The position numbers and the translations under genes were made by a program. Shown here in pieces: positions 1-64,000 of a stretch of DNA of 64,000 bases. Under the pieces are notes generated by a model. The model was not told the origin of the DNA. It saw nothing but the letters and a program-made list of their open reading frames with translations, and searched no databases. Positions within the stretch are counted from its first letter, which is position 1; each line of letters starts with the position of its first letter. The stretch spans positions 84,651-148,650 of the forward strand of contig JASFHL010000001.1 of the NCBI GenBank assembly GCA_050123235.1. Direction: 5' to 3'. This stretch comes from Candidatus Woesebacteria bacterium. Lineage in GTDB: Bacteria > Patescibacteriota > Microgenomatia > UBA1400 > PJMF01.

Positions 1-74
1 CCTAAAATGGCAATAGTGATTAGGAGGGGAGTATGTTTTTTCATAGTAAAAATAGTATAGCATAGTTACTATTT

Positions 75-695
75 TTACAGCAAAATATCAGCGATGAGAT
101 TAATGATTGGCGAAATTAAACGTGCTGCAGGTGAGACTGAGGTGAAGATTGGGAAAATTAAAAGCAATAGAACCAAAGTACCATATCGTTCCATGAAACG
201 TTCATACTCAATGGCAGTAGTTTTGGGTAGGATGGCGGTCAGGATTTTACTACCATCAAGAGGATAGATTGGCAATAAATTGAAAACAGCCAACATGATG
301 TTGATAATCACTAAGCTAATTAAAGCAGTGTTGACCACCATAAAAGGGATTAGCCCGAGTTTGATTACGATAGAGAGTAATAAGGCAACAGCTAAGTTTG
401 AGACTGGGCCTGCTAAAGCAATCAGGGCAGTGTCGCGCACAGGTTCCTTTAGATTGAAAGGATCAAAAGGAGCTGGTTTACCCCAACCAAATCTAGTTAA
501 GAGGATAGCGATGGTGCCGATAGGATCTAGATGTACTCTAGGATCTAGAGTTAGCCTACCCTTGACTCTGGGTGTAGGATCACCGAGTTTATCTGCTGCT
601 AAACTGTGGGCGAACTCATGAATCACAATTGACATCAATAAACCGGGAAAGAAAACTAAAAAAACTAGTGGTTGAGAAAAAAGTAAACTGATCAT
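75..695 (-). CDS. Site-2 protease family zinc metalloprotease (peptidase M50), integral membrane
   Basis: HEFAH (HExxH) zinc-binding motif near N-terminus; LPIYPLDG (LDG) motif; multiple hydrophobic TM segments. Confidence 0.8.
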   Translation of the reverse strand: MISLLFSQPLVFLVFFPGLLMSIVIHEFAHSLAADKLGDPTPRVKGRLTLDPRVHLDPIGTIAILLTRFGWGKPAPFDPFNLKEPVRDTALIALAGPVSNLAVALLLSIVIKLGLIPFMVVNTALISLVIINIMLAVFNLLPIYPLDGSKILTAILPKTTAIEYERFMERYGTLVLLLLIFPIFTSVSPAARLISPIINLIADILL

Positions 696-830
696 AAAAA
701 TGCTTAGTTTTGATTATTTATTTTAAGCCGAGCTTATTATATTATCGATTGCCAAATTTGCCCAGATGTGTTGTTTTTTTATGAAATTTTTATTTGCCCT
801 CTAGGGTCATTAATGATACAATCACTCTCT

Positions 831-1049
831 ATGAAAAGTTTTGCTTTTAAATTTCCCAGAGTAGCCCATATTGGTCATAAAGTTTCTCATGCCAAAAATA
901 GAAAAAAAAGGGCTTTTAAATATAATCTACATACTGTCACTCTCAAGATAGATGGTACTAAGAAAAAATTCCGTGTGCCAACTAAGGTTTTGAGAATGCT
1001 TAAAAAGTCAGGCATGACCACTCATTGGAAAAAAGAGGCTAGTTCTTAG
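831..1049 (+). CDS. rpmB: 50S ribosomal protein L28
   Basis: VSHAKNRKKRAFKYNLH matches L28 core (SHA.N.TKRRF.PNLH); about 72 aa from internal ATG at 831 (ORF track starts further upstream at 768). Confidence 0.75.
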   Translation: MKSFAFKFPRVAHIGHKVSHAKNRKKRAFKYNLHTVTLKIDGTKKKFRVPTKVLRMLKKSGMTTHWKKEASS

Positions 1050-1156
1050 TTCCCCAAGATTGCCTTTTTCTATATTTCATGGTCTAATAAAAATATACCG
1101 TCTGGAAGGAAACTTTCGAGTTTTTAAGCCAGGAATTGAATACTAATCTTTGAACC

Positions 1157-1456
1157 ATGAGCTTCAGAGAGAAAGTAACTATGGGAGAATTTAGAAAAAT
1201 AACGGATAAAGTTTTACTTGGAAAGATTACTGATTTGAATAATATGACTGATCCTGATGAACAGCTTAGACAAGCTGCTTTTCTCAGAAAAAAGTACCCC
1301 AATAATAAATGGGCTCAGCGATCAATCCGTAGAATAACTGACCCGAATTATCAGGCATTAGTACAAGCGTATGCTAATGCTTTTGGGAGGAGAGAATTCA
1401 AAAAAGCAGCAGCAATTGAGGCTGAAATAAAAAGATTATTTCCAGATTTAGCTTAA
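1157..1456 (+). CDS. hypothetical small basic protein
   Basis: ORF only; no recognisable motif; alternative start at 1181 (MGEFRKI). Confidence 0.3.
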   Translation: MSFREKVTMGEFRKITDKVLLGKITDLNNMTDPDEQLRQAAFLRKKYPNNKWAQRSIRRITDPNYQALVQAYANAFGRREFKKAAAIEAEIKRLFPDLA

Positions 1457-2547
1457 TCCCTTAGCACATTCTTGACTTCATGCCAGCTGGCCTTATTTTT
1501 ACCCTCAATTTGCACTTCATCTAGCACCAGCGTCTCTTCCTTACAATGACATTGCCAAATTTTCATTCTCTTAGGGCCTTTTGTGGTAGGGATAATAGTC
1601 CAGAGAACTGGCCAAGGTTGAAAAGCTCGACAGGCTTGTTCTATTATTTCAAGGGAAGGGTTTTTTTGCAGCCAAGTTTTTAGGAGAGGCATTTTCCTTT
1701 TTTGTCTACTTAGATTCAGTTCTTTAATTTGGTCAATTTTGATTTTTTCTTTAGAAAGGAAGCTTGGTTTTGTTTTTGCTAAATAAATTTTAAGTTTTTC
1801 CCAGCTGATAAAACTGTCGTCTTTAGTGAGGCGTCGGGCGATTGGAGTAGGTGAGTTTGTGGGCTGAGCCTGGGCTTTGATTTTTTGTTTGCTAAAGTCA
1901 AAGATAACTTGGGCTAAATTTTGATTAATTAATTTAAAAGCAGCCTGATAGTACTCAGTCTGCGTCCAGTTTTTTTGAACAGTGAAAGTTTTTTTGTAAA
2001 TGATTGGCCCTTGGTCAAGTTGCTCATTCATTTTGATCAAGCAAATGGCGCTTTGCTTTTCAGCAGTTAAGAGGACAAATTGACCAGGAGAGCTACCTCG
2101 CCACTTGGGTAAGTCAGAAGGGTGAATATTGAGCGGAGCGATTTTAGGCAATTCTAACAGCCAGTTGGGGATGAGATAACCAAAGTCAACTACCAGTAAG
2201 AGATCCAGCTCAGAAGAGTGGGAACTAAAGATTTTGTCTTTTAGAGTGGCCGATGATAATTTTTTATTTTTCTTTTTTGCCACTAGGCACTGTTTTTGGA
2301 TTTTAGTTTTTAATTCTTGATCGATTTTTTTAACTACATTAATAACAGGGATGTTCTTTTCTTCAGCAAAGTTTTGCAAAGGGTTTTTGACAATTTTTTG
2401 TTTACGGCCAATGGCTTTAGGCTGAGGAGTAAGTGTCCAGGAGATTTGAAACCTTTTGTCAGCTGCGATTGTTTGGGCGCAAGTCAAGCTATTTTGGCTA
2501 GATCCAGCAATGGCGATTTTTATAGTATTTGTACTTTGTCCTTTCAT
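1453..2547 (-). CDS. fmt: methionyl-tRNA formyltransferase with extended C-terminal domain
   Basis: IAIAGS N-terminus, HPSDLPKWRG (HPSLLPxxRG) formyltransferase motif; located immediately downstream of def on same strand. Confidence 0.85.
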   Translation of the reverse strand: MKGQSTNTIKIAIAGSSQNSLTCAQTIAADKRFQISWTLTPQPKAIGRKQKIVKNPLQNFAEEKNIPVINVVKKIDQELKTKIQKQCLVAKKKNKKLSSATLKDKIFSSHSSELDLLLVVDFGYLIPNWLLELPKIAPLNIHPSDLPKWRGSSPGQFVLLTAEKQSAICLIKMNEQLDQGPIIYKKTFTVQKNWTQTEYYQAAFKLINQNLAQVIFDFSKQKIKAQAQPTNSPTPIARRLTKDDSFISWEKLKIYLAKTKPSFLSKEKIKIDQIKELNLSRQKRKMPLLKTWLQKNPSLEIIEQACRAFQPWPVLWTIIPTTKGPKRMKIWQCHCKEETLVLDEVQIEGKNKASWHEVKNVLRD

Positions 2548-2696
2548 GTGATTTTATTGCAGGAAAGTTTTTTTTAATTTTTTAAAAAAGGGCAATTGTT
2601 GCCAAATTTCAAAATTTTAATTTTTTCAGAATTTATACAGGCTCCAGGATTGCCGGACGATTTTGCTGCCTGGCTAACAAGCATTACTCCTGTTTT

Positions 2697-3272
2697 TTAA
2701 AAAATCTTCAACAGTGATTTATCCTCGATTTCTTCTAGTTTTTTTGTCTTTTTATTCTCTTTATAAATTGGCAAGTCATACTCTAAAATATAATCAGTGA
2801 ATAAAATACCTTCTAGATGGTCATATTCGTGCTGGATAACTCTAGCATTAAAATCTTCAAATTTAGCTTTCTGTTCAATTAAGTTCCCATTAGCAATTTG
2901 TTGATACTCAATTTCTATCCATTGCCAGCGGGGTACAGGTCCATAAAAACTAGGGATAGATAGACAGCCTTCTAAGCGTGGTTCATCTTTTTTTTGTCCA
3001 AAAATTTGTTTGTAGCTGTGTTTTTTGATGACTGGATTAATAAAGACGTGCAAGGCTGGTGATTCTTTGTTTGTCTGATTTTTCAGTTGGGTAGCAAAAA
3101 TCCTCCATGATTTATTTACTTGAGGTGCAGCTAGGCCAACTCCTTTAGGATCTCTGGCACCGCTTAAGGTAGTCTCTAAGTTCTTCACAAAGGAAATAAT
3201 CTTTTTATCAGCTTTAGTTATTGGCCTAGCCTTTTGGCGTAAAGTTGGATGTGGTGCAGTGATAACTTTCAT
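2697..3272 (-). CDS. def: peptide deformylase
   Basis: Three canonical PDF motifs: GLAAPQV, EGCLS, HEYDHLEG. Confidence 0.9.
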   Translation of the reverse strand: MKVITAPHPTLRQKARPITKADKKIISFVKNLETTLSGARDPKGVGLAAPQVNKSWRIFATQLKNQTNKESPALHVFINPVIKKHSYKQIFGQKKDEPRLEGCLSIPSFYGPVPRWQWIEIEYQQIANGNLIEQKAKFEDFNARVIQHEYDHLEGILFTDYILEYDLPIYKENKKTKKLEEIEDKSLLKIF

Positions 3273-4177
3273 TTTTTCTTTACTCTGCCTCTCAAACTTA
3301 CGCTAGCACTGGCAATACTTTTACCAGTATCGCTTTCATAAGGATAAACAATGATCATGGCTGATTCTTCTTTACTCATTTCAGCCAAATTTTGGATTTC
3401 TCTAAGCCTGAAACCTCCTTCTTGTTTGGCTAAAATTTGGCTGGCTTCAGTCATTTTCTTAGCAACCGCAACTTCTGCTTCTGCTTGGATCTGTTTAGCT
3501 TCAGAGGCTCTTCTAGCACGAGCAATGACTGCTAATTCTTCGACCAACTCCGGTGGAGTGTCAATATCTGTAATGCGCACAGCTCTAACATTCACTCCAT
3601 AATTTACAGCTTGACTGTCAATCTGTTGTTTAAGTTGGCTTGCAATTTCATCACGATTACTGAGTAAGTCTTTTAGATCCATACTACCGATAGTATTTTT
3701 TAAAGCTTCAGTTGATAACCAGATAATGGAACTAAGGTAATTTTTGACATTAATGACTGCTTTTTGGGGATTTTCAACTTCAAACTCAATGGCTGCTGTT
3801 ACTCTAGTAGGAACATTGTCCTTGGTTAAAGTAGCAGTAGCTTCCACTTGCTGAGTAACGATTCTGGTATCAACAATATCAGCTACAGAATAAATAAAAG
3901 GGGGAATGAGAAAATAGCCTGGACCTTTGACACCAGCAAATTTACCCATTTTAAGTAAGACTAATCTTTCCCATTCTGGCAGTACATAGAACATTTTGGA
4001 AATTGTGAGAGCAAGCCAGATATCAACTCCTAGAAAAGCAAAAGTCACTAAAGAACCAGCTTCAGCAATGGAGATCAAGGCAGCTATTGGTAGAGAAACG
4101 AGAACTAAAATTCCTAAGACAACTAGGAAAATAGCAGTTCTGATAAAGGTTTGGACTGAGTTGGTGTTTCTTGGCAT
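3269..4177 (-). CDS. SPFH/band-7 (stomatin/prohibitin-like) membrane protein
   Basis: N-terminal TM then band-7 core, followed by A/E/K-rich coiled coil typical of HflK/C-stomatin family. Confidence 0.75.
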   Translation of the reverse strand: MPRNTNSVQTFIRTAIFLVVLGILVLVSLPIAALISIAEAGSLVTFAFLGVDIWLALTISKMFYVLPEWERLVLLKMGKFAGVKGPGYFLIPPFIYSVADIVDTRIVTQQVEATATLTKDNVPTRVTAAIEFEVENPQKAVINVKNYLSSIIWLSTEALKNTIGSMDLKDLLSNRDEIASQLKQQIDSQAVNYGVNVRAVRITDIDTPPELVEELAVIARARRASEAKQIQAEAEVAVAKKMTEASQILAKQEGGFRLREIQNLAEMSKEESAMIIVYPYESDTGKSIASASVSLRGRVKKK

Positions 4178-4292
4178 ATGAGCGTATTATATCAAAGTAT
4201 TTTAAGAGGCAAATAGCATGAGCTTTGCTCTAAGTTAAGAATTGTTAGAATTTTATTTTGAGTTTAGTAAAGCCTTAAAAATGTTTTCTATA

Positions 4293-6581
4293 TCAATTAT
4301 TCACCTCAGCACTCATCGAAGCTTCCACTACTTCCAGTCTTTCTTTAATCTTGGGGTCATTAGGTAAAAAATGCTCTAGTAAGTATTGATATTGTTCTTT
4401 TGCTTTTGGGTAAAGTTTTAGCATTTCATATCTCTGACCAAGATAGAACCTAGCTTCCAGATAATTATCTTTCATTTTAATACTAGCTTCTAGAGCTTGA
4501 AAGGCTTCATCAATATCTCCCAATTGGAATTTAATTTGGCTTAGTTGGAACATAAGTTTGGCATCGGTCGGAGATAGAAGAAGGGCTTGTTTGGCAGTTA
4601 ATTCTGCCTCTTGTAAATATTCTTTTTTAAGTTCAGCTAGTGAATTGAGAATATAGATTCTATTTTTGTAAAAAATTAAGTGTCTGGGGTTTAAGAATAG
4701 AGCATAGTTACTTAGTTCAAGAGCATTTTCAGCCAATTCAAGACTGGCTTCTTTTTCTTCAATCATGTTTAGTTTTAAGGCTAAGTCAGCATAAATAGTA
4801 GCTAAATTGTTATAAAATAAGGCCTCATGAGGTGATTTTTTGATAGCAAGCTCTATTTCGCTGAGGCCTTCAGTCACTCTAGCTTTTTGAACTAAAGCTT
4901 TTCCTTGGGTAAAATGAAAGTCAGCTAGCCAGATATTAGCAATGCTGTTTAAGCAATAAAAAATAACTAGGGCCACTATGCTAAGCGAAATTGGGCTAGG
5001 GATAGCAAAGATAATTTTTTTAAACTGAGATTTGATAGTTAACAAGCTTTGTTTTTGACTTAGTTTTGTCTGACTGCTTTTTTTAGTAACTTTAAGTTTT
5101 TTGCTTTCAATAACAATTACAAAAGCAGGGTAAAGAAAGAGTAGCACTGAGACCATAACTGTAGAAAAGCCGAAAAAATTGGAAATTGAAAGCGCAATAA
5201 GGCCAGTTACTAAGCCGAGGGTAATTAGAAAAAACTCTGCTTGCTTTTCTTTGAGTAGAGATCTACTAGCAACAATGAAAAAGCTAACTAAAAGAGCAAG
5301 GTAGGCAATAAAACCAACTATGCCAGTGGTGGCCAAAAAATTTAAAAATTCATTGTGAGCTTTGTTATATAAAAAGTCCCATTCAGAAAGCAAATTGTGT
5401 TCAAGAGGACGATTTTGGTAGTAACTATAGGCAAAAGTTTCTACGCCAGAACCAAAGAGTGGATAGCGTAGCCAGACTCCAATCGCTCCTTTCCACACGA
5501 CCTTACGAATATCTCCTGACTCAGTGCCACCACTGGGTATTTTTTCTATATTTTTAGTTTTAGGAGAATTTATACTTTCTGTAGTTTGAGAACTGTTACT
5601 ATACCAAAGTTCTTTTAATGATGGTGTGAAGGTCGTGCCAAAGATTCCGGCAATCAAAAAAAAGACAGTATAAAGTAAAAGCAGAGATTTAAAGAGAGGC
5701 TTAATGAATATTTGTCTGAAATTAAATTGTTTTTTTCCTTCAAGCCAAATGATACCCAGAGTATAAATGACTAAAGCAAAAGCTAAAGCTAAAATACCAG
5801 ATCTGGACTTAGTGAAAAGTAGGGCAGTGAAGATTAAAAAAGGGTTGAGAAAATAAAAAAGATTGTTAATTTTATTGAAAACTGAATTTGTATTCTTTTT
5901 AAGAGTAGCTAGCAAACTCAACGGTTTTGACTTCAGAAAAAAAGAAATTGACAGTGGTAGCAAAGTAATAAGATAGGCTGCCAACCAATTAGGTTGGCCA
6001 AGGCTAGCATAGACCCTGTTTCTTACATCTTGTACCCAACAGGAAACATCATAACTACTGATAATTTGTTTAATCGAGCTGCAGCTAGTAAAACTGCAAT
6101 TGATAGGAATGCAGCTTAGCGAATGGCCAAAGTGTTCAGGAATAGCATAAAGGGAGATTAAAAATGCTGCCAGTAAGCTGCTTTTTAAAAAAGATTTAAG
6201 TTCTTTTGCTTTCACATTACTGATGAAAGCGTAAAAGAGAACAATATAGCTGATAGTAGAAAGCAGTCCACCATGAAAACGAGTATAGTAGCCAAAGATG
6301 GAAGTCCGCTGATGTATTGAAAAAATGGTAGCTAGAATTTGAGAAAGTAAAAAGAAGCGGATAGGCAAGTCCAAACGGCTTTTTTTGAAAATGATTCTTT
6401 TCTCTAAAATCATTCTCGCCAACCAGCTAGCGGCAATCAGGGTCGTCAGTAAATAAACAAAAAGCATTTTATTAAATTCAAAAAGCTCTTCATTGACCCA
6501 AGTAAAAATAAAGGGTGTACTGATTAGCAAGAAGTGGAAGAAGAAGAGAATTATTTGTCTTAGTTTTTGTGACATTGACAT
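4293..6581 (-). CDS. O-antigen ligase/polymerase-like (Wzy_C) polytopic membrane protein with C-terminal TPR repeats
   Basis: At least 10 predicted TM helices, FTKSRSGILALAFALVIY ligase-like motif, C-terminal third is TPR-like helical repeats. Confidence 0.6.
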   Translation of the reverse strand: MSMSQKLRQIILFFFHFLLISTPFIFTWVNEELFEFNKMLFVYLLTTLIAASWLARMILEKRIIFKKSRLDLPIRFFLLSQILATIFSIHQRTSIFGYYTRFHGGLLSTISYIVLFYAFISNVKAKELKSFLKSSLLAAFLISLYAIPEHFGHSLSCIPINCSFTSCSSIKQIISSYDVSCWVQDVRNRVYASLGQPNWLAAYLITLLPLSISFFLKSKPLSLLATLKKNTNSVFNKINNLFYFLNPFLIFTALLFTKSRSGILALAFALVIYTLGIIWLEGKKQFNFRQIFIKPLFKSLLLLYTVFFLIAGIFGTTFTPSLKELWYSNSSQTTESINSPKTKNIEKIPSGGTESGDIRKVVWKGAIGVWLRYPLFGSGVETFAYSYYQNRPLEHNLLSEWDFLYNKAHNEFLNFLATTGIVGFIAYLALLVSFFIVASRSLLKEKQAEFFLITLGLVTGLIALSISNFFGFSTVMVSVLLFLYPAFVIVIESKKLKVTKKSSQTKLSQKQSLLTIKSQFKKIIFAIPSPISLSIVALVIFYCLNSIANIWLADFHFTQGKALVQKARVTEGLSEIELAIKKSPHEALFYNNLATIYADLALKLNMIEEKEASLELAENALELSNYALFLNPRHLIFYKNRIYILNSLAELKKEYLQEAELTAKQALLLSPTDAKLMFQLSQIKFQLGDIDEAFQALEASIKMKDNYLEARFYLGQRYEMLKLYPKAKEQYQYLLEHFLPNDPKIKERLEVVEASMSAEVNN

Positions 6582-6750
6582 ATAACAGCTTTAGTTAATA
6601 TTTGCTTATAATAAATTTTAAGATCAGCACATCCTTATTTTAATAAAATATTGACTTAATTACTAGTTCGCTCTTTTTTCGTCTTCCATTATTAATTTTT
6701 TTTAGGTTAAATAATCTCTAGATACTTTTTTAAAAGTAAATCAGATCATT

Positions 6751-7491
6751 ATGTCAGACAATCATAATAAATCAAATACTAAGCAAAGTGATCAAAAGAT
6801 CCCATCTTACGCTGATCTTTATTCTCCGCCAAAGCCAAGTGCTGCAGCAAAATCGAGTTTTCTTTCTGGCAAAAGTGATTTTTCACTAGGATCGGCTCCA
6901 GTTATTTCTGACCCAATTCCAGCCTCAGCAAGATCAATGAATAGGGCTGGTTCAGCTTGGTCTGATGATGTGGCAAAGACTGCTCCTAGGCAATTGCCAA
7001 AACAATCAGCAGCACAAATAAAGCAACCCTCTAGCTTCGCTATTGACACTAGTCGTTCGGAAGATTTAGAAGACCAGAATATTTTCTTTCTTTTGGGCGT
7101 GACTGATGGTACTGATGAGGAAAAAGAGAAATTTTTAGATGAGTTACAACAGGTAATTTGGGAAGATTTTCTTGACAATGATCTAAACTTACTCACTACA
7201 GAAGAAGAATATCAAAAAGTAGAGACAATTCTATCTAATCCGGCTAAGACAGACTTAGAAAAACAAGAGGAGGTACTCAGTTTTTTGGAAGGCTTGATTC
7301 CAGATTTAGAAGAGATCATGCTTGAAAAGGCTTTGGAGTTAAAAGAGGAACTGGTTAAAGAAAGAATAGCGGGCATGAAAGAATATTATGCTGGCCAACA
7401 AGCCAGTTCTGATAGAGTACTGGAGGCAGAATCACTGCTTAGACAAAATAAATGGTATAGTATGGCCAAGATACTCAATAGTCTAAATTAA
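6751..7491 (+). CDS. hypothetical protein, disordered S/A/P-rich N-terminus and acidic helical C-terminus
   Basis: ORF with plausible spacing upstream of mreB; no recognisable domain. Confidence 0.35.
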   Translation: MSDNHNKSNTKQSDQKIPSYADLYSPPKPSAAAKSSFLSGKSDFSLGSAPVISDPIPASARSMNRAGSAWSDDVAKTAPRQLPKQSAAQIKQPSSFAIDTSRSEDLEDQNIFFLLGVTDGTDEEKEKFLDELQQVIWEDFLDNDLNLLTTEEEYQKVETILSNPAKTDLEKQEEVLSFLEGLIPDLEEIMLEKALELKEELVKERIAGMKEYYAGQQASSDRVLEAESLLRQNKWYSMAKILNSLN

Positions 7492-7568
7492 GTTCGATTT
7501 CCATTTTTCCAATCTTCTGTTATTCTCATAATAGACTTGTAGTCCTTATTTTATTGCAAGTTTAAATT

Positions 7569-8603
7569 ATGAAACGTTTTAATAAATTTTTTGCTAACCT
7601 CGAAAATTTTTTAAATTTAAAAACAGCTCATCTCTTCATTGACTGGGGAACAGCTAGAACCAGAATTGCTATCAATAATAAGGTGGTTTTTGATCAGCCA
7701 TCATTGATTGCTGTTCATCAAGCTAGTAATGCCACTGTAGCTGTTGGTAATCAGGTTAATTCATTTAAAGCTAGAGTGAATGAGAATATCACTGTTCTTT
7801 CTCCTCTAGAAGATGGAGTGATTGTTGATAATCAATTGGCCAAACAATATTTAAAAGCAGTTTTTGGTAAAATTTTAACCAAAAAAAATAGAGTCTTTAG
7901 ACTCAAGGCTACTGTTGCTTATGCTTCCTTACTTTCGCCAGTTGAAAGATCATTTTTGAGAAAAGTATTAGGTATGGCCAATATTGAAGAAGTATTATTG
8001 CTTAAAAAAGCATGGGCCATTTATTATTTTTTGAAAAAAAAGTATAAATTAAAAGATATTTGTATCATTGATGTTGGTAAAACTAGCACAGAAATTAGTC
8101 TTTTTCTGGATGATAATTTAATTAAAGTATCTAAGATTGAATTAGCCTCAGATTCATTTAATCAAGAATTAAAAACAGCTTTGCAAAAGATTCATCAGTT
8201 AGATTTAGCCATTAAAGATATTGAAAGAATCAAAGCAGAGTTGGCTGAGTTAACTATTGAAAAGAGTGCCACGGAGAAAAAGCGACAGTTAGTGGTCAGA
8301 GGGAAAGATTTAGAAGAAGGCATTGTCAAAACAGTGGCTGTCACTAATAGCGATTTTGCTAAGCCTTTTATCAAATTGGCTGGAGATTTTGTTGAAGAGA
8401 TTAAATTCTTCTTGGCTAGCATCCCTTCAGAAACAGTTTTGACAGCTCTTGATAAAGGAATCTATCTCACTGGCGGAGGCAGCAAAATGAAAGGTTTGGC
8501 AAAGTTTTTGAGAGAAAAATTAAAATCAGAAGTGATTGTTTCTGAAAACCCAGAATTAGATTTGATTAAAGGACTGGTTTTAGGGAGTGATAAAAGAGAG
8601 TGA
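7569..8603 (+). CDS. mreB: rod shape-determining actin-like ATPase MreB (divergent)
   Basis: N-terminal phosphate-1 motif IDWGTARTRIA (DLGTANT), C-terminal IYLTGGGSKMKGLAKFL...ENPELDLIKG (GIVLTGGGALL...DPL); followed by mreC/mreD/PBP2. Confidence 0.75.
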   Translation: MKRFNKFFANLENFLNLKTAHLFIDWGTARTRIAINNKVVFDQPSLIAVHQASNATVAVGNQVNSFKARVNENITVLSPLEDGVIVDNQLAKQYLKAVFGKILTKKNRVFRLKATVAYASLLSPVERSFLRKVLGMANIEEVLLLKKAWAIYYFLKKKYKLKDICIIDVGKTSTEISLFLDDNLIKVSKIELASDSFNQELKTALQKIHQLDLAIKDIERIKAELAELTIEKSATEKKRQLVVRGKDLEEGIVKTVAVTNSDFAKPFIKLAGDFVEEIKFFLASIPSETVLTALDKGIYLTGGGSKMKGLAKFLREKLKSEVIVSENPELDLIKGLVLGSDKRE

Positions 8604-8659
8604 TAATTTATGGATCTTGATTTAATTTTTGGGTTGCTTTTTTTAGGAAAAAACAAATT

Positions 8660-9442
8660 ATGAAATTTTTAGTTTGGGATCAAAGAGAAAAAGCCAAAGA
8701 ACTTTTTTTACAAATTAGCATTTTGTTACTCTTATTCTTGTTTGAAAGCTTGGGATTGACTCAACCCATCACCGCAGTGGGTGAGCAAGTGATTAATCCC
8801 ATGCTTATCTTAACTACTAAAGTTGTTTATTTTACTAATCTACCTCTCAACTTAGCACGTAAATCATACAAATCAGCTAAAAAAATTCAAGATCTGGAAA
8901 GACGCTATAGCGAAACTTTGGCCATGCTAGGTGAAATTGAGGCTTTACGCGAAGAGAATAAAGAATTGAGAGCGATCTTGGCTAGTACTGATCGTGATTT
9001 ATCTGAGGTAATAGTGACTAGTCCTATTGTTTCTTACGCTAGTCCAGCAGTGGCAGCTGGTAAACAAGAAGGAGTGGAAGCAGGGATGATGGTGCTCTCA
9101 CATGGGACTTTATTGGCTGTGGTGGAAAAAAGCTTTGAGCATCACGCCAGTATTACTTTGTTATATCAAAAGAAACTTAAACCAATTTTAGCTAAGACAG
9201 AATCAGGGATTCAGGGTTTGATTAAGGGGGATGGCAAAAATGTCTTACTCACAGAATTACCAGTTGATGCTGAGATAAATCTTGGTGATCGAGTGCTCAC
9301 TCTTGGTCAAGCAGGAATAAAAAAAGATATTTTTATTGGTAAAGTCAGGGCCATTAAATCTGATCCATCAGCTTCAGTTAAGACTGCTGTTTTAGAACAA
9401 TATATCAATTTTTATACTATCCTGATAGTTGAAATAAAATAA
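8660..9442 (+). CDS. mreC: rod shape-determining protein MreC
   Basis: N-terminal TM, coiled-coil (EALREENKELR), C-terminal beta domain with GDRVLTLG...IGKV motif; operon context. Confidence 0.7.
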   Translation: MKFLVWDQREKAKELFLQISILLLLFLFESLGLTQPITAVGEQVINPMLILTTKVVYFTNLPLNLARKSYKSAKKIQDLERRYSETLAMLGEIEALREENKELRAILASTDRDLSEVIVTSPIVSYASPAVAAGKQEGVEAGMMVLSHGTLLAVVEKSFEHHASITLLYQKKLKPILAKTESGIQGLIKGDGKNVLLTELPVDAEINLGDRVLTLGQAGIKKDIFIGKVRAIKSDPSASVKTAVLEQYINFYTILIVEIK

Positions 9443-9481
9443 AAATAAAATTTCGTTTTTTGAAAAAGACCAAGCTTAAAA

Positions 9482-9907
9482 ATGATAATCAAAATAAGTA
9501 AATCACTATTAAAAGTTTTATCTCTGATTTTTATTCTTTGTTTTGAGAGAGTGATTGGTTTACCATTCTTCTTTTTTCTCTTTTTATTTATCTGGCTCAA
9601 CAGTTTGCTTTTCAAACAGAGAATTATCTTGATTTTATTGACAAGTTTTTTTTTGGCTGTTGTTTACCAATTTAATTTTAGTTTAGCTTTTTTCTTAATA
9701 GCTGGATTTTTTTTACTTTTTACTCAGTCAGAATCAGTTTTGCAAGATAAAAATTTTCGTTTGCTGTTCTATAGTTTAATTTCAAGTTTGGCAACGGCAT
9801 TTTTGCTGCAGTTTGCATTGAGCTTAATAACAATTGGACAAATAGCAATTAGTATTCTTTTATTGATTTTTTTAAAAATATTAAACAAAAGGAATTTTTC
9901 CTTGTAA
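9482..9907 (+). CDS. mreD: MreD-like small polytopic membrane protein
   Basis: 141 aa, entirely hydrophobic helices, positioned between mreC and PBP2. Confidence 0.45.
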   Translation: MIIKISKSLLKVLSLIFILCFERVIGLPFFFFLFLFIWLNSLLFKQRIILILLTSFFLAVVYQFNFSLAFFLIAGFFLLFTQSESVLQDKNFRLLFYSLISSLATAFLLQFALSLITIGQIAISILLLIFLKILNKRNFSL

Positions 9908-9928
9908 TATTTGAATCCAGCGTAATAT

Positions 9929-11821
9929 ATGCAAAAAGTTTCATTTTTAAAACTGAGTTTCTTGGCAGTCTTTATTTGTAGTTTCTTTTTTTTGCTGCTA
10001 ATTCGTTTATTTGATCTGCAGATTATTAGAGGTGAGCATTTTTACAAATTAGCTAATGAAAATCGTTTTTTTGAATTACCCATTGCTGCTCATCGTGGTA
10101 TTTTTTTGGATCGTTATGGGAAACCCTTAGTGCTTAATAAAAAGAGATATTTTAAACTTGAAGACGCTCAGTCACTTTTTTCTGCCAAACAGCCTTTAGA
10201 AAGAGAAGAAGCATTATTAAATATGGCTAATGATAGTGCTTCCGTCAGCTATGAATTGTATCGAGATTATCTTTTTCCCCAAAGTATGGCTCATGTTTTA
10301 GGTTTTACAGCCAAAGTAAGTACTGATGATTTGCTAGCAGACGACTATTTATTGATCAGTGATTCAATCGGCAAATCAGCTTTGGAAAGAAAATATGAAC
10401 GGCCTTTAAGAGGAGTGAGAGGCAAAGAGCTTTTTGAAATCAATACTTTAGGTCAGAAAGAAAGACTTTTGGAAAAAACAGAGGCAGTTACTGGGCAAAA
10501 CATTGAAACGACTTTAGATCCATACTTATCTGAAATTAGTTTCAAAGCTTTAGGACAAGAAAAAGGGGCGATTTTGATAGCTGATGCTAAAACTAATGAA
10601 GTTTTAGTTCTGGTTAGTAACCCAAGTTTTGATCTTAATGATTTTAGTCAAAATTTTTTTGATGAGGTAGAGGAGGCTCAACGAAAAACTAGAATAGAGG
10701 CATATTTTGCTGACGAAAATCAAGTTTTTTTTAATCGAGCTGTGGGAGCTGCTTATCCACCAGGCTCTGTTTTTAAATTAGTGACAGCCATTGCAGGTCT
10801 AGAAACAGGATCGATCGATCAAGGCACAGCAGTGGTTGATGAAGGAATACTTAAAGTTGGTGATTGGGAGTATGCCAATTGGTATTACACCCAGTATGGT
10901 CGGACAGAAGGTTCCATCTCTTTAATTAGGGCGATTTCCAGGAGTAATGACATCTTTTTTTATAAAACAGCTGAATGGGTTGGGCCAGACAAGCTAGCTG
11001 CTTTTGCTAGAGATTTTGGTTTTGGTCAAAAAACTGGTATTGAGTTGGGTTCTGAGGCTAATGGCTTAGTGCCTGATCCAGCTTGGAAGGAGGAGGTAAT
11101 TGGTGAACGATGGTATCTAGGTAATACTTATCATTTTGGCATTGGGCAGGGCGATCTTTTAGTCAGTCCAGTGCAAATTTTACAAATGGTTCAGACTTTT
11201 GCTAATAAAGGTACACTTTGTCGTCCGACTTTGTTGAAGAATCAAGCAGAGCGTTGTAGTGGTTTAAGTTTGAAAAGAGAAAATTTGGATTTAGTTTTGA
11301 AGGGAATGCTCAATGCTTGTAGCTCCGGAGGGACTGCTTTTCCTTTTTTTAAATTTAATCAAAAAAAACGAGCTCAAACTGAAGAAGGAGCAACAGCACT
11401 TGACCCTTTTCAAGAAATTAATAATGGAGCAATTGCTTGTAAAACAGGCACAGCTGAATTTGGAGCTGCTGATGCTAGAGGTTATAGAAAAACTCATGCT
11501 TGGTTTGTGGCCATAGTGGGAGTAGGGGAGCTGAAAGAAGAAGCAGAAAAATTGACTGAAGAGCAAACTCTTAGTGAATCGAGCATAGAAGAAGTAAGCA
11601 GCAGCGCTGAAAGCATTGTGGCGGCTTTAATGGGAAAAAAGATTTTTGATAAAGAAAAACGCGCTAAGTGGTTGGCTCAGCTTAAGGAACATGCTTTTCC
11701 AGATACTTTAGTGATTGTGGCATTAATAGAAAGTAATGATGATAATCCTTATAAAGAAGGATCCCAGGATGCGGCCCCAGTGGTTAAAGAGATTTTGGAT
11801 TGGATTTTTGGAGGAGAGTAA
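9929..11821 (+). CDS. mrdA: penicillin-binding protein 2 (peptidoglycan D,D-transpeptidase)
   Basis: N-terminal TM anchor; transpeptidase motifs GSVFK (SxxK), SRSND (SxN), KTGTA (KTG); operon with mreBCD. Confidence 0.85.
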   Translation: MQKVSFLKLSFLAVFICSFFFLLLIRLFDLQIIRGEHFYKLANENRFFELPIAAHRGIFLDRYGKPLVLNKKRYFKLEDAQSLFSAKQPLEREEALLNMANDSASVSYELYRDYLFPQSMAHVLGFTAKVSTDDLLADDYLLISDSIGKSALERKYERPLRGVRGKELFEINTLGQKERLLEKTEAVTGQNIETTLDPYLSEISFKALGQEKGAILIADAKTNEVLVLVSNPSFDLNDFSQNFFDEVEEAQRKTRIEAYFADENQVFFNRAVGAAYPPGSVFKLVTAIAGLETGSIDQGTAVVDEGILKVGDWEYANWYYTQYGRTEGSISLIRAISRSNDIFFYKTAEWVGPDKLAAFARDFGFGQKTGIELGSEANGLVPDPAWKEEVIGERWYLGNTYHFGIGQGDLLVSPVQILQMVQTFANKGTLCRPTLLKNQAERCSGLSLKRENLDLVLKGMLNACSSGGTAFPFFKFNQKKRAQTEEGATALDPFQEINNGAIACKTGTAEFGAADARGYRKTHAWFVAIVGVGELKEEAEKLTEEQTLSESSIEEVSSSAESIVAALMGKKIFDKEKRAKWLAQLKEHAFPDTLVIVALIESNDDNPYKEGSQDAAPVVKEILDWIFGGE

Positions 11822-13712
11822 TGATTTGTTCTACAGTAGGGCTTTGCCTAATTTTTTCATCTCTTGCTAGCCAATTCCTAATATTAGCTAAATGTTTCCA
11901 ATTTGGTCTACTCCAATAAGGAAAAGTAAATAATTGTTTTTTTTCTTTAGGTTTGACTAATTTTTCAAATTGTTCTTCTTCTTTTGTTGCTGATCTTGGT
12001 TTTTCTTTTGCTGCTAGACTTTTTTTTATTCGTTGCAAAAGAGCCAGTGCTATACGTTCTGGATCAGAAAAGTTAAATGGATCCAACAAGTCTGTATCTT
12101 GGCTTGCCTTTTTCCTCTTTTTTTTAGTTTCTCTCATAAGATCATCAATTCTGTAGAATGTTCCCTGTTGAGCTTCACTTACTGCCGAGCTAAGCTCTAG
12201 CATATGCTTTATGCGACGACGGATCTCTCCAAGTTCTTCTGGTGGAAGAACTCTTGTCTTTAAAAGATTATCCATTAGCTGACTTAACGTTCTTTGCCAA
12301 GGTCTTTGACAATTTTTTAGTTTTTGTGTCAATTTGTGATTAGGGGGTACGATAGGAATAGCATCAAAACAAAAACAAATTTGTTCAGTTTTTGAATTAT
12401 ACATCATGTCTATGGCTAGACTAATAACTCCAGTCTGTTTTATCAATTGTTCGATTTTTGTTAAAAAGTTACCTCCATCTGCCATTGTTGAATTCATTAA
12501 GTTGTAAAATAGGACGCAAGATTGATGGTCAGCAAAAATTAAGGGGTGCTGATCTTCTAGTTGCTTAATCGTCACTCGAAAATTCTGTTCATTTTGGTCT
12601 CTAGAAGTAAAAATATTTAGCATGGCTTCAAAACTTACTCTTGGAGTAAGTTCGCTAGTACTTCTTACCGGTCCTAACTCAAGGATCAATGTAGCCATAG
12701 AATCAAATTCATTTGCAGCACCTTTACTCCCATCTTGAGGAAATACTTTGCAGAAACTTGCTGGTTCTCTAAGTTGCGCAGCAGTTAATCTAGGTAGAAC
12801 TTCAAAGAAAAAATGCGATAGAGTAGTGATTCGTTTATAGAGAGAAGGAGAAGGAGTTTCTGCTACAGTGGTGAATAGATTTTGTTTTTGTAATTGGCTT
12901 AGTTCTTGATTTAGTTCTTGAATTAAGGAAGGTAAAGCTGGTAATTGATACATAGGGGCATTATCATTCTTTTTTACTCCTGCATAACTAATATCATTTA
13001 ATCCAGTAGTAGAAATCCAGACATTTCGTTCTTGCTCTATTAGTGAAACAACCCGGTCAGCTAAAGAAATAATATCCCAAAGAGGATAGGCTCTGGTATC
13101 AGGATCTGCCAAATTTGCTTGATGTAAAGCATGTAGTATTTGTATTTTATAAGGAAAGGTGCCTGAAAGTAGATGACTATCAAGTTGTGCAGCTGCCCCA
13201 GCTGTTTTTTTTAAATAAGCCATATTTTCTGCTTGTGAAGAGCTAGCTGGATGCAATGGACTTGATTCATCTAAAAGTTTAGCTACAGTGAGACCGTAGG
13301 CTAGTGAAGTACATTGCTGAAATTCCACTTGCTCAGGAGATATTTTTAGTCTATCCTTTATTCTGTCCTCTTGGAAAAGATCAAAACTAAAGTTACTGGC
13401 AAATTGAATAACACATTCTATTTGTTCTGTAGTCATTTCTTGGACCAGAGCAATAAAAGTAGGATATCTCTCAGCGAAATTTTCACAGAATTCGTCTGGG
13501 TTTTCTAGATATTGTAGAAAGAAGTCAAGACCTTCGCTTAAATTTGCAGGTAAGAGATTTTGTGATGATTCAAGGTTTATTGCGGCGATTGTTAGTGACT
13601 CAATTTCTCGGTCAGGAAGGGAAGAATATCCATCACCTCTGCCATTGCCATCTTCAGGTGTTGCAACAACGATGCCGTCGTCAGTTCTTGGTCTTTCTTT
13701 AGTATCGACCAT
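11784..13712 (-). CDS. large hypothetical protein (642 aa), no recognisable domain, no signal peptide
   Basis: Long uninterrupted ORF; 3' end overlaps convergent PBP2 gene by 38 bp; followed upstream by about 850 bp AT-rich non-coding region. Confidence 0.4.
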   Translation of the reverse strand: MVDTKERPRTDDGIVVATPEDGNGRGDGYSSLPDREIESLTIAAINLESSQNLLPANLSEGLDFFLQYLENPDEFCENFAERYPTFIALVQEMTTEQIECVIQFASNFSFDLFQEDRIKDRLKISPEQVEFQQCTSLAYGLTVAKLLDESSPLHPASSSQAENMAYLKKTAGAAAQLDSHLLSGTFPYKIQILHALHQANLADPDTRAYPLWDIISLADRVVSLIEQERNVWISTTGLNDISYAGVKKNDNAPMYQLPALPSLIQELNQELSQLQKQNLFTTVAETPSPSLYKRITTLSHFFFEVLPRLTAAQLREPASFCKVFPQDGSKGAANEFDSMATLILELGPVRSTSELTPRVSFEAMLNIFTSRDQNEQNFRVTIKQLEDQHPLIFADHQSCVLFYNLMNSTMADGGNFLTKIEQLIKQTGVISLAIDMMYNSKTEQICFCFDAIPIVPPNHKLTQKLKNCQRPWQRTLSQLMDNLLKTRVLPPEELGEIRRRIKHMLELSSAVSEAQQGTFYRIDDLMRETKKKRKKASQDTDLLDPFNFSDPERIALALLQRIKKSLAAKEKPRSATKEEEQFEKLVKPKEKKQLFTFPYWSRPNWKHLANIRNWLARDEKIRQSPTVEQIITLLQKSNPKSL

Positions 13713-14192
13713 TTTTAGGCTTAATTATATTTTCTAATAAACTTGCTGCGAAATAAAGCCTCAATTTAGATTAAAAAATGTTTTATCTTGTAGCGAGTTT
13801 AAAATTTTTTAAGTTATTAGTTTAGATTTTTTATATTTTTGATATGTAAATAATTAAATTAATCTGTTTATAATATTTTTAAAACACACAAGCGTGTATT
13901 ATAGCATAAAGGAGAAAGGAAGGGATTCTAGGCAAGCTTAATATATAAAGTTAATTCTTTTGAGATTAAAATTGTGAGGAAGTGCTAGTTAAAAAATAAA
14001 AAAAAATAAGGAATTTGTTTAGTCATCTCTATATTGAATTGGAACCTCATTTTCTTCGTCATATCTACCTGTTTCTGGATTAAATCTTAAAATTCCTGTC
14101 AATAAAAATATTAATTTATTATAACGTATGTAGTTAATAGGTATTAAAAATAAGTTCATTTTTCAGCTTTTTACTAGATTTGAAAAAAATAA

Positions 14193-14220
14193 TGGGGGAA
14201 TGTAATTCACCCCTTTAGTT
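14193..14220 (-). terminator. intrinsic terminator (GGGGTGAAT..ATTCCCCC hairpin + U-run) for the small minus-strand ORF
   Basis: Inverted repeat tgggggaatgtaattcacccc followed on the minus strand by a run of Ts. Confidence 0.4.
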
Positions 14221-14434
14221 TATCAGCATCAGCTGCTACGGAGCCACATTCCACTAATCTGCCTTTTCCTTTGGGACTAGGTTGCCAATTGTAACATAGT
14301 CTTGTATCTACAATTTGTATGTCACCTCCAGGTAATGTAGCTGTCATTTGATATTCCTGTGGTATTTGGCTAAGAGGTGTTCTTTGTTCCCTGAGATAAT
14401 AATGCGGTTCTTTTCGACGTTTTCTCTCTGACAT
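14207..14434 (-). CDS. hypothetical small basic protein
   Basis: 75-aa ORF in an otherwise non-coding AT-rich region, own terminator; no motif. Confidence 0.25.
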   Translation of the reverse strand: MSERKRRKEPHYYLREQRTPLSQIPQEYQMTATLPGGDIQIVDTRLCYNWQPSPKGKGRLVECGSVAADADKLKG

Positions 14435-14563
14435 ATCTTTGAATTTTTATTTTTAAATGGCTACTTATTATACACTTTTTAGTTTATTAGCTCAGCTATC
14501 AGCTTGTAGAAGAAATTCTAATTTATTACACTTCCTGTAATCCAATACCGCTAAAATAGCTCA

Positions 14564-15835
14564 ATGCTCAGTATAGAAAAACAAAATTGGTTGGCACTTT
14601 TGTCAATTAATGGCATTGGTAAAAAAACATTTTTTAATTGCTACAATGCCCTAATAAAACACCAAATATCTTGGGAAGAGTTTTGGGTAGGGAGGAATTC
14701 CATCTGGCAACATTGCTCACTAAATGAAAAGCAGCAAAAATCAATTAAAAAGTTTAAAAAAGAACATAGCATTTCTTCATATTATCAAAGTCTTTTGGAA
14801 AAGAAGATTTCGGTTTTAACTTATAAAGACGCGAGCTATCCTAGTTTGCTCCAACAAATAGATGATAAACCAGTGCTTTTATTTATCAAAACTAAGACAA
14901 ATAATTTTTTAACAAAGACAAAAAATAACTCAACAGCTTATTATTGGGATCAATTGCCAGTTGCAATTGTGGGTAGTCGTAAGATAACTGTCTATGGCCG
15001 GCAGGTAACGGAGAAAATCAGCAAAGAGCTAGCTTTACTAGGAGCCACTATTATTTCTGGTTTTATGTATGGTGTAGACTTGCTTGCTCAAAAAACTGCT
15101 TTTAAATGGTCTAGGAGGACAGTTGGTATTTTAGGTTTTGGTTTTGATTATATGTATCCTCGCTCTCAAAAAAGGCTTTTTGAGCAAATGCTTGAACAAG
15201 GAGCGATTTTTGTCACTGAATATGCGCCACATGTGAGACCTAAGTTTGGTCAGTTTCCAGTACGTAATCGCATTATTGCTGGCATGTCTTTAGCCACGTT
15301 GGTGACTGAAGCTGCACTCAAAAGTGGTAGTTTGATCACAGTTCAAGCTGCTTTGGATTATGGCAGAGATGTTTTCACTGTGCCTGGTCCAATCACTAGC
15401 CCTTATAGCGAAGGTACAAAGAAATTAATCAATGATGGGGCAACGCTTATTAGCAGCGGAAAAGAGCTGATCAAAGAACTAAGCAGTGTTTATTTTTTTG
15501 ATCGTTATCAAAGGCGATTGGCTGATTTTACTTTAAAAAGTGTAAAGAAAAACCAGGCTAAAAAAGTAAGCTTTGTTTCCAAGGATGCTGCGATAGATTT
15601 TTCTAAAATAAAACACTCACAGATGAGAATGATTCAGGCTGGCCATAAAAATAAAATCAAATCTCAAAAGCAATTGGAAAAAGATATTTTACTGAGTCTA
15701 AAAACTAGAGTTTTGAATACTGATGATTTAGCTAAATTGTTTGAGATAAAAGTTGCTAAATTAAATATAGTTTTAACTTTCTTAGAGTTGAGAGGCTTGA
15801 TTGAAAAAACGGCTGAAGGGTGGGTGCGGCGGTGA
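14564..15835 (+). CDS. dprA: DNA processing protein DprA (Smf)
   Basis: Rossmann-like DprA core: VAIVGSRKITVYGRQV, VTEAALKSGSLITVQAALDYGRDVF, PGPITSP; C-terminal winged-helix-like extension. Confidence 0.85.
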   Translation: MLSIEKQNWLALLSINGIGKKTFFNCYNALIKHQISWEEFWVGRNSIWQHCSLNEKQQKSIKKFKKEHSISSYYQSLLEKKISVLTYKDASYPSLLQQIDDKPVLLFIKTKTNNFLTKTKNNSTAYYWDQLPVAIVGSRKITVYGRQVTEKISKELALLGATIISGFMYGVDLLAQKTAFKWSRRTVGILGFGFDYMYPRSQKRLFEQMLEQGAIFVTEYAPHVRPKFGQFPVRNRIIAGMSLATLVTEAALKSGSLITVQAALDYGRDVFTVPGPITSPYSEGTKKLINDGATLISSGKELIKELSSVYFFDRYQRRLADFTLKSVKKNQAKKVSFVSKDAAIDFSKIKHSQMRMIQAGHKNKIKSQKQLEKDILLSLKTRVLNTDDLAKLFEIKVAKLNIVLTFLELRGLIEKTAEGWVRR

Positions 15836-15864
15836 TGCTCTGATTTTTTAAAAAAAAGAAAGGA

Positions 15865-15899
15865 GTGCCTCCTCCTTTCGGATAGCCCAGGAGGCACTA
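15865..15899. terminator. bidirectional hairpin terminator between dprA and the GC-rich small ORF
   Basis: Perfect 9-bp inverted repeat AGTGCCTCC / GGAGGCACT with 17-nt loop; T-runs on both sides. Confidence 0.5.
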
Positions 15900-16142
15900 G
15901 AATAGCAGTTTTTTTAGGATGCCTGCTAGCATCCCTATCGCCAATCCGTAGATTGGCGCGGTGGGTGTGATACGGTCTGAGTGCCTGAGATAAACCCAAG
16001 CAACCAGATCTACTCCTAGCCACAGGGCTATTGCGGCTAGGAGAATCCAAGGCAACACCCCGTTCAAGAACAGAGCAATGCCTATCCCCACCATCAGGCC
16101 AAGTAAAAACTTGGCCAATTTTAGAAAAAATTCGAAGGCCAT
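15897..16142 (-). CDS. small (81 aa) membrane protein encoded in a GC-rich islet
   Basis: Three predicted TM helices; strong RBS (AGAGGAGG) 7 nt upstream of ATG; local GC about 50% versus about 34% for flanks. Confidence 0.4.
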   Translation of the reverse strand: MAFEFFLKLAKFLLGLMVGIGIALFLNGVLPWILLAAIALWLGVDLVAWVYLRHSDRITPTAPIYGLAIGMLAGILKKLLF

Positions 16143-16422
16143 TTTGCCTCCTCTTTTTTTGGAACGGTGCTCGTGTCAGGGTCGCCTTTGACCCTTCACA
16201 AACACCAGGCGGTTTTTAAGGATTATATGATACATTATTTTTTTTAGCATACGTATATTTTATGTAATGAGTTAGTATTTTATTAAAAATTAAAAACTAT
16301 TCTGCATAATTTTCCATTTGTTTTAAATTATTTGCTAAGATATATTTAGACGTGTTGCTAAATCAGAGATATTGATTTTTTTTATTTAGCGACTAAATTA
16401 TTAAAATTAATTTTTTAAAATT

Positions 16423-18600
16423 ATGAATTTAGTCATTGTTGAATCACCAACTAAAGCTCGTAAGCTCAGTGCTTATTTGGGAAAAGATTTTAAAATCGAA
16501 GCTTCAGTAGGGCATGTGCGAGATTTGCCCAAAAAAAAACTAGGCATCGATCTTGAAAAAGATTTTGCTTTGACTTATGAAGTTGACGAAGAAAAGACTA
16601 AAGTAGTCAAGCATCTGCAAACTTTAGCCAAAAAAGCAAATAAAGTCTATTTGGCCATGGATCCTGACAGAGAAGGTGAGGCTATAGCTTGGCATATACG
16701 ATATCTTTTAAAGGAGGCTCAAAAAAAGCAAAAAACTAAAGTGAAAGCTGAGTTTCTACGTTCAACTTTTCATGAAATTACAAAACGAGCAGTTTTAAAG
16801 GCAATTGATAAGCCGGGTAAAATTAGGATGGATTTAGTGGATGCTCAACAGGCTAGGCGAGTAGTTGATCGTTTGGTGGGTTATAAAGTTTCGCCAGTTT
16901 TGTGGAAAAAAGTGAGAAGAGGCTTATCTGCTGGCAGAGTTCAATCTGTGGCACTGAGATTAATTGTTGAACGGGAAAGAGAAATCAAAGCTTTTAAAGC
17001 TAAAGAATATTGGGAGATCGATGTAGCTCTGTCAGTAGCTGAAGCTGAGAAATCAGAAATTTTTAAAGAAGGAAAGGCCGTCGAAAATTTACCACAAGAT
17101 GTGCTGATTGTTTCTTTAGATAAAATTAAAGGTAAGAAATTTGGTGATCCTGTTTTTACTGAAAAGCACGCTAAACCAGTGGTCAAAGATTTGAAAACAG
17201 CCAAGTATTTAGTGCAAGACGTCGAACGAAAAGAAAGAGTTAGAAACAGCTTGCCGCCTTTTACCACTTCACTTTTGCAACAAAATGCTGCTAGCAAGTT
17301 TGGCTTTTCTGCCAGGCAAACCATGCGTTTGGCTCAGCAACTTTATGAAGAAGGTCTGATTACTTATCATCGTACTGATTCTTTTAATTTGTCCCAGTCG
17401 GCTATCAAAATGGCAAGAGATTTTATTCAAGATCAATATGGTAGTCAATATCTGCCATCTGCTCCAAGAATTTTCAAAAGTCGTTCCAAAAGCGCCCAGG
17501 AAGCTCACGAAGCCATTAGGGTAACTAAAGTTAGTTTATTGACCGATGAGATTAGAACTAAATCAAAAAAATTCACAGAACGTCATCTTAAACTCTATGC
17601 TTTAATTTGGCGACGTTTTTTAGCTAGCCAGATGAAAGCTGCCATTTATGATCAAACTACGATTTTAGTTGAGGCCTGGCCAAAGGGTAGCAAAGTTGGG
17701 TCTAGCAAAACTGTGCCCTACTTATTGAAAGCCACTGGCTCAATCATGAAGTTTGATGGTTGGACTAAGTTATTTAAAAACCCCGGTGATAAAACTTTGC
17801 CGGCTTGTGAAGTAGGTCAGGATTTGAATTATCTAGACATTAATCCTTTACAAAAATATACTCAGCCACCTGCTAGGTACAACGATGCTTCGCTTGTCAA
17901 AGAATTAGAAAAAAGAGGCATTGGTAGACCAAGCACTTATGCCAGCATCATTTCAGTTATTCAAGATAGAGCCTATGTTGAAAAAACAGAAAAGAAGTTC
18001 TTTGCTACGTCAGTAGGAATCACAGTTTCTGATTTTTTACTCAAAAATTTTTCAGACATCATGGATTATGATTTTACTGCTGAAATGGAGGAGGATTTAG
18101 ATCGCATAGCCAGGGGTGAAAAAGAGTGGAAAAATATTGTTAAAATTTTTTGGCGGCCTTTAGCAAAAATTATTCATCAAGTAGTGGAGAAAGCTGCTAG
18201 AGTTCAGATCCCAGTAGAAAAAACTGGAAAACCCTGTCCTGACTGCGGTAAAACTGACAAAGGTGAGATAGTAATCCGTACGGGTCGTTTTGGTAAATTT
18301 AAGAGTTGTAGTCGTTATCCAGATTGTAAGTACAGCGAGAACCTGGTTGAAAAACTCGAAGGTATGACTTGCCCTTTATGTAAAAAAGGGGAAGTTATTG
18401 TTAAGAAAACTCGTTGGGGAAAGCCTTTTTATGGTTGTAGTCGTTATCCAGATTGTGATTGGGCTAGTTGGAAAAAGCCAGAAAAAGGAGAAACTATTAC
18501 TCAAAGAAAATGGGAAGAAATTAAAAGAGCACGTCAAGAAAGAGCAGCCAAAAGAAAAGGAAAAAAAGGAAAATGGGCAAAAAGAAAGAAGAAAAAATAG
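16423..18600 (+). CDS. topA: DNA topoisomerase I with C-terminal zinc-ribbon repeats and lysine-rich tail
   Basis: TOPRIM N-terminus MNLVIVESPTKARKL, catalytic Tyr region LITYHRTDS, repeated CPDCG...CSRYPDC zinc fingers. Confidence 0.95.
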   Translation: MNLVIVESPTKARKLSAYLGKDFKIEASVGHVRDLPKKKLGIDLEKDFALTYEVDEEKTKVVKHLQTLAKKANKVYLAMDPDREGEAIAWHIRYLLKEAQKKQKTKVKAEFLRSTFHEITKRAVLKAIDKPGKIRMDLVDAQQARRVVDRLVGYKVSPVLWKKVRRGLSAGRVQSVALRLIVEREREIKAFKAKEYWEIDVALSVAEAEKSEIFKEGKAVENLPQDVLIVSLDKIKGKKFGDPVFTEKHAKPVVKDLKTAKYLVQDVERKERVRNSLPPFTTSLLQQNAASKFGFSARQTMRLAQQLYEEGLITYHRTDSFNLSQSAIKMARDFIQDQYGSQYLPSAPRIFKSRSKSAQEAHEAIRVTKVSLLTDEIRTKSKKFTERHLKLYALIWRRFLASQMKAAIYDQTTILVEAWPKGSKVGSSKTVPYLLKATGSIMKFDGWTKLFKNPGDKTLPACEVGQDLNYLDINPLQKYTQPPARYNDASLVKELEKRGIGRPSTYASIISVIQDRAYVEKTEKKFFATSVGITVSDFLLKNFSDIMDYDFTAEMEEDLDRIARGEKEWKNIVKIFWRPLAKIIHQVVEKAARVQIPVEKTGKPCPDCGKTDKGEIVIRTGRFGKFKSCSRYPDCKYSENLVEKLEGMTCPLCKKGEVIVKKTRWGKPFYGCSRYPDCDWASWKKPEKGETITQRKWEEIKRARQERAAKRKGKKGKWAKRKKKK

Positions 18601-19238
18601 CCCTTTTTGGCGGGGCTTTTGATCCACCACATCTTGGACACAGCCAGGTCAGCCGTGCCTTGTTGGAAGCTGGAATCGCTGATCAACTTTGCTATGTGCC
18701 CGCTGGCGTTCATGATTTTCAAAAAAATATGACAGCGGTTGAACATCGAGTGGCAATGTTAGAGTTGATTTTGAATGATGATTTGGAAGGTGAAATCTCG
18801 CTATCAAAAGAGAATCGGTATGATTTGGCTCAACGCCAGAATTCGGCTTTAGATCTGAAAGGAAAAATTAGAATTGAGTTTTGTGAGATTGAAAGAGAAG
18901 GGGTTAGTCATACTTTTGATACTTTAGAAGAATTGTCAGCTCGCTATCCAGAAAAAGATTTTTTTTGGGTGATTGGCAGTGATAATTTGGCTAAATTTCA
19001 TCTTTGGTATAACTATGAGGAGATGTTAAGAAAGTATCGTTTTTATGTTTATCCGCGCACTGATTATCCTTTTGAACCACTTTACCAAAATATGATCCCA
19101 TTAAGGAAAATGAAAGCAGTAGATGTATCTTCCACAGAGATTAGGCAGCGAGTTAAGGAAGGTAAAAGTATTACTGGTATGATTAATGCAAAAGTTGAAA
19201 AATATATTAAAAAACACAAGTTGTATAAAACTAGCTAA
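18573..19238 (+). CDS. nadD: nicotinate-nucleotide adenylyltransferase
   Basis: GGAFDPPHLGH (HxGH nucleotidyltransferase motif); start overlaps topA 3' end by about 28 nt, real start may be slightly downstream. Confidence 0.85.
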   Translation: MGKKKEEKIALFGGAFDPPHLGHSQVSRALLEAGIADQLCYVPAGVHDFQKNMTAVEHRVAMLELILNDDLEGEISLSKENRYDLAQRQNSALDLKGKIRIEFCEIEREGVSHTFDTLEELSARYPEKDFFWVIGSDNLAKFHLWYNYEEMLRKYRFYVYPRTDYPFEPLYQNMIPLRKMKAVDVSSTEIRQRVKEGKSITGMINAKVEKYIKKHKLYKTS

Positions 19239-19243
19239 TAATG

Positions 19244-19272
19244 AAGGCATTTTTTGGCCTTCGCTTTTTTTG
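19244..19272 (+). terminator. intrinsic terminator after nadD
   Basis: GAAGGC-atttttg-GCCTTC hairpin followed by T8. Confidence 0.5.
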
Positions 19273-19293
19273 CATTAAAAAAGGAGAAGCAAT

Positions 19294-19590
19294 ATGGCAA
19301 AATATAAACAATATTACACAAAAATGATCGAAGAGAACAGAAATCTCTTTTTTGAGTTTAAAAACATTCATGATAAATTCAAAAGTGAGCGTTCAAAGCA
19401 TCAAGCAGAGTTTAATCGAATCGGACAAAAAGTGAGAGATGTGATTCGCGATTGGGATCGCCGTCTTTGCAGTGCCATGGGTAAAGGGCAATATAGTCAA
19501 TATTCTTACCAGCTGTCAGAAAAGTTTTGGAATCATGCCCGAAAAGAGTTTGAGTTTATAGATCTTGTGGGAGTTAAGGTAAAAAAGTAA
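19294..19590 (+). CDS. hypothetical protein (98 aa)
   Basis: ORF with RBS GGAGAAG upstream; no motif. Confidence 0.3.
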   Translation: MAKYKQYYTKMIEENRNLFFEFKNIHDKFKSERSKHQAEFNRIGQKVRDVIRDWDRRLCSAMGKGQYSQYSYQLSEKFWNHARKEFEFIDLVGVKVKK

Positions 19591-19595
19591 TTATA

Positions 19596-21065
19596 TTAAT
19601 CCTTATGCAACTCCAAAAAACCTACACTGTTAGCTGGCATATTGACATGGGTTTTTAGCACTGCTGCACTAGTAGCTAGTTTTTGAACATTATTAACTCC
19701 GCCAATCATCTGGATAGAAAGTGTGTAACTACCTGGGTTGATATTATAAAAAGTAATTGGCACAAATTCAGCGTGCTGACCTTTTTTGTCAAAGTTGGCA
19801 ATTACTAATTGAGTATTATTATTTTTATCTTTAGCAGCTAAAGCTTTAACCCAAGACCCATTGCCAGTAATTTGCAATCTTTGATCAGCAATGCGATCTA
19901 GCATCTTTAGAGCTTGGTAGCGTGGTTTAGCTTTAGAAGCAAAGTCTCGATGAGTAAACATTCCCCAACGCCCCCAATATTCCTGACCTTCTGCGCCTTT
20001 CCCATCTTGAATTTCAAACACAAATGCTTTTTGAATACTGTCAAGCATGACAATTAGTCCAGCTACAGTATGAGCTGCTGCATAATTATTATCATAGCCA
20101 GGATCAATTTCACTATTATGACCCCATTCAGTAATATGAAATTCTAAAGATGGTTCTAATTTAGGATATTTCAAGATCCAATTTTTCACATTACCCATAT
20201 CTTTGACATACTGATCAAGATCATTGCTATATCTATGCCAAGAAAAGAAATCATAACGTAAGTTGTTTTTAACAGCATGTTTCGCCATGGCGTCAAACCA
20301 GTTTTTGTATAAAGCAGTGATGGCTGGGCCACCAATTTTAAATGGTTTTACACCTTGAGCGTTATTAGCTCCTCTCACAGCATAGGTATAAAGGTCAAGG
20401 TAGTTTTTATCACCATAATATTTCCAACTGCCAAATAGATCCGGTTCATTCCAGACTTCATAATAGACATTGTCAATTTGTTTAGTTCCAGAAACATGTT
20501 CAATAGTTTTCTGAATTGTTAATTGCCAATCAGCCCAATTAACTGGTTTAGAAACAATATCTCCGCTGGCAATAGCAGGAGGCATGTAGCTAAGAGCAAT
20601 ATAGGGTTTGGCTCCAGTAGCCAAAATGTCATCCAAGATAAGGTTAAACTTTGAAAAATCAAATTGAAGATTACCCGGGCTACCCTTGACAATATCATAG
20701 AAGTCATAAATATGATCGATGCGAATATATTGGGGATTAAGGCTTTTAACTTGGCTCGATATTGGTTCTATTCGCCAGTCATGATCTTCACCACCTTGAG
20801 CTAGATAACGCCAAGGTCTAGGTATGGAGCCAATCACTCCCTGGGTATCAACTAGTAAATTAGCCGGCACACCAAGTGCTTTACCAAGGAACTCTCTTAC
20901 TATTTTAAGTTGAGAAACTCCAATTAAAATTACAACTGTGAATATTAAAAGAAAAAATCCAGCAAAAATAGTTTTTATTTTTTGTTTGGAGTGTCTTTTT
21001 TTTCTTAGCATGATGAATGATTTATTTAAATTATAGCAAGAATTAGATACTTTTTTTGTTCTCAA
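19596..21065 (-). CDS. membrane-anchored glycoside hydrolase, clan GH-A (GH5/GH39-like)
   Basis: N-terminal signal anchor; YEVWNEPD (NEP acid/base motif) and ITEWGHN (nucleophile Glu) typical of (beta/alpha)8 GH-A enzymes; C-terminal beta-sandwich. Confidence 0.6.
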   Translation of the reverse strand: MRTKKVSNSCYNLNKSFIMLRKKRHSKQKIKTIFAGFFLLIFTVVILIGVSQLKIVREFLGKALGVPANLLVDTQGVIGSIPRPWRYLAQGGEDHDWRIEPISSQVKSLNPQYIRIDHIYDFYDIVKGSPGNLQFDFSKFNLILDDILATGAKPYIALSYMPPAIASGDIVSKPVNWADWQLTIQKTIEHVSGTKQIDNVYYEVWNEPDLFGSWKYYGDKNYLDLYTYAVRGANNAQGVKPFKIGGPAITALYKNWFDAMAKHAVKNNLRYDFFSWHRYSNDLDQYVKDMGNVKNWILKYPKLEPSLEFHITEWGHNSEIDPGYDNNYAAAHTVAGLIVMLDSIQKAFVFEIQDGKGAEGQEYWGRWGMFTHRDFASKAKPRYQALKMLDRIADQRLQITGNGSWVKALAAKDKNNNTQLVIANFDKKGQHAEFVPITFYNINPGSYTLSIQMIGGVNNVQKLATSAAVLKTHVNMPANSVGFLELHKD

Positions 21066-21165
21066 ATTTTTAATATTTGTTCTCCTGCCATTTTGAGGAA
21101 TGTTAAGGTTGATAATTGATTTATTTTTTTCTTTTATCTAAGATAGCGATGGTATTGGAATACCT

Positions 21166-21735
21166 ATGAAAAAAAACAACGGCCACAAAATCATCCTTGA
21201 TCTAGATAAAGAGAAATCCAAGGTCAGTAAGCTTAAAAAGATTGGCAAGAAAATTGTCTTAACTCAAGGTTCTTTTGACATGGTGCATATAGGTCATGCT
21301 CGCTACTTTGAGGCGGCTAAAAAACAGGGAGATGTTCTGATCGTGGGGGTTGATGATGATGAAAAAATCAGGCATCGTAAAGGTCCAGATAGGCCAGTAG
21401 TACCTCAAGAAGAAAGACTAGAGATGTTAACTTATCTCAGTTCAGTTGACGTGATAGTTTTGAAAAAATTTAATTATCCTAGATGGCATTTAATTAGAAT
21501 TATTAAGCCAGATGTGTTGGTAGCGACAAGAGAGACATATAGTGATGAAGAGCTAGAGCAACTAAAAGAATATTGTGGCAGAGTGTTGGTATTGGCGCCT
21601 ATGGCCACTACTTCGACTAGCGCTAAAATCAGACGAGTACAGATTGGAACAGCCAGAAGAATTGAGTCAACTTTAAAAACCAAGCTAATTGGAGCGATGG
21701 AAGATGTGCTTAAAGAGCTTAAAGATAATGTTTAA
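21166..21735 (+). CDS. cytidylyltransferase-like nucleotidyltransferase (RfaE domain II/TagD-like)
   Basis: GSFDMVHIGHARY (HxGH) motif, about 130-aa Rossmann-like core. Confidence 0.6.
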   Translation: MKKNNGHKIILDLDKEKSKVSKLKKIGKKIVLTQGSFDMVHIGHARYFEAAKKQGDVLIVGVDDDEKIRHRKGPDRPVVPQEERLEMLTYLSSVDVIVLKKFNYPRWHLIRIIKPDVLVATRETYSDEELEQLKEYCGRVLVLAPMATTSTSAKIRRVQIGTARRIESTLKTKLIGAMEDVLKELKDNV

Positions 21736-21742
21736 TAGTTTT

Positions 21743-21988
21743 TATTGATGCATATTTTTTTAGAGTTATTGAGATGCTTAGAACAATTAATATCTATAAA
21801 TCTGGAGCGTTGAAGCGAGGCCTGGTTAGGCTTGAGTTAGCAATCAATATATTACCGAGCTTCACCTAGTGAGCCTTGTATCTTATAAAAAAAATATAAT
21901 AGCGAGCGTGTCCAAGATTTATAGATATTAATGTTCTAAACACTAGATTTTTTTAAAACAGACTATTAAGATATCTTATGCATCAATA
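21743..21988. repeat. about 246-bp imperfect-palindromic intergenic element, copy A (core GGAGCGTTGAAGCGAGGCCTGG ... TACCGAGCTTCACCTAGTGAGCC)
   Basis: Terminal inverted repeats of about 65 bp (ttattgatgcat...gcttagaacaattaatatctataaatctgga at left, its reverse complement at right); core shared with copies at 29351-29554 and 47045-47175. Confidence 0.6.
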
Positions 21989-21995
21989 ATCAACT

Positions 21996-22925
21996 ATGAA
22001 ACAAATCATAATCGCCTATATTCCAGTTCTACATGAAGGATATCGTCAATTTTTTTCAAAATATCCTCAGGTAAAAAAAGTTTTTCTTTTGGGTCGAGAT
22101 TTTATAAAAGACTTTCCTCAATTATACAAAGATATTCGAGCCCTAGAGCCAAATTTAATCAAAAAAGCTCTAGCAAGTTGGCAGATTTTTGATGAGATTG
22201 AAATAATTGATAAAAAACTTTTAAAAGCCGGGAAAGTTTTTTCGCCCACAAAAGATCGCAGTCAAGCAAGAATCGAGTTGATCATGCCCAACGAGGAGAT
22301 CATGCAGACTTTGGCTAAAAAATATTTCAAAAACTATAAAGTGACTTTTGATGCAATCTTTTTGCGTTGGGATAAGCATCAAGTAGCCAAAAAACGAGCA
22401 GTAAAAGCAGATGCTTTGATTTCTGAGAGGAACTTTGATCGAAAAATGATGAATCTGGCTTTTGAAGAAGCAAACAAAAGTTCTGATTGCTGGCGTCATG
22501 TGGGAGCAGTGATTATCAAGGATGGCAAAGTATTGCTCAGTGCCCACAATCGTCATCTACCCTCAGCTCAACAGCCCTACATTGACGGTGATCCTCGTGA
22601 TAATTTTCATAAAGGAGTTAAGCTGGAATTATCAACTTCTTTACATGCAGAAGCTGGCTTGATTGCTAAAGCTGCCAAGAGAGGCCTTAAATTAGTGGGA
22701 GCGGAGATTTATGTCAGTACTTTTCCTTGTCCGGTCTGTGCTAAACAGATTGCTGCTGCTGGTTTTAAAAAACTTTATTATGCTGAAGGCTATGGTGTTC
22801 TAGATGGCGAGCGAGTTTTGAAAAGCCAAGGAGTTGAAATAGTGCAGGTCAGAGCAGACGATGATTTTGAAAGCACAAAAAGAGGTGAGAGCAAATATAG
22901 TACGGTGAAGAAGTATCGGAAGTAA
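21996..22925 (+). CDS. dCMP/cytidine deaminase domain protein with about 150-aa N-terminal domain of unknown function
   Basis: C-terminal HAEAGLIAKA ... PCPVCAKQI (H-A-E ... PCxxC zinc-dependent deaminase signature); N-terminal half has no recognisable motif. Confidence 0.75.
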   Translation: MKQIIIAYIPVLHEGYRQFFSKYPQVKKVFLLGRDFIKDFPQLYKDIRALEPNLIKKALASWQIFDEIEIIDKKLLKAGKVFSPTKDRSQARIELIMPNEEIMQTLAKKYFKNYKVTFDAIFLRWDKHQVAKKRAVKADALISERNFDRKMMNLAFEEANKSSDCWRHVGAVIIKDGKVLLSAHNRHLPSAQQPYIDGDPRDNFHKGVKLELSTSLHAEAGLIAKAAKRGLKLVGAEIYVSTFPCPVCAKQIAAAGFKKLYYAEGYGVLDGERVLKSQGVEIVQVRADDDFESTKRGESKYSTVKKYRK

Positions 22926-23014
22926 AGCATGGAGTTGGCTGCCATCTAAGTTTAAAAGTGTTTTATACAAACTGATGAATGCTTTAGAAGACGAGTTATT
23001 ATACAATCCCCCTT

Positions 23015-23803
23015 ATGAAAGTCACGCCAATCAAAACAGCAATCGTCAAAGTGCATGATGATTTGTTTGCCTTTATCAAAGGTTCTGTCAAAAAAATTCC
23101 AGAAAAAGGTTTTCTGGTGATTAGCTCTAAGATTGTCAGTTATTGTCAGGGCCGTCTACAAGAAAAAAAAGACGGTTCCAGAGAAGAAAAACATGCTTTA
23201 GTGCGAAAAGAAGCTGATCTTTATCTTGACCCGAGTGAGTCCAAGTATGATGTGATGTTGACCATCAAAAATCATCTATTGGCTGTCAGCTCGGGTATTG
23301 ATGAGTCTAATTCAGTGGATGATCAATATATTTTGTGGCCAAGAAAGCCGCAGCAAACTGTGAATGAAATCTGGCATTTTTTGCGTAAAGAGTATCAAGT
23401 TAAAGAAGTAGGAGTGATCATGACTGATAGCAAAACCATGCCTCTGAGGTGGGGAGTGATTGGGACAGCTATTGCTCATTGTGGTTTTCAAGCTCTTAGA
23501 GATTTTATTGGTAAAGAAGATCTGTTTGGCAGAAAAATGAAGATGACCCAGATCAATGTAGCAGAAGCCGTAGCCGTGGCTGCTGTCTTGGAAATGGGAG
23601 AAACCAATGAACAGCAACCACTTTGCTTAGTCGAGGGAGTAAGTTTGGCGAAATTTCAAGATAGAGCACCAACTGATAAAGAACTAGCTGATTTAGTGAT
23701 TGAATTGGAGGATGACATTTATGGGCCTGTTTTGAATAGTGTTAACTGGAAAAAGGGGTGGCTAGCCTGTTGGAGAAAAAAGCTTGACAGGGCTTGCAGT
23801 TAG
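23015..23803 (+). CDS. CofE/FbiB-like gamma-glutamyl ligase family protein (possible folylpolyglutamate synthase substitute)
   Basis: VISSKIVSYCQGR matches the CofE ivSKaEGR motif; size about 260 aa; adjacent to folA/dut/tmk. Confidence 0.5.
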   Translation: MKVTPIKTAIVKVHDDLFAFIKGSVKKIPEKGFLVISSKIVSYCQGRLQEKKDGSREEKHALVRKEADLYLDPSESKYDVMLTIKNHLLAVSSGIDESNSVDDQYILWPRKPQQTVNEIWHFLRKEYQVKEVGVIMTDSKTMPLRWGVIGTAIAHCGFQALRDFIGKEDLFGRKMKMTQINVAEAVAVAAVLEMGETNEQQPLCLVEGVSLAKFQDRAPTDKELADLVIELEDDIYGPVLNSVNWKKGWLACWRKKLDRACS

Positions 23804-24342
23804 GTAAGCATATTTTTTATACTGATCTGATGAATAAAAAAATTAATTTTGCTTATTTTGGCGCCATCTTATTGGCAGTGACTGCACTGGCCTTGTTTGT
23901 ACGAGAGAAAATCAATCGACCTCTCGTTAGGCCTAAGTCAGAACTTGTTAGCAAAATGACAGTTAGTTCTAGTTTAGAAACTGAGAGAGTGATAGAGGAC
24001 AATTTATGGAATCTAGTTGCTGAATGGCGCCTGGCTCAGAATTTAAAGCCATTTTATTTTGATCAATCACTTTGTACCTTTGCCATTCAACGATTAAGTG
24101 AGCTTGATGCTGATTTAAGCCATGATGATTTTTTTAAATTGGCAGAAGAAATGTCAAGCCAGACTAAATTTACTAGCTTTGCTGAGAATTTAGCCCAAGG
24201 AACTCAGTTAGGAAAAGAGGAGCAAGTACTAGCGGCTTGGTTAGAATCTACTAGTCATTTGGCTAACTTAGAAGCTGATTTCACTCATGCTTGTTTGCGT
24301 TGTAGGGAAGCTTATTGTGTGCAGCTTTTTGCTAGGTATTAG
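23794..24342 (+). CDS. membrane-anchored CAP/SCP (YkwD-like) domain protein
   Basis: AENLAQG, VLAAWLESTSHLANL, FTHACL pattern parallels GENIAYG...WMNSxGHRxNIL...FTHIG of bacterial CAP domains; probable true start at 23830 (MNKKINF) with N-terminal TM. Confidence 0.5.
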   Translation: MQLGKHIFYTDLMNKKINFAYFGAILLAVTALALFVREKINRPLVRPKSELVSKMTVSSSLETERVIEDNLWNLVAEWRLAQNLKPFYFDQSLCTFAIQRLSELDADLSHDDFFKLAEEMSSQTKFTSFAENLAQGTQLGKEEQVLAAWLESTSHLANLEADFTHACLRCREAYCVQLFARY

Positions 24343-24462
24343 AAGTTATTGGTTCTAATTGTTACAGCGTACAAGCACATGAGAAAAATTGTCTTCGTGG
24401 CTTTAAAAGTTTACTAGCTGAAAACGGCTTAAGTACAGCCAAATTATTTTTACCTGTCTAGT

Positions 24463-24924
24463 TTATTTTACCTTAGATTTATTTTTTTCTGCATTAGCGG
24501 AAGAATCTAAATTTAGTTTTTGGTACATAGCATCCAAGATATGTTTTCTGTCATATCCTTGTTCTTCTAATTTGCTAATTAATTCTTCAACTTCCATTAT
24601 TGTCATTTCAAATGTTTCAGCAAATTTTTGGATAGTTTTTCTTTGGATCTCTCTGTTGTACTGTTCGATAGCTTTTATTTGAGCTTCTGTAATTTGTCCT
24701 GTTTCAGCTGCTTCTTGCTCTGTAAGCAAAGGGTGAGTTGCATTAGTAAGGCCATCAGGGTGCTGCGTGGAAGAGAGTCTGAACTGTGAGTCTGCCTCCC
24801 CTTTATCTTGTTTCTTATGAAGATCACTCCTTTCTACTGGCGTTGTTTTTACTGGTCGAATTGCTGCTGGATTAGCTGTATTCAGTCGCTCTAATAAACC
24901 CTTAGTTGCTACATTTTCTGACAT
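24463..24924 (-). CDS. hypothetical protein (153 aa), acidic
   Basis: ORF only. Confidence 0.3.
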   Translation of the reverse strand: MSENVATKGLLERLNTANPAAIRPVKTTPVERSDLHKKQDKGEADSQFRLSSTQHPDGLTNATHPLLTEQEAAETGQITEAQIKAIEQYNREIQRKTIQKFAETFEMTIMEVEELISKLEEQGYDRKHILDAMYQKLNLDSSANAEKNKSKVK

Positions 24925-25075
24925 GATAAAGATTAGTTAAGCATGTTGCTAGCCAAAAGGCAAGATTTTTAAAGAGAAGTTAATCTTTAATAGCTTAGGT
25001 GCCAAGGCTAATGGTAGCGAAAATAATCCAATGCATTAGTCAAATTGTACTAAATTTTTATGTTAAGATTAAGGC

Positions 25076-25708
25076 ATGAATGTTTTTATCATTGCTGCCA
25101 TCTCTGCAGATGGCTTTATTGCCCAAGATAAAGAGCAAAGTTCTCTCAATTGGACTACTAAGGCTGACACTAAATTTTTCGTTGAAAGAACAAAAAAAGC
25201 AGCTGTAGTGGTGATGGGGCGGAAGACTTATCAAACTATCAAGCCAAAATATCGACCATTCAAAAATCGTTTGAATATTGTTTATAGCCGCGATGATAGC
25301 TGGCTGAGAGATGATGAAAAGTTATTCTTAGAACAGACTGTTAAAGAAGGTTGGCTGGCCCAACCAACTCAATTTTACGTCACTCAAGATAATCCGAAAA
25401 ATTTGATCAGTAGTTTAAAGAAAAAAAATATCAAAGAAGTAGCGATTTGTGGCGGCGTTTCAATTTATACTAAATTTATGCAGGCCGGAGTGGTTAATAA
25501 AATTTATTTAACTGTAGAGCCGGTTTTGTTTGGAAGTGGTTTAAAACTTTTTAATCAAAGTTTGTCGCCAGCAGCTTTACTTGGGTCGGCTACAACGGCT
25601 ACTGCCACTGCGAAGAATAAAGATTTTCAAGCTCTGCAATTAGTAGCAGTTAAAAAACTAGGTGATGAAGGTGCAGTTTTGCTGGAATATGATGTGAAAG
25701 GAGCTTAA
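25076..25708 (+). CDS. folA: dihydrofolate reductase with C-terminal extension
   Basis: N-terminus IIAAISADGFIA...NWTTKADTKFF...VVVMGRKTYQTI...KNRLNIVYS parallels E. coli FolA LIAALAVDRVIG...PWNLPADLAWF...VIMGRHTWESI...RKNIILS. Confidence 0.75.
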   Translation: MNVFIIAAISADGFIAQDKEQSSLNWTTKADTKFFVERTKKAAVVVMGRKTYQTIKPKYRPFKNRLNIVYSRDDSWLRDDEKLFLEQTVKEGWLAQPTQFYVTQDNPKNLISSLKKKNIKEVAICGGVSIYTKFMQAGVVNKIYLTVEPVLFGSGLKLFNQSLSPAALLGSATTATATAKNKDFQALQLVAVKKLGDEGAVLLEYDVKGA

Positions 25709-25715
25709 GACCATC

Positions 25716-26147
25716 ATGAAGATCATAATCAAACGTTTTGATAAATCTCTACCTCTACCTGAATATAAAACTGAGGGCGCTGCTGCTTTGGATCTCTATG
25801 CTAGAGAGGATACTTTGGTTAAAGCCAAAACAGTGGCCTATGTGCCGTTGAATATCGCTCTTCAGTTGCCAAAAAATTATTGGGTTTTACTATCAGCTCG
25901 AAGCTCGCTGCATAAAAAAGGTTTGATCTTGGCAAACGGGATTGGGGTAGGAGATTGGGATTACAGAGGCGATGGTGATGAATACAAGGCAGCTGTTTAT
26001 AATTTCACTGAAAAAGATGTGACAATCAAAAAAGTAGAGCGGATTGTACAGATGATTATTTTACAAAGAGAGAAAATTGATTTTTTTGAAAAAGATAGTT
26101 TCTCAACAAATGACAGAGGTGGTTTTGGCAGCACTGGGTCGGTCTAA
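25716..26147 (+). CDS. dut: dUTP diphosphatase
   Basis: about 143 aa; GAAALDLYA and LLSARSSLHKKGL, GIGVGDWDYRG dUTPase motifs. Confidence 0.85.
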   Translation: MKIIIKRFDKSLPLPEYKTEGAAALDLYAREDTLVKAKTVAYVPLNIALQLPKNYWVLLSARSSLHKKGLILANGIGVGDWDYRGDGDEYKAAVYNFTEKDVTIKKVERIVQMIILQREKIDFFEKDSFSTNDRGGFGSTGSV

Positions 26148-26355
26148 AATTTTTAAGTCCTTAATTTCCAACGATTAGCTACAGAAAACTTATTTTGCCT
26201 ATTGTCTATAACTCAATTCTTATGTATTAATTATGTTATGAAAATGTAGTTATTTTTTAATTTAACTACAAGAACTAGCATTTTATGCAAGATATAAAGT
26301 ATCAGTTTCAGATTTTTAGACAATTAATTTATGCTTAATACTGTTTGCAGTTACT

Positions 26356-26379
26356 AAACCCTCACCGAGGGTTTTTTTA
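26356..26379 (+). terminator. orphan intrinsic terminator-like hairpin about 210 nt downstream of dut and about 30 nt upstream of next ORF
   Basis: AACCCTC-acc-GAGGGTT followed by T7. Confidence 0.45.
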
Positions 26380-26406
26380 TTTATCAAACAAAAAGGATTT
26401 AGAAAT

Positions 26407-27489
26407 ATGGCAGAACGGCGATCCTATTCTCTTGAGGATTTTTTTACTGTACAAAGAAGAAGGGTTTCCGAAGCTGAGAAAAATGAGCAAACCCTTGCTA
26501 AGGTTAACAGTCCTTATACTGAAGTTTCCCAGCCATTAATTCCCAAAGAAATAGCTCCTTATATTTCTCCTAAAGAGCTAGATTTTTGGCAGCAAAGACC
26601 ACCTGAGGAGATTATTTTAGCTACTGGCAGCTTGAGGAAAATTTTCATGATGCTTTATCAAATGGAAGGCTTTGTTTTCCCGCTTTCTTATGAAAGAGTT
26701 AAAGAAAAAGCTAGCGGAAATGGAAGCTTGTCAGAGCAAGACCAAGCGATGCTTAATTGGGATTTGATTTACACTGATTCCCCACCTGAATTTCAAGATA
26801 TATTTTTTCCAAAACATATGCCTAATGGTGATGGTAAACTCCAAGAAAAGACTCTAGTTGCTTATTTCCAAGGAATACCTGTTTATGCTGAACCCACTGA
26901 TGGAGAAGGTGACAGTAATGAGCCACTTGATGAGGCCTTTAATAAAATTAGAGCATTGGCTTCTAAATATGATCAGCTAAATAAGGATATAATTATCGTG
27001 GCTACTGATGCAGTCTCTTATGCAGATGATGGTAGTGATCAAAGAAGACATTTAGGTAAGCCAATGAATATGCCTGGTTATGATGCTGATGCTTTTGACC
27101 CAGAACAATATATACGAGATCAATATCCAGTAGGTTCTAGAGTAGTTAATATTAATGCAGTAGCAGCTATTAGAACTGGAAGAGGTCAAGAGGGAGATGA
27201 TGATTTTATACCAAGGGGAGAACATAGAGGAGAAGTTTGCCATCACACTATTATTACAGAAGATAACAGTGAAGGATTAATAGTTCATAGGGATTGCGGT
27301 GGAGGTGGTGTTCCTCAGCAGCTTATAGATTGGGATAATATTGAAATGATTAGGGGAATTATGGGGAATGAGCAAGCTGCTAGACTAAAGGATAATAGAG
27401 TTATAAAGTGGGCATTGGTTTGTGCTATTACGGGTAGTCCCTGGTATGCGATAGAAGAAGCCATTGAAGAGCTGAGAATTATCGATTAG
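26407..27489 (+). CDS. hypothetical acidic protein (360 aa), compositionally GC-richer than neighbours
   Basis: ORF with RBS AAAGGA; no recognisable catalytic motif; sits between dut and tmk. Confidence 0.35.
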   Translation: MAERRSYSLEDFFTVQRRRVSEAEKNEQTLAKVNSPYTEVSQPLIPKEIAPYISPKELDFWQQRPPEEIILATGSLRKIFMMLYQMEGFVFPLSYERVKEKASGNGSLSEQDQAMLNWDLIYTDSPPEFQDIFFPKHMPNGDGKLQEKTLVAYFQGIPVYAEPTDGEGDSNEPLDEAFNKIRALASKYDQLNKDIIIVATDAVSYADDGSDQRRHLGKPMNMPGYDADAFDPEQYIRDQYPVGSRVVNINAVAAIRTGRGQEGDDDFIPRGEHRGEVCHHTIITEDNSEGLIVHRDCGGGGVPQQLIDWDNIEMIRGIMGNEQAARLKDNRVIKWALVCAITGSPWYAIEEAIEELRIID

Positions 27490-27536
27490 ACTTGTACAGG
27501 ATTATTTTAATATTCTATTTGAATTAGAAAGAAATT

Positions 27537-28178
27537 ATGGTTGGTAAAGCAGCAGGTTTTTTGATCACTCTTGAGGGAGGGGAAGGTGGAGGTAAAACTA
27601 CTCAAAGTGTGAGATTACGTGATAATTTAACTAAAGCAGGTAAAGATGTGGTTTTGCTGCGCGAACCAGGTGGTACAGCCATCAGTGAACAAATTAGAGA
27701 AGTAGTACTATCTTCTAAGAATACTGGTATAGCTTTTACCACAGAAGTTCTACTTTTCCAGGCAGCTAGAGCTCAGATTTATAGGGAGGTGGTTATTCCT
27801 TCTTTAAAAGCAGGTAAGATAGTGATGATGGATAGATCTAGAGATAGTAGCGTAGTTTATCAAGGTATTGTACGAGGTTTTGGTGAGGATTTGATTGAAC
27901 AACTAAATGATATTTCTACAAAAAAGACTTATCCTGATTTAACTTTACTCTTGGATGTTTCTGTAAAAACAGGGCTTACTAGGAGAAAAGGAACGAATAA
28001 AGTTAATCGTTTGGATATGGAAAATAAAAATTTCCACAATAAAGTCAGAAAAGCCTATTTAAAGTTAGCAAAAAAGAATAAAAAAAAACGCTGGGTGATT
28101 ATAGATGCTGAAAAAAGCATGGCTGAAAATGAAAAAGAAATTTGGGAAGTGGTTAAAAAGAAATTAAAAATTAGCTAA
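27537..28178 (+). CDS. tmk: thymidylate kinase
   Basis: P-loop LEGGEGGGKTTQ, DRSRDSSVVYQG (DRY-like) and LID-region lysines. Confidence 0.85.
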   Translation: MVGKAAGFLITLEGGEGGGKTTQSVRLRDNLTKAGKDVVLLREPGGTAISEQIREVVLSSKNTGIAFTTEVLLFQAARAQIYREVVIPSLKAGKIVMMDRSRDSSVVYQGIVRGFGEDLIEQLNDISTKKTYPDLTLLLDVSVKTGLTRRKGTNKVNRLDMENKNFHNKVRKAYLKLAKKNKKKRWVIIDAEKSMAENEKEIWEVVKKKLKIS

Positions 28179-28201
28179 TTTATAAAACTCTTTTTATTTT
28201 T

Positions 28202-28813
28202 ATGCAAAAACTTCCGCGAGCAGTACGTCGCTTGATTGAAAAGTTTGAACGATTACCTGGAATTGGCCCGAAATCAGCCCAAAGGTTAGTTTTTTATCTC
28301 TTGCATAATCCGGAACATCAGCTTGAGGATTTCGCTAATCGTTTATTAGCTTTAAAAAAAGAAACTGTGATGTGTTCCATTTGTCACAATGTGGCTGAAA
28401 ATGACCCTTGTTCAATCTGTGATGACAAAAATCGTGATCAAAACTTGTTGATGGTAGTCGAACAGCCTCTGGATCTTTTGGCCATAGAAAGGTCTGATAA
28501 ATTTACTGGGAGATATCATGTGCTACATGGGGCGATTGCACCTTTGAATAATATTGGGCCAGAACAACTATTTTTGCGTGACATTGTAGATAGATTGGAG
28601 GGTGTCAAAGAGTTAATCTTAGCTACTAATCCTACAATGGAAGGCGAAGCTACAGCTTTATACATTACAGAGATGATCCAGCAACAAGCTGATTTTGATC
28701 CTCAGACTTTGAGAATTACGCGTATTGGGCATGGTTTACCGATCGGTGCAGATATTGAATATGCAGATCGGGTAACCATTGCCAGAGCACTGGAAGGAAG
28801 AAGAAAGATTTAA
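28202..28813 (+). CDS. recR: recombination protein RecR
   Basis: HhH RLPGIGPKSAQRL, C4 zinc finger CSICHNVAENDPCSIC, Toprim domain. Confidence 0.9.
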   Translation: MQKLPRAVRRLIEKFERLPGIGPKSAQRLVFYLLHNPEHQLEDFANRLLALKKETVMCSICHNVAENDPCSICDDKNRDQNLLMVVEQPLDLLAIERSDKFTGRYHVLHGAIAPLNNIGPEQLFLRDIVDRLEGVKELILATNPTMEGEATALYITEMIQQQADFDPQTLRITRIGHGLPIGADIEYADRVTIARALEGRRKI

Positions 28814-28899
28814 TTGATAATTACGTAAATAAAACCCATTGCTCAACCTTTATTTTTCTGTTAAATTAGGTTTTAATGAGATACAGCTCGTATCAAACT

Positions 28900-28941
28900 G
28901 ACCGATGGTAGGTTTCATCTGAAACCAAAGTCGGTTTTTTT
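28900..28941 (+). terminator. intrinsic terminator after recR
   Basis: Nested hairpin GACCGA..GGTTTC-atct-GAAACC..TCGGT followed by T7. Confidence 0.5.
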
Positions 28942-28975
28942 AATTGACCTCTTGAAGAGGGAAGAAAGGAATCTC

Positions 28976-29314
28976 ATGAGAATTTTAGTACAAGGTAAAG
29001 ACTTGGCAGTTACTAAAGCTTTGCGTAATTTTACTAAGGATCAAGTAAATCGTAAACTTTCAAAAATTTCTCAGAGAATTAATCAAGTTAGAGTTTATTT
29101 CGAGCATATTTCCAGAAAGAATGGTGATCCCAAAAGGGCAGTTGTTAGATATAAGGTAGAATTGCCAGGTAAAGATATAGTGGTAAAAAGTAGAGCTAAG
29201 AATCTTTATCAAGCAATTGTAACTGCTACTGATACTATGGTTAGGAAGGTAAGGAAAAATAAGGAAAAAAGAATGGCGAAAACTAGATTGCCTGTTGAGA
29301 TGGAGGGGCAGTAA
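28976..29314 (+). CDS. hpf: ribosome hibernation promoting factor / RaiA family
   Basis: MRILVQGKDLAVTKALRNFTKDQ parallels HPF MNIQITGRNIEITPAIRDYVEEK; about 112 aa; RBS AAAGGA before ATG at 28976 (ORF track TTG start at 28952). Confidence 0.7.
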   Translation: MRILVQGKDLAVTKALRNFTKDQVNRKLSKISQRINQVRVYFEHISRKNGDPKRAVVRYKVELPGKDIVVKSRAKNLYQAIVTATDTMVRKVRKNKEKRMAKTRLPVEMEGQ

Positions 29315-29350
29315 ACTAGAACAACAATTTTATAATTTACTAATAAGTTA

Positions 29351-29554
29351 ATACTAGAGTCGTTCACTACAGTATTTTTTTATTTTTTAAAATACGAGGC
29401 TCACTCGGTGAAGCTCGGTAGTAAATCTACTGCCAAATCGATCCTAGCCAGACCTCGCTTCAACGCTCCAATATTTATCTGTAGTAAAATTCTGGACACT
29501 TGCTCCAAGTTTCATATAAAAAAAGAGTTGATTATTGTTAACTGACTCTAGTAT
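29351..29554. repeat. palindromic intergenic element copy B (inverted relative to copy A)
   Basis: Reverse complement contains GGAGCGTTGAAGCGAGGTCTGG ... TACCGAGCTTCACCGAGTGAGCC (near-identical to copy A cores); ends ATACTAGAGTCGTTCAC / GTTAACTGACTCTAGTAT form imperfect TIR. Confidence 0.55.
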
Positions 29555-29563
29555 GCTAATAGC

Positions 29564-30001
29564 ATGACTGATGACCAACAAAATACCGCTACAGATCCTG
29601 GGGCTGCTAAGAGAAGTCCTTTAGATGCATTAGAAGATTTATTAAAAGATGCACAAAAAAACAAAGGTGCTGTTGGAGCAGCTCCTAGTTTAGCTGCATT
29701 AGGTGGAGCGACCCCCGATGCTGTTGGATTTGAAAAAGGTAGTGAAGAGGAGGAAACTGACAGCCGCTCAAGTGAAGAACAACTGGCAGAAGTTGCTAAA
29801 TTGGAAGAACAGAAAAAACAGGAAGATCAAGTTAGGATAGCAGAGGGGCTTAAAGATCTTCAATACGAAGCCACTCAATCTCCACAGGCTCAAGCTAGAA
29901 TTTCCCAGGATCAAGAAAAAAAAGTTAAGGATGAGCAAAAGGCTAGTGAAAGAGAAGAATATAAAATTAGACAAATCGAGCATACAAAAATTCAGGAATA
30001 A
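29564..30001 (+). CDS. hypothetical low-complexity E/K/Q-rich protein
   Basis: ORF; predicted disordered, coiled-coil-like. Confidence 0.3.
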   Translation: MTDDQQNTATDPGAAKRSPLDALEDLLKDAQKNKGAVGAAPSLAALGGATPDAVGFEKGSEEEETDSRSSEEQLAEVAKLEEQKKQEDQVRIAEGLKDLQYEATQSPQAQARISQDQEKKVKDEQKASEREEYKIRQIEHTKIQE

Positions 30002-30004
30002 TTT

Positions 30005-30637
30005 ATGCCAGGAGCAGCTCCTAGACCATCAGGTGGCATGAAACCAGGAGGTTTTGGCCAATTCAATGAAGGCCATATGGAACAGAATGCCATGAAGCAA
30101 GTTATGGGCACTAAGGCTATGAGCCAACAAGCTGCCAGTAAAGTTGGTGCATCTGGTTTACAAACAGTGGGAGGCAAACAAGCAGCTGCCAAGCAAGCCA
30201 AAACTAGCCAAAAGCCCAGACCGATGAGTAGCCCTTTAGATCATCTTAAATATATGGGGCAAGATATTAAAACAGGCTTGAAAAGTTTAGTAGATATTCC
30301 TGACATTTTGGGAATCAAACCAGACGAAGATCCTAATCTTACAGAAAGAAAACGAAAAATGCATGCTAATTTTCAAAGCATGACTGATGATGAAAAACAA
30401 ATAGTTCAACAGAAATATCAAGAAAAAATACAAAGAGAAAAACAAGAAGAAGAAGACAAGAGGATGAAGAAACAGATGGAAGAACAGAAAAAAGCTCAAT
30501 CAATTCAGATGCCTACTAGCCCCAGTAAAGGTCCGATTGGTCCGGGAGGAAAAAAGAAAAAGAGTGGTAAAGATATGGCTATGCAGAGACTACAGCAAAG
30601 CCGGACAACTATTAGCACAGTACAAGGAGCTAATTAA
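30005..30637 (+). CDS. hypothetical low-complexity K/Q/E-rich protein
   Basis: ORF 3 nt after the preceding one; disordered. Confidence 0.3.
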   Translation: MPGAAPRPSGGMKPGGFGQFNEGHMEQNAMKQVMGTKAMSQQAASKVGASGLQTVGGKQAAAKQAKTSQKPRPMSSPLDHLKYMGQDIKTGLKSLVDIPDILGIKPDEDPNLTERKRKMHANFQSMTDDEKQIVQQKYQEKIQREKQEEEDKRMKKQMEEQKKAQSIQMPTSPSKGPIGPGGKKKKSGKDMAMQRLQQSRTTISTVQGAN

Positions 30638-30720
30638 TCTCTAAATAGAGCTATTATTTAGTCATAGTTACTAATAATTCTCTTAACAAATCTGTTACAA
30701 TAGCCTCTAATAAAGAGCAA

Positions 30721-32337
30721 ATGAAACTTTACAACACTCTCACTCGTAGAATCCAGAAAGTCAAGGCAGCGTGCCCTCCTCGAATGCGGGTTTATGCTTG
30801 CGGTCCCACGGTTTATGATTATGCCCATCTTGGCCATTTGCGCAAATACACTATGGATGATGTTTTAATCAGGACTCTTAAGCATGCTGGATATAAAGTC
30901 AAGCATGTACAAAATATTACTGATGTAGGACATTTGGAATCTGATGCTGATACTGGTCAAGATAAACTAGAAAAAGGAGCAAAGAAATACAAGCAAACAG
31001 TTTGGGAATTAGCAAAAAAGTTTGAGAAATCTTTCTTCAAATCAATGGATTTGATGGGTAATTTACGCCCAGATTTTAGCTGTCGAGCTACTGATCATAT
31101 CCCAGAACAGATTTTTTTAGTAAAAAAATTGGAGGAAAAAGGTTTTACTTATATTATCAAGGGGGATGGTGTCTATTTTGATACTAGTAAATTTAAAGAT
31201 TATGGCAAATTAGCTCGCCTCGATCCTAAGAAAGTCAAGGAAGGTGCTAGAGTAGCTAAAGTTAAGGGTAAGAAAAATCCCACGGATTTTGCTTTATGGA
31301 AGTTTGAACGACCTGGAGAAAATAGAGCCATGGTTTGGGAAAGTCCCTGGAATAAACGGGGTTTTCCTGGTTGGCATATTGAATGTAGTGCCATGAGCAT
31401 GAAATATCTAGGCACCAAGTTTGAAATCCACACGGGTGGGATTGACCATATTCCTATTCATCACACTAATGAAATTGCTCAATCAGAAGCAGCCACAGGT
31501 AAAACCCCCTTTGTTAAATATTGGGTACATCATAACTTTCTTTTAGTAGATGGTGAAAAAATGAGTAAATCTTTGGGAAATTTTTATACCATTGATGATA
31601 TTTTGAAAAAAGGTTTTTCTCCTCAAGCATTGAGACTATTATTTTTAGGAACGCACTATCGAAGTGAACAGAATTTCACTTGGGACAGTCTCAAAGCTGC
31701 TGAAAAAAGTTGGCAGCGTCTGAAGACAAAGGTGCTTGAACTAAAAAAAGGAGATGCCACTAAAGAATTGGCAAAACCGGTAAGTAGTGGTGGTGAAGAG
31801 GAATTTTTCTATCCTTGCATGGCTTGTCCTAAGTTTGCTCATTGTGGAAAAGTCCAAGGTAGCAGTGACATTGGTTCAACTACTGCTCAGAGGGGGAAAT
31901 CAGATCCTAGAGTTAATTCTGAGCCGGCCGCTTCTGCCAAAAAATTACAAAAATATAAGCAAGAATTCTTTACTTTGATGCAAGATGATTTAAAAACTCC
32001 TGAAGCAGTGGCAGCAATGTGGGAACTACTTAAGTCTGAAGAATTGCCTAGTAATGATAAATATAATTTATTGCTTGAATTTGATCAAGTTTTGGGTTTG
32101 GGTTTAGCAAATATTGAAGCAGAAGGCAGTGATCAAAAGGACTTGGCCGAAAAAGACATCCCAGCTAAAATTAAAAAATTAATTAAACAAAGAGAAACTG
32201 CTAGAAAGAAAAAAGATTGGCAGAGAGCAGATGAGTTGAGAGCTGAAATTGAGAGAGAAGGCTATGAGTTGCTAGATAAGGCTGGAGGGGACTATAAACT
32301 AATTAGAGGGGAGAGTTCAGATCATAAACCTTGGTAG
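30721..32337 (+). CDS. cysS: cysteinyl-tRNA synthetase (with insertion containing extra Cys cluster)
   Basis: Class I motifs: CGPTVYDYAHLGH (HIGH) and KMSKSLGN (KMSKS); zinc-ligand Cys residues; about 100-aa insertion with CMACPKFAHCG. Confidence 0.9.
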   Translation: MKLYNTLTRRIQKVKAACPPRMRVYACGPTVYDYAHLGHLRKYTMDDVLIRTLKHAGYKVKHVQNITDVGHLESDADTGQDKLEKGAKKYKQTVWELAKKFEKSFFKSMDLMGNLRPDFSCRATDHIPEQIFLVKKLEEKGFTYIIKGDGVYFDTSKFKDYGKLARLDPKKVKEGARVAKVKGKKNPTDFALWKFERPGENRAMVWESPWNKRGFPGWHIECSAMSMKYLGTKFEIHTGGIDHIPIHHTNEIAQSEAATGKTPFVKYWVHHNFLLVDGEKMSKSLGNFYTIDDILKKGFSPQALRLLFLGTHYRSEQNFTWDSLKAAEKSWQRLKTKVLELKKGDATKELAKPVSSGGEEEFFYPCMACPKFAHCGKVQGSSDIGSTTAQRGKSDPRVNSEPAASAKKLQKYKQEFFTLMQDDLKTPEAVAAMWELLKSEELPSNDKYNLLLEFDQVLGLGLANIEAEGSDQKDLAEKDIPAKIKKLIKQRETARKKKDWQRADELRAEIEREGYELLDKAGGDYKLIRGESSDHKPW

Positions 32338-32379
32338 CTAGATTTTTAAAAGGTTAATTATTTTTTATTAGTTAATCTC

Positions 32380-33063
32380 CTAAATAATTCCTGCCTCCCT
32401 AAACGAAAAATAATTTTTTTCAGTAACAATTAAATGATCTAGAAAGCTAATACCTAGCAACTCGGCGGCTTTGCTTAATCTTTTAGTGACCAGTAAATCA
32501 TCTTCACTCGGGCTGCAATCACCAGAAGGGTGGTTGTGGGCCAAAACCACATAAGCACTAGGTAAAGTGATAGCAGGTAAAAATACATCCCTTGCTTCTA
32601 GCAAATTGTAATTTAGTCCACCTACTGCTACGGTTTGTTTATGAATTAGTTCCTGACGTGCATTGATATACAAAGCAAGAGCGTGTTCTTGCTTCTTATT
32701 TTTAATTTCTCCTAATAATTGAAAGATTTTAGTGGGGCTATTTACTCTTGATAACACTGATCCTTGAGAAATTCTTTTTCCTAACTCAACACTGGCTAAT
32801 ATTTTGGATGCCAATGCCGGGCCAATACCGTGGATACTAGTTAGTTTTTTCATATTCAACTGAGAAAAAAATCTCAAAGGAAATTTTTTAATTAGCTTTT
32901 TAGCTAGGCCGATTACAGAATATTTTTTATTACCAGTGCTTAAAATAATGGCCAAGAGTTCGATATCAGTTAGATTAGCTACTCCTAAATTTTTTAATCT
33001 TTCCCTGGGCCTCTTAAATTCAGGCAAACTTTTTATAAAGTTTTTATTTAGACCCTTAGTCAT
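32380..33063 (-). CDS. radC: RadC-like JAB domain protein (UPF0758)
   Basis: HhH N-terminus and JAMM motif HNHPSG...S..D. Confidence 0.85.
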   Translation of the reverse strand: MTKGLNKNFIKSLPEFKRPRERLKNLGVANLTDIELLAIILSTGNKKYSVIGLAKKLIKKFPLRFFSQLNMKKLTSIHGIGPALASKILASVELGKRISQGSVLSRVNSPTKIFQLLGEIKNKKQEHALALYINARQELIHKQTVAVGGLNYNLLEARDVFLPAITLPSAYVVLAHNHPSGDCSPSEDDLLVTKRLSKAAELLGISFLDHLIVTEKNYFSFREAGII

Positions 33064-33091
33064 GATTCTAGTATAATGAACTAGTATTACA

Positions 33092-33472
33092 TTAAGGTTT
33101 CATGAGCTTATCTAAAGAGATAAGCATTTCCTTAGGGGAGAAAAGTGAATGGGCAATAACGATTTTTTTGCCCCAAGTAGTGCCAGGAATTTTAGAAATT
33201 GGTTTTTTTAAATCAATTACGAATATTAGAGGAATAAGTTTGATAGTACAAGTATTTTTAAGTAGTTCTAAAAAGTTAACCAATTTAGAAATTGAAAAAC
33301 TAGTACTCAGAAGAACTAAATCAGGTAGTGTTTGTTTTAATTCTAGACTAGCTCTTTGCAGGGTAGTAAATCTGATTAAATTAAACTTATAATTAGCTAA
33401 ATAACGATAAGGAATTTCAAGTTCTGCTCTGGGTTCAATAATTAAGGCAGTATATTTGCGTTTTTTATACAT
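33092..33472 (-). CDS. hypothetical protein, possible degenerate receiver (CheY-like) fold
   Basis: Alternating beta/alpha hydrophobic pattern (ALIIEP...DLVLLS...PLIFVID) but canonical phospho-acceptor Asp not evident. Confidence 0.3.
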   Translation of the reverse strand: MYKKRKYTALIIEPRAELEIPYRYLANYKFNLIRFTTLQRASLELKQTLPDLVLLSTSFSISKLVNFLELLKNTCTIKLIPLIFVIDLKKPISKIPGTTWGKKIVIAHSLFSPKEMLISLDKLMKP

Positions 33473-33557
33473 TAAAATAGAAGATAGGACAGTTTTTAAA
33501 ATTAATAGAATATAATCTATGTTCTATAGATTTAATTCTACTCAGAATAGATAAAGT

Positions 33558-33872
33558 ATGTCAAATATTAAAAAAATATTAACTTTAGCTAAAAAAATAA
33601 AACAAGCCAGAAAAGATAGTGCTTTATCTCAAAAAGAATTGGCTAAAGCTCTAAAATTATCAGATAAAGCAATTAGTGCTTATGAGGTGGGTAGATCTTC
33701 ACCCAGCTTAAAAACTTTAAAAAGTATTAGTAAAATTACAGATAAACCTATTAGTTATTTTTTGGATGACAAAGAAGCCGAAGAACTTGATTTAGAGATC
33801 AAAATTAGAACAATAGAAAAAGAACTTAGCGAAATTAAAAAAATTTTGCAAAAAAGCCGAAAAAATGCTTAA
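33558..33872 (+). CDS. XRE-family helix-turn-helix transcriptional regulator (putative antitoxin)
   Basis: LSQKELAKALKLSDKAISAYEVGRSSPSLKTL is a canonical HTH_3; 3' end overlaps GNAT gene by 8 nt (ATGCTTAA). Confidence 0.7.
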   Translation: MSNIKKILTLAKKIKQARKDSALSQKELAKALKLSDKAISAYEVGRSSPSLKTLKSISKITDKPISYFLDDKEAEELDLEIKIRTIEKELSEIKKILQKSRKNA

Positions 33873-34380
33873 AATTCGTCTCCTTAATGGTCAAGATGCT
33901 TTATTTTATCGAGATTTGCGACTCAAAGCTTTACAAACTGATCCCAAAAGTTTTTTATCTACTTATCAAGCTGAGAAAAATAATTTAGATTCTTTTTTTG
34001 CCAGAGAGTTAGACTTAGCCATTTTTCCTCCAGTTTTTGCTTATTGGGGCGTATTTGAAAACAAGCAACTGATTGCTTATGTTCAACTAGCAAAATCATA
34101 TCTGGCAAAACAAGCTCATCTCGCTTTCATTTATAACCTTTATCTTGATCCAGCTTTTAGAAAACAAGGTATTGCCAGCCGCTTGTTAAAAGAAGTTTTA
34201 GCTAAATTAAGAACAGAAACTAAAGTTGAGAGAGTTTTTTTATCATGTAATGCCAATAATCACAATGCCTTGCAGTTTTACAAAAAATTCGCTTTCAAAA
34301 CCTGTGGAGTAAAAGAAAAGAGTATTAAATGGCAAGGGGAGTATGATGACCAGGTGGAAATGGTTTTAGAGCTGGTGTAG
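33865..34380 (+). CDS. GNAT family N-acetyltransferase (putative toxin)
   Basis: Acetyl-CoA binding motif FRKQGIASRLL (R/QxxGxG/A), about 171 aa. Confidence 0.75.
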   Translation: MLKIRLLNGQDALFYRDLRLKALQTDPKSFLSTYQAEKNNLDSFFARELDLAIFPPVFAYWGVFENKQLIAYVQLAKSYLAKQAHLAFIYNLYLDPAFRKQGIASRLLKEVLAKLRTETKVERVFLSCNANNHNALQFYKKFAFKTCGVKEKSIKWQGEYDDQVEMVLELV

Positions 34381-34434
34381 AGTAAAGTAAGATTCATTTT
34401 GTGATTAAGCTTATTAATTTGAATTAAGGTTTGA

Positions 34435-35589
34435 ATGATATCAGAAACATTTCAGCTGAGTTCAGAAGCTGAGAGAAAACAAGAATTAAATGAAGTTTTT
34501 TCTTTTTGGGCTACTAAAAATGGTTTTAATGTAGTAGCTGGAACAAGTATAGATTCAGAAGGTAGACATATAGAAACAGGCATGATGTTCAATGCTAGCT
34601 TAAATGCGTATGAAATAGCTCCGCCTGCAAGCTGTGTTTGGGATGTTTCACCGGAGACTACTAAGCAGGGAATATTGTTGAGAGAAGGCATATTGGAAGA
34701 GAGTCTTAAGAGTATGAAAGCTCAGGCATATTCATCGGGTGAATTCCGAGAAACTGGAGGCACGGCAATAGGTCTTAGATGTGTTAATGGAGATTTTAGT
34801 TACGCTGTTGCTTTTACTTATCTACCACTTCCTATTGATAGCGGTTTGGATATAAATAGAAATTCAGCAGCCATCACTTTTACTCCTACAGGATGGTCTA
34901 GCATGTGTAGAGCAATGGATCGGCTGCAAATGCAGCATGATCTTTCTAATATTAGATTAGGGCTACCGTTATGGATACATTGTCATCCTGGAGTAGCTTT
35001 TGAATCTGATATGGATAGATCTGTCCATAGAACAAATGTTAGTGGTTGGTATGGCTTAGTAGTTGGCAATGATTTATTAAATCATTCTGGGTCCATAGAT
35101 ATTGAATTAATAAGAAAGAGCATTTCACAGGGTGAAAATAGACAGCTTGCAACTATTACAGATAATGGTACAAGGGCTTCTGTTGGCTTAGGAAATCAAG
35201 TGGGAGTGCCAGAACATTTTTTGGGGCTAGATTCTTTGCAAGCATATGAGTTTCCTCTAGCAACTGATCCAATATTATTTGCAGAAGATTTTGAACAAGG
35301 AGAAGAAGAGCCAGCTCCTCAGCTTGAAAGTAAAGGTCAAGTTTTAAAACTCGCTGATCCAGATAAAAGTGAAGTCATTCATATATCATTGCTCTTTGAT
35401 GAAGATCAAACTCCAAAACCTGGTGATGCAGCCGGGGATGATTTGATTGATCAAATAAGAATTATTTCAGGTCCTAAATTAGTAATGAAGCTGACTGACG
35501 AAGTTGATATCACTATCACCATAGAAGATGTGACGCCAAGTAATTTAGAAAAGATTTTAGATAAAGCGCGAAGAATGCTGGGGTTTTAA
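34435..35589 (+). CDS. hypothetical acidic protein (384 aa)
   Basis: ORF; GC-richer codon usage than neighbours; no motif. Confidence 0.35.
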   Translation: MISETFQLSSEAERKQELNEVFSFWATKNGFNVVAGTSIDSEGRHIETGMMFNASLNAYEIAPPASCVWDVSPETTKQGILLREGILEESLKSMKAQAYSSGEFRETGGTAIGLRCVNGDFSYAVAFTYLPLPIDSGLDINRNSAAITFTPTGWSSMCRAMDRLQMQHDLSNIRLGLPLWIHCHPGVAFESDMDRSVHRTNVSGWYGLVVGNDLLNHSGSIDIELIRKSISQGENRQLATITDNGTRASVGLGNQVGVPEHFLGLDSLQAYEFPLATDPILFAEDFEQGEEEPAPQLESKGQVLKLADPDKSEVIHISLLFDEDQTPKPGDAAGDDLIDQIRIISGPKLVMKLTDEVDITITIEDVTPSNLEKILDKARRMLGF

Positions 35590-35615
35590 ATTATTTATTA
35601 GATGCCTATTAGAGT

Positions 35616-36740
35616 TTATTTTTTTTTAATCACCTTCTCCCTCAACATCCTAATCAAGCGACTATAAAAATGCAAATTGTGCATAGTAGCTAGATGCCAA
35701 CCCAAACCATCTTGGATTTTAAAAAGGTGATGAAGATATGCTTTAGAGTATTGGCAGGCGGGACAATCACAGAAGTCACTGATGGGGCTGAAATCTTGGG
35801 CGTATTTTCCGCGATTAATATAAAGATATTGGTAAAAATGCTCATCATTATTGATATTGATTTTTTTCGGATTTTCGCTAAAACTATAAAGACGGCCATG
35901 ACGAGCATCTCTAGTTGGCAAGACACAATCAAAAATATGATAGCCCATGCTGACTAATCTTCGGATGTTTTCAGGGCTACCCACCCCAAGTGCAAAACGA
36001 GGTAGATCATCCGGACTTAGCTTGGCATTCAATTCACAAGTTTCATAATCAAAGTTGCCTGCTTCATCAAAAGGCCAACCACCAAGCCCATAGCCATCAA
36101 AACCAATTTGTAAAAGTTTTTGAGCACAGTATTTACGCAAAGCTTGATCTCTGTAGCCTTGGATCACTGCAAATAATAGTGGCCTATTTTTATCACTTAG
36201 CTTGCGTTTTTTAATTTGTTTTTCAAACTCAGCCTTACTTCTCTTAGCCCACTCAATGGTGCGACCCACACTAGCTTTGAGTCTTTTTTTATCAGCTTCG
36301 GGTGGGGTAAAGTCGTCCAGGCAGATCATAATATCGCTATCAATTGCAAATTGGACTTGGATTGATTTCTCTGCAGTGAAAAGTTCTTTTTTTCGTTGTT
36401 TTGTACCAGAGTAAATAATGACGCCTTTGTCAGTAACTTTGCCAAGTTTTGGGTTTTTGTTAATGAGTGAAAAAAGCTGAAAGCCACCCGAATCAGAAGC
36501 AGTTAGGCCTGACCAGTTCATAAAGTTTTTGATACCTTTGGCTTTTTCCAGCACATCATAACCTGGATTTTGTCTCAGGTGATAAGTATTAATGACTACA
36601 CCTTCAATGCCAGCTTGAACTAGATCAAAGCTACTAAGATTGCGCACCACGCCCAAAGTGGCATCAGGTAAGTAAATAGGGAATTGATAAGTTTTATTTT
36701 TAATAGTGATGCCTGGTAGATAAAAATTTTTCATTTGCAT
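35616..36740 (-). CDS. tgt: queuine tRNA-ribosyltransferase (tRNA-guanine transglycosylase)
   Basis: TIM-barrel TGT with zinc motif CDCPACQ...H and PIYLPDAT substrate-binding region. Confidence 0.85.
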   Translation of the reverse strand: MQMKNFYLPGITIKNKTYQFPIYLPDATLGVVRNLSSFDLVQAGIEGVVINTYHLRQNPGYDVLEKAKGIKNFMNWSGLTASDSGGFQLFSLINKNPKLGKVTDKGVIIYSGTKQRKKELFTAEKSIQVQFAIDSDIMICLDDFTPPEADKKRLKASVGRTIEWAKRSKAEFEKQIKKRKLSDKNRPLLFAVIQGYRDQALRKYCAQKLLQIGFDGYGLGGWPFDEAGNFDYETCELNAKLSPDDLPRFALGVGSPENIRRLVSMGYHIFDCVLPTRDARHGRLYSFSENPKKININNDEHFYQYLYINRGKYAQDFSPISDFCDCPACQYSKAYLHHLFKIQDGLGWHLATMHNLHFYSRLIRMLREKVIKKK

Positions 36741-36862
36741 GATTGTAACATTAAATATTTAACACTTGGAGATTTCCATCTTAAAAAGATAGTAACTGAT
36801 TAAAATATTACAAACCTTACAAAATTGACAAATCTTAATTTTTGTGTTAATATAAAAATATT

Positions 36863-37135
36863 ATGTATCAAACTGTAAGCATTCAACAAACTAGAGACAA
36901 TTTAGCTGAAATAATCAACAAAGTAGCTATTGCTGGAGAAAGATTTGTGGTGACTAAATTTGGCAAAGTGAAAGCGATGATTGTGCCCATTACTGAACAA
37001 AAGCCCATTTCTGACAAAAAAAGAAAGGCTATCTTAGATGAAGTAACTGGTATTTGGCAGAATAGAAAAGATATGAAAGACAGTGATAAATGGTTATCTA
37101 ATCTCAGAAGACCAAGATATGAAATATCTAGTTGA
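36863..37135 (+). CDS. type II antitoxin, Phd/YefM family
   Basis: about 90 aa, N-terminus QTRDNLAEIINKVAIAGERFVVTKFGKVKAMIVPI typical of Phd/YefM; overlaps downstream PIN gene. Confidence 0.6.
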   Translation: MYQTVSIQQTRDNLAEIINKVAIAGERFVVTKFGKVKAMIVPITEQKPISDKKRKAILDEVTGIWQNRKDMKDSDKWLSNLRRPRYEISS

Positions 37136-37490
37136 TACTAGTCTGTTAATTAATCTTTTACGCTCCTCAAAAAAGGAAATTGTTTTTTTTGAAAGAGAAA
37201 AAGATCTTTATTTATCATATGTTGTAGTTGGTGAGTTACTACAAGGTGTACGTAATAAAAAAGAGTTAAGGAAAATAAAAAAATTGACAAAGCTATTTAC
37301 TATTCTCTGGGGTTCAACAAGCCTAGAAAAAAGAGCATTAAAATTAATTGAAAGACACTTTTTAACTCATGGTATTGGTTTTTTCGATGCTTTAATTGCT
37401 GCTACTGCCCTGGAATATAATTTAACTTTAATTACTCATAACAAAAAGCATTTTCGATTTATCAAAGGTTTGCAACTTGCTGCAGTATAA
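37119..37490 (+). CDS. vapC: type II toxin VapC (PIN domain ribonuclease)
   Basis: MKYLVDTSLLI (first acidic residue D), FFDALIAATALEYNLTLITHNKKHF (conserved D and TxN) ; start overlaps antitoxin by 17 nt. Confidence 0.75.
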   Translation: MKYLVDTSLLINLLRSSKKEIVFFEREKDLYLSYVVVGELLQGVRNKKELRKIKKLTKLFTILWGSTSLEKRALKLIERHFLTHGIGFFDALIAATALEYNLTLITHNKKHFRFIKGLQLAAV

Positions 37491-37514
37491 TAACTCTAAT
37501 TCAGAAATAGCCTC

Positions 37515-38150
37515 TTGGTTGATTCCAATGTAATCTATTGCAGGGATTGCATTAATCAAAAGTTTATGAAAATTATTCGCCCGCCAATTAAACAAAAAAT
37601 GCCTGCTAGTGCAGAGCGAGTTTTTAAAGGCGTTATTTATGATGTCTATCACTGGCAGCAAAAACTATATGATGGAAAATTTAAAACTTTTGAAAAACTA
37701 AAAAAAGCTCACGATGGTGTTAATATTATTCCAGTTACTCAAGATAAAAAAATTATTGTTACTTATCAAGAACAACCAGGATATAAAGCATTTTATGGTT
37801 TGCCTGGTGGGGTGATCGACCCTGGTGAAGCTCCTTTAGCAGCTGCTGAGAGAGAGTTATTAGAAGAAACTGGTCATCAGGCACAGAGGTTTTTACTTTG
37901 GGATGCTATTCAGCCTTATAGTAAAATTGATTGGGCGGTTTACACTTTTATTGCTAAGGGCTGTGAACGGGTGGCAGATTTAAATTTAGATGGTGGAGAA
38001 AAGATAGAGTTGAAGTTTTTTGCTTTTGAGCAGTTTTTAAAGTTAATGGGAGATAAGAGTTTTAGAGATAGTGAAGTGGCTTTAAAAATTTTACGGATGA
38101 GAGATGATGAGGAGGCGATGAAGAAGTTGAAGAAAATTTTTTTAGAGTAA
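37515..38150 (+). CDS. NUDIX hydrolase
   Basis: Nudix box GLPGGVIDPGEAPLAAAERELLEETG; likely true start at ATG 37566. Confidence 0.8.
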   Translation: MVDSNVIYCRDCINQKFMKIIRPPIKQKMPASAERVFKGVIYDVYHWQQKLYDGKFKTFEKLKKAHDGVNIIPVTQDKKIIVTYQEQPGYKAFYGLPGGVIDPGEAPLAAAERELLEETGHQAQRFLLWDAIQPYSKIDWAVYTFIAKGCERVADLNLDGGEKIELKFFAFEQFLKLMGDKSFRDSEVALKILRMRDDEEAMKKLKKIFLE

Positions 38151-38235
38151 AATAAAAACTATTTGATAGAAACAAGACCTGAAAGATCGATGGTAGTTAT
38201 CCACTCCTTTTTGAGCTGGGCACAGACTGTGGCAG

Positions 38236-40023
38236 ATGATTCGAAAACATAAATTGACTTGTCCATCAGATTTTAAGATGTTTAAAATTTATAAAATCTA
38301 TTACCGATTCCTATTACACTATAAAAAGCAGTTTTTTCTTTTTTTGATAGCGTTGGTCTCTTTTAGTATTTTTCAAAGCATTCAGCCCTATTTTTATAAA
38401 CTTTTTATTGATGCCATCCCTAGTGCCAACTATCAGCGCTTGTTTCAAATTTTAGCTATTTATATTCTAGTCAGGATATTGGAGCTAGTATCTGATGTTT
38501 TTACTCGTTGGTGGGGGGATTGCTTTCTGCTGCCAGCTGCGCGTGATGCTAGGTTGGCGGTATTTAAAAAAATCCAAGATTTAGATTTTGCTTTTCATCT
38601 TACTAAGAGCACTGGCTCACTGATTAGTGCCATCAAGAGAGGTGACCTGGCTTTTTTTAGTATTCATCATGTGATAAATATTCGGATTAGTAAAATAGCG
38701 ATTAGTTTTTTAGTAATTTTAATTTTTTTTAGTCAGATTCACTGGACTGTGGCCTTACTAATGTTGCTTTCTTTTGTTGTTAACTTGCTTGTAGCCTATT
38801 TTTTAGTTAAGAAGAATATCAAAGCTAGAAAAGAGTTTAATAGAGCAGAAGACAAAATTTCAGCCATTATAGTTGATAATTTGCTTAATTTTGAAACTGT
38901 GAAGTTATTTGCCAAAGAAGATTTGGAGTTGAAACGTCTCAAAAAGCAATTTGAAAATTGGTTGGCTAGATTATGGAGTTATGCTAATTCTTTTCGCTTT
39001 ATTGATGTGTCAGTAGGTGGTATAGGTAATCTGGCTTTATTTTTTATTTTGCTTTTTTCTTTGAAAGAAATGGCAGCTTTAAGATTTACTCCAGGAGAAT
39101 ATATTATGATTCTAGGTTTTATCAGCACTTTTTATCCTAGATTTTTTGAATTAATTTATGAAGTAAGAAATCTAGCTAAACATCAGGTTGATATTCAAAA
39201 ATATTTTTCTGTTTTAAACAAGAAGACTTTAGTTAATGATCCAGCTCAGCCGGTAGAGAAGGCGAGTGTTAAAGGGGAGATTGAATTCAGAAATGTTTCT
39301 TTTTCCTATCCTGAAGGTAAACAAGATGCTTTGAACAATATTAATTTACATATTCGTCAGGGCCAATCAGTGGCTTTTGTAGGGCATTCAGGAGTAGGAA
39401 AGACTACAATTGCCAAACTTTTAATGCGTTTTTATGATCCAGAGCAAGGTGCGATTTATCTAGATGGCATTAATATTAAAGATTTTACTAAAGACAGGCT
39501 GCGTTCTTTTATGGGCGTAGTACCTCAGGATCCAATTTTATTTAATAACACGATTGCTTTTAATATTGCTTATGGCGCAGATAATGTGACGCAAGAGGAA
39601 TTGATTGCTGCCACTAAGATGGCAAATTTGAATGATTTTATCGAAACTTTGCCTAAAAAATATGAAACCCAGGTGGGGGAAAGAGGAGTCAAGCTATCTG
39701 GTGGGCAAAAACAACGCCTAGCTATTGCCAGGATGATTTTGTCAAATCCAGACATTATTATTTTTGATGAAGCTACTTCGCAGCTTGATTCTGAGTCAGA
39801 AAAGAAGATTCAGGATGCTTTTTGGAAGGCAGCTAAAAATAAAACTACCTTGATTATTGCGCATCGTTTATCTTCGATTGTCAAAGCAGAGAAAATTGTG
39901 GTCATGGAAGAAGGGAGTATTAAAGAAATAGGTTCTCACAGAGACTTGTTGACTAGAAAAGATAGTTTGTATAGTAGGTTTTGGCGTTTGCAAACCATTG
40001 CTACAGCAGAATTTCCGTCTTGA
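38236..40023 (+). CDS. ABC transporter, fused permease/ATP-binding (type I exporter, MsbA-like)
   Basis: Six TM helices then Walker A GHSGVGKTT, signature LSGGQKQR, Walker B IIIFDEATS, H-loop IAHRL. Confidence 0.85.
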   Translation: MIRKHKLTCPSDFKMFKIYKIYYRFLLHYKKQFFLFLIALVSFSIFQSIQPYFYKLFIDAIPSANYQRLFQILAIYILVRILELVSDVFTRWWGDCFLLPAARDARLAVFKKIQDLDFAFHLTKSTGSLISAIKRGDLAFFSIHHVINIRISKIAISFLVILIFFSQIHWTVALLMLLSFVVNLLVAYFLVKKNIKARKEFNRAEDKISAIIVDNLLNFETVKLFAKEDLELKRLKKQFENWLARLWSYANSFRFIDVSVGGIGNLALFFILLFSLKEMAALRFTPGEYIMILGFISTFYPRFFELIYEVRNLAKHQVDIQKYFSVLNKKTLVNDPAQPVEKASVKGEIEFRNVSFSYPEGKQDALNNINLHIRQGQSVAFVGHSGVGKTTIAKLLMRFYDPEQGAIYLDGINIKDFTKDRLRSFMGVVPQDPILFNNTIAFNIAYGADNVTQEELIAATKMANLNDFIETLPKKYETQVGERGVKLSGGQKQRLAIARMILSNPDIIIFDEATSQLDSESEKKIQDAFWKAAKNKTTLIIAHRLSSIVKAEKIVVMEEGSIKEIGSHRDLLTRKDSLYSRFWRLQTIATAEFPS

Positions 40024-40163
40024 TTTCCGTTTTGAAAAACAAAATGATTTTGTTGCTTAAAACGAAACACAATCGCCGTCGTGATTTGCCATTAGCGCCC
40101 TCGCTTAGGGCGCGCTAGGCTGCCAGATGCTAAAATCATTTAACTATAATAAAATAGCTATCT

Positions 40164-41333
40164 ATGCTTAGTTGCGCCATTGTCGGCTTACCAAACGTTG
40201 GTAAATCTACTTTATTCAACGCTTTACTTAAAAAACAATTGGCTTTAGCGGCAAATTATCCCTTTGCCACTATCGAGCCCAATGTAGGTGTAGCTGAAGT
40301 GCCAGATGAAAGGCTAGCGGTCTTAGCCCAAATAGTAGCAAAGGCAGAAATTAGTCCAGCAGCTAATCTTTCAAATGCAACTGCCTCGTCACCATCTTCC
40401 CAAGCTAAAGATAATAATTTTCCTCCCATTAAACCAGCAGTAGTTGAATTCGTAGATGTAGCTGGCTTGGTACGCGGGGCTAGCAAAGGAGAAGGGCTAG
40501 GTAATCAATTTTTGGCGCATATTAGAGAAACAAATTCCATTTGTCATGTACTGCGAGCTTTTAGCGATGAATCAATTTTGCGAGAAGGTTCGATCAGTCC
40601 AAAAGAAGATCTAGCTACTATCCGCACCGAACTACAGCTGGCAGATTTAGCTACTTTAGACAAACAAAAGGAACCCAAAGGAGCTGCTGGTAAAGAAGAA
40701 AAAATGCGTTGGCAAATTATTCAAAAATTCAAAGAAAAACTAGAAAAAGGAATAAATATTATTTCAGAGCAATCATCTCAAAATCTTAGCGAAGAGGAAG
40801 CGAACTTAGCTAAAGAACTTTGCTTGCTCACTGCCAAAAAAGAAATTTTTGTGATCAATGTAGATGAGGAAGAACTTAAGAATCAAGCAGCCATTATTAA
40901 GCAGTATGTCGAAGAGTTAGATGTCAGAGCAGCACAAATAGTAGTGGTCAGTGCCAAAATAGAAAGTGAATTGGCAGTTTTAGCAGAAGAAGATCAACTG
41001 CTTTATCTCCAAGACTTAGGTTTAAAAGAGAGTGGTTTGGAAAGATTGGCTAAGGTGGCTTATCAGACATTAGCTTTGCAGAGCTTTCTCACAGCTGGTG
41101 AAAAAGAAGTTAGAGCCTGGACTATTAAAAAAGGCAGTACGGCTGTTCAAGCTGCAGCTGTGATTCACAATGATTTTGAAAAAAATTTTATCAAAGCTAA
41201 GGTAGTTAGTTTTGATGACTTTGTTTCCTTAGGTGGCTGGCCTGGAGCGAAAGCCAAAGGTAAACTAAGGTTGGAAGGCAGAGATTATGTGATGCAGGAA
41301 GGTGATGTTGTAGAATTTATGGTGGGGAAATAG
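40164..41333 (+). CDS. ychF: ribosome-binding ATPase YchF (Obg family) with internal insertion
   Basis: G1 GLPNVGKSTLFNAL, G3 DVAGLV, C-terminal TGS domain (VRAWTIKKGSTA...); about 25-aa low-complexity insertion after G1. Confidence 0.85.
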   Translation: MLSCAIVGLPNVGKSTLFNALLKKQLALAANYPFATIEPNVGVAEVPDERLAVLAQIVAKAEISPAANLSNATASSPSSQAKDNNFPPIKPAVVEFVDVAGLVRGASKGEGLGNQFLAHIRETNSICHVLRAFSDESILREGSISPKEDLATIRTELQLADLATLDKQKEPKGAAGKEEKMRWQIIQKFKEKLEKGINIISEQSSQNLSEEEANLAKELCLLTAKKEIFVINVDEEELKNQAAIIKQYVEELDVRAAQIVVVSAKIESELAVLAEEDQLLYLQDLGLKESGLERLAKVAYQTLALQSFLTAGEKEVRAWTIKKGSTAVQAAAVIHNDFEKNFIKAKVVSFDDFVSLGGWPGAKAKGKLRLEGRDYVMQEGDVVEFMVGK

Positions 41334-41411
41334 TGGAGTTATTCCGCAGGAAATCTATTTTTTAATATGTTACAATATCTGCTCGACTAATTAAAAATAA
41401 CAGGATTTTTT

Positions 41412-41741
41412 ATGAAGATTGTCAAAGAACTGATTAAAAGACAGTATGAATTAACTTTTTTGATTCCAGCAAGCTATACAGCAGCGGAATTGGCTGATAC
41501 AAAAAAAGAGCTGGAAGCTTTGGTTAAAAAATATAAAGGTAAGATTTTAGAACAAGCAGAATGGGGTAAGAAAAGCCTAGCTTATAAAATTAAAAAAGAA
41601 GGTAAAACTTATGATGCTGCCTTTTACTTTCATTGGCTATTAAAATTTGAAAGTAATAAAGTGCAAGAATTTGAAAAATTTTTATATCTAAATCACCATG
41701 TAATTAGACATTTATTAATAGTTAAGGAAGAAGAAAAATAG
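41412..41741 (+). CDS. rpsF: 30S ribosomal protein S6
   Basis: YELTFLI ... EWGKKSLAYKI parallels S6 YEIVFMV ... DWGRRQLAYPI; rpsF-ssb-rpsR synteny. Confidence 0.8.
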   Translation: MKIVKELIKRQYELTFLIPASYTAAELADTKKELEALVKKYKGKILEQAEWGKKSLAYKIKKEGKTYDAAFYFHWLLKFESNKVQEFEKFLYLNHHVIRHLLIVKEEEK

Positions 41742-41888
41742 AATTTAACTAGGTTCATGTAAAATTGATTGCTATGTCAGTTTTTAAAAATTTTGCTAGC
41801 AATTTAATTCATGTTACACTTAATGTAAGAAATAATAAGTAGAATAAGGGTTAGTATAAATTTTAACTCTCAGAAAGGATTGAAGACT

Positions 41889-42413
41889 ATGTCAGTCAGG
41901 TCACTTAACAAAGTAATGCTTATTGGTAATTTAACAAGAGATCCGAATCTTCGTTATACCCCTAGTAACACAGCGGTTTGTTCTTTTGGTTTAGCCACTA
42001 ATCGATCTTGGACTCCTAGTGATGGTGGGGAAAGACAAGAACGGGTAGATTTTCATAATATTGTTGCTTGGTCTAAATTGGCTGAGATCTGTGGTCAGTT
42101 ACTACATAAAGGTGATAAAGTTTATGTTGAAGGTAGAATTCAAACTCGTGATTGGAAAACTGAGGCTGGTGAAGATAGAAGAGTTACTGAAATTGTGATT
42201 GATAACATGATGTTACTCAGTTCATCTAGAAGTAGGGCTGGATATCAAGCTGATGATACAGCAGACGATAGCGTAGCTGATGATGTAGTTGATGATAGTG
42301 CTGCTGACGATAGCACTGCCAGTGATGATGATACATCAAGTAAAAAAGGTCAAAAAAAAACTAAGAAAAAAAAAGTAGAGGAGGAAGATATAGCTGATGA
42401 CATTCCATTTTAA
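41889..42413 (+). CDS. ssb: single-stranded DNA-binding protein
   Basis: OB fold LNKVMLIGNLTRDPNLRYTP, acidic C-terminal tail ending DDIPF. Confidence 0.9.
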   Translation: MSVRSLNKVMLIGNLTRDPNLRYTPSNTAVCSFGLATNRSWTPSDGGERQERVDFHNIVAWSKLAEICGQLLHKGDKVYVEGRIQTRDWKTEAGEDRRVTEIVIDNMMLLSSSRSRAGYQADDTADDSVADDVVDDSAADDSTASDDDTSSKKGQKKTKKKKVEEEDIADDIPF

Positions 42414-42450
42414 GGCTTAGATAGTTATTAGTGATCACAAATTTATAATT

Positions 42451-42684
42451 ATGAAAAAGAAACAAAAGCGAAAGCCAAGGATTCAAATTAAACCTATGAA
42501 GTTGGATAAAAGCATTACTTTTTCTTATAAGAAGTATGACGATTTATTTAAATTTATTTCCTCTCAAGGGATGATTGCTTCTAGAGTAAGAACTGGTTTA
42601 TCACAGAAAAAACAGAAACAACTAGCTTTAGCTATCAAAAGAGCCAGACATTTAGCTTTGTTACCATTTACTCAGACACTCTAA
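42451..42684 (+). CDS. rpsR: 30S ribosomal protein S18
   Basis: KKQKQLALAIKRARHLALLPFT matches S18 [20 protein letters not shown]. Confidence 0.85.
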   Translation: MKKKQKRKPRIQIKPMKLDKSITFSYKKYDDLFKFISSQGMIASRVRTGLSQKKQKQLALAIKRARHLALLPFTQTL

Positions 42685-42837
42685 AACTAGTGGCTAAATA
42701 GATTCTTCACTTATTTCGCGACAAGTCTAATATCTGTTTCCACTTAGTTTTTTTTGCCTTTTCCCTTATAATAAAATGATTGTGAAATAAAAAAAGGTCT
42801 TTTATATCTCTATCTCACAATCACTCTAATAAATTTT

Positions 42838-44103
42838 ATGAAGATTAAATTATCCACCATAAGAAATACAATTGTTTCCTTCTTGTTGGTGATTCTAGGC
42901 GGTATCTTGGGATTTCGCTATGCACAAACAGGTTCCTTACCATTGGGTTTAAAACTACCCTTTGTTTCTGCCATTGGCTCAGAAACTAGTCCCTTAAGCA
43001 AGGTACTAGGAAAAGAAGCTCCAATAGAAAATTCTGAAGTTAACTTTGCTGTTTTTTGGGAGGTTTGGTCGCTCTTAGAGAGAGAATATCTAGATTCAAC
43101 AAAAATAGATGCTGAAAAAATGGTCAACGGAGCAGTCTATGGTATGACTTCCTCGTTGGGTGATCCGTATACTGTTTATCTCGCTCCTGAGGCTAATCAG
43201 CGCAGTGGCGAGGATTTAGCAGGTAGTTTTTATGGTGTTGGGATTGAATTGGGTTATAAAAATAATATTTTGGCAGTTGTTTCCCCTTTAGATGGAACTC
43301 CGGCTAAGTTAGCTGGTGTTCAGGCAGGAGACTTAATTTTGCATGTCAAAGATTTAGATAGAGGCATTGATGAAGATACTGCAGGCTGGTCATTGACTCA
43401 AGCAGTGGAGAAGATTCGTGGTCGCAAAGGAACAGATGTAATTTTAACTTTATTTAGAGAAGGGCAAGATAAACCTTTTGATTTGGCCATTACTCGTGGT
43501 GAGATCATTGTCAAGTCAGTGACTTTAGATTTTGTTGAACATGCTGGCAAGCGAGTGGCCTATCTTAAATTATCTCGTTTTGGTGAAAGAACTGAAGCTG
43601 AATGGGCAGAAGCAGTGGCTCAAATTTTAGCACAAAGAAATTCTATTTCCGGAATTGTTTTGGATATGAGAAACAATCCTGGTGGTTATTTTGACGTCTC
43701 AATTGATATTGCTAGTGACTTTATCAAAAAAGGAGTTGTGGTTAGTCAAAAAGGAAAATATCGATCAAAAGATTTTTATCGGAAAGGTCAAAGCAATTTA
43801 GCTGATTTACCTTTGGTAGTTTTGGTTAATAGGGGTAGTGCTAGTGCCTCTGAAATTGTAGCTGGTGCTTTGAGAGATAACTTAGAAGTTAAATTAGTGG
43901 GTGAAAGAACTTTTGGAAAAGGCACTGTTCAAGACAGACGAGTGCTGTCTAATGGTGGAGGAGTTCATATTACTATTGGGAGATGGATGTTACCCAAAGG
44001 TGAATGGATTCATGAAGAAGGAATTCCAGTTAATGTGGAAGTAAAAGATAATCTTGATACCGAAGCAGATGAAGTTCTATTAAAAGGGATTGAAGAGTTG
44101 TAA
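42838..44103 (+). CDS. ctpA: carboxyl-terminal processing (tail-specific) protease, peptidase S41
   Basis: PDZ domain GVGIELGYKNNILAVVSPLDGTPA..GDLIL and S41 catalytic region LVVLVNRGSASASEIVAGALRD. Confidence 0.8.
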   Translation: MKIKLSTIRNTIVSFLLVILGGILGFRYAQTGSLPLGLKLPFVSAIGSETSPLSKVLGKEAPIENSEVNFAVFWEVWSLLEREYLDSTKIDAEKMVNGAVYGMTSSLGDPYTVYLAPEANQRSGEDLAGSFYGVGIELGYKNNILAVVSPLDGTPAKLAGVQAGDLILHVKDLDRGIDEDTAGWSLTQAVEKIRGRKGTDVILTLFREGQDKPFDLAITRGEIIVKSVTLDFVEHAGKRVAYLKLSRFGERTEAEWAEAVAQILAQRNSISGIVLDMRNNPGGYFDVSIDIASDFIKKGVVVSQKGKYRSKDFYRKGQSNLADLPLVVLVNRGSASASEIVAGALRDNLEVKLVGERTFGKGTVQDRRVLSNGGGVHITIGRWMLPKGEWIHEEGIPVNVEVKDNLDTEADEVLLKGIEEL

Positions 44104-44116
44104 TAAAAGGAGCAAG

Positions 44117-45979
44117 ATGAAAACTGACTTACCCAAACAAGAGTTGGATACAGCATCCCGCTCTTCATTTAATTCTGATTTAAATAATTCCGCAAAAGAA
44201 GAACATCTAACTTGGAAAAAAAAGCTGATTTTAGCTGCTGTTTTATTTCCTATTCTTTTAATTTTAGCCTTTATTATTCCTAAAAAACTTGATATCTCTA
44301 GATTGACTGATGGACTTAAATTTGGAGAAAAAATTGATGATTGGCAGTTTGAAGCGCAAAAAGAAGAAACTAATGGCAGGATGGGGGGAGTTTTTTCTAC
44401 GTCAAAAACTGCAGTAGAGATGGCAGCTCCGGCTGCTGATTTTGCTGATGAGAGTATTGGCCTGTCTACTGGTGGAGCCAAAGACATCAATAATTTCAGA
44501 GAAAATATTGAAAATAATTATTTACCTTTGCCCACAGATATCACTTATGAAGGTCTATTTTACGATTATTTTTTTGACACAGGTGAGAGTTATGAGTGTG
44601 AACAGCTATTTTGCCCTTCTTATAATATGGCGGTGACAAAAGATCCTTTCTCAGGTCAGGAAGAACATTATTTAGCAGTGGGCTTAAATTCAGGGATGAA
44701 GGAAACTAATTTTGAAAGAAAAAAATTAAATTTAGTAGTGGTTTTGGATATTTCCGGTTCAATGAGTTCTTCATTTAAAAAATACTATTATGACCAAAGT
44801 ACTGGCAGTAGAAGATTGACAATTACTCCTATCCCAGAAGATGAAGAGGAAGCTAAAAGCAAAATGGAAGTAGCCAACGAATCGATCGTAGCTTTGTTAG
44901 ATCACCTTGAACCAGATGATCGTTTTGGCATGGTGCTGTTTGATAACACAGCTTATTTAGCAAAACCGCTGCGTTATATAGGGGAAACAAGGATGGACAG
45001 TCTTAAAAAACATATTTTGGAAATTAAGCCACAGGGTGGTACTAATATGGCCGCAGGCATGAAAGAAGGTTTAAAACTTTTAGAAGAATTTAAGGATGTG
45101 GATCAAGATGAATATGAAAACAGAATTATTTTTCTCACAGATGCCATGCCCAATACTGGTGAGACTAGTGAAGATGGTCTCTTGGGTATGAGTAAAAGCA
45201 ATGCAGCAAATAAGATTTATAGTACTTTTATTGGCATTGGGGTTGATTTTAATACTGAGCTAATTGAATATATTACTAAGATCAAGGGTGCTAATTATTA
45301 TAGTGTTCACTCTGCAGCTGATTTTCAAAAAAGAATGGATGACGAATTTGAATATATGGTTACACCCTTGGTTTTTGATCTTAAATTAGAACTAGAATCA
45401 GCCGCTTATGAAATTGAAAAGGTTTACGGTTCGCCAGAAGCTAATGAGGCTACTGGAGAAATCATGAAAATCAATACGCTCTTTCCGTCTAGTAAGGAAG
45501 GTGGCGAAACTAAAGGAGGTTTGGTCTTATTAAAGTTAAAGAAAAAACCTAGTGCAACAGATTCAGTAGTTAAATTAAAAGTAAGTTATCAAGATCGTAG
45601 TGACAAAACAGGAGGAGAGGAAGTAACAGCTGAGTTATCTAATCAATCGGCAGAATTTTTTGATAATACTGGTATGAGAAAGGGAGTCTTGCTTGCTAGA
45701 TATGCCAATCTAATCAAAAATTGGATTAATGATGAAAGAAAAGCTGGTAGAAATAGAATGATAGTTGATTATTCTGTGAGTATGGAAAAGGGAATAGCTT
45801 TGCCAGAACCGATTGATCAATTGGGACAATGGGAACGTCAGTCAATGACACTCAGAGTTTCAGGACAGTATCGAGAGCTGTTTAAAGAATTTAGAGGATA
45901 TTTTATAGCTGAAATTGAGGCAATTGGCGATGATAGTTTAGAGAGAGAAGTGGGGGTTTTAGAGAAACTGAGTCGTTAA
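44117..45979 (+). CDS. von Willebrand factor type A domain membrane protein
   Basis: MIDAS motif VVVLDISGSMSS (DxSxS) plus downstream T and D residues; N-terminal TM; start at ATG 44117 avoids overlap with ctpA. Confidence 0.7.
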   Translation: MKTDLPKQELDTASRSSFNSDLNNSAKEEHLTWKKKLILAAVLFPILLILAFIIPKKLDISRLTDGLKFGEKIDDWQFEAQKEETNGRMGGVFSTSKTAVEMAAPAADFADESIGLSTGGAKDINNFRENIENNYLPLPTDITYEGLFYDYFFDTGESYECEQLFCPSYNMAVTKDPFSGQEEHYLAVGLNSGMKETNFERKKLNLVVVLDISGSMSSSFKKYYYDQSTGSRRLTITPIPEDEEEAKSKMEVANESIVALLDHLEPDDRFGMVLFDNTAYLAKPLRYIGETRMDSLKKHILEIKPQGGTNMAAGMKEGLKLLEEFKDVDQDEYENRIIFLTDAMPNTGETSEDGLLGMSKSNAANKIYSTFIGIGVDFNTELIEYITKIKGANYYSVHSAADFQKRMDDEFEYMVTPLVFDLKLELESAAYEIEKVYGSPEANEATGEIMKINTLFPSSKEGGETKGGLVLLKLKKKPSATDSVVKLKVSYQDRSDKTGGEEVTAELSNQSAEFFDNTGMRKGVLLARYANLIKNWINDERKAGRNRMIVDYSVSMEKGIALPEPIDQLGQWERQSMTLRVSGQYRELFKEFRGYFIAEIEAIGDDSLEREVGVLEKLSR

Positions 45980-46023
45980 ACCCTGCCACTTAACTGTGAG
46001 CCTTAGAACCATTTAGTAAGAAT

Positions 46024-47031
46024 TCACTCTCCTTGTTTCTCCAATTCAGCTCTAAGAGTAGCAACTACCTCCTCCAAGTCTCCCTCTAAAATTGTTTCAA
46101 GTTTGTACCAGCTCTTATTGATTCGATGATCAGTGACTCTATTTTGAGGGAAGTTATAAGTTCGAATTTTTTCTGCTCGCATATTACGGCCGATCCCACT
46201 TCTAGCTTGACCGATTTCTTTCATCTTTTTTTCTTCTTCAATTTCCCATAGTTGTGATCTAAGCAGCTCTAGAGCAATTAAGCGGTTTTGAGCTTGTTTA
46301 CGTTCTTGGCGGGCTACTACTACAATGCCAGTTGGGTTATGAGTAAGGCGCACAGCACTGCTAGTTTTATTGACTGATTGACCACCAGCGCCGCTAGATC
46401 GCATAAATTGCCAATCAAGATCTTCATCTTTGATAGTGATGGCTGTGGATGGGACTTCTGGTAAAACTGCTACCGAAGCAGTTGAAGTATGAATTCTACC
46501 TTGAGATTCCGTCACGGGGATGCGTTGTACTCGGTGGACACCAGTTTCATATTTAAACAATTCAAAAGGATAGATAATTTCTTGACCATTTGTCATCGAA
46601 TTAGAATTTATAGCTAGGTCAGAATTTTCTTCTGAAGATTTTTTTTCAACAGTTTTAATTTCTGTTTTGCCACTGACTTTAATTACTAGATCATCAATAT
46701 AGCTTACATTTAAACCTTTGCTTTCACAAAATCTTAAATACATGCGCAACAAGTCATTAGCCCAAATCTTAGCTTCATCGCCACCAGCTCCGGCTCTAAT
46801 TTCAATAATAGCTTTAGATTTGCTGGTTTGGTGAGTCCCTGGGCCAGCACTAGTTGATTCTCCAAACTCTGCAGCAGCTTGCTCTAGACTTTGTTTTTGA
46901 ATTTTTAACTGATTAATTTCTTCTTGAGCTAAAGCACTAAACTCAGGATCAGCTAATAATTTTTCTGATTCTTTTATTTTGTTTTCAATTTCATCTATTT
47001 GAGCTTGATAAGGATTTTTTATTTGAGACAT
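46024..47031 (-). CDS. prfA: peptide chain release factor 1 (with about 35-aa insertion)
   Basis: GGQ motif SGAGGQSVNKTSSAVRLTH and PVT (PxT, RF1-specific) motif; likely start ATG at 47031 (ORF track GTG at 47058). Confidence 0.9.
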   Translation of the reverse strand: MSQIKNPYQAQIDEIENKIKESEKLLADPEFSALAQEEINQLKIQKQSLEQAAAEFGESTSAGPGTHQTSKSKAIIEIRAGAGGDEAKIWANDLLRMYLRFCESKGLNVSYIDDLVIKVSGKTEIKTVEKKSSEENSDLAINSNSMTNGQEIIYPFELFKYETGVHRVQRIPVTESQGRIHTSTASVAVLPEVPSTAITIKDEDLDWQFMRSSGAGGQSVNKTSSAVRLTHNPTGIVVVARQERKQAQNRLIALELLRSQLWEIEEEKKMKEIGQARSGIGRNMRAEKIRTYNFPQNRVTDHRINKSWYKLETILEGDLEEVVATLRAELEKQGE

Positions 47032-47044
47032 AATTTGCTTTATT

Positions 47045-47175
47045 GATAATTTTACCACTACTACGGATAAACATTGGAGCGTTGAAATGAGGTTTGGAAA
47101 GATCAGAGGTAGATACTTTACTCACTTACTATTGATATAAAATAAAAACCTGGAGGCGAAGTCTTAAAAATTTAG
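47045..47175. repeat. degenerate copy C of the palindromic intergenic element family
   Basis: CTACGGATAAACATTGGAGCGTTGAAATGAGGTTTGG closely matches CTACAGATAAATATTGGAGCGTTGAAGCGAGGTCTGG of copy B (rc); second partial core CTGGAGGCGAAG. Confidence 0.4.
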
Positions 47176-47183
47176 AGTAATCT

Positions 47184-47537
47184 TTATTTTTTATCCTCTG
47201 TACTCTTTGTTTTATTAGCAGCCTTGACTGCTTGTTTTTGTTCTCTGAGAATTTCTTGATAAGATTTTGAATCGTCTTCTTGTTTTTTAGCTTTCTTTTT
47301 CTTTTTAGCTTGAGCATCTGATTGTTTTTTTGTTTGAGCTATTTTCATTTTTTTCATAAATTTATCAACTCGACCTTGTCTATCAACAAATTTCATTTCT
47401 CCAGTAAAGAACGGATGACAGTTACTACAAATATCAACATGTATTGATTTGAGACTCGAACCAGTAGTAAACTGATTACCACAGGTACAAGTAACAACAC
47501 AATCGTCGTGCCAACTAGGATGTAAGTTTTGTTTCAT
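47184..47537 (-). CDS. rpmE: 50S ribosomal protein L31 with lysine-rich C-terminal extension
   Basis: MKQNLHPSWHDDCVVTCTCGNQF...CSNCHPFFTG (L31 C4 zinc ribbon + HPFYTG motif); about 45-aa K/A/Q-rich tail. Confidence 0.8.
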   Translation of the reverse strand: MKQNLHPSWHDDCVVTCTCGNQFTTGSSLKSIHVDICSNCHPFFTGEMKFVDRQGRVDKFMKKMKIAQTKKQSDAQAKKKKKAKKQEDDSKSYQEILREQKQAVKAANKTKSTEDKK

Positions 47538-47592
47538 AAGAAAAGTATTATAGCACGAAAATTATTAAAAATTATCTTAAATAAAGCAGTCT

Positions 47593-48831
47593 ATGATAGA
47601 TGCCAGACCACCAGCAGTTCCTTCTGAAGCCCAAGAGCAAGAGAAGAAAAAAACTTTATCAGGTTTTGAATGGCTACATTTGCCACGTAATAAAGAAATA
47701 ATTGATTTTTTATTACAAAATAAAGAGCAAATTGTTTCCCTAGCTAAAGAAAAAATCAAAACAGATTATGATCAAGCCAAAGAATATCATCAGACCAGGC
47801 ATACAGAACTGGCAGTTAAGCAGATTTTGAAGCTCACAGAGGAAATGTTGAAAGCAGAGGGACTGGAACCAACAGAACATCAGGATGTCTTGGATATCGT
47901 GGAGATATGCGTGACCTATCATGATGCGATTATGAATCCAGGAGAGGCAGCAAAAGGAGCTAGTATTAGCCCAGAATTCAATAGTTATTTGTTTTTAAAA
48001 GATTTAATCCTCAGATCAATTAAAGATGACCAGATAGAAAAACCAAAAGTGACTAAATTAGATAAGCAAGAATTAATATCTCAAGAGTATGGAGAGGAAT
48101 ATCAACAGTTTTATTTCTTCCATGTTGATCTATTCACGAGATTGCGTAGAGCAATTGAAGCTACAGCCATTGATCTAGATCAAGCTATCCATCAACAAAC
48201 TATAGTCCAGTTTTCCAAAGTTCATCCAGATACTGCTAAGGATAGACTGGCTCAACTAGTCTGCACTGCTGATTTGGCGTATTTTGCTCTTTCACCAGTA
48301 GATGAAACATTAGAACTGTCACTCAGATATGCAATTGAGTTTTTTGATTTAAGAAAGAAAGGATCAGTTGCTAAAGCTGCAGAAGGGGGGCATAAACTAG
48401 ACAATTTAGAGCCTGTGATTGAATATCTAGAAGGCCAGGTTAAATATATGGAAAATTATACTTTTCCAGATTTACCGGATTTGCCTGCGGCAGTTGATGC
48501 TTTTAGCATGGAGGAATTTTTGAAGTTGTGGGAAATTCCCGTTGAAGATTATAGAGAGCAGATAGATGAGTTGGATGACGCACAATCCAGAACACTGAAG
48601 CACGATTTATTGCGTGCTGCCATGGATGATTTAGAAGGGGGTTGGGAGGCTCGTGATGAATCAGCAAAAAATCCTCAAATTTTAGCCACGATTAAGCAAG
48701 GCAAAACTCTAGACCGTCTTAGATTAGTCAAAGCTGATTATTATAGGCGAATGGCGGCTGATCTTAAGAAGAACGGCACAGAGTCAAAATATTACGCTGA
48801 AGTGGTAGCAGCCCTGAAGAAGATAGCTTAG
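47593..48831 (+). CDS. hypothetical protein (412 aa), possible HD-like motif
   Basis: ORF; contains YHDAIMNPGE (HD dipeptide) but metal-ligand pattern not verifiable by eye. Confidence 0.3.
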   Translation: MIDARPPAVPSEAQEQEKKKTLSGFEWLHLPRNKEIIDFLLQNKEQIVSLAKEKIKTDYDQAKEYHQTRHTELAVKQILKLTEEMLKAEGLEPTEHQDVLDIVEICVTYHDAIMNPGEAAKGASISPEFNSYLFLKDLILRSIKDDQIEKPKVTKLDKQELISQEYGEEYQQFYFFHVDLFTRLRRAIEATAIDLDQAIHQQTIVQFSKVHPDTAKDRLAQLVCTADLAYFALSPVDETLELSLRYAIEFFDLRKKGSVAKAAEGGHKLDNLEPVIEYLEGQVKYMENYTFPDLPDLPAAVDAFSMEEFLKLWEIPVEDYREQIDELDDAQSRTLKHDLLRAAMDDLEGGWEARDESAKNPQILATIKQGKTLDRLRLVKADYYRRMAADLKKNGTESKYYAEVVAALKKIA

Positions 48832-49778
48832 CGTTTTTTTATCTTTCTTAATTTAAATCTTTTTTCAGCTAAAATTACTCCAACCAAAATTATTATCATA
48901 GCAGCAATTTGCCAATAGCTCAGAGTCTCTCCAAGCCAGAAATAAGCTAAGGGAAGATAAACTAAAGGTTGTAAATACCAGAATAAACTTGCTTCAGAAG
49001 CTTCAATATTATCTTGACCTTTAATATAGGCAGTAAGACCAATAATTGAACCAAAAATAGCCATATAAAGACTGGCGATCCAGACAGAGTAATGACTTGT
49101 ATCTTGGAGGATATTATTGAATAAGTTTGTAGTTGTTAAACCGCTTTCTAGGAAGCTCAAAATAAAAAAACAAATTGTTCCCAGATAAAAACTAATAGTG
49201 GTTACAAAAAATTTGGGTAATTTTTTATAATGTTTTTTGGCGAAAATAAAGTACAAGGTAGTGCTAATATTGTGGCCAATGACTAGTAGATTGCCAGTGA
49301 CAGATAGTTGTTGAACGCCTGTCGCATGATTAAGAAGTGGTACAGCAGATAAAATTAAAGTGCCAGCTAAGGTGAAAATTAATCCCAACCATTCATGTTT
49401 TTCTTCTTTTTCTTTTAAGAATAAAATCCCAGCAATGATAATGAAAATTGGAGTAGTGTTAGCTAGCAAGCTCGCTTCTATAGCAGAAGTTCTCTCCAGA
49501 CCTAGATAAAGAAAAGTTAACGCTAAGACTGTACCTACTAATTCGAGAGCAATAATTTTAAGAAATTGCCTTAAGCTATGTTTAATTTTTGACCAGTAAT
49601 AAAAGAGGATCGGGATAGAGAAAAAACTAGCAAATAAATAACGGTAAAAAAGAAAACGAAAAGGAGTGGTGGCTGCAAAGGCAGGTTTGACAATCACTAA
49701 AGCCGCACCCCATGTAAGGGTATTAATGCTGAGTAGTAAATAAGCCAGTGGACGTTTCCCTAATTTAATTTTTGCCAC
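48828..49778 (-). CDS. EamA/DMT superfamily transporter
   Basis: 316 aa, 10 TM helices in two 5-TM halves. Confidence 0.7.
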   Translation of the reverse strand: MAKIKLGKRPLAYLLLSINTLTWGAALVIVKPAFAATTPFRFLFYRYLFASFFSIPILFYYWSKIKHSLRQFLKIIALELVGTVLALTFLYLGLERTSAIEASLLANTTPIFIIIAGILFLKEKEEKHEWLGLIFTLAGTLILSAVPLLNHATGVQQLSVTGNLLVIGHNISTTLYFIFAKKHYKKLPKFFVTTISFYLGTICFFILSFLESGLTTTNLFNNILQDTSHYSVWIASLYMAIFGSIIGLTAYIKGQDNIEASEASLFWYLQPLVYLPLAYFWLGETLSYWQIAAMIIILVGVILAEKRFKLRKIKKR

Positions 49779-49879
49779 AATAAATAGAATAGCATTTTTT
49801 TATAGAAGAGAGGAGCAGAAACTAGAAGTTAAAAGCTGATTGTTGCAGCTCAATACTTTTTCATTTAACTATATGATAA

Positions 49880-51136
49880 CTATTTATCTTTCATCATCTC
49901 AATCGCTTCTTCCACAGATAGTTGTTTTTGTTTACCACTAGTCATATTTTTTAAGCTCAGCAAATCTTTCTCAGCTTCTTCTTCACCAATGATTACTACC
50001 CAAGGGATATTTTTTTTGTCGGCGAGTTTAAATTGTTTGCTAAGTTTATCGAGAGCAGGGTAGACTTCAGTGTTAATGCCGGCTTGGCGAAGCTGATTAG
50101 CAAGTTTCAAAGAAGCAGCTTGGCTTTTTTCATCAAAAATAGTGATAAGAGCTTGGACGGCATTTGTATCAGCAGGAATCAAATCTAGTTTTTCAGCAGC
50201 CTCGACCATGCGGTCAAATCCAAAGGCAATTCCAGTAGCTGGCATATCAACACCACCCAGCTCGTTGATTAAATTGTCATAGCGGCCACCACCTCCACAC
50301 GAACCGACTGGATAATCAGGCAAGATTACTTCAAAAATCATGCCAGTGTAGTAATCTAAGCCGCGAGCCAAACTAGGAGTAAATTCCAGATCTTCTTTTT
50401 TAACCCCAAGATTAACGGCACTTTCTATAATTTGTCTTAAATTGTCTGACATTTGAGCTTTATCCACAGTTGTTAAAACTTGCTTGGCGCTATTTTCTGT
50501 TAAACCTTTTTTAACTAACTCTTCAATTACTTGTTGAGGTTTTAATTTATCTAATTTATCAATTGATTGGATAATAGAAAAGACATTGATTCTGTCTATA
50601 GCAAACGGCTTTAAAGTAGCCATCAAAGTTTGTCGATCATTAATTTTAAGTTTGATGTTTTTAAAACCTACATTTTTAAAAGCTTCATAAGTACAAGCTA
50701 GGATTTCCGCATCTGCCAATGGGGAACTACTGCCAAAAATGTCAATGTCACATTGGGTAAATTCACGATATCTACCTTTTTGAGGTTTGTCAGCACGGAA
50801 CACATTTTGGATTTCATAGCGTCTAAAATACTTAGGTAATTCATTTTGATATTGGGCTAAAACGCGAGCAGTCGGCACTGTTTGATCATATCTTAGACCA
50901 ATTTTTCGCCCCCCTCTGTCTTCGAAAGTATAAACCAGTTTGTCTGCTTCTTCACCGTATTTGCCCAATAATAAAGAAGCATACTCTAAAGTAGGCGTTT
51001 CCAAAGGCTCAAAGCCAAAGTTTTCAAAAGTTTCGATTACTTTTTTGATCACATAATCGCGTTTGCGTTTTTCTGCAGGCAAAAAATCACGAAAACCTTT
51101 TAATGTTTGAACGGATTGTTTAGTTTGTTTTGTCAT
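49880..51136 (-). CDS. hisS: histidyl-tRNA synthetase
   Basis: Class II motifs: LKGFRDFLP (motif 1 region), GLRYDQTVP, FRYE.., GGGRYDNL (motif 3), C-terminal anticodon-binding domain. Confidence 0.9.
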   Translation of the reverse strand: MTKQTKQSVQTLKGFRDFLPAEKRKRDYVIKKVIETFENFGFEPLETPTLEYASLLLGKYGEEADKLVYTFEDRGGRKIGLRYDQTVPTARVLAQYQNELPKYFRRYEIQNVFRADKPQKGRYREFTQCDIDIFGSSSPLADAEILACTYEAFKNVGFKNIKLKINDRQTLMATLKPFAIDRINVFSIIQSIDKLDKLKPQQVIEELVKKGLTENSAKQVLTTVDKAQMSDNLRQIIESAVNLGVKKEDLEFTPSLARGLDYYTGMIFEVILPDYPVGSCGGGGRYDNLINELGGVDMPATGIAFGFDRMVEAAEKLDLIPADTNAVQALITIFDEKSQAASLKLANQLRQAGINTEVYPALDKLSKQFKLADKKNIPWVVIIGEEEAEKDLLSLKNMTSGKQKQLSVEEAIEMMKDK

Positions 51137-51209
51137 AAGTTCCTTTTTCGCAATAATTTTATTATACGTTACAGTTTATGTAACTGTTAGCGTTTATTAT
51201 TCAAAATGT

Positions 51210-51276
51210 GGGGGCGTGTTGGTCAGTAATGGATCCGTCAAATCTAATTACAGGGGTTCGAATCCCCTCGCCTCCA
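51210..51276 (+). ncRNA. tRNA-like element lacking a D arm (possible tRNA pseudogene or tRNA-mimic ncRNA); anticodon-position triplet GUC
   Basis: 7-bp acceptor stem GGGGGCG/CGCCUCC, canonical T arm AGGGG-UUCGAAU-CCCCU, 9-bp extended anticodon-like stem with 7-nt loop CCGUCAA, followed by ACA and T7; antisense to flanking his genes. Confidence 0.4.
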
Positions 51277-51370
51277 CATTTTTTTGCTGTTGATTTTGCT
51301 TTAATTATTTGTTAAATTATTTTTAATTGACGGATCTATTACTGCAAGATTTAAAACTCCTGTAGTTAGA

Positions 51371-51399
51371 GAAAAATCGCTCGTAAGAGTGATTTTTTG
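51371..51399. terminator. bidirectional hairpin terminator at 3' end of his operon
   Basis: AATCGCTC-gtaa-GAGTGATT flanked by A6 (left) and T6 (right). Confidence 0.5.
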
Positions 51400-51432
51400 C
51401 TTTATAAGCTAAGTTTCAACATAACCGTTAGC

Positions 51433-51711
51433 TTACTCCTTTTGTCTTTTTTTTAATTCTGTTAATACTTCCTCAAATTCAATGTTTTTTGCTGTGAGTA
51501 GCACTAAGCTGTGAAACCATAAATCCGCTGTTTCTTCAATTAATCTTTGCTTTGATTGATTCTTACTAGCAATTACAACTTCTGTAGCTTCTTCACCAAC
51601 TTTTTGAGCAATTGCATCAATTCCTCTAGCAAAAAGGGAAGAGACATAAGAACCTTTAGGCATAGTCTTTTGTCTTTGTTTAATAATGGTAGTTAATTTT
51701 TTTAGAATCAT
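51433..51711 (-). CDS. hisE: phosphoribosyl-ATP pyrophosphatase
   Basis: about 92 aa MazG-like; EEATEVVIA...ETADLWFHSLVLL typical of HisE. Confidence 0.8.
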   Translation of the reverse strand: MILKKLTTIIKQRQKTMPKGSYVSSLFARGIDAIAQKVGEEATEVVIASKNQSKQRLIEETADLWFHSLVLLTAKNIEFEEVLTELKKRQKE

Positions 51712-52730
51712 AATATTTGTTTAAAAAAGCAACTTTTATTATTGGTATGACAGATATTTTTACCAATGATTTTGCTTTGTATTAATAATGTATCATTATC
51801 ACAATCCAAAACTATCTTATTAACTTTCAATTTATTACCAGATGTTTCACCTTTCATCCATAGTTTTTTTTTTGATCGACTCCAAAACCAAGCATATCCA
51901 GTTTTGAGTGTCTTTTTAAGAGCTCGTTTATTCATATAAGCTAGCATTAATATTTCCTTGCTTGATTCTTCTTGAACAATGGCAGGAACCAAGCCTCCTT
52001 GTTTTTCAAAATCAACACTATCTTGATCATTAAGATAAAAAAGCCCGTCATAGAGAGCTTTGCCAACAATTACCGCCTCAGCACCAAGATCTATTAACTG
52101 CTTGATATCTTCTTTAGAAGCTATACCACCTGCCATGATGACAGGCATATTGATACTATTAATTAGTTTTTTAATGATTTTTAAATTTGGCCCTGTCTCA
52201 GTGCCATCTCTTAAAGTATCAGTGTAAATTAATCTTTTGACAGTTAGTTTTTCTAATTTTTGAGCTGTTTCTATGAGATTCAATTGTGTGTTTTTTAACC
52301 AGCCTTTTGACATCAACTTACTGTTTTTGGCATCTAGAGAAACAATGATTTGATCAGGGAAAACAGCTAATATTTTTTTTAATAACTCAATATTTTCTAA
52401 AGCAATGCTACCTAAAATGATTCGATTAACACCGAGTTGAATTAGTTTTTTAACGGTCTTGAAATCACGAATACCACCACCGACTTGAGTGGGAATAGAT
52501 ACAGTTTTGATGATATTTTTGATGATTTTTAAGTTTTGAACTTTTCCGACTTTGGCCCCGTCAAGATCCACGATGTGTAAGCTTTTCGCACCTTGATCTT
52601 GCCACTGTTTTGCGACTAATACTGGATCGCTGGCATAGACAGTTTTTTTGCTGAAATCACCTTGTTTTAATCTCACGCAGTTACCATTTTGGATATCAAT
52701 TGCTGGTATGATTTTAGTTAAATTTATCAT
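51708..52730 (-). CDS. hisA: bifunctional ProFAR isomerase (HisA) / phosphoribosyl-AMP cyclohydrolase (HisI) fusion
   Basis: N-terminal HisA barrel (IIPAIDIQNGNCVRLKQGD, HIVDLDGA, GGGIR); C-terminal HisI (GLVPAIVQE, LAYMN, FWSRSKKKLWMKGETSGN, DCDNDTLL, CHT..SCF). Confidence 0.85.
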   Translation of the reverse strand: MINLTKIIPAIDIQNGNCVRLKQGDFSKKTVYASDPVLVAKQWQDQGAKSLHIVDLDGAKVGKVQNLKIIKNIIKTVSIPTQVGGGIRDFKTVKKLIQLGVNRIILGSIALENIELLKKILAVFPDQIIVSLDAKNSKLMSKGWLKNTQLNLIETAQKLEKLTVKRLIYTDTLRDGTETGPNLKIIKKLINSINMPVIMAGGIASKEDIKQLIDLGAEAVIVGKALYDGLFYLNDQDSVDFEKQGGLVPAIVQEESSKEILMLAYMNKRALKKTLKTGYAWFWSRSKKKLWMKGETSGNKLKVNKIVLDCDNDTLLIQSKIIGKNICHTNNKSCFFKQIL

Positions 52731-54163
52731 CTGATTGAAATTCCATGATTTTTTAAATAATTTTTAAGATCAGTAATTTTCAATTTTTGCTTGTGAAATA
52801 AAGTAGCAGCCAATGCAGCATCAGCTTGGCCTTTAGTTAAAGCGTCAAGAAAGTCTTTTTTCTTACCAGCTCCACTGGAAGCAATAATGGGAATGTTAAC
52901 TTTTTTAGCTATGTTGCGTAGTAAGTCCAAATCATAACCCTTTTTAGTCCCATCTCGATCTATGGAGTTGACTAATAATTCGCCAGCACCTAGCGTTTCC
53001 ATTTTTTTAGCAAATTTAAGAGCATCAATGCCAGTCGCTTTTTTACCACTATTGATATATATTTCCCAGCTGTTTCTATTTTTTTTAGGATCAAGTGAAA
53101 TGACAATGCACTGTGAACCAAAACGTTGCGCAGCTTTTTTGACCAGATCAGGATTAGTGACAGCAGCAGAACCAATTGAGACCTTATCAGCGCCTGATAA
53201 AAGCAACTGATAAATATCATTTAAAGTTTTGATACCGCCACCCACAGAAAAGGGGATAGTGATATTTTTAGCAATTTTTTCTACTAGTTTGTAAAGTAGT
53301 CTACGTTTTTCAATAGTGGCAGTAATATCAAGAAACATTAATTCATCAATACCCATTTTGTCATAAAGCTGGGCAAGTTTTACTGGATCTCCAGCATCTT
53401 TAAGCTGTTTGTAATTAGTACCTTTGACTACTTTATTATTTTTAATATCCATGCAAGCAATGATTCTTTTGGCAAGTAAGGATTTGGCTGATTTTAAAGC
53501 AGTTAGTTCTTGCTCAAATCTGATCGGACTTGCTTTTCGTTCAGAAGGGATGGTGGCAGAATTTTCTAGTGCTTCAATGTCACAAAAATTTTTTAACATT
53601 TTTTGACCCAGTTCTCCTGATTTTTCTGGGTGAAATTGCACGCCATAAAAATTATTTTTTTTAATTACTGAAGCAAAGTTGCTACCATATTGTGTTTGCC
53701 CAATGATATTTTTTTTTAGAGGATCACAATAGTAAGAATTCACAAAGTAAAAATAACTATTGTTGGGAATATTTTTAAACAAAGGCTCATTTTTTATTTG
53801 CTTAACTTGGTTCCAACCAATCTGCGGCACCACTAAGTTATTTTTTTTAGGAAATTTTTTTACCTTGCCATCAATAATATCCAAACACTTTGTGTTATCT
53901 TCCTCAGAATAAGAAAGTAAAAGTTGCATGCCAAGACAAATACCTAAAAAAGGGGCTCTTATATCTTGAATTAGCTGCTCAAGCTTGAGTTTTTTAAGTT
54001 CTGGCATCGCCTGACCAGCACGACCTACACCAGGGAAGATAACTTTGCTGGCTTTTTTAATCATAGTAGGATCAGCTGTCACAATGTATTTAGCTCCAAT
54101 TTTGTCTAAAGCATTTGTTACTGAACCTATGTTGCCGGATTTGTAGTTGATGATGGTGATCAT
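52727..54163 (-). CDS. hisF: imidazole glycerol phosphate synthase, fused glutaminase (HisH) and cyclase (HisF) subunits
   Basis: N-terminal class I GATase (FPGVG, catalytic Cys in ICLGMQLL, FHPEKS); C-terminal HisF barrel (IACMDIK..VKGTNY, DELMFLDITA, GGGI). Confidence 0.85.
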   Translation of the reverse strand: MITIINYKSGNIGSVTNALDKIGAKYIVTADPTMIKKASKVIFPGVGRAGQAMPELKKLKLEQLIQDIRAPFLGICLGMQLLLSYSEEDNTKCLDIIDGKVKKFPKKNNLVVPQIGWNQVKQIKNEPLFKNIPNNSYFYFVNSYYCDPLKKNIIGQTQYGSNFASVIKKNNFYGVQFHPEKSGELGQKMLKNFCDIEALENSATIPSERKASPIRFEQELTALKSAKSLLAKRIIACMDIKNNKVVKGTNYKQLKDAGDPVKLAQLYDKMGIDELMFLDITATIEKRRLLYKLVEKIAKNITIPFSVGGGIKTLNDIYQLLLSGADKVSIGSAAVTNPDLVKKAAQRFGSQCIVISLDPKKNRNSWEIYINSGKKATGIDALKFAKKMETLGAGELLVNSIDRDGTKKGYDLDLLRNIAKKVNIPIIASSGAGKKKDFLDALTKGQADAALAATLFHKQKLKITDLKNYLKNHGISIR

Positions 54164-54227
54164 AGTTTCAATGAGATGTTTATTTAAGTTTTTTTTGTCT
54201 TTCTAGAGATTGTAGATTGTCTTTTTT

Positions 54228-54980
54228 TCATAAGAGTAGTTCCCATAAGGTTTCTATATTAATAATTTGAATATTCCCTAGTTTTTTTTCTCCTATATAA
54301 ATACAAGGCATTTGTGCTCTTTTAGCAGCTTCAACATCACTAGAACTATCACCAATATAGATTGTATTTTTGAGAGCTAATTTTTCAGATACCATCAACA
54401 ATGGCTCTGGCTCTGGTTTTCCGTTTTTATAATCTTCCATAGCAATAACAGTATTAAACAAATCAAGGATATTGTTATTTTTTAAGGCATAAATGGCTTC
54501 AAACTTTGGTCTGCCAGTAGCGATTCCCATTTTTTTATATTTCTTTTTAAGATTATCAAGAACTGATTTTGGAATTAACAATTTTTCTGTGTTAATTAGG
54601 CTCTCTATTTTTTTAACAGGAGCTTTTTTGCTATAACATTTTTGATATAAACTTGAACCTAGATAATAACTTTGGAATACAGCAACTATATTTTGGTATA
54701 GTTTGTCCTTGCGATACTTTTCTAAATTACTAATAAACTCTGGTATATCAAATTTTGAATTTTGTTTTTTTAAAATCAAAGCATAACTAGCATCCCAATC
54801 GTTATTTAAACCCACAACTTGTTTGATTGCTAAGACATCTAACTCTGTCACTGTTTTATCAGGACAAAAGTATTGGACAGTTTTTAAGATACAAAGACGA
54901 TATGACTTACTAACATCAATCAGTACACCATCCATGTCCCAGATTAATCCATCTAGTTGGTCAAAGTTAATTTTCTGCAT
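54228..54980 (-). CDS. HAD-IA family hydrolase (candidate histidinol-phosphatase)
   Basis: Motif I DMDGVL, motif IV GDSSSD; embedded in his operon between hisC and hisHF. Confidence 0.55.
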   Translation of the reverse strand: MQKINFDQLDGLIWDMDGVLIDVSKSYRLCILKTVQYFCPDKTVTELDVLAIKQVVGLNNDWDASYALILKKQNSKFDIPEFISNLEKYRKDKLYQNIVAVFQSYYLGSSLYQKCYSKKAPVKKIESLINTEKLLIPKSVLDNLKKKYKKMGIATGRPKFEAIYALKNNNILDLFNTVIAMEDYKNGKPEPEPLLMVSEKLALKNTIYIGDSSSDVEAAKRAQMPCIYIGEKKLGNIQIINIETLWELLL

Positions 54981-56070
54981 AGAAATTTTTAATTTTTTCA
55001 AATAATAAATCGTTGTCTTTTTCTGCTCGAATACCAATACGAACAGCACTGTTAAGATTTTTTTTGCCACTTACATTTTTAATAAACAAACCCTCTCTTT
55101 TTAATTGTTCTACTAACTCAGCTGTTTTACCTGGTAGATAAAGACAAAAGAAGTTAGCTTCACTGGGGATAACATTAAAATTATTTTCAAGATATTTTTT
55201 AGTTACTCTAGAGCGTTCTTGTTTAATTTTATTAGTAAATTTCTCAATAAATTTCAAACCTTTGGTAGTTAAAACTGATAGGGCAATCTCTTGAGAGAAA
55301 TAACTAACTCCCATTGGAAATCTAATGGAATCAAATATTTTAGTCAGCTGTTTATTAGCAATTAAGTAACCAACTCTAGCTCCGGCAATACAAGCAAATT
55401 TTGAAAAACTTCTGAGAATTACAACATTGTTATATTTGAGAGCCAAATCGTTGAAATTATCTTCACAAAATTCTCTGTAAGCTTCATCAATGAGAATAAT
55501 AGAGTTAGTTTTTTGGGCAAGATATTCAATATCCAATTTGTCTAAACTAGTACCAGTAGGATTATTAGGTGAACAAAGAAAAATGATTTTTGTTTTGTGT
55601 TTTTTAGCTGTATTAATGATTTTTTGAGTATCAAGTTGCCAGTTTTTTTTCAGTGGCACTTCAAGCACCTCACCACCATTAATTGCAGTTTGCACTTTAT
55701 ACATACCATAGGTGGGAGGACAAATAATAACATTATCATTTTGATTTAAAAAAGTTTTACAAATCACATCAATAGCTTCATCACCACTATTGGTGAGAGT
55801 GACCATGTTTTTGGGTAATTGCTCGTATTGGGTGACGGCTTTTTTAAGTCTAAAATAGCCAGGATCTTTATAATCATTAACTGCTCTTTCTTGATCTATG
55901 ATTTGTATAAAATCAGGCCAAATATTCGGAATTTGAGCTGGAGTGGCAGTATCAAATCTAACAATTTTTTTTAATTGATATTTTTGACCATATTTTTCTT
56001 CTTCAAGCTCCCATACATAGGGTTTAAAATTTTTTAACTGGTCTCTGAGTAAAAAATTAATATTTTTCAT
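54967..56070 (-). CDS. hisC: histidinol-phosphate aminotransferase
   Basis: Class II aminotransferase fold; NPTGT and PLP-lysine region SFSKFACIAGARVGY. Confidence 0.85.
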   Translation of the reverse strand: MKNINFLLRDQLKNFKPYVWELEEEKYGQKYQLKKIVRFDTATPAQIPNIWPDFIQIIDQERAVNDYKDPGYFRLKKAVTQYEQLPKNMVTLTNSGDEAIDVICKTFLNQNDNVIICPPTYGMYKVQTAINGGEVLEVPLKKNWQLDTQKIINTAKKHKTKIIFLCSPNNPTGTSLDKLDIEYLAQKTNSIILIDEAYREFCEDNFNDLALKYNNVVILRSFSKFACIAGARVGYLIANKQLTKIFDSIRFPMGVSYFSQEIALSVLTTKGLKFIEKFTNKIKQERSRVTKKYLENNFNVIPSEANFFCLYLPGKTAELVEQLKREGLFIKNVSGKKNLNSAVRIGIRAEKDNDLLFEKIKNFYAEN

Positions 56071-56079
56071 ATTTATTCT

Positions 56080-57378
56080 TTATTTTTCAAATCTTACTTG
56101 GCATGAATAAGCGTGAGCTGGTAATGCTTCTACTTGGGCAAAAGTGTTGATAGTATTTTTGATGTCTTTTAACCCCTTTTTACTAGCTTTCTGAAATTGA
56201 ATCAGGCGACCAAAGCTTTCTACACTTAGTGGGCCAAACATCTTGGCGCTTTGACCAGTAGGTAAGACGTGGTTAGCTCCTGTGGCATAATCACCACTAG
56301 CTTTGCAAGTCCAATTACCAATAAAAATAGAACCAGCATTAGTAATTTGTTTAGCTATTTGTAGGGCATTCTTAGTCATAATCTGTAAGTGTTCTGGAGC
56401 ATATTGATTGCTCAAATCAATGCTTGCTTCAAGATTATCAGTAACGATAATGGCTCCATAATTTTTAAGAGCAGAGCGAATAGTATTTTCACTAGCTAGT
56501 GTTGGCAAAATTCTTGCAATTTCTTTTTTAACTGACTCAGCTTGTTTCATAGAGGTAATAAGTAAAATAGCAGTTGAATCATCACCATGTTCGGCATCAG
56601 TAATTAAATCAGCAGCAACAAATCTATTATTGGCAGACTCATCTGCAATAATTAAATTTTCTGAAGGACCAGCAGGCATATCAATATCAATAGTAGGGAA
56701 GAGTAATAATTTAGCAGCAGTAACATATTGATTACCTGGGCCAACAATTTTATAGACTTTGGGAATTGATTCTGTTCCGTAAGCCATGGCAGCAATCGCC
56801 TGGGCACCGCCAACTTTAAAAACTTTTTTAATACCAAGTTTATTCGCAGTTATAATTACTTCCGGCGGCAATCTACCTTGTTGATTTGGTGGTACACAAA
56901 CAATAATGTCATTGCAGCCAGCAATTTGAGCTGGAATAGCAGTCATTAGTAAGGATGAAGGGTAATTAGCTTTACCGCCTGGCACATAGAGACCCACTCT
57001 TTCTATCGCTTGCCAGGAACGCCAGACTTGTATATCTCGTTGCATGACTAAAACTTTTTTTTCTTTAATTAGTTTACTTTTTTGAGCTTGGTGAACTTTT
57101 TGAATGTTTTTTATTGCTTGGTTAAGGGCAGGTATAAAATTTTTATCTATTTGTTGGTAAGCTTCTTTAATTTCACTTTTACTTAATAGAAGATCGTTAA
57201 TTGGAATTTGTCTTTGTTGGTATTTTTTTAGAATAGCTTGATCGCCTTCTTGTCGAACGCTTGCCACTTTGGGACGAATTTGTGCTATTATTTGCCAGTA
57301 ATCAGCAGATGATCTTTCAAAGACTTGCTTTAATTGTTTCTTACTGATAGTTTTTGTTGTATAGATTTTGATTGGCAT
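56080..57378 (-). CDS. hisD: histidinol dehydrogenase
   Basis: 432 aa; NAD/zinc-binding HisD core (GPGNQYVTAAK, DxxAGPSE, EHL) in his operon context. Confidence 0.88.
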   Translation of the reverse strand: MPIKIYTTKTISKKQLKQVFERSSADYWQIIAQIRPKVASVRQEGDQAILKKYQQRQIPINDLLLSKSEIKEAYQQIDKNFIPALNQAIKNIQKVHQAQKSKLIKEKKVLVMQRDIQVWRSWQAIERVGLYVPGGKANYPSSLLMTAIPAQIAGCNDIIVCVPPNQQGRLPPEVIITANKLGIKKVFKVGGAQAIAAMAYGTESIPKVYKIVGPGNQYVTAAKLLLFPTIDIDMPAGPSENLIIADESANNRFVAADLITDAEHGDDSTAILLITSMKQAESVKKEIARILPTLASENTIRSALKNYGAIIVTDNLEASIDLSNQYAPEHLQIMTKNALQIAKQITNAGSIFIGNWTCKASGDYATGANHVLPTGQSAKMFGPLSVESFGRLIQFQKASKKGLKDIKNTINTFAQVEALPAHAYSCQVRFEK

Positions 57379-57391
57379 TTTTTCCTTTTTT

Positions 57392-58270
57392 TTACAAAAT
57401 CATTTTTTCAATTGGTAAAACAATAATTCCTTCAGCCCCTACTTTTTTTAATCTTTCAACTGTTTCCCAAAAGACATCTTCTTTAATTACAGATTGAACG
57501 CTAACCCAAGGTTTTTTGGCTAAAAGTGAAAGAGTAGGAGATTTGAGTCCAGGAATGATTTTTTTCAATTTAGGTAAGATGTCTTCTGGCGCATTCATCA
57601 TGATATATTTATATCTTTGGGCAGATAAAACTCCTTTAAATCTGGTTAATAGTTGTTTGATAATTTTTGCCTTTTTTTCATCTTTTAGTGAGTCTGGATT
57701 GGCAATTAAAACTGCTTCTGATTTATAGATAGTTTCTAAAATGCGTAAATCATTTTGCGCTAAAGTGCTACCAGTAGAAACTAAATCAACAATAGCATCT
57801 GCTATTCCTAGAAGAGGAGCAGCTTCTACTGATCCACTGATTTCAATTAATTTGATTTTTATATTTTTTTCTTTAAAAAATTTTTTCGCGCTTTTGGGAT
57901 ATGAGCTTGCTATTTTAAGACCTTGCAAATCTGAGAGTTTCTTAATTTTAGAATCTTTTGCTACAGCTACTACTAATGAACAAAAACTAAATCTCAAATT
58001 AAGTAACTTTTTGATCTTTTTTCTTTTTTCATTAACTACATTTTGGCCAATAATACCTAAATCCACTATTCCCGTAGAAACATAATCAGTAATGTCATCG
58101 TCTCTGCTATAGATAATTTCTAAAGGGAAATTACGGCAATTAGAAAACAACTTACGATTGTAAGTTTCGAATTCCAAGCCCGCCAACTTTAAAAAAGCTA
58201 CTGTCTCATCAGTGAGGCGGCCAGATTTTTGGATAGCTAGTTTAATTTTATTGTTATTTAGTTTTGTCAT
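57392..58270 (-). CDS. hisG: ATP phosphoribosyltransferase (long form with regulatory domain)
   Basis: IKLAIQKSGRL N-terminus, DLVSTGSTL PRPP-binding signature, about 80-aa C-terminal regulatory domain. Confidence 0.85.
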   Translation of the reverse strand: MTKLNNNKIKLAIQKSGRLTDETVAFLKLAGLEFETYNRKLFSNCRNFPLEIIYSRDDDITDYVSTGIVDLGIIGQNVVNEKRKKIKKLLNLRFSFCSLVVAVAKDSKIKKLSDLQGLKIASSYPKSAKKFFKEKNIKIKLIEISGSVEAAPLLGIADAIVDLVSTGSTLAQNDLRILETIYKSEAVLIANPDSLKDEKKAKIIKQLLTRFKGVLSAQRYKYIMMNAPEDILPKLKKIIPGLKSPTLSLLAKKPWVSVQSVIKEDVFWETVERLKKVGAEGIIVLPIEKMIL

Positions 58271-58384
58271 ATAGCATTTTGCAGAATTAAATTCTACGGT
58301 TTTGAATAATTTTTAAGACTTTAGCAACGCCGAGGCGATTTTTTGTTGCCAGGCTAAGCCAAGTTCTAAATTTTCTAATTTTTG

Positions 58385-58459
58385 GGTGACTGACGGGATT
58401 CGCACCCGCGGCCTTCGCTTTCACAGAGCGACGCTCTAACTAACTGAGCTACAGCCACC
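58385..58459 (-). tRNA. tRNA-His (anticodon GTG) with genome-encoded G-1
   Basis: Cloverleaf: G-1 + GTGGCTG acceptor, D arm GCTC/GAGC, anticodon stem TCGCT/AGCGA with loop CTGTGAA, T arm GCGGG-TGCGAAT-CCCGT, C73 discriminator; CCA not encoded. Confidence 0.85.
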
Positions 58460-58582
58460 ATCTTTAATTTTTACTAGGGTTTGATTTTCAGATTTCCTTA
58501 AATCTCTAAACCCTATCAGATGTTTTAAATAAGCAGTTTCCAATTTTTTAATTTTGTGCGGCTCGTTTATATTAATAATAAG

Positions 58583-58607
58583 CACAAAAAACCCCCCGGC
58601 TGGGGGG
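58583..58607 (-). terminator. strong intrinsic terminator T2 (CCCCCC-AGCC-GGGGGG + U6) in his leader region
   Basis: Perfect 6-bp all-GC stem followed by U-run on the minus strand. Confidence 0.6.
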
Positions 58608-58626
58608 AGTGAAAAGTGTTTATTTA

Positions 58627-58655
58627 ACTAAAAAATCCGGCTTTGGGTCCGGATT
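58627..58655 (-). terminator. intrinsic terminator-like hairpin T1 (AAUCCGG-ACCCAAAG-CCGGAUU + U6) downstream of leader ORF
   Basis: 7-bp inverted repeat followed by U6 on the minus strand. Confidence 0.5.
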
Positions 58656-58684
58656 AATTTCACACAAAAATCACTAACCCCCTT

Positions 58685-58720
58685 TTAGGTGGTATGGTGA
58701 TGATGAGCTAATTGACTCAT
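58685..58720 (-). CDS. putative his operon leader peptide MSQLAHHHHTT (4 consecutive His codons)
   Basis: ATG AGT CAA TTA GCT CAT CAT CAC CAT ACC ACC TAA; lies between a consensus promoter and tandem terminators upstream of tRNA-His/hisG. Confidence 0.55.
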   Translation of the reverse strand: MSQLAHHHHTT

Positions 58721-58743
58721 GTTTTGTGTTTTCATAAATGATT

Positions 58744-58772
58744 ATTATATATAAGTTTTGTTGTGTGTCAAC
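58744..58772 (-). promoter_or_regulatory. sigma-70-like promoter TTGACA-N17-TATAAT driving the his leader
   Basis: Minus-strand TTGACA (58772-58767) and TATAAT (58749-58744), about 24 nt upstream of leader ATG. Confidence 0.5.
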
Positions 58773-58786
58773 TTTTAGCGACTTTT

Positions 58787-59779
58787 CTACAAAGCCAATT
58801 TTTTCCCATCAATCTTGATTATTGGCTTCAATGTTAGAGCATCTAAATGGATTGGCACATCAACTTCACCACCAATACAACTACTATTTCCAAAAGCAAT
58901 ATGAGCAGTTTTTAAAGCCTTTTCAGCTTCGATCATTTTGCCTAAAGGATTAGTCTTGGGGTTGGTACCAATCCCGATCTCAGCAATGTTAAACGCATCT
59001 GGGCCGATTTTTTTGAGTTTCTCTTCTAAGGCCTGAGCAAGTTGATGATTGTTTGACTCGCTTTCAAATTTGACAGCTAAGCCATTTTTAATAGTCACCT
59101 TGATTGGTTTTTTGAGTTTAAAATCAGCTAAAGCGCCATTGATTATCCAAGTTCCTTGAGAGCTGCCTTTAATTGGGGCAAAGAAAACTTCACCTGCGGG
59201 AAGATTACCAAGTTCGCCATTTTTTAGAATTCCGCCATCATTGAAAATAGCTTTTTGGCGAATAGCTGCACTGAAGTTTGTCTCTGATGGAGAACTAATA
59301 TGAATAGTGTTTGCTTTTTGGAGTTTGGCTTTTATTTCCTCGCCTAGTTTTTTAATTTTATGATAGTCAGTTGTCAGAGTGCGACGCATGATTTTGTAAT
59401 TAACTCCTGGCAAACTAGCACCACGATGATTGTTTCTTACCACTGCTTTGCCAGCTTTGCTGTGGGTAAGGGAGAATTTTGTATGGAGGATCGTAATGTT
59501 TGCCTGCGCGCAAGCCTGAACTACCTCATCAGGTGGTTCTTGGCCACTGTGAGTCATACCAGCCAAGACTATCATCTGCACTTTATCAGTGAGGGTTTTG
59601 GCAGTCTCGAACCAAATGGCAGCCTCTTTTTTATAAAATCTGATGTCTGTGACAATTAGGACATTATCATTCTTTTGGAAATTAAGGTTATTTTTGAGAA
59701 TTTTTTGACCTAATCTTAATTCTGCTGTTTGTAAGCGCAGCAAACTTTGATCAGCTGAAATTATTTTGTGAATTTTCAT
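58787..59779 (-). CDS. aminopeptidase, M29 (AmpS/PepS, thermophilic metalloprotease) family
   Basis: about 330 aa; overall pattern of M29 family including metal-ligand-containing regions (HTKFSLTH, IAEIGIGTN, HIAFG); assignment by similarity of pattern only. Confidence 0.55.
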   Translation of the reverse strand: MKIHKIISADQSLLRLQTAELRLGQKILKNNLNFQKNDNVLIVTDIRFYKKEAAIWFETAKTLTDKVQMIVLAGMTHSGQEPPDEVVQACAQANITILHTKFSLTHSKAGKAVVRNNHRGASLPGVNYKIMRRTLTTDYHKIKKLGEEIKAKLQKANTIHISSPSETNFSAAIRQKAIFNDGGILKNGELGNLPAGEVFFAPIKGSSQGTWIINGALADFKLKKPIKVTIKNGLAVKFESESNNHQLAQALEEKLKKIGPDAFNIAEIGIGTNPKTNPLGKMIEAEKALKTAHIAFGNSSCIGGEVDVPIHLDALTLKPIIKIDGKKLAL

Positions 59780-59917
59780 ATTTTTTCATTTTAAAATGTT
59801 TTCTTGTCTTATTTTATCCTGTTTGGCAATCTTAGCCGCAGATTTATTTGGATAAATTCAAGCAAGTTTAGATAAAAAGAGCTATTATATGAGGCAGTTA
59901 TAGATCTAAATTTTGGA

Positions 59918-60538
59918 TCAAAAATATTCCAAAGCCTCTTTAACTGTAGTAGAAGCTCCATGACCTGGATAAAGAACAGTGTTTTTTGGCAACTTGAAAA
60001 TTTTTCCTAAAGATTGTTTGAGTATTTTAGCATCACTACCTTCTAAGTCTGTTCTTCCATAATAGCCATCTGCAAAAATAGTATCTCCAGTAAAGGCTAA
60101 TTGTTCTTTTTCAGAATAGAGAACAACACTCCCCGGAGTATGGCCTGGAGTTTCTATAATTTTTAAAGAAAGTCCTGATATGTTTAAAGATTGGTCATTT
60201 TTTAAAAAATGATTTACTTTAGGCAGAGTTTTAATTTCTTTTTTAATAAAAAATTTTGCCATAGCAGGAGCGCTATTTAAAATAAAGCTGTCTTTTTTGT
60301 TTAAGTAAAAGGGGAGATTCGTAAATTTTTTTTTTAGCTCATTGATAGCTAGAATATGGTCAAAATGGCCGTGAGTAGCCAGAATGCCTTGGGGTTTTAA
60401 TTTGAGTTTTTTAATTTGTTCAATGATTAAGTCAGCATCATCACCAGGGTCGATAATCAAAGCGTTTTTATTTTTTTGATGATAAAAAAGATAACAATTA
60501 GTTTTCAGCGGCCCGACAGCTAAAGTCAATACCGGCAT
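59918..60538 (-). CDS. MBL-fold metallo-hydrolase (glyoxalase II-like)
   Basis: HGHFDH motif (HxHxDH), downstream TPGHTPGS and conserved His/Asp ligands. Confidence 0.8.
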   Translation of the reverse strand: MPVLTLAVGPLKTNCYLFYHQKNKNALIIDPGDDADLIIEQIKKLKLKPQGILATHGHFDHILAINELKKKFTNLPFYLNKKDSFILNSAPAMAKFFIKKEIKTLPKVNHFLKNDQSLNISGLSLKIIETPGHTPGSVVLYSEKEQLAFTGDTIFADGYYGRTDLEGSDAKILKQSLGKIFKLPKNTVLYPGHGASTTVKEALEYF

Positions 60539-60544
60539 GGCCCT

Positions 60545-60952
60545 TTATCCTTCATCATTAGTTTGCTTGAAATAAAAGCCAACAATAAAACCAAAAGGCC
60601 CGCCTAATACACCAGCTACAGTGGTAGTGATAGTTTTGGCAGACTCAAGTGGATCAGTAAAAGTACCTGGATTCAAGATATCTAAAATAAACGGTCCTAC
60701 TAGTGACAAAAAAACCATAAATAAAAAGAAAAAAGTAAAAGTTTTGGCAATTTTAGCGCGGGTACTTTCTTGTGATTTAGCTACACTAAAAGTTAATTGG
60801 GTGTTTTCAGACTCCACCTTTCTGGTAAATTTTGGTTGAGAGAAAGTGAAGACACTTGGGCTTTTAAGAGTAGGGGGTTCAACTTTATTAATGCTGCTTT
60901 TTATTGGCGGTTTGGCTTTTGATTTATCTGGCATAAGAAAGATGTTGGGCAA
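60545..60952 (-). CDS. hypothetical membrane protein
   Basis: ORF with two TM helices. Confidence 0.3.
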   Translation of the reverse strand: MPNIFLMPDKSKAKPPIKSSINKVEPPTLKSPSVFTFSQPKFTRKVESENTQLTFSVAKSQESTRAKIAKTFTFFFLFMVFLSLVGPFILDILNPGTFTDPLESAKTITTTVAGVLGGPFGFIVGFYFKQTNDEG

Positions 60953-61029
60953 TTTATATGTTTATAGAGTTTTATGAGCTAAGTGTTAATAAATGAAATT
61001 ATTTGAAATTAATTATAATTTCTCTTGTG

Positions 61030-61326
61030 CTATTTAACACGTTGAACTTTGTTAGCAAAATCTTTAATCAAGAGACTAGTTCCAGATCTTTTTTGTTTTA
61101 AGACTACGGTTCTACCTTGAACTAAACGAAACATTTGGTAAGCTTGCAAAAGCACTCCGGAAGGATCAGTTTCTAGCTGTCTGGCTATCTCCTGTAATTC
61201 TTGCATGGCTTGGTCATCAAACTCTAAGGAAACTTCATTAGGATTTTCCTTAATGATTCCATTGATTGTTGATTTCTGGCTTTGCTGAGCTTGGCTTTTT
61301 GTTTTGGAATTCATATTAATAATCAT
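61030..61326 (-). CDS. hypothetical protein (98 aa)
   Basis: ORF only. Confidence 0.3.
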   Translation of the reverse strand: MIINMNSKTKSQAQQSQKSTINGIIKENPNEVSLEFDDQAMQELQEIARQLETDPSGVLLQAYQMFRLVQGRTVVLKQKRSGTSLLIKDFANKVQRVK

Positions 61327-61373
61327 TTTAACATAGCTGTAATTTTGGCGATATAATTAAGTTAATAAATAAC

Positions 61374-61444
61374 GGGCCAATAGTAAAACGGTATTACACA
61401 GCAGTCGCATTGCTGAAGTCCGGGTTCGATTCCCGGTTGGTCCA
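61374..61444 (+). tRNA. tRNA-Ala (anticodon CGC)
   Basis: Acceptor GGGCCAA/TTGGTCC with G3:U70 Ala identity pair, D arm GTAA/TTAC, anticodon stem CAGCA/TGCTG loop GTCGCAT, T arm CCGGG-TTCGATT-CCCGG, A73. Confidence 0.8.
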
Positions 61445-61639
61445 CATAGGAATAAGATGCAAAGCTACGAGCAGTTAGATTTTCTTTTAAAGAAAATAAA
61501 ATTTAAGGAAAGCGTAATTGATCATAAATGGAAAATAATTGAATATTAGTTGCAGTATTGATATAATTGTTTATATTAGAGTTGATAAATACTCTTGGGT
61601 ATTATGAGAGTATCTTTTTAATATAAATTTTTTAAAATT

Positions 61640-61960
61640 ATGCCAAGAAGGATAGAATTAGTTTCACTGGCAGATCCTAGATTAAAGGATTTACCACTAA
61701 TATTACAAAAGAATGGTGAAAAAATATTTGTTTGCTACTGTGGAAGACCACACAAATTTGATGGCCGAGAGATAGAATCTGTATTTAGTCGACAAGGTCC
61801 TAGTCGAGTTAGTTTGGCGGATATCTTTGTATATTGGAATCCCACTGTCTTGTTGTTTTTGGAGGAATTAGAATCGGCAGACCCTGCCTATATGAAAATA
61901 GCCACAACAACGATGGCTTTTGTATCCACCTTAAAAGAAGGGTTAGCAGCTCAGCGTTAA
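61640..61960 (+). CDS. hypothetical protein (106 aa)
   Basis: ORF only; 3' end overlaps convergent M24 peptidase gene. Confidence 0.3.
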   Translation: MPRRIELVSLADPRLKDLPLILQKNGEKIFVCYCGRPHKFDGREIESVFSRQGPSRVSLADIFVYWNPTVLLFLEELESADPAYMKIATTTMAFVSTLKEGLAAQR

Positions 61961-63040
61961 CTCCTCAATCCCATTTTCACCCACCCAAATTGTATTCTCA
62001 TACCTATAGCCAAATTTATCTTTCAAATAAATTCCTGGCTCAATAGTAATGATCATATTTTTTTTAATTGCTTGTTCATTTTTCCAAGACAGAGAAGGAG
62101 GTTCATGGATGTCTAAGCCTAAACCATGCCCGGTGGTATGAATAAAGTAATCTTTGAAACCAGCTTTTTCTATAATTGAACGAGCTGTCTGGTCTATGCT
62201 TTTAGCATCAGTAATGATTTCAGTTTTAAATTGTTTCAATTTTTGATTAAGAAAACTAATTGCGCCTTGATAAGCTTTTTTTACTGTTTTTTCTATTTTG
62301 TTAAATTCTGCCGGTGCTTTTTTAGCAAACCAGAATGTTCTAGTCATATCACTACAGTAGTTTTCAAAAACTGCTCCCATATCAATTAAAATCGCCATAT
62401 TTTTTTTAAGCTTTTTGCCAGTAGGTTGATGATGTGGTAGAGCAGAGTTTGTCCCAAAAGCCACAATAGTAGGAAAGGCCCGTTTTTCTGAACCTAATTT
62501 TCTCATTCGTTCTTCCAAAATTAGAGCAAGTTTTTTTTCTGAGATACCAACTTTAAATTTTTTTTCTATGCTGACCATTACTTTGTTAGCAATCTGAGCA
62601 GCCTTGATCATCTTTTTAATTTCTTGTTCATCCTTAACCATGCGTAGTTGCCAAGTTAAATTTTTATCTAGCTCGAGCAGTTTTAATTTTTTAATTTTAG
62701 CCAAAGCTTTATATTCGGCTACAGAGACATGATCTTCGTCTATGAGTAATTCTGTGATTTTTTCATTTTGAACAATTTTAGTGACTTGCTCAGTAAGATT
62801 TTTTAATTGGCAACCAGGAATTTTAATTAGTTTTTTATTGTCACTTGGGGTGGGGGAAAAGCTATTATGAATCAAAAAAGCCTGTTTTTTACTAATAATG
62901 GTAAAAGCCTCTCTTTCATTATTGGTTAGTTGTTCAAAACCAGTAAAATAAAAATTATCACTGGCTGAAGCTAATAGAATTGCCTGATGGGTTTTGATTT
63001 TCTCTTGCAGGGAGGAGATGCGGAACGAGTAAGATTTCAT
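61943..63040 (-). CDS. Xaa-Pro aminopeptidase / peptidase M24 family
   Basis: Pita-bread fold metal ligands: DMGAVFENYCSD, HTTGHGLGLDIHE, ENTIWV (E...E). Confidence 0.85.
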   Translation of the reverse strand: MKSYSFRISSLQEKIKTHQAILLASASDNFYFTGFEQLTNNEREAFTIISKKQAFLIHNSFSPTPSDNKKLIKIPGCQLKNLTEQVTKIVQNEKITELLIDEDHVSVAEYKALAKIKKLKLLELDKNLTWQLRMVKDEQEIKKMIKAAQIANKVMVSIEKKFKVGISEKKLALILEERMRKLGSEKRAFPTIVAFGTNSALPHHQPTGKKLKKNMAILIDMGAVFENYCSDMTRTFWFAKKAPAEFNKIEKTVKKAYQGAISFLNQKLKQFKTEIITDAKSIDQTARSIIEKAGFKDYFIHTTGHGLGLDIHEPPSLSWKNEQAIKKNMIITIEPGIYLKDKFGYRYENTIWVGENGIEELTLSC

Positions 63041-63762
63041 TATTCTTCATTTTTATTATCTAAAGATAAAGGGGCGAGAGCTTGAATAGTAGTCACTACG
63101 GCTTCGTCCTCATCTTTATAGCCGATTAATAAACATTGTAAATCTTCAATAAAATCAGCTTGCTTAGCTTCTTCCCCTTGGTTATCTTGAAATTTAGTTT
63201 TTTTGTTTAAATCCAAAGTCAGAGTTTCTTCATCAGAACGAGGTTTAAAATCAATTTTATTTCTTTGAATTGATTTAATAGTACCCAAGAGCACTATATG
63301 TTCTTTAGGTCTAAGACTTTCAGCAGAAACAACTATTCTTTTGGGAACAAAAGAATCATCTTCAATAAAACCCATCACAATCAACCAATCACCAACTATA
63401 ACCTCATCAACAGCAATCTTTTTTTGTTTTTTAACCAGCACTAAGTCTTCGGTAAGAGGAATGATATTGGTACCTTTAGTAGTGGAGATAGTGATAGTTT
63501 CTTCGCTAACACGAGTAACTTCACCGATGAATCCTTTTTTATTTTTACTTAGGTCTTCGAGAGTATTTTCAATTTTGTCTTTTTTTTCTTCCACAATTTT
63601 TTCAATTCTATCTTTGAGATTTTCATTAGCCTCAGCACTGGGGCTAGCTTCACTGGTTTCCGTAGTAGCAGAATCAGTATTATCTTGCTCAGCTTTGACA
63701 AGCTGGCTATTTAGAAAGATAACCGAAATTATAATTAGTATAGTAATTAGTTTTTTTATCAT
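63040..63762 (-). CDS. hypothetical secreted protein
   Basis: N-terminal signal peptide MIKKLITILIIISVIFLNSQLVKA; acidic low-complexity region. Confidence 0.35.
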   Translation of the reverse strand: MIKKLITILIIISVIFLNSQLVKAEQDNTDSATTETSEASPSAEANENLKDRIEKIVEEKKDKIENTLEDLSKNKKGFIGEVTRVSEETITISTTKGTNIIPLTEDLVLVKKQKKIAVDEVIVGDWLIVMGFIEDDSFVPKRIVVSAESLRPKEHIVLLGTIKSIQRNKIDFKPRSDEETLTLDLNKKTKFQDNQGEEAKQADFIEDLQCLLIGYKDEDEAVVTTIQALAPLSLDNKNEE

Positions 63763-63763
63763 C

Positions 63764-64000
63764 TTATTCTTCTTTCTCTGCCGATTTACTGGCTTCTACT
63801 TCGCTCTCTTCCAGTAGCAGTTGACTAGTAACAATAATTGTTCGTTCGATACTTGATTTTTTTCCATCTTCATCAATGGCATAAACAGTGATGACATTGC
63901 TACCTGCTTCTAATTCAAGTTCAGTAGAGAAGTTACCACTTTCATCTGAAGTAACTATTGTTTCCTGATTGCCTACAAAGATGACCACAAAGTTATTTGC
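63764..64000 (-). CDS. hypothetical protein, C-terminal part (gene continues beyond window end); Ig-like beta domain
   Basis: ORF reaches window edge; ITVYAIDEDGK pattern resembles bacterial Ig-like domains. Confidence 0.3.
   Translation of the reverse strand, partial: ANNFVVIFVGNQETIVTSDESGNFSTELELEAGSNVITVYAIDEDGKKSSIERTIIVTSQLLLEESEVEASKSAEKEE

Follow-up and report, generated by a model that had tools for sequence, protein, structure and literature searches.

A GC-rich, highly structured islet beside dprA in a Patescibacteria genome: a candidate masked mRNA for a small three-helix membrane protein

The DNA analysed in this study (referred to here as the window) is a stretch of 64,000 nucleotides from a member of the Patescibacteria. 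Within the window, the genes of DprA (dprA; PF02481, E = 4e-65), on the left, and topoisomerase I (topA; PF01131, E = 4e-123), on the right, flank a GC-rich islet (15836..16225), which has the dprA stop codon (15833-15835) on one side and the ancestral dprA-topA spacer on the other. The islet has the layout of one inserted minus-strand transcription unit, consisting of a TATAAT box, a leader of about 73 nt, an open reading frame (ORF) of 81 codons and an intrinsic terminator, with a predicted RNA of about 365 nt. The GC content of positions 15836-16220 was 48.3%, against 35.3% for the whole window (sd 3.9% in 385-nt windows). With a peak of 50.4%, the islet was the sole region of the 64 kb to reach at least 46% GC at the 385-nt scale, and an earlier note on this DNA, which had described a GC-rich islet of about 380 bp in an otherwise AT-rich genome, had thus picked out the GC maximum of the window.

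Comparison of the locus with related genomes, as recommended in that note, showed that the relatives keep the dprA-topA gene pair and lack the islet. Their spacers ranged from 11 to 474 bp and were AT-rich, unstructured and without an islet homolog, and no comparable GC islet was present at their dprA-topA loci. In L081, the closest relative, the spacer measures 203 bp and aligned with the right-hand part of the spacer analysed here (approximately 16225-16422). The islet is therefore a lineage-specific insertion beside the dprA stop codon. No similar DNA was found using blastn and nhmmer in 160 fetched loci, no islet homolog was found by DNA searches of phage and plasmid collections, and a protein-pattern scan of viral contigs gave no match. 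Of the two origins suggested previously, an acquired or a conserved element, acquisition stands in the form of a lineage-specific insertion, while conservation was not borne out, as nothing similar occurs in the collections searched. A further relative, L011, carries an unrelated inserted ORF in the same dprA-topA spacer. A possible 7-bp direct repeat, TTTTTAA, was observed at both borders of the islet, although such a repeat is weak evidence in AT-rich DNA.

On the minus strand, a promoter-like site (16222..16250) is made up of a -35-like ATGCTA (16250..16245), a 17-nt spacer and a perfect -10 box, TATAAT (16227..16222), and was recognised by its match to the consensus at 9 of 12 positions. 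The -10 box, previously described as TATAAT-like, predicts a transcription start near 16215, so that the 5' leader (16143..16215, minus strand), delimited by this box and the ORF start, would measure about 73 nt; the leader sequence quoted earlier was correct, and the length given for it, about 60 nt, was too short. A GGGUC/GACCC hairpin had also been noticed in the leader. It is real, and constitutes the inner part of a 16-bp hairpin (16166..16206, minus strand) composed of 10 bp with two G-U pairs, an internal loop and 6 bp of the GGGUC type, with the loop AAAGGC and a pair probability of 1.00. The leader alone was predicted to fold at -31 kcal/mol (z = -4.65), and the same hairpin was weak on the plus strand (z = -1.5). 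The sequence downstream of it is GUUCCAAAAAAAG, which has no U-run. The Shine-Dalgarno (SD) sequence lies 13 nt downstream of the hairpin and was predicted to pair with coding or 3' sequence and not with the leader.

A GC-rich structured leader ahead of a small multi-helix membrane protein resembles the guanidine-SMR and fluoride-CrcB arrangements, and a riboswitch controlling a small transporter had been proposed on this basis. We regard this as extremely improbable. Searching positions 15300-16700 against Rfam with cmscan at E <= 10 gave four noise matches, none of them in the leader, the coding sequence or the minus-strand RNA of the islet, so that the Infernal scan suggested for the leader found no family even at E = 10; that the leader is unlike the guanidine and fluoride consensus sequences, as the note had itself remarked, agrees with the lack of a match to either family. 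At the gathering threshold, Rfam matched tRNAs only over the window and nothing in the islet, and an ARAGORN tRNA/tmRNA scan likewise found nothing in the islet. The leader consists of one 16-bp rod that lacks a junction or pseudoknot, does not overlap the SD and is not followed by a U-run, and it contains no expression platform, either as a terminator U-run or as an SD-sequestering helix formed by the leader. In its aptamer, expression platform and protein family, the islet thus departs from both known systems, since none of the three could be matched. SMR and CrcB proteins have four helices, to which a protein of 81 aa with three helices does not correspond, and the protein fits no transporter family. 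The RNA structure, moreover, extends over the full length of the coding sequence, for which a riboswitch would have no need.

The coding sequence (15897..16142, minus strand; ORF 16142..15897) encodes a predicted three-helix orphan protein of 81 aa, and the ORF looks coding. T was found at 51% of second codon positions, compared with 21% of first and 17% of third positions. The grand average of hydropathy (GRAVY) was 1.39, against -0.10 +/- 0.33 for ORFs of shuffled sequences, and was reached by none of 940 shuffled ORFs; an ORF of at least 81 codons arose in 2.2% of shuffles. In the AlphaFold model (pLDDT 81), helices were predicted at residues 2-25, 29-53 and 61-79, in agreement with the 81-aa minus-strand protein with three transmembrane segments described before. 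An SD-like sequence, GAGGAGGCA (16145..16153, minus strand; GGAGG at 16151..16147), is located 4 nt before the ATG; no SD match elsewhere in the window is as strong. The GAGGAGG at this spacing accounts for the consensus ribosome binding site reported in the note. SD-like motifs were, however, found upstream of only 9 of the 40 genes in the window, against a background of 11-12%, and the anti-SD motif is missing in about half of Parcubacteria (PMC9297842). Use of SD sequences in this host is therefore doubtful, and GGAGG may not act as an SD here.

The protein had no relatives in any of the searches performed. A word-indexed search of 5.8 billion clusters returned the protein itself only, a full phmmer search of 1.84 billion representative proteins found no relative besides the protein itself, and its sequence cluster contains no other member. 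Searches of Pfam, PHROGs, NCBIfam and PADLOC gave nothing above noise (best Pfam E > 1), and when the AlphaFold model was compared with PDB and BFVD by Foldseek, no match had E < 3. The family search proposed earlier for this protein accordingly ended with no Pfam family and no match to SMR or CrcB. Two candidates were considered and rejected. BicA (NCBIfam), which scored 18.8 bits where the cut-off is 880, was dismissed as hydrophobic bias. The mercury transporter MerF (phmmer against PDB, E = 0.06, 17 bits) is expected to have two vicinal cysteine pairs, and was rejected because the ORF contains no cysteine.

At the 3' end of the unit, an intrinsic terminator (15850..15898, minus strand) can fold in two alternative ways, with a stem of 10 bp (15898-15889 with 15873-15864) or of 8 bp (15879-15872 with 15865-15858), and ends in U8 (15857-15850). 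The 10-bp stem is the perfect inverted repeat AGTGCCTCCT/AGGAGGCACT (15864-15873 / 15889-15898), which overlaps the 8-bp hairpin at 15858-15879, and the 3' arm of the terminator repeats the SD sequence. A perfect 9-bp bidirectional terminator had been claimed at this site. The perfect stem is present, with 10 bp and not 9. Bidirectionality was not supported, since the scan gave minus-strand sites only and the stem runs straight into a U-run on the minus strand alone (U8, 15857..15850); no plus-strand terminator was found in the scan, and the nearest T-run on that strand (T7) begins 10 nt past the stem.

The minus-strand RNA of the islet showed a strong excess of predicted structure. Its minimum free energy (MFE) was -169 kcal/mol, against -119 +/- 4.9 for dinucleotide shuffles (z = -10.1), and the plus strand gave z = -4.75. 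Three perfect hairpins of at least 8 bp were present in the 390 nt of the islet, where 0.043 were expected, and of all 200-nt minus-strand windows in the 64 kb, the five with the most structure after correction for GC lay inside the islet. These values strongly support the structured RNA suspected previously, and the predicted structure extends beyond the leader to span the whole coding sequence. From its 5' end, the coding sequence contains a perfect 8-bp hairpin, GGCCAAGU/ACUUGGCC (16097..16116, P = 0.99), and then a 6-bp helix, GGUGGG/CCCACC (16092-16087 with 15965-15960, P = 1.00), which delimits the segment 15960..16092. This helix encloses a hairpin of 5 + 9 bp with four G-U pairs (16050..16083, P = 0.92-0.95), a 12-bp hairpin, CUCCUAGCCGCA/UGUGGCUAGGAG, with one G-U pair (16013..16043, P = 0.99), which was also detected as an inverted repeat, and a hairpin of 5 + 8 bp with three G-U pairs (15976..16008, P = 0.81-0.99). 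A second perfect 8-bp hairpin, CGCCAAUC/GAUUGGCG (15939..15958, P = 0.99), follows within the coding sequence, and then an 8-bp hairpin, GGGAUGCU/GGCAUCCU (15916..15935, P = 0.96), which forms on the minus-strand RNA only because of its two G-U pairs. All of these are minus-strand features, and G-U pairs are a recurrent component of the minus-strand stems. Perfect or near-perfect hairpins thereby take up almost the full length of the predicted RNA. The hairpins GGCCAAGU/ACUUGGCC and CGCCAAUC/GAUUGGCG share a GCCAA...UUGGC core, placed in different codon phases. A tandem or repeated-unit origin of the hairpins was not indicated, as TRF found nothing and no repeat family was present in the window.

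For the coding sequence alone, folding was compared with synonymous-codon shuffles, which leave both the encoded protein and the codon set of the ORF unchanged. The native sequence folded at -110.3 kcal/mol, against -76.6 +/- 5.0 for the shuffles. The resulting z of -6.7 indicates that structure has been selected independently of the protein, and on these folding predictions RNA structure is under selection in addition to the protein, largely at synonymous sites. The base composition of the stems carries no such information. The GC content of paired and unpaired positions (58.5% and 32.8%) had been considered as a sign that the GC sits in stems and that structure explains it, and this argument was abandoned since dinucleotide shuffles gave the same excess at paired positions (58.0% and 35.2%).

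A lineage-specific insertion of approximately 370-385 bp, rich in hairpins, with a possible direct repeat at both borders and in a spacer that has received an unrelated ORF in L011, might be a non-autonomous mobile element of MITE-like, palindrome-rich type, in which the hairpins act at the DNA level and the ORF is a passenger or fortuitous. The structure itself argues otherwise, as many of the stems need G-U pairs and the minus-strand RNA folds far better than the plus strand. In addition, no terminal inverted repeats are present, the islet is in single copy in the 64 kb with no copy in the collections searched, and a 7-bp repeat of A and T counts for little in DNA of this composition. We consider a mobile element of this kind very improbable.

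The extreme and strand-specific folding would equally be expected of a structured minus-strand RNA of about 365 nt, either non-coding or with a dual function, in which the ORF is fortuitous or secondary and GGAGG/CCUCC is structural or target-binding. RNAIII of Staphylococcus aureus is such a case, being a multi-hairpin RNA of a few hundred nt that encodes delta-haemolysin (hld), a small hydrophobic peptide. The islet shares this general build, although two-thirds of its RNA is taken up by the ORF and neither regulatory partners nor target-binding loops, nor any sign of a trans-acting role, could be recognised. In AT-rich genomes, structured RNAs classically stand out as GC-rich intergenic islets, a signature on which the GC-IGR approach of the Breaker laboratory is based (PMC6429828). 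Like the candidates of that approach, the islet is a long, GC-rich intergenic region of an AT-rich genome with strong predicted structure in excess of controls; unlike them, it has a clear coding signal, no homologs from which a consensus structure could be derived and no match to an Rfam family. Short ORFs are also recovered among the candidates of the GC-IGR pipeline (PMC6429828). The absence of homologs of the putative protein, the weak or doubtful use of SD sequences by the host and the hairpin core shared across codon phases would all suit an RNA gene. Structure does not, however, predict the three-base periodicity or a hydropathy above that of every shuffled ORF, and the ORF exactly fills the space from the leader hairpin to the terminator, begins with an ATG at a well-spaced SD and yields three clean predicted helices. 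A non-coding or dual-function RNA therefore appears rather unlikely.

The codon usage of the ORF bears on its origin. Given the protein sequence and the codon usage of the genome, a GC content of 39.3 +/- 1.8% was expected for the ORF and 49.0% was observed; GC at third codon positions (GC3) was 55.6%, against 27.8 +/- 4.2% for 40 genes of the window. The earlier note had allowed that the amino acids of a membrane protein might fully explain the high GC. From these two differences, amino-acid content does not account for the GC of the islet. The comparison of codon usage suggested in the note gave a synonymous-codon log-likelihood of -1.54, against -0.98 +/- 0.06 for the genome's genes, so that the atypical composition it had described extends to both GC3 and codon choice. 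An ordinary, recently acquired gene for a small membrane protein would fit these values, with its GC, codons and SD derived from an SD-using donor of higher GC and with hairpins that are non-regulatory or serve general mRNA stability. The SD is the strongest of the window, in a genome with scarcely any use of SD sequences (PMC9297842), the insertion is clean relative to L081 with a possible TTTTTAA repeat at its borders, and pairing of the SD is easily reached at this composition. Composition cannot, however, yield the folding, which exceeds both the dinucleotide and the synonymous-codon shuffles, nor three perfect hairpins where 0.043 were expected; and no homolog in a donor was found among the 1.84 billion representatives or the 5.8 billion clusters. 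We consider an ordinary acquired gene to be unlikely.

The position of the SD within the predicted fold was analysed in the full-length RNA and in nascent RNAs. The probability that the SD is unpaired was at most 0.01 in all nascent RNAs of at least 85 nt, as it was at full length. An anti-SD segment across the stop codon (15889..15906, minus strand), consisting of GCUAUU (15906-15901) and UGCCUCCU (15896-15889), can pair with AAUGGC and AGGAGGCA of the translation start region. This long-range pairing was present in the MFE fold with a probability of approximately 0.37, and a complement to the start region of at least 8 nt arose in 2% of shuffled 3' ends. When the coding sequence was shuffled synonymously, the SD remained predominantly paired in 45% of the prefixes of 300 nt and in 84% of the full-length RNAs. 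The predicted masking of the SD is thus weakly specific, and it was downgraded as a strong argument since the shuffled controls obtain the pairing easily.

Taken together, we propose, with a probability of roughly 0.45, that the islet specifies a stable, translationally masked mRNA with the build of a type I toxin message, encoding a three-helix membrane protein. [quoted passage not shown] By analogy, the 5' hairpin and compact fold of the islet RNA would protect the message from RNases and make it long-lived. During transcription, the SD would first pair locally with codons 2-3 to form a hairpin (GGAGGC/GCCUUC). After synthesis of the 3' end, it could be held instead by the anti-SD past the stop codon (AGGAGGCA/UGCCUCCU, together with AAUGGC/GCUAUU), and the anti-SD might alternatively pair with the SD look-alike in the terminator. 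The protein would then be a membrane-active, toxin-like peptide, and an antisense RNA could be supplied either by read-through from dprA to topA or by a promoter that has escaped recognition.

The hok/Sok system of Escherichia coli plasmid R1 and aapA/IsoA of Helicobacter pylori are the closest points of comparison for such a masked message. In common with these, the islet encodes a small hydrophobic membrane protein in a stand-alone, lineage-specific intergenic unit, and its mRNA is highly structured, with predicted trapping of the SD first locally and then over a long distance by the 3' end. It differs in that its hairpins fill the entire coding sequence, whereas theirs are found mainly in the untranslated regions, and in having an 81-aa product with three helices, no paralogs or homologs and no antisense RNA gene that could be found. 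Type I toxins are typically below 60 aa with one transmembrane helix; at 81 aa and three predicted helices the islet protein falls outside this range, although its hydrophobicity fits. The search for an antitoxin RNA gene yielded no convincing antisense promoter, no plus-strand terminator and no complementary repeat in the flanks, and the only plus-strand promoter-like site (GAGAAT, 16041-16046) was weak, with 8 of 12 matches. The islet is oriented antisense within the conserved transcription unit of dprA and topA, and read-through of this housekeeping operon might supply antisense RNA. The stronger proposal sees in the islet an unusually built type I toxin-antitoxin-like module, the first in Patescibacteria, with a three-helix toxin, a hairpin-locked coding sequence, an SD masked co-transcriptionally and then by the 3' anti-SD, and antisense RNA supplied by dprA-topA read-through; we regard it as decidedly doubtful at present, and a new dual-function structured RNA would be a rarer alternative.

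For screens of such genomes, the islet is a caution that GC-rich islets in AT-rich DNA do not always represent non-coding RNA, and that orphan small ORFs are not invariably annotation noise. Its value now is that of a candidate, from one sequence without relatives, for transcriptomic and probing work, and not that of a settled discovery. We know of no structure-gated toxin-like genes in Patescibacteria, and a literature search surfaced none either. If the masked-message reading is true, such genes would be extended to a phylum without known cases, the islet would offer a clean natural case of overlapping protein and RNA-structure codes, and a reduced Patescibacteria genome would be seen to carry a mini-gene, selfish or regulatory, that is controlled through the folding of its mRNA, with the structure encoded at synonymous sites along the full ORF.

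The GC-rich islet (about 15836-16225) is located within a 587-bp spacer between dprA (14564-15835) and the topoisomerase I gene topA (16423-18600), both on the plus strand and both identified by Pfam. Nearest matches of the two flanking proteins were in Patescibacteria (CPR) MAGs labelled Paceibacterota, Pacebacteria or Woesebacteria, at 54-69% identity for TopA and at best 52% for DprA. The window as a whole has a GC content of 35.3%. At 15836-16220 it was 48.3%, against a same-scale mean of 35.3% (sd 3.9%), and the islet was the only place in 64 kb to reach 46% at that scale (peak 50.4%), in agreement with the earlier note. When the 81 residues of its minus-strand ORF (16142..15897) were re-encoded to match codon usage in 40 long window genes, the expected GC was 39.3 ± 1.8%, compared with 49.0% observed. 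Likewise, GC3 was 55.6% against 33.1 ± 4.8% expected (27.8 ± 4.2% on average for the genome's genes). The synonymous log-likelihood per codon was -1.54, lower than in any of the 40 genes (minimum -1.20), and the leader was also 50% GC. Therefore, the amino-acid content of a membrane protein does not account for the islet GC, and the suspicion of atypical composition was correct. Foreign origin and structural selection are both possible sources of the excess and are not mutually exclusive. The GC contrast between paired (58.5%) and unpaired (32.8%) bases in the native RNA is not used as evidence that stems create the islet, since shuffled sequences matched it (58.0% and 35.2%).

Comparison with related genomes showed that the dprA-topA gene order is kept, with AT-rich spacers of 11-474 bp that are not unusually structured, and no homolog of the islet or its ORF was found at these loci. 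The spacer of the closest relative (203 bp) aligned patchily to 16225-16422, which together with the other spacers indicates that this lineage carries about 370-385 additional bp beside the dprA stop codon; by this sequence comparison, the islet is an insertion. A 7-mer, TTTTTAA, recurs at the two borders (15845-15851 and 16213-16219); in DNA so rich in A and T it argues only weakly for a target-site duplication. In another relative, the 474-bp spacer (3527-4000 of that locus) carries an unrelated 132-aa plus-strand ORF (MSTNKSMERIIYPRLSYKVVG...), so this spacer seems to accept insertions repeatedly. Upstream of dprA, minus-strand ORFs of 642 aa (11784-13712) and 75 aa (14207-14434), neither with a Pfam or PADLOC match, are separated by a very AT-rich gap (13700-14200, 20-28% GC), and 11784-14434 may be another variable region.

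The 81-aa ORF was present as described, with GAGGAGG before its ATG, and it takes up the whole stretch from the leader hairpin to the terminator. An ORF of at least 81 codons arose in 2.2% of dinucleotide shuffles. The GRAVY of its product was 1.39, compared with -0.10 ± 0.33 for shuffled ORFs of at least 50 aa, 0/940 of which reached that value. AlphaFold without an alignment predicted three helices (2-25, 29-53 and 61-79; mean pLDDT 81). T occupied 51% of second codon positions, 21% of first and 17% of third, a periodicity not predicted by RNA structure and hence one that a purely structured RNA leaves unexplained. The ORF is probably a real gene, but its lack of relatives and the weak SD usage of this genome are serious caveats. 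A search of 5.8 billion clusters, and HMMER reading 1.84 billion representatives in full, retrieved only the protein itself; Pfam, PHROGs, NCBIfam and PADLOC gave no family match, and Foldseek of the predicted structure against PDB and BFVD gave no fold match.

A perfect TATAAT (16227..16222, minus strand), preceded at 17 nt by ATGCTA, is the predicted -10 box, so transcription probably starts near 16215. The leader would thus be 73 nt, longer than the roughly 60 nt first proposed. Its quoted sequence and GGGUC/GACCC stem were both present. It is predicted to fold as a single 16-bp rod (16206-16166, minus strand; -31 kcal/mol, z = -4.65), with no U-run after it and no SD overlap; it lacks both an expression platform and the multi-helix shape of an aptamer. 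At gathering thresholds, Rfam returned three tRNAs and nothing else across the window. When 15300-16700 was scanned permissively (E ≤ 10), four noise matches appeared, none in the leader, and ARAGORN detected no tRNA or tmRNA in the islet. With a protein that matches no family, the suggestion of a riboswitch-controlled transporter (guanidine/SMR or fluoride/CrcB) is not supported. At the 3' end, a perfect inverted repeat of 10 bp rather than 9 bp (15864-15873/15889-15898), overlapping an 8-bp hairpin (15858-15879), is a minus-strand terminator; the U-run directly follows the stem on the minus strand only, and the element is not demonstrably bidirectional.

The minus-strand RNA is strongly structured beyond chance. 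Over 390 nt its MFE was -169 kcal/mol, compared with -119 ± 4.9 in dinucleotide shuffles (z = -10.1); the plus strand gave z = -4.75. With MFE regressed on GC across the window, the top five structured 200-nt minus-strand windows of the 64 kb all lay in the islet. Three perfect Watson-Crick hairpins of at least 8 bp were found against 0.043 expected, together with one 12-bp hairpin, and several others require G-U pairs and so form on the minus-strand RNA only. The earlier alternative of horizontal acquisition or a conserved structured RNA stands as to structure and lineage-specific presence, but not conservation. One rival reading, an ordinary transferred gene whose structure is incidental or merely stabilising, would suit an extra segment of atypical composition. 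Synonymous shuffling that kept protein, codon set and GC, however, gave -76.6 ± 5.0 kcal/mol against -110.3 for the native coding region (z = -6.7), indicating that structure is encoded in synonymous choices and is no by-product of protein or composition; 44/81 base pairs inside the coding region involve a wobble position. These values also suit the other rival, a structured or dual-function RNA.

Elsewhere in the window, the most structured 200-nt plus-strand stretch was at 21741-21990 (z = -4.2), which ranked high on the minus strand too (z = -3.4). This is AT-rich intergenic DNA containing a long, imperfect inverted repeat (ttattgatgcat...atgcatcaataa; gcttagaacaattaatatctataaatctgg...ccaagatttatagatattaatgttctaaac) and no Rfam match at gathering threshold. 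The second, 51151-51400 (plus strand), includes a weak Rfam tRNA call (51210-51276, 36 bits) absent from the ARAGORN output. The stretch 58551-58750, between tRNA-His (58384-58458) and a gene at 58787-59779, was structured on both strands (z = -3.4 and -2.5) and has no Rfam annotation.

The RNA appears built for stability and poor translation. Its 5' hairpin and compact multi-hairpin body would withstand RNases, and folding predictions kept the SD paired (P unpaired at most 0.01) in nascent prefixes of every length from 85 nt up. Its first predicted partner is codons 2-3 (GGAGGC/GCCUUC), with the AUG as part of the loop. In the full-length RNA the SD may switch to an anti-SD segment, UGCCUCCU, just after the stop codon, backed by AAUGGC/GCUAUU, a long-range pairing that would close the whole ORF. 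A 13-nt direct repeat (15866-15878 and 16145-16157, 12/13 identical) places a second copy of the SD region (AAAAGAGGAGGCA, minus strand) within the terminator (AAAGGAGGAGGCA), giving the anti-SD two alternative partners; pairing with this look-alike (GAGGAGGCA) would yield two competing 3' conformations of similar predicted probability. In type I toxin mRNAs, local metastable anti-SD hairpins give way to a 5'-3' long-distance lock (PMC6733600), and the order predicted here is alike.

Several observations led us to hold this reading loosely. Known type I toxins are typically smaller than the 81-aa islet protein. The SD was still paired in many synonymous-shuffle controls, and an 8-nt complement arose in 2% of shuffled 3' ends. 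Promoter and terminator scans of the plus strand revealed no evident antisense RNA gene; no plus-strand terminator was found between dprA and the islet, and in relatives dprA and topA are near-contiguous, so dprA read-through could, speculatively, supply the antisense RNA. SD use in this host is also uncertain. The consensus ribosome binding site noted before the ORF is atypical for this genome, as an SD-like 4-mer at -20..-3 preceded 9/40 long genes against an 11-12% background (approximate, starts being taken as the first ATG) and GGAGG preceded almost none. This weak usage fits reports of many Parcubacteria having no anti-SD motif; a published survey found it in just 48% of Parcubacteria 16S rRNAs (PMC9297842).

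The islet is genuine and stands out statistically. The description that fits best is an orphan gene for a small membrane protein, specific to this lineage, with a hyper-structured mRNA and a dual constraint on protein and RNA structure. Its most likely mechanism, with modest confidence, is a structure-masked message of type I toxin-like kind.

Follow-up and report, generated by a model that had tools for sequence, protein, structure and literature searches.

The spacer of 260 nt in front of the dCMP deaminase gene is best explained as one member, here termed copy A, of a lineage-restricted family of palindromic ('foldback') intergenic repeats of about 190-270 bp, which so far occurs only in two related Candidatus Woesebacteria (CPR/Patescibacteria) genomes. 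The family is genuine and new, and it belongs to an already familiar class, with the balance tipping slightly towards mobile or recombining DNA of the MITE, ERIC, or RPE kind. Full copies consist of imperfect inverted-repeat arms of about 60-75 nt that close onto an asymmetric core of about 110 nt, and this core comprises two helices (P1 and P2), a variable apical region, the 16-nt motif ACCGAGUGAGCYUYGU, and an A/U-rich tract, the latter two being on the 3' side and outside both helices.

Copy A and its fold

Copy A was found in the window, by which we mean the whole 64-kb stretch of DNA that was analyzed, and it occupies the spacer 21736-21995 between a cytidylyltransferase-like gene (21166-21735) and the dCMP deaminase gene (21996-22925), as assigned with Pfam. 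The preliminary description had regarded the entire gap as a single element, and the near-complete palindrome listed in Table 1 agrees with this view. It had also ascribed terminal inverted repeats of about 65 bp to the element. In a gapped alignment that begins 2 nt behind the stop codon of the upstream gene and reaches up to the last base in front of the ATG of the downstream gene, the left arm and the reverse complement of the right arm indeed match with 57 Watson-Crick positions out of about 66, but the middle 20-36 nt or so of the two arms have no complementarity to each other. Perfect pairing is found in the outer arms of 13 nt and in an 18-nt repeat (21786-21803/21915-21932, 100%), which together with a further inverted repeat (21775-21785/21932-21942) belongs to the inner arms of 29 nt.

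The long imperfect hairpin that had been proposed for a transcript was recovered in the calculated RNA fold of copy A, which has a minimum free energy (MFE) of -78.1 kcal/mol in comparison to a mean of -47.2 for shuffled sequences (z = -6.98; none of 200 dinucleotide shuffles folded as well). The MFE of the opposite strand was -71.2.

Table 1. Positions of the repeat copies in the window and of the parts of copy A.
Feature	Position	Strand	Remarks
Copy A, full-length element	21737-21995	+	Fills the whole spacer; covariance-model match 21776-21938, 152 bits
A, outer left arm TTATTGATGCATA	21742-21754	+	Pairs with 21977-21989; 13 nt, 100%
A, inner left arm TGCTTAGAACAATTAATATCTATAAATCT	21775-21803	+	Homology with inner arms in L019c and L029c
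A, helix P1, 5' strand GGAGCGTT	21804-21811	+	Within core 1; P1 paired in 92.5% of cells, 2 pairs changed on both sides
A, helix P2, 5' strand GAAGCGAGGC	21812-21821	+	P2 has 4 pairs changed on both sides
A, apical region of P2	21822-21853	+	Sequence differs from copy to copy
A, helix P2, 3' strand ACCGAGCTTC	21854-21863	+	Within core 2
A, conserved motif ACCTAGTGAGCCTTGT	21864-21879	+	3' side, outside P1 and P2; consensus ACCGAGTGAGCYTYGT
A, A/T-rich tract with A8	21880-21901	+	Equivalent tract in all copies
A, helix P1, 3' strand AGCGTGTCC	21905-21913	+	Inside the conserved block GCGAGCGTGTC (21902-21912)
A, inner right arm	21915-21942	+	Inverted repeats with the inner left arm
A, outer right arm TATGCATCAATAA	21977-21989	+	Inverted-repeat partner of 21742-21754
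Copy B	29331-29498	-	Full core 29379-29470, short arms unlike those of A; 150 bits
Mini element beside B, AAACTTGGAGCAAGTGTCCAGAATTT	29487-29514	-	Arm ends and P1, no core
Copy C, degenerate	47047-47188	+	Core 1, P1, and part of P2 kept; 87 bits

Copies in two genomes and their empty sites

The core sequences recur in the window, in agreement with the preliminary description, which had noted one further copy in opposite orientation (B) and a degenerate one (C). The 22-mer of core 1 matched at 21804, at 29448 on the minus strand, and with three mismatches at 47076, and core 2 matched at 21853 and at 29398 on the minus strand, where no match to either was expected in 64 kb. Copies A and B can be aligned over 92 nt at 83% identity in inverted orientation. 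Using nhmmer and a covariance model, we detected exactly three copies (A, B, and C) in the window; weak covariance-model matches at 32304-32385 and 54244-54369 lie in coding sequence and hence are not copies. A fourth copy (D) begins about 3.2 kb past the end of the window, where it is seen at the end of the Logan contig L018, which gives at least four copies in about 67 kb of this genome. Logan contigs L004 (ending at window position 29472, in B) and L018 (with its start at about window coordinate 67204, in D), both of the same organism, stop inside the cores of the elements. The repeat may thus break short-read assemblies of the window genome, and it is a likely cause of assembly breaks in metagenome-assembled genomes (MAGs) of CPR bacteria.

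Copy B lies between hpf (28952-29314) and a 145-aa gene (29564-30001). Its arms (29351-29361/29544-29554 and 29363-29372/29479-29488) and its flanking inverted repeats ATACTAGAGTC/GACTCTAGTAT and TTCACTACAG/CTGTAGTAAA have another sequence than those of A, and the arms of C and D differ from those of A as well. The right-hand 45 nt or so at this site (29522-29563) are native flank, which is conserved at the empty site of a relative (segment L029, see below), and the outer repeat of copy B is in part made of native flank. On the 5' side of B, a mini element corresponds to the stem ends of A without the core; TGGAGCAAGTGTCC was found there once (29494-29507, minus strand), where 0.02 matches were expected.

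The spacer between recR and hpf is conserved in three Woesebacteria (window 28814-28951; L029:10613-10795; L031:789-944). It contains TTCTGTTAAA..TTAATGAGATAC-loop-GTATC, followed by a G+C hairpin and T7 just before hpf, and resembles a leader or attenuator, conserved in front of the hibernation factor gene. No Rfam family matched this spacer at the gathering threshold.

Copy C is situated between rpmE and prfA in antisense to both genes, and it has neither the conserved 3' motif nor the long hairpin. Together with the mini copies, it shows that the element decays to core-less or degenerate derivatives. The mechanically predicted prfA reading frame starts with GTG at 47058 (minus strand), and the true start is likely the ATG at 47031 (MSQIKNPYQ...), with which the rpmE-prfA spacer would have about 150 nt. 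A strong promoter-like site (47023-47050, plus strand, TTGAGA-16-GATAAT, 10/12) overlaps this prfA start on the opposite strand and points into C on the strand that we term element-plus; there is no equivalent at A or B.

Judging by the flanking proteins, the window comes from a MAG that NCBI names Candidatus Woesebacteria. The nearest homologue of the deaminase is only 57% identical and is encoded on a 747-kb JGI contig of a related Woesebacteria genome, of which about 53 kb of non-overlapping sequence were covered (segments L019, L025, and L029). This sequence contains three homologous copies, two of them at the sites of A and C. The copy L019c (L019:9784-10000) resides at the site of A with an inverted core and collinear flanking genes, and its minus strand carries CGTTGAAG, CTTCAC, and GCGAGCGTGTC in this order. 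The copy L029c (L029:20169-20434) lies between divergent genes and has arms of about 72 nt (MFE -84.5, z = -10.4). In the rpmE-prfA spacer, which is the site of C, there is a core-less mini copy (L025:9915-9980) that is oriented like C with respect to the genes and contains a 17-nt arm segment identical to one in L019c. The element is therefore kept at two orthologous sites despite identities of only 68% (RF-1) and 57% (deaminase) of the respective proteins. Our sample of the family thus consists of two genomes with seven copies.

Empty sites in relatives, the search for which had been suggested in the preliminary description, were found for A and B. The spacer between the CTP-transferase and deaminase genes has 260 nt in the window and 217 nt in L019, in comparison to 15, 12, and -4 nt in the more distant relatives L020, L022, and L024, in which the flanking genes are adjacent and the site of A is empty. 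The site of B is empty in L029, where a 53-nt spacer separates the orthologous flanking genes (45% identity of the downstream genes) and the last 45 nt in front of the ATG have been conserved in both the window and L029. Two further relatives with about 65% identical RF-1 (L026 and L028) have short rpmE-prfA spacers and no copy in the 20 kb analyzed of each. As relatives have empty sites with adjacent flanking genes, the element is an insertion of DNA that some lineages have and others lack. Target-site duplications, which had likewise been proposed as a check, gave no convincing case: the ends of A have no direct repeat, the ATAA found on either side of L019c carries little weight in AT-rich DNA, and a TA duplication could not be distinguished from an extension of the inverted repeat, so that only a palindromic TA is arguable.

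The cores are more similar within a genome (A and B 78%, L019c and L029c 75%) than at the same site (A and L019c 55%), and the copies thus cluster by genome and not by site, which implies that the copies undergo gene conversion among themselves or that the same spacers were hit by insertions more than once. The opposite core orientation at the site of A would fit either an independent insertion or an inversion by recombination between the arms. With respect to the arms, only the inner 25-30 nt or so are recognizably alike among A, L019c, and L029c (62-77%, as compared to 46-54% for B versus these), and the outer arms are specific to each copy, without recognizable sharing. Terminal inverted repeats of about 65 nt can therefore not be upheld as common termini of the family.

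A search for further members in the scanned public genome, metagenome, and viral collections yielded none. An exact-pattern scan gave three matches in genome contigs, all in high-GC taxa and due to chance, as confirmed by nhmmer, no match in metagenome contigs, and no real match in viral contigs; BLAST against phages gave no match to the element. These large collections without additional members are what could be said in favor of a chance similarity or a local segmental duplication instead of a family. We regard this explanation as practically out of the question, given the zero expected core matches, the distances of 7.5, 17.6, and about 20 kb between copies in unrelated contexts, and the homologous copies in a second genome, all of which support the dispersed repeat family that had been postulated. 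The 8-mer CGTTGAAG, considered as a potential DNA-uptake sequence, is not over-represented, with three sites in 64 kb, and was therefore rejected as an uptake signal.

Core helices and the putative folding strand

The internal asymmetric core, and not the ends, is the best-conserved part of the element. In an alignment of five sequences (A6: A, B, C, L019c, and L029c), helix P1 is formed by GGAGCGUU and AGCG(U)GUCC. Helix P2 is formed by GAAGCGAGG and CCGAGCUUC in the window copies, by GAAGAUAAGY and RCUUAUCUUC in the relative, and in part by GAAAUGAGG and CUCACUU in copy C; in L019c, an 11-nt perfect inverted repeat is found at this position. P1 and P2 were paired in 86.7% of the alignment cells, as opposed to 36-44% when the 3' partners were slid by one to three columns. 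Six pairs had changed on both sides, and none of 500 shuffles reached the observed covariation score. Both helices are therefore maintained by compensatory changes, and the partial complementarity between core 1 and core 2 (GCUUCA/UGAAGC) that had been pointed out previously is real and corresponds to the covarying helix P2. Where the relative has Watson-Crick pairs in P2, the window copies have tandem G.A/A.G.

The two strands are not equivalent in their pairing. The element-plus strand has 18 G-U wobbles and the minus strand 8 (core 7 versus 2, counted by hand; arms 11 versus 6), and for each of the four full copies the fold of the plus strand is more stable by 3.5-16 kcal/mol. Both findings hint, with moderate weight, at folding of the plus strand, be it as RNA or as single-stranded DNA. 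This strand is antisense to the co-directional flanking genes in B, C, D, and L019c, and only in A is it the sense strand.

In L029c, 28 nt of the outer 5' arm recur as a direct copy, with about 82% identity, in the apical region of P2 (L029:20170-20199 versus 20187-20214). A 'guide-like' apical loop that copies the own arms was considered for the family and rejected, as the effect was significant in L029c only (p < 0.001 by shuffling) and not in A, B, or L019c.

Nature of the element

According to the reading that we prefer, the element would be a non-autonomous mobile or recombining repeat of the MITE/ERIC/RPE type that is spread and homogenized by a factor acting in trans, with the conserved core hairpin as the part that this factor recognizes. 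Wherever it is transcribed, the element would form a very stable hairpin, preferentially on the element-plus strand, and the core inversion at the site of A relative to L019c could have arisen by recombination of the arms or by independent insertion. The preliminary description had considered a MITE. The dispersed, small, non-coding copies and the filled and empty sites agree with this, but the ends are not conserved in all copies and convincing target-site duplications are missing. Conservation of an internal core and not of the termini is atypical of transposase-driven MITEs and a point against mobile DNA, as is the absence of an autonomous partner from the 64 kb of the window genome and about 53 kb of that of the relative. 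A Pfam scan of the approximately 39 open reading frames of the window detected no transposase, in line with what had been stated before, and also no integrase, reverse transcriptase, or autonomous element with matching ends. The retention at two orthologous sites and the covariation of the helices also count against this reading in that they would equally fit a selected RNA function.

An RNA function is the foremost, if unlikely, alternative: the copies could be genes of structured non-coding RNAs, or cis-acting RNA modules that process, stabilize, or insulate the neighboring mRNAs. The arms would then be a closing stem that evolves by compensation, the core would be the functional RNA, and the DNA-repeat character would be secondary. 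Several observations fit this, namely the conservation of the core above the ends, the covariation of P1 and P2, the tandem G.A/A.G in the window P2 in place of the Watson-Crick pairs of the relative, the excess of wobbles on the better-folding plus strand, and outer arms that stay palindromic although they are no longer alike between copies. If the core were a functional RNA, selection would be the reason why the same intergenic sites are kept at 57-68% protein identity. However, the element region had no Rfam match even at E <= 10 beyond five unrelated families, the best of which (E = 0.47) was far under threshold, there is no consistent promoter or terminator, the favored strand is antisense to co-directional flanking genes in four of five copies, and the loss of the structure in C and the mini copies had no apparent consequence. 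Furthermore, the covariation derives from just five sequences of two genomes, and homogenization of a palindrome at the DNA level could produce the same pattern. The structured RNA family that had been offered as an option thus gains two covarying helices and a preferred folding strand, and it is lacking an Rfam match and consistent transcription signals. That the core represents a new functional CPR RNA, be it a trans-acting sRNA or an RNA with a role in the spread of the element or in the processing of neighboring mRNAs, appears rather improbable to us; if true, it would be among the few lineage-specific structured RNAs known in the CPR radiation. As regards signals, intrinsic terminators (short G+C-rich hairpin with T run) are absent from A and B, and the single site near C is outside the element. 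6S RNA came to mind in view of the long hairpin with a conserved core and was dismissed, as no Rfam family other than tRNA reached the gathering score in the window; the three tRNA matches at this threshold are all outside the element region.

The inverted core at the site of A, with flanking genes that are collinear between the window and L019 and with 29-nt and 13-nt inverted repeats that bracket the segment, could also be taken to indicate an invertible DNA segment, in which the arms serve as recombination sites and flipping of the core switches the downstream gene, here that of dCMP deaminase. We consider such an inverton very improbable, as the orientation differs between species and not within a population, with L004, a second assembly of the window organism, being oriented as the window. 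The window has no invertase or recombinase gene, the A segment has no internal promoter-like site, and the remaining copies are located between functionally unrelated genes.

There is still less reason to assume a gene for a small protein, perhaps for a type I toxin with an mRNA whose two ends pair with each other, even if A and B have open reading frames of 31 aa (21774-21869) and 35 aa (29401-29508, minus strand) that both encode GALKRGL...LPSFT, only one of the 12 differences between the A and B cores is at codon position 2 (counted by hand) with conservative amino-acid changes, and copy D has an in-frame ATG. The frame is lost in L019c and L029c, where the sequence past ...LK is unrelated, and copy C is interrupted by an in-frame TGA. 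None of the reading frames was predicted by a gene caller, there is no obvious ribosome-binding site, a search of 1.84 billion representative proteins gave no homologue, scans of translated viral and metagenome sequences confirmed nothing, and helix P2 accounts for the same alignment columns. A reading frame on the opposite strand (RPRFNAP) was rejected because of many second-position changes and a length of just 7 aa in L029c. The element encodes nothing, and no open reading frame is conserved across the copies and relatives. The small-protein, inverton, and chance explanations are largely excluded.

Returning to mobile or recombining DNA, the question is which of the known systems the element resembles. 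MITEs are short repeated elements in which terminal inverted repeats enclose a core; they have target duplications, no transposase, and the potential to form stem-loops, and they are often co-transcribed, with effects on mRNA stability. For ERIC, Correia, and RPE elements, sizes of about 127 bp, 104-157 bp, and 105-146 bp, respectively, are given in the same source (PMC3184786). The closest similarity is to these latter elements, that is, ERIC/IRU of Enterobacteriaceae, RPE of Rickettsia, and Correia of Neisseria. All are imperfect palindromes in the range of 100-270 bp that are intergenic and probably transcribed, that occur in either orientation without a coding function or a linked transposase, that have internally deleted variants and long RNA hairpins, and of which some copies are at orthologous sites and others are present or absent between relatives. 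At the descriptive level, the Woesebacteria element shows the imperfect palindrome, intergenic location, either orientation, and internally deleted variants of this class. In contrast to its members, however, it resides in a CPR bacterium and is longer than ERIC, its arms are largely copy-specific and can span a whole spacer, the conserved part is an asymmetric core that has undergone compensatory changes, a duplication of TA or of any other sequence is not demonstrable, and sequence similarity is neither expected nor seen.

With classical bacterial MITEs, which are non-autonomous derivatives of insertion sequences, the element shares the small size, multiple non-coding copies, inverted-repeat ends, insertion polymorphism, and stem-loop, whereas its terminal repeats are not conserved in all copies, no target-site duplication was demonstrated, and the sequence covered contains no parent insertion sequence with matching ends. 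REPINs are doublets of REP sequences that form hairpins and are mobilized by RAYT transposases (PMC3116915). Both consist of inverted doublets that form hairpins, both persist in a lineage for long times, and in both the copies evolve within the genome, but REP units have only 20-40 bp, hundreds of copies, and a single-copy RAYT gene, whereas the unit described here, with its 190-270 bp, has a large asymmetric core in place of two equal REP halves, and no RAYT-like (Y1-transposase-like) open reading frame is present in the window. The REP/BIME assignment that had also been suggested does therefore not apply.

We found no description of such a repeat family in CPR bacteria in the literature. 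Genomes of CPR/Patescibacteria are tiny and tightly packed, and non-coding insertions of 250 bp between normally contiguous genes are an unexpected ballast. The family is a marker of genome dynamics (insertion, inversion, and gene conversion) in organisms that cannot be cultured, and it is a candidate for the post-transcriptional uncoupling of genes in operons.

Some further features of the window were observed outside the repeats. A 67-nt tRNA-like sequence (51210-51276, plus strand) has apparently intact acceptor and T arms and scored 36 bits with the Rfam tRNA model, without a call by ARAGORN; about 70 nt further downstream, a segment (51318-51344) has 81% complementarity to 27 nt of this sequence (51224-51250). 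Adjoining tgt, at 36863-37490 on the plus strand, there is a pair of a Phd/YefM antitoxin and a PIN-domain toxin, and PIN toxin pairs also occur in the relative, though elsewhere in the sequence.

Follow-up and report, generated by a model that had tools for sequence, protein, structure and literature searches.

Three families of intergenic palindromic repeats offer the closest comparison for the element described here. The ERIC sequences (also called IRU) of enterobacteria are imperfect intergenic palindromes of about 127 bp. The Correia elements of Neisseria are MITE-like repeats of about 100-155 bp with conserved 26-bp terminal repeats, a TA duplication, an IHF site and hundreds of copies; where they are co-transcribed with their surroundings, they give stem-loops that affect mRNA processing. 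REPs are 20-40 nt long and REPINs about 70-110 nt; these repeats carry a conserved 5' GT[AG]G and are present in tens to hundreds of copies, and their RAYT protein is a Y1 transposase.

The element analysed here lies in a 64-kb stretch of Candidatus Woesebacteria DNA (hereafter the window) and belongs to a family with the form of ERIC- and Correia-type repeats: an intergenic palindrome of 100-260 bp that folds better than shuffled sequence and occurs in several copies in two genomes. Like ERIC/IRU, it is a long imperfect non-coding palindrome (100-200 bp) that sits between co-directional genes and is likely transcribed, with few to moderate copies, some orthologous sites occupied and others empty in related species, size variants that reflect internal insertions or deletions (compare the short form L013 below) and no known transposase. 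It has no sequence similarity to ERIC/IRU and comes from a different phylum (CPR/Patescibacteria); here, moreover, the whole spacer including its outer, site-specific arms is palindromic, and one copy has been flipped in place. With the Correia elements it shares the hairpin-forming intergenic habit, the occurrence in both orientations and possible outward promoter-like boxes at the ends, but its terminal repeats vary, the TA is ambiguous and the copy number is apparently low (about 1 per 17-20 kb). As in REPs and REPINs, the repeats are extragenic palindromes of genome-specific sequence, more homogeneous within than between genomes, non-randomly oriented to transcription and with a hairpin recognisable as single-stranded nucleic acid, whereas the unit of 130-260 nt, the direct-repeat boxes, the T-rich bulge and the lack of a RAYT or Y1 gene in the window set the family apart from the REP/REPIN-RAYT system. 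Since neither Rfam nor a blastn search of phages and plasmids produced a match, the likeness to ERIC and Correia elements is one of kind and not of descent.

The copy under study (copy B, positions 29351-29554 of the window) is contained in a 249-nt spacer between hpf and the gene for a 145-aa protein, in AT-rich DNA (35% G+C over the window). Three proteins of the window, those of hpf, prfA and the dCMP deaminase gene, are 100% identical to proteins assigned by NCBI to a Candidatus Woesebacteria MAG. The 145-aa protein and the 210-aa protein encoded after it have no Pfam match, and the next gene is cysS; the placement of the repeat between hpf and two further protein genes, made in the initial annotation from the sequence alone, was therefore right, with hpf supported by PF02482. 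The sequences quoted there were likewise confirmed, the reverse complement of 29395-29486 reading ...TACTACAGATAAATATTGGAGCGTTGAAGCGAGGTCTGG-(27 nt)-TACCGAGCTTCACCGAGTGAGCCTCG. The imperfect 17-bp terminal inverted repeat that had been reported is real: ATACTAGAGTC (29351-29361) and GACTCTAGTAT (29544-29554) form a perfect 11-bp repeat, and the extended repeat matches in 16 of 18 columns, the other two being a mismatch and a gap (17-18 bp, imperfect). All 204 nt fold as a long imperfect hairpin (z -3.0 on the minus strand and -3.9 on the plus strand, against dinucleotide shuffles), in which the T-rich tract produces an A-rich asymmetric bulge on the opposite strand. The block that contains the second of two conserved boxes (Box2; Table 1) is the segment common to all four copies of this genome, and a weaker form of it occurs in both intergenic regions of the closest relative. 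A further box-like segment of copy B forms a small hairpin on the minus strand, TTGGAGCAAGTGTCCA.

Copy B proved to be a genuine dispersed palindromic repeat, as had been proposed, with copies A and C in the window and a copy D outside it. Within the window, nhmmer (--max) and a covariance model with its filters off each recovered three copies and no more. Copy D was located on a Logan contig of this organism, at its broken end, about 3.4 kb beyond the end of the window; it brings the count to at least 4 in about 68 kb of this genome. Two Logan contigs of the organism, one with copy D and the other with the copy B locus, end inside the repeat core, as is expected where a repeat collapses short-read assembly. 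All copies, in this genome and in the relative, are strictly intergenic.

Copies A and B are in opposite orientation, as first described, and an inverted-repeat search recovered arms of 92 nt (21803-21894 in A and 29379-29470 in B) that are 83% complementary. The local alignment of the two reaches 106/107 nt (A 21796-21901, B 29373-29478; E 1.3e-10 by blastn-short), far beyond a similarity of under 20 nt without significance, the outcome that had been named as fatal to the proposed repeat. Two diagnostic patterns of 26 nt and 37 nt gave 0 chance matches in 100 shuffles. An identity to copy A above 90% had been claimed; this holds for the two quoted sub-blocks (22/23 and 24/26, counted by eye), but over the whole core of copy B (29373-29486) the identity to copy A (21796-21901, opposite strand) is about 80-83%. 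Copy B has a block of about 40 nt, the Box2 segment, in common with copy C (47057-47097 in C, 87% identical to B over 39 nt) and with copy D. The 260-nt copy A spacer is a single long hairpin (z about -7.6), while copy C retains Box1, the T-tract and Box2 but has lost the hairpin (z +0.6 and +0.8).

Table 1. Coordinates of the repeat copies and their parts in the window (L015 is the corresponding spacer in the closest relative).
Feature	Position	Strand	Description
hpf	28976-29314		PF02482; upstream neighbour of copy B
Left terminal inverted repeat, copy B	29351-29367	+	ATACTAGAGTCGTTCAC; aligns with the Box1 region (ATAGACACGCTCGC) of copy A and of the relative's element
T-rich tract, copy B	29373-29394	+	TATTTTTTTATTTTTTAAAATA; same place in A, C and L015
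Central imperfect core hairpin, copy B	29395-29457	+	5' arm CGAGGCTCACTCGGTGAAGCTCGG; apical stem-loop GGTAGTAAATCTACTGCC (29417-29434); 3' arm end ...CCAGACCTCG; from single and consensus folds and pair counts
Box2 block, copy B	29448-29490	+	CCAGACCTCGCTTCAACGCTCC and AATATTTATCTGTAGTAAAAT; ends in -10-like hexamers TAGTAA / TAAAAT toward the downstream gene
Second Box-like segment, copy B	29494-29509	+	GGACACTTGCTCCAAG; direct-repeat relative of Box1/Box2; weak HMM match 29502-29517 (E 4.3)
Right terminal inverted repeat, copy B	29537-29554	+	GTTAACTGACTCTAGTAT
Copy A	21736-21996	-	Whole 260-nt spacer between the CTP_transf-like gene and the dCMP deaminase gene
Copy A, parts	21796-21901; 21804-21825; 21902-21913	; -; -	Core; Box2; Box1
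Copy A, inner inverted repeat	21786-21803 / 21915-21932		Perfect, 18 bp
Copy C	47049-47165	-	Between rpmE and prfA; Box1-like 47149-47165, T-rich tract, degenerate middle, Box2 47076-47097

Contigs of relatives were retrieved via the proteins that neighbour the element. The closest relative in the databases is represented by contig Ga0309788_100001 (747 kb), with prfA 68% and dCMP deaminase 57% identical, and it carries at least two copies in 34 kb. One of them, L015, is the 217-nt spacer at the junction of the CTP_transf-like and dCMP deaminase genes, the same junction as that of copy A, and it too folds as a long hairpin (z -3.84). The minus strand of copy A aligned to the plus strand of L015 with z 9.7 over about 185 columns that span the whole copy A spacer (0/300 shuffles as high), and the plus strand of copy B aligned to it with z 6.35 over about 200 nt, left terminal repeat included; the opposite strands gave z -0.9 (A plus) and 0.45 (B minus). 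Box1 is shared, being GACACGCTCGC in A and L015 and GAGTCGTTCAC in B, where the left terminal repeat aligns to it. The description of the copies as having the same core and different terminal sequences has to be revised accordingly: the outer parts have diverged yet are homologous, and such near full-length alignments of both A and B indicate a single long unit that is better conserved towards its middle, in place of a core flanked by unrelated ends.

The second copy of the relative, L013, is the spacer upstream of prfA and holds a short form of the 3' block (27/30 identical to the block of L015, z 4.9). Compared on its own with the sequence upstream of the relative's prfA, copy C gave a weak match (z 2.4; HMM E 3.8). 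An HMM built from copies A-D alone had as its best matches in the relative's 34 kb exactly the L013 and L015 spacers, at a weak E of about 4, and the pattern [CT]TT[CT]AACG-N2-9-[AG]TT[TC]AT occurred, within the DNA scanned, only in A, B, C, D and the two spacers of the relative. The unit, of about 130-260 bp, has one order when read along the strand that is mRNA-sense for B, C, D, L013 and L015: Box1, the T-rich tract, an irregular hairpin whose apical stem-loop varies, Box2 (CCTCGCTTCAACGCTCC), (A)ATATTTAT and a -10-like hexamer. The basal stem is formed by Box1 paired with the end of Box2, and the combination of Box2, as CTTCAACGCTCC, with TATTTAT and the -10-like hexamer is a fixed part of the architecture.

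More distant relatives lack the element. It had been suggested to look for flanking genes without the insertion, and at the site of copy B these were found: hpf is separated from the next gene by 42 nt in both L006 and L007 (hpf about 60% identical), against 249 nt here, and L006 also shares the gene order tmk-recR-...-hpf-...-cysS. The flanks of copy B and the 42-nt spacers are too diverged for the insertion junctions to be placed. At the copy A site, the CTP_transf-like and dCMP deaminase genes are 7 nt apart in L017 and L018 (dCMP deaminase 54% identical) against 260 nt here, and in L006 the dCMP deaminase gene follows a different upstream gene after 24 nt, with no element. Between rpmE and prfA, the site of copy C, there are 57 nt in L014 and 54 nt in L019 (prfA 67-68% identical) against 152 nt here. 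These short element-free spacers (7-57 nt) in distant relatives identify the element as extra DNA at all three sites. Copies A and B are 80% identical to each other and each is 72% identical to L015, so that copies within the genome are closer than positional counterparts. Such homogeneity is the pattern of repeats with continued multiplication, of repeats that gene conversion keeps uniform or of repeats co-evolving with a partner encoded in the genome.

The palindrome itself has been maintained. In the alignment of A, B and L015, the three informative sequences and also those from which the structure was derived, 10 of 33 pairs have changed on both sides and 89.6% of cells are paired; 0/500 shuffles scored as high on any of the main measures. 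Controls in which the partner was slid by 1-3 columns had 38-51% of cells paired and 0-3 two-sided pairs. The compensatory changes among the three sequences indicate that the palindrome has been maintained across genomes and not merely inherited. This count fits an RNA stem and a DNA palindrome corrected at the DNA level alike.

The orientation of the copies is less variable than it seemed. That it differs between copies had been taken to argue against a promoter or terminator role, but the box CTTCAACG..TATTTAT is aimed at the downstream co-directional gene in B, C, D and both copies of the relative (5/6), and only A deviates; with such a bias, a constraint related to transcription stays possible. 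Copy A is an in-place inversion of the orthologous sequence at the L015 position. An in-place flip is plausible for this segment, which is bracketed by the perfect 18-bp inverted repeat and by further outer repeats.

Taken together, the evidence favours, with a probability of roughly 0.55, a clade-specific, non-autonomous family of ERIC/Correia/MITE-like palindromic intergenic repeats in a Candidatus Woesebacteria lineage, the hairpin of which is under constraint. The family may have arisen in, or invaded, the common ancestor of the two lineages, or it may spread between them. As non-autonomous DNA it would be spread or homogenised either by a transposase supplied in trans from another locus or through gene conversion and copying driven by hairpins or recombination. 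Selection, whether by the cell or by the machinery that propagates or maintains the repeat, would act on the hairpin. Insertion into tight co-directional gene junctions would have expanded them. Because the element sits inside formerly tight co-directional gene pairs, it is probably transcribed within intercistronic RNA, and the orientation bias could then stem from selection on transcription. The tolerated orientation would present the mRNA with the weaker hairpin and no U-tail after it, and would place the Box2 and -10-like end ahead of the downstream gene.

In CPR/Patescibacteria, with their small and densely packed genomes, descriptions of dispersed structured repeats are scarce; a full-text literature search found no prior description of such repeats in CPR bacteria. 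The present family widens tight junctions from 7-57 nt to 150-260 nt and persists at the same junctions in two lineages. It is usable as a clade marker and serves as a practical warning for the assembly and annotation of MAGs. It is also a candidate for a mobile-element system or a regulatory RNA in organisms for which almost no regulation is known; should it prove to be a passive repeat only, its biology would be ordinary and just the host unusual.

Occupation of the same two junctions in two lineages, at 57-68% protein and 72% nucleotide identity, could equally reflect long-term purifying selection on a functional cis-element instead of selfish persistence. The repeat would then be a conserved cis-regulatory module upstream of prfA, the dCMP deaminase gene and the genes for the 145-aa and a 79-aa protein, either a promoter or operator or an RNA structure in a 5'-UTR or intercistronic region, with Box1 and Box2 recognised by a lineage-specific protein or sigma factor that co-evolves with the copies. 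The motif does lie upstream of the same two genes (prfA and dCMP deaminase) in the closest relative, Box2, TATTTAT and TAnnAn face the downstream gene in five of the six copies, and the homogeneity within the genome is consistent with a co-evolving trans factor. Direct repeats of ...ACGCTC... make up Box1, Box2 and the additional box of copy B, a perfect TATAAT ends the relative's copies, and an extended -10-like TGGTAAAAT (47049-47057) follows Box2 of copy C, 15 nt before the prfA ATG. Against this, the -35/-10 geometry appears unacceptable: TTCAAC agrees at 3/6 positions, and the -10-like hexamer follows it at a distance of 14 nt in the relative and of 16-17 nt in the present genome. By eye, copy B offers TTCAAC-N17-TAGTAA, or TAAAAT at N20, and all copies have equivalents, but the hexamers are weak and their spacing varies. 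In the window copies the -10-like hexamer has A or G as its last base, and a consensus sigma-70 scan of 29200-29700 returned no promoter in the gene-facing orientation of B. The spacing of Box1 and Box2, again by eye, also does not suit a sigma-54 or ECF-type promoter. Copy A is inverted yet kept, copy C has lost its hairpin, the downstream genes have no obvious functional link, and distant relatives express the same genes from the short spacers that lack the element. We therefore consider a regulatory module of this kind unlikely.

In a broader version, the repeat would be a structured nucleic-acid element under selection and not selfish DNA, that is, a cis-regulatory RNA or operator, or an antisense small RNA, upstream of prfA and the dCMP deaminase gene, kept in step by co-evolution with a trans-acting partner and switchable by in-place inversion. 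This version appears decidedly doubtful.

If the product is an RNA, a family of genes for small structured RNAs could be transcribed from the GGAGCGUUGAAGCGAGG strand, which in B, C and D is antisense to the genes on either side. Each RNA would fold into an irregular hairpin of about 90-130 nt with GUAUUUU at its end and would act in trans or as an antisense on neighbouring 3'/5' UTRs. In every copy tested this strand is the more stable by 4-10 kcal/mol, with folding energies (in kcal/mol, GGAGCGUUGAAGCGAGG strand/complement) of -35.1/-25.6 for A, -35.2/-26.3 for B, -18.9/-13.0 for C and -26.8/-22.6 for L015. On the pair set shared by three sequences, G-U pairs number 7, 7 and 4 on this strand and 1 in each case on its complement. 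This asymmetry points to the GGAGCGUUGAAGCGAGG strand but is suggestive only: that strand served for optimising the pair set, A and B do not count as independent, and the wobbles of the apical stem favour the opposite strand. After the hairpin comes UAUUUU in B and UAUCUUAU in A, and an ATAAAT-like box is conserved 2-8 nt upstream of GGAGCG; the U-tail, however, is missing from the relative's copy, there is no convincing promoter, and the -10-like boxes lack the final T. The covariation of the hairpin agrees with an RNA, but upkeep of the palindrome at the DNA level gives the same signal, and copy C is structurally dead with Box2 still present. Nor do the copies match a curated RNA family. Rfam 15 (which includes the raiA motif, 6S, SRP and riboswitches) gave no credible match over them in E-value scans of B, A and the whole window, taken up to E 10 for A and B, and the only matches of a gathering-threshold scan of the window were three to tRNA models. 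A small RNA family is, on this evidence, quite improbable.

The repeat might also be a classic MITE. It would then derive by deletion from an insertion sequence and be mobilised by cut-and-paste at its 11-17-bp terminal inverted repeats, duplicating a TA target in the style of IS630 or Tc1-mariner. Copy B is indeed small, AT-rich and non-coding with terminal inverted repeats, and TA stands on both sides of CTAGAGTC...GACTCTAG; the family is short and multi-copy (4 in about 68 kb), breaks assemblies inside the repeat and is absent at the orthologous sites in L006, L007, L014, L017, L018 and L019. The TA flank is uninformative, since TA is itself palindromic and may equally well belong to a longer inverted repeat; around the copies, no target-site duplication could be clearly defined. 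The ends of A (TAGTTTTTATTGATGCATA... and the 18-bp ATTAATATCTATAAATCT) differ from those of B (ATACTAGAGTC...), the outer segments have no other copy in the window, with only the internal Box1/Box2 pair loosely shared, and the best-conserved part is internal, the opposite of what recognition by a transposase predicts. No transposase was found among the 28 window proteins scanned against Pfam, and the window genes are of the housekeeping kind (mreBC, PBP2, topA, tmk, recR, cysS, radC, ychF, ssb, prfA, hisS and the his operon). Nor is the pattern represented in genome, metagenome, viral, phage or plasmid collections beyond chance. The exact pattern GGAGCGTTGAARYGAGGNNTGG had 4 matches in genome contigs, all in GC-rich unrelated taxa and equal to the chance expectation, and 0 in metagenome and viral contigs; a two-part pattern had 3 matches in metagenomes, at chance level, and of the Box2 patterns searched in viral contigs one had 4 chance matches in GC-rich phage coding DNA and another 0. 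With terminal repeats that are not conserved between copies and no clear target-site duplication, classic transposition is not supported, and such a MITE is very unlikely. A recent MITE insertion with unrelated outer repeats was dropped given the full-length homology to the relative's spacer.

Several other identities were considered and set aside. A small protein or toxin was rejected: a GTG-started frame is open in A (minus) and B (plus), but the frame through the shared CTTCAAC box differs in L015, and no reading frame is conserved across the window copies and L015, in keeping with a non-coding element. The template and variable repeats of a diversity-generating retroelement do not fit either, as A and B, both intergenic, do not differ specifically at adenines. 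There is no terminator-like site in 29200-29700, and in the mRNA sense of B the T-run comes before the hairpin, which removes the intrinsic terminator as a candidate; on the other strand of B the hairpin is followed only by UAUUUU, with no gene upstream. A tie between orientation and replication was likewise discarded: the GGAGCG strand is +, -, + and + for copies A to D, which obeys no strict rule. The GC skew of the window is positive from 1 to 48 kb and about 0 beyond.

Throughout the spacer between the CTP_transf-like gene and the dCMP deaminase gene, which holds copy A of the palindromic repeat, the sequence is inverted with respect to the corresponding spacer of the closest relative (L015), and the flanking genes retain the same order and strand in both organisms. 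Comparison of the two sequences suggests that a palindromic segment was flipped in place. A local rearrangement is also seen at this locus against L006, a contig of a more distant relative, where the CTP_transf-like gene is found on the opposite side of the dCMP deaminase gene, is encoded by the other strand and is separated from the dCMP deaminase gene by thyA and a 155-aa gene. Immediately before the dCMP deaminase gene, L006 carries a homologue of the gene at 19333-19584; in the window, the stretch separating these two genes is occupied by a GH39-like gene, the CTP_transf-like gene and copy A. Coordinates for these and the other features are collected in the table.

Coordinates of the repeat-associated and neighbouring features
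Feature	Sequence	Position	Strand
Homologue of the L006 gene before dCMP deaminase	window	19333-19584	
Rearranged segment	window	19596-21735	
Rearranged segment, counterpart	L006	1-3151	
GH39-like gene	window	19596-21065	-
CTP_transf-like/dCMP deaminase spacer	window	21736-21996	
Same spacer, closest relative	L015	5784-6000	
Extended -10-like motif	window	47049-47057	-
Ribosomal protein L31 gene	window	47184-47537	-
Ribosomal protein L31 gene	L013	9547-9909	
Ribosomal protein L31 gene	L014	2767-3132	
hisS	window	49880-51136	-
tmRNA-like element	window	51210-51279	+
Inverted repeat, arm in element	window	51224-51250	
Inverted repeat, downstream arm	window	51318-51344	
hisF/hisI fusion gene	window	51708-52730	-
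Copy D, truncated by contig end	L009	1-40	

At the rpmE-prfA junction, an extended -10-like motif, TGGTAAAAT, stands immediately after copy C and 15 nt before the prfA ATG. In the rpmE-prfA spacers of the element-free relatives L014 and L019, TGTTACAAT or TGCTACAAT abuts the rpmE stop codon and is followed by a small 5' hairpin. The ribosomal protein L31 of this clade, as compared in the window, the closest relative (L013) and L014, is 117-121 aa long and bears a long, lysine-rich C-terminal tail.

A fourth copy of the repeat, copy D, is located approximately 3.4 kb beyond window position 64000 at the start of L009, a Logan contig of the window organism, and a 79-aa gene starts 66 nt downstream of it; on a JGI contig, this copy would lie within a spacer of 421 nt that follows a PsbP-like gene. 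Both L009 and a second Logan contig from the same run (L005; SRR11698124) start inside the repeat core, at most 4 nt apart, with the sequences TAGCCAGACCTCG... and CAGACCTCG... at the breaks. Short-read assemblies of the window organism are fragmented by the repeat.

GC skew ranges from +0.08 to +0.20 over 1-48 kb of the window, independent of gene strand, and drops to about 0 at 48-64 kb, where the genes lie on the - strand. As the skew does not change sign, positions 1-64000 give no indication of a replication origin or terminus.

hisS is separated from the hisF/hisI fusion gene by 570 nt, and this spacer contains a 70-nt lookalike of the tmRNA tRNA-like domain, standing alone. Its acceptor stem is GGGGGCG/CGCCUCC and includes G3-U70, its T-arm (GGGGUUCGAAUCCCC) is perfect, there is a single middle hairpin, and a run of seven U residues follows the element. 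The Rfam tmRNA model scored 40.6 bits against a gathering score of 47, with an E-value of 9e-13, its alignment placing 31 nt where the model has 326 positions, and the Rfam tRNA model scored 36.2 bits; ARAGORN made no call for the element. Candidate identities are a miniature or degenerate ssrA and a tRNA-like small RNA. The element overlaps an inverted repeat of 27 nt (81%) whose sequence is not related to that of the A/B/C family: one arm is the middle hairpin of the element and the other lies 67 nt downstream.
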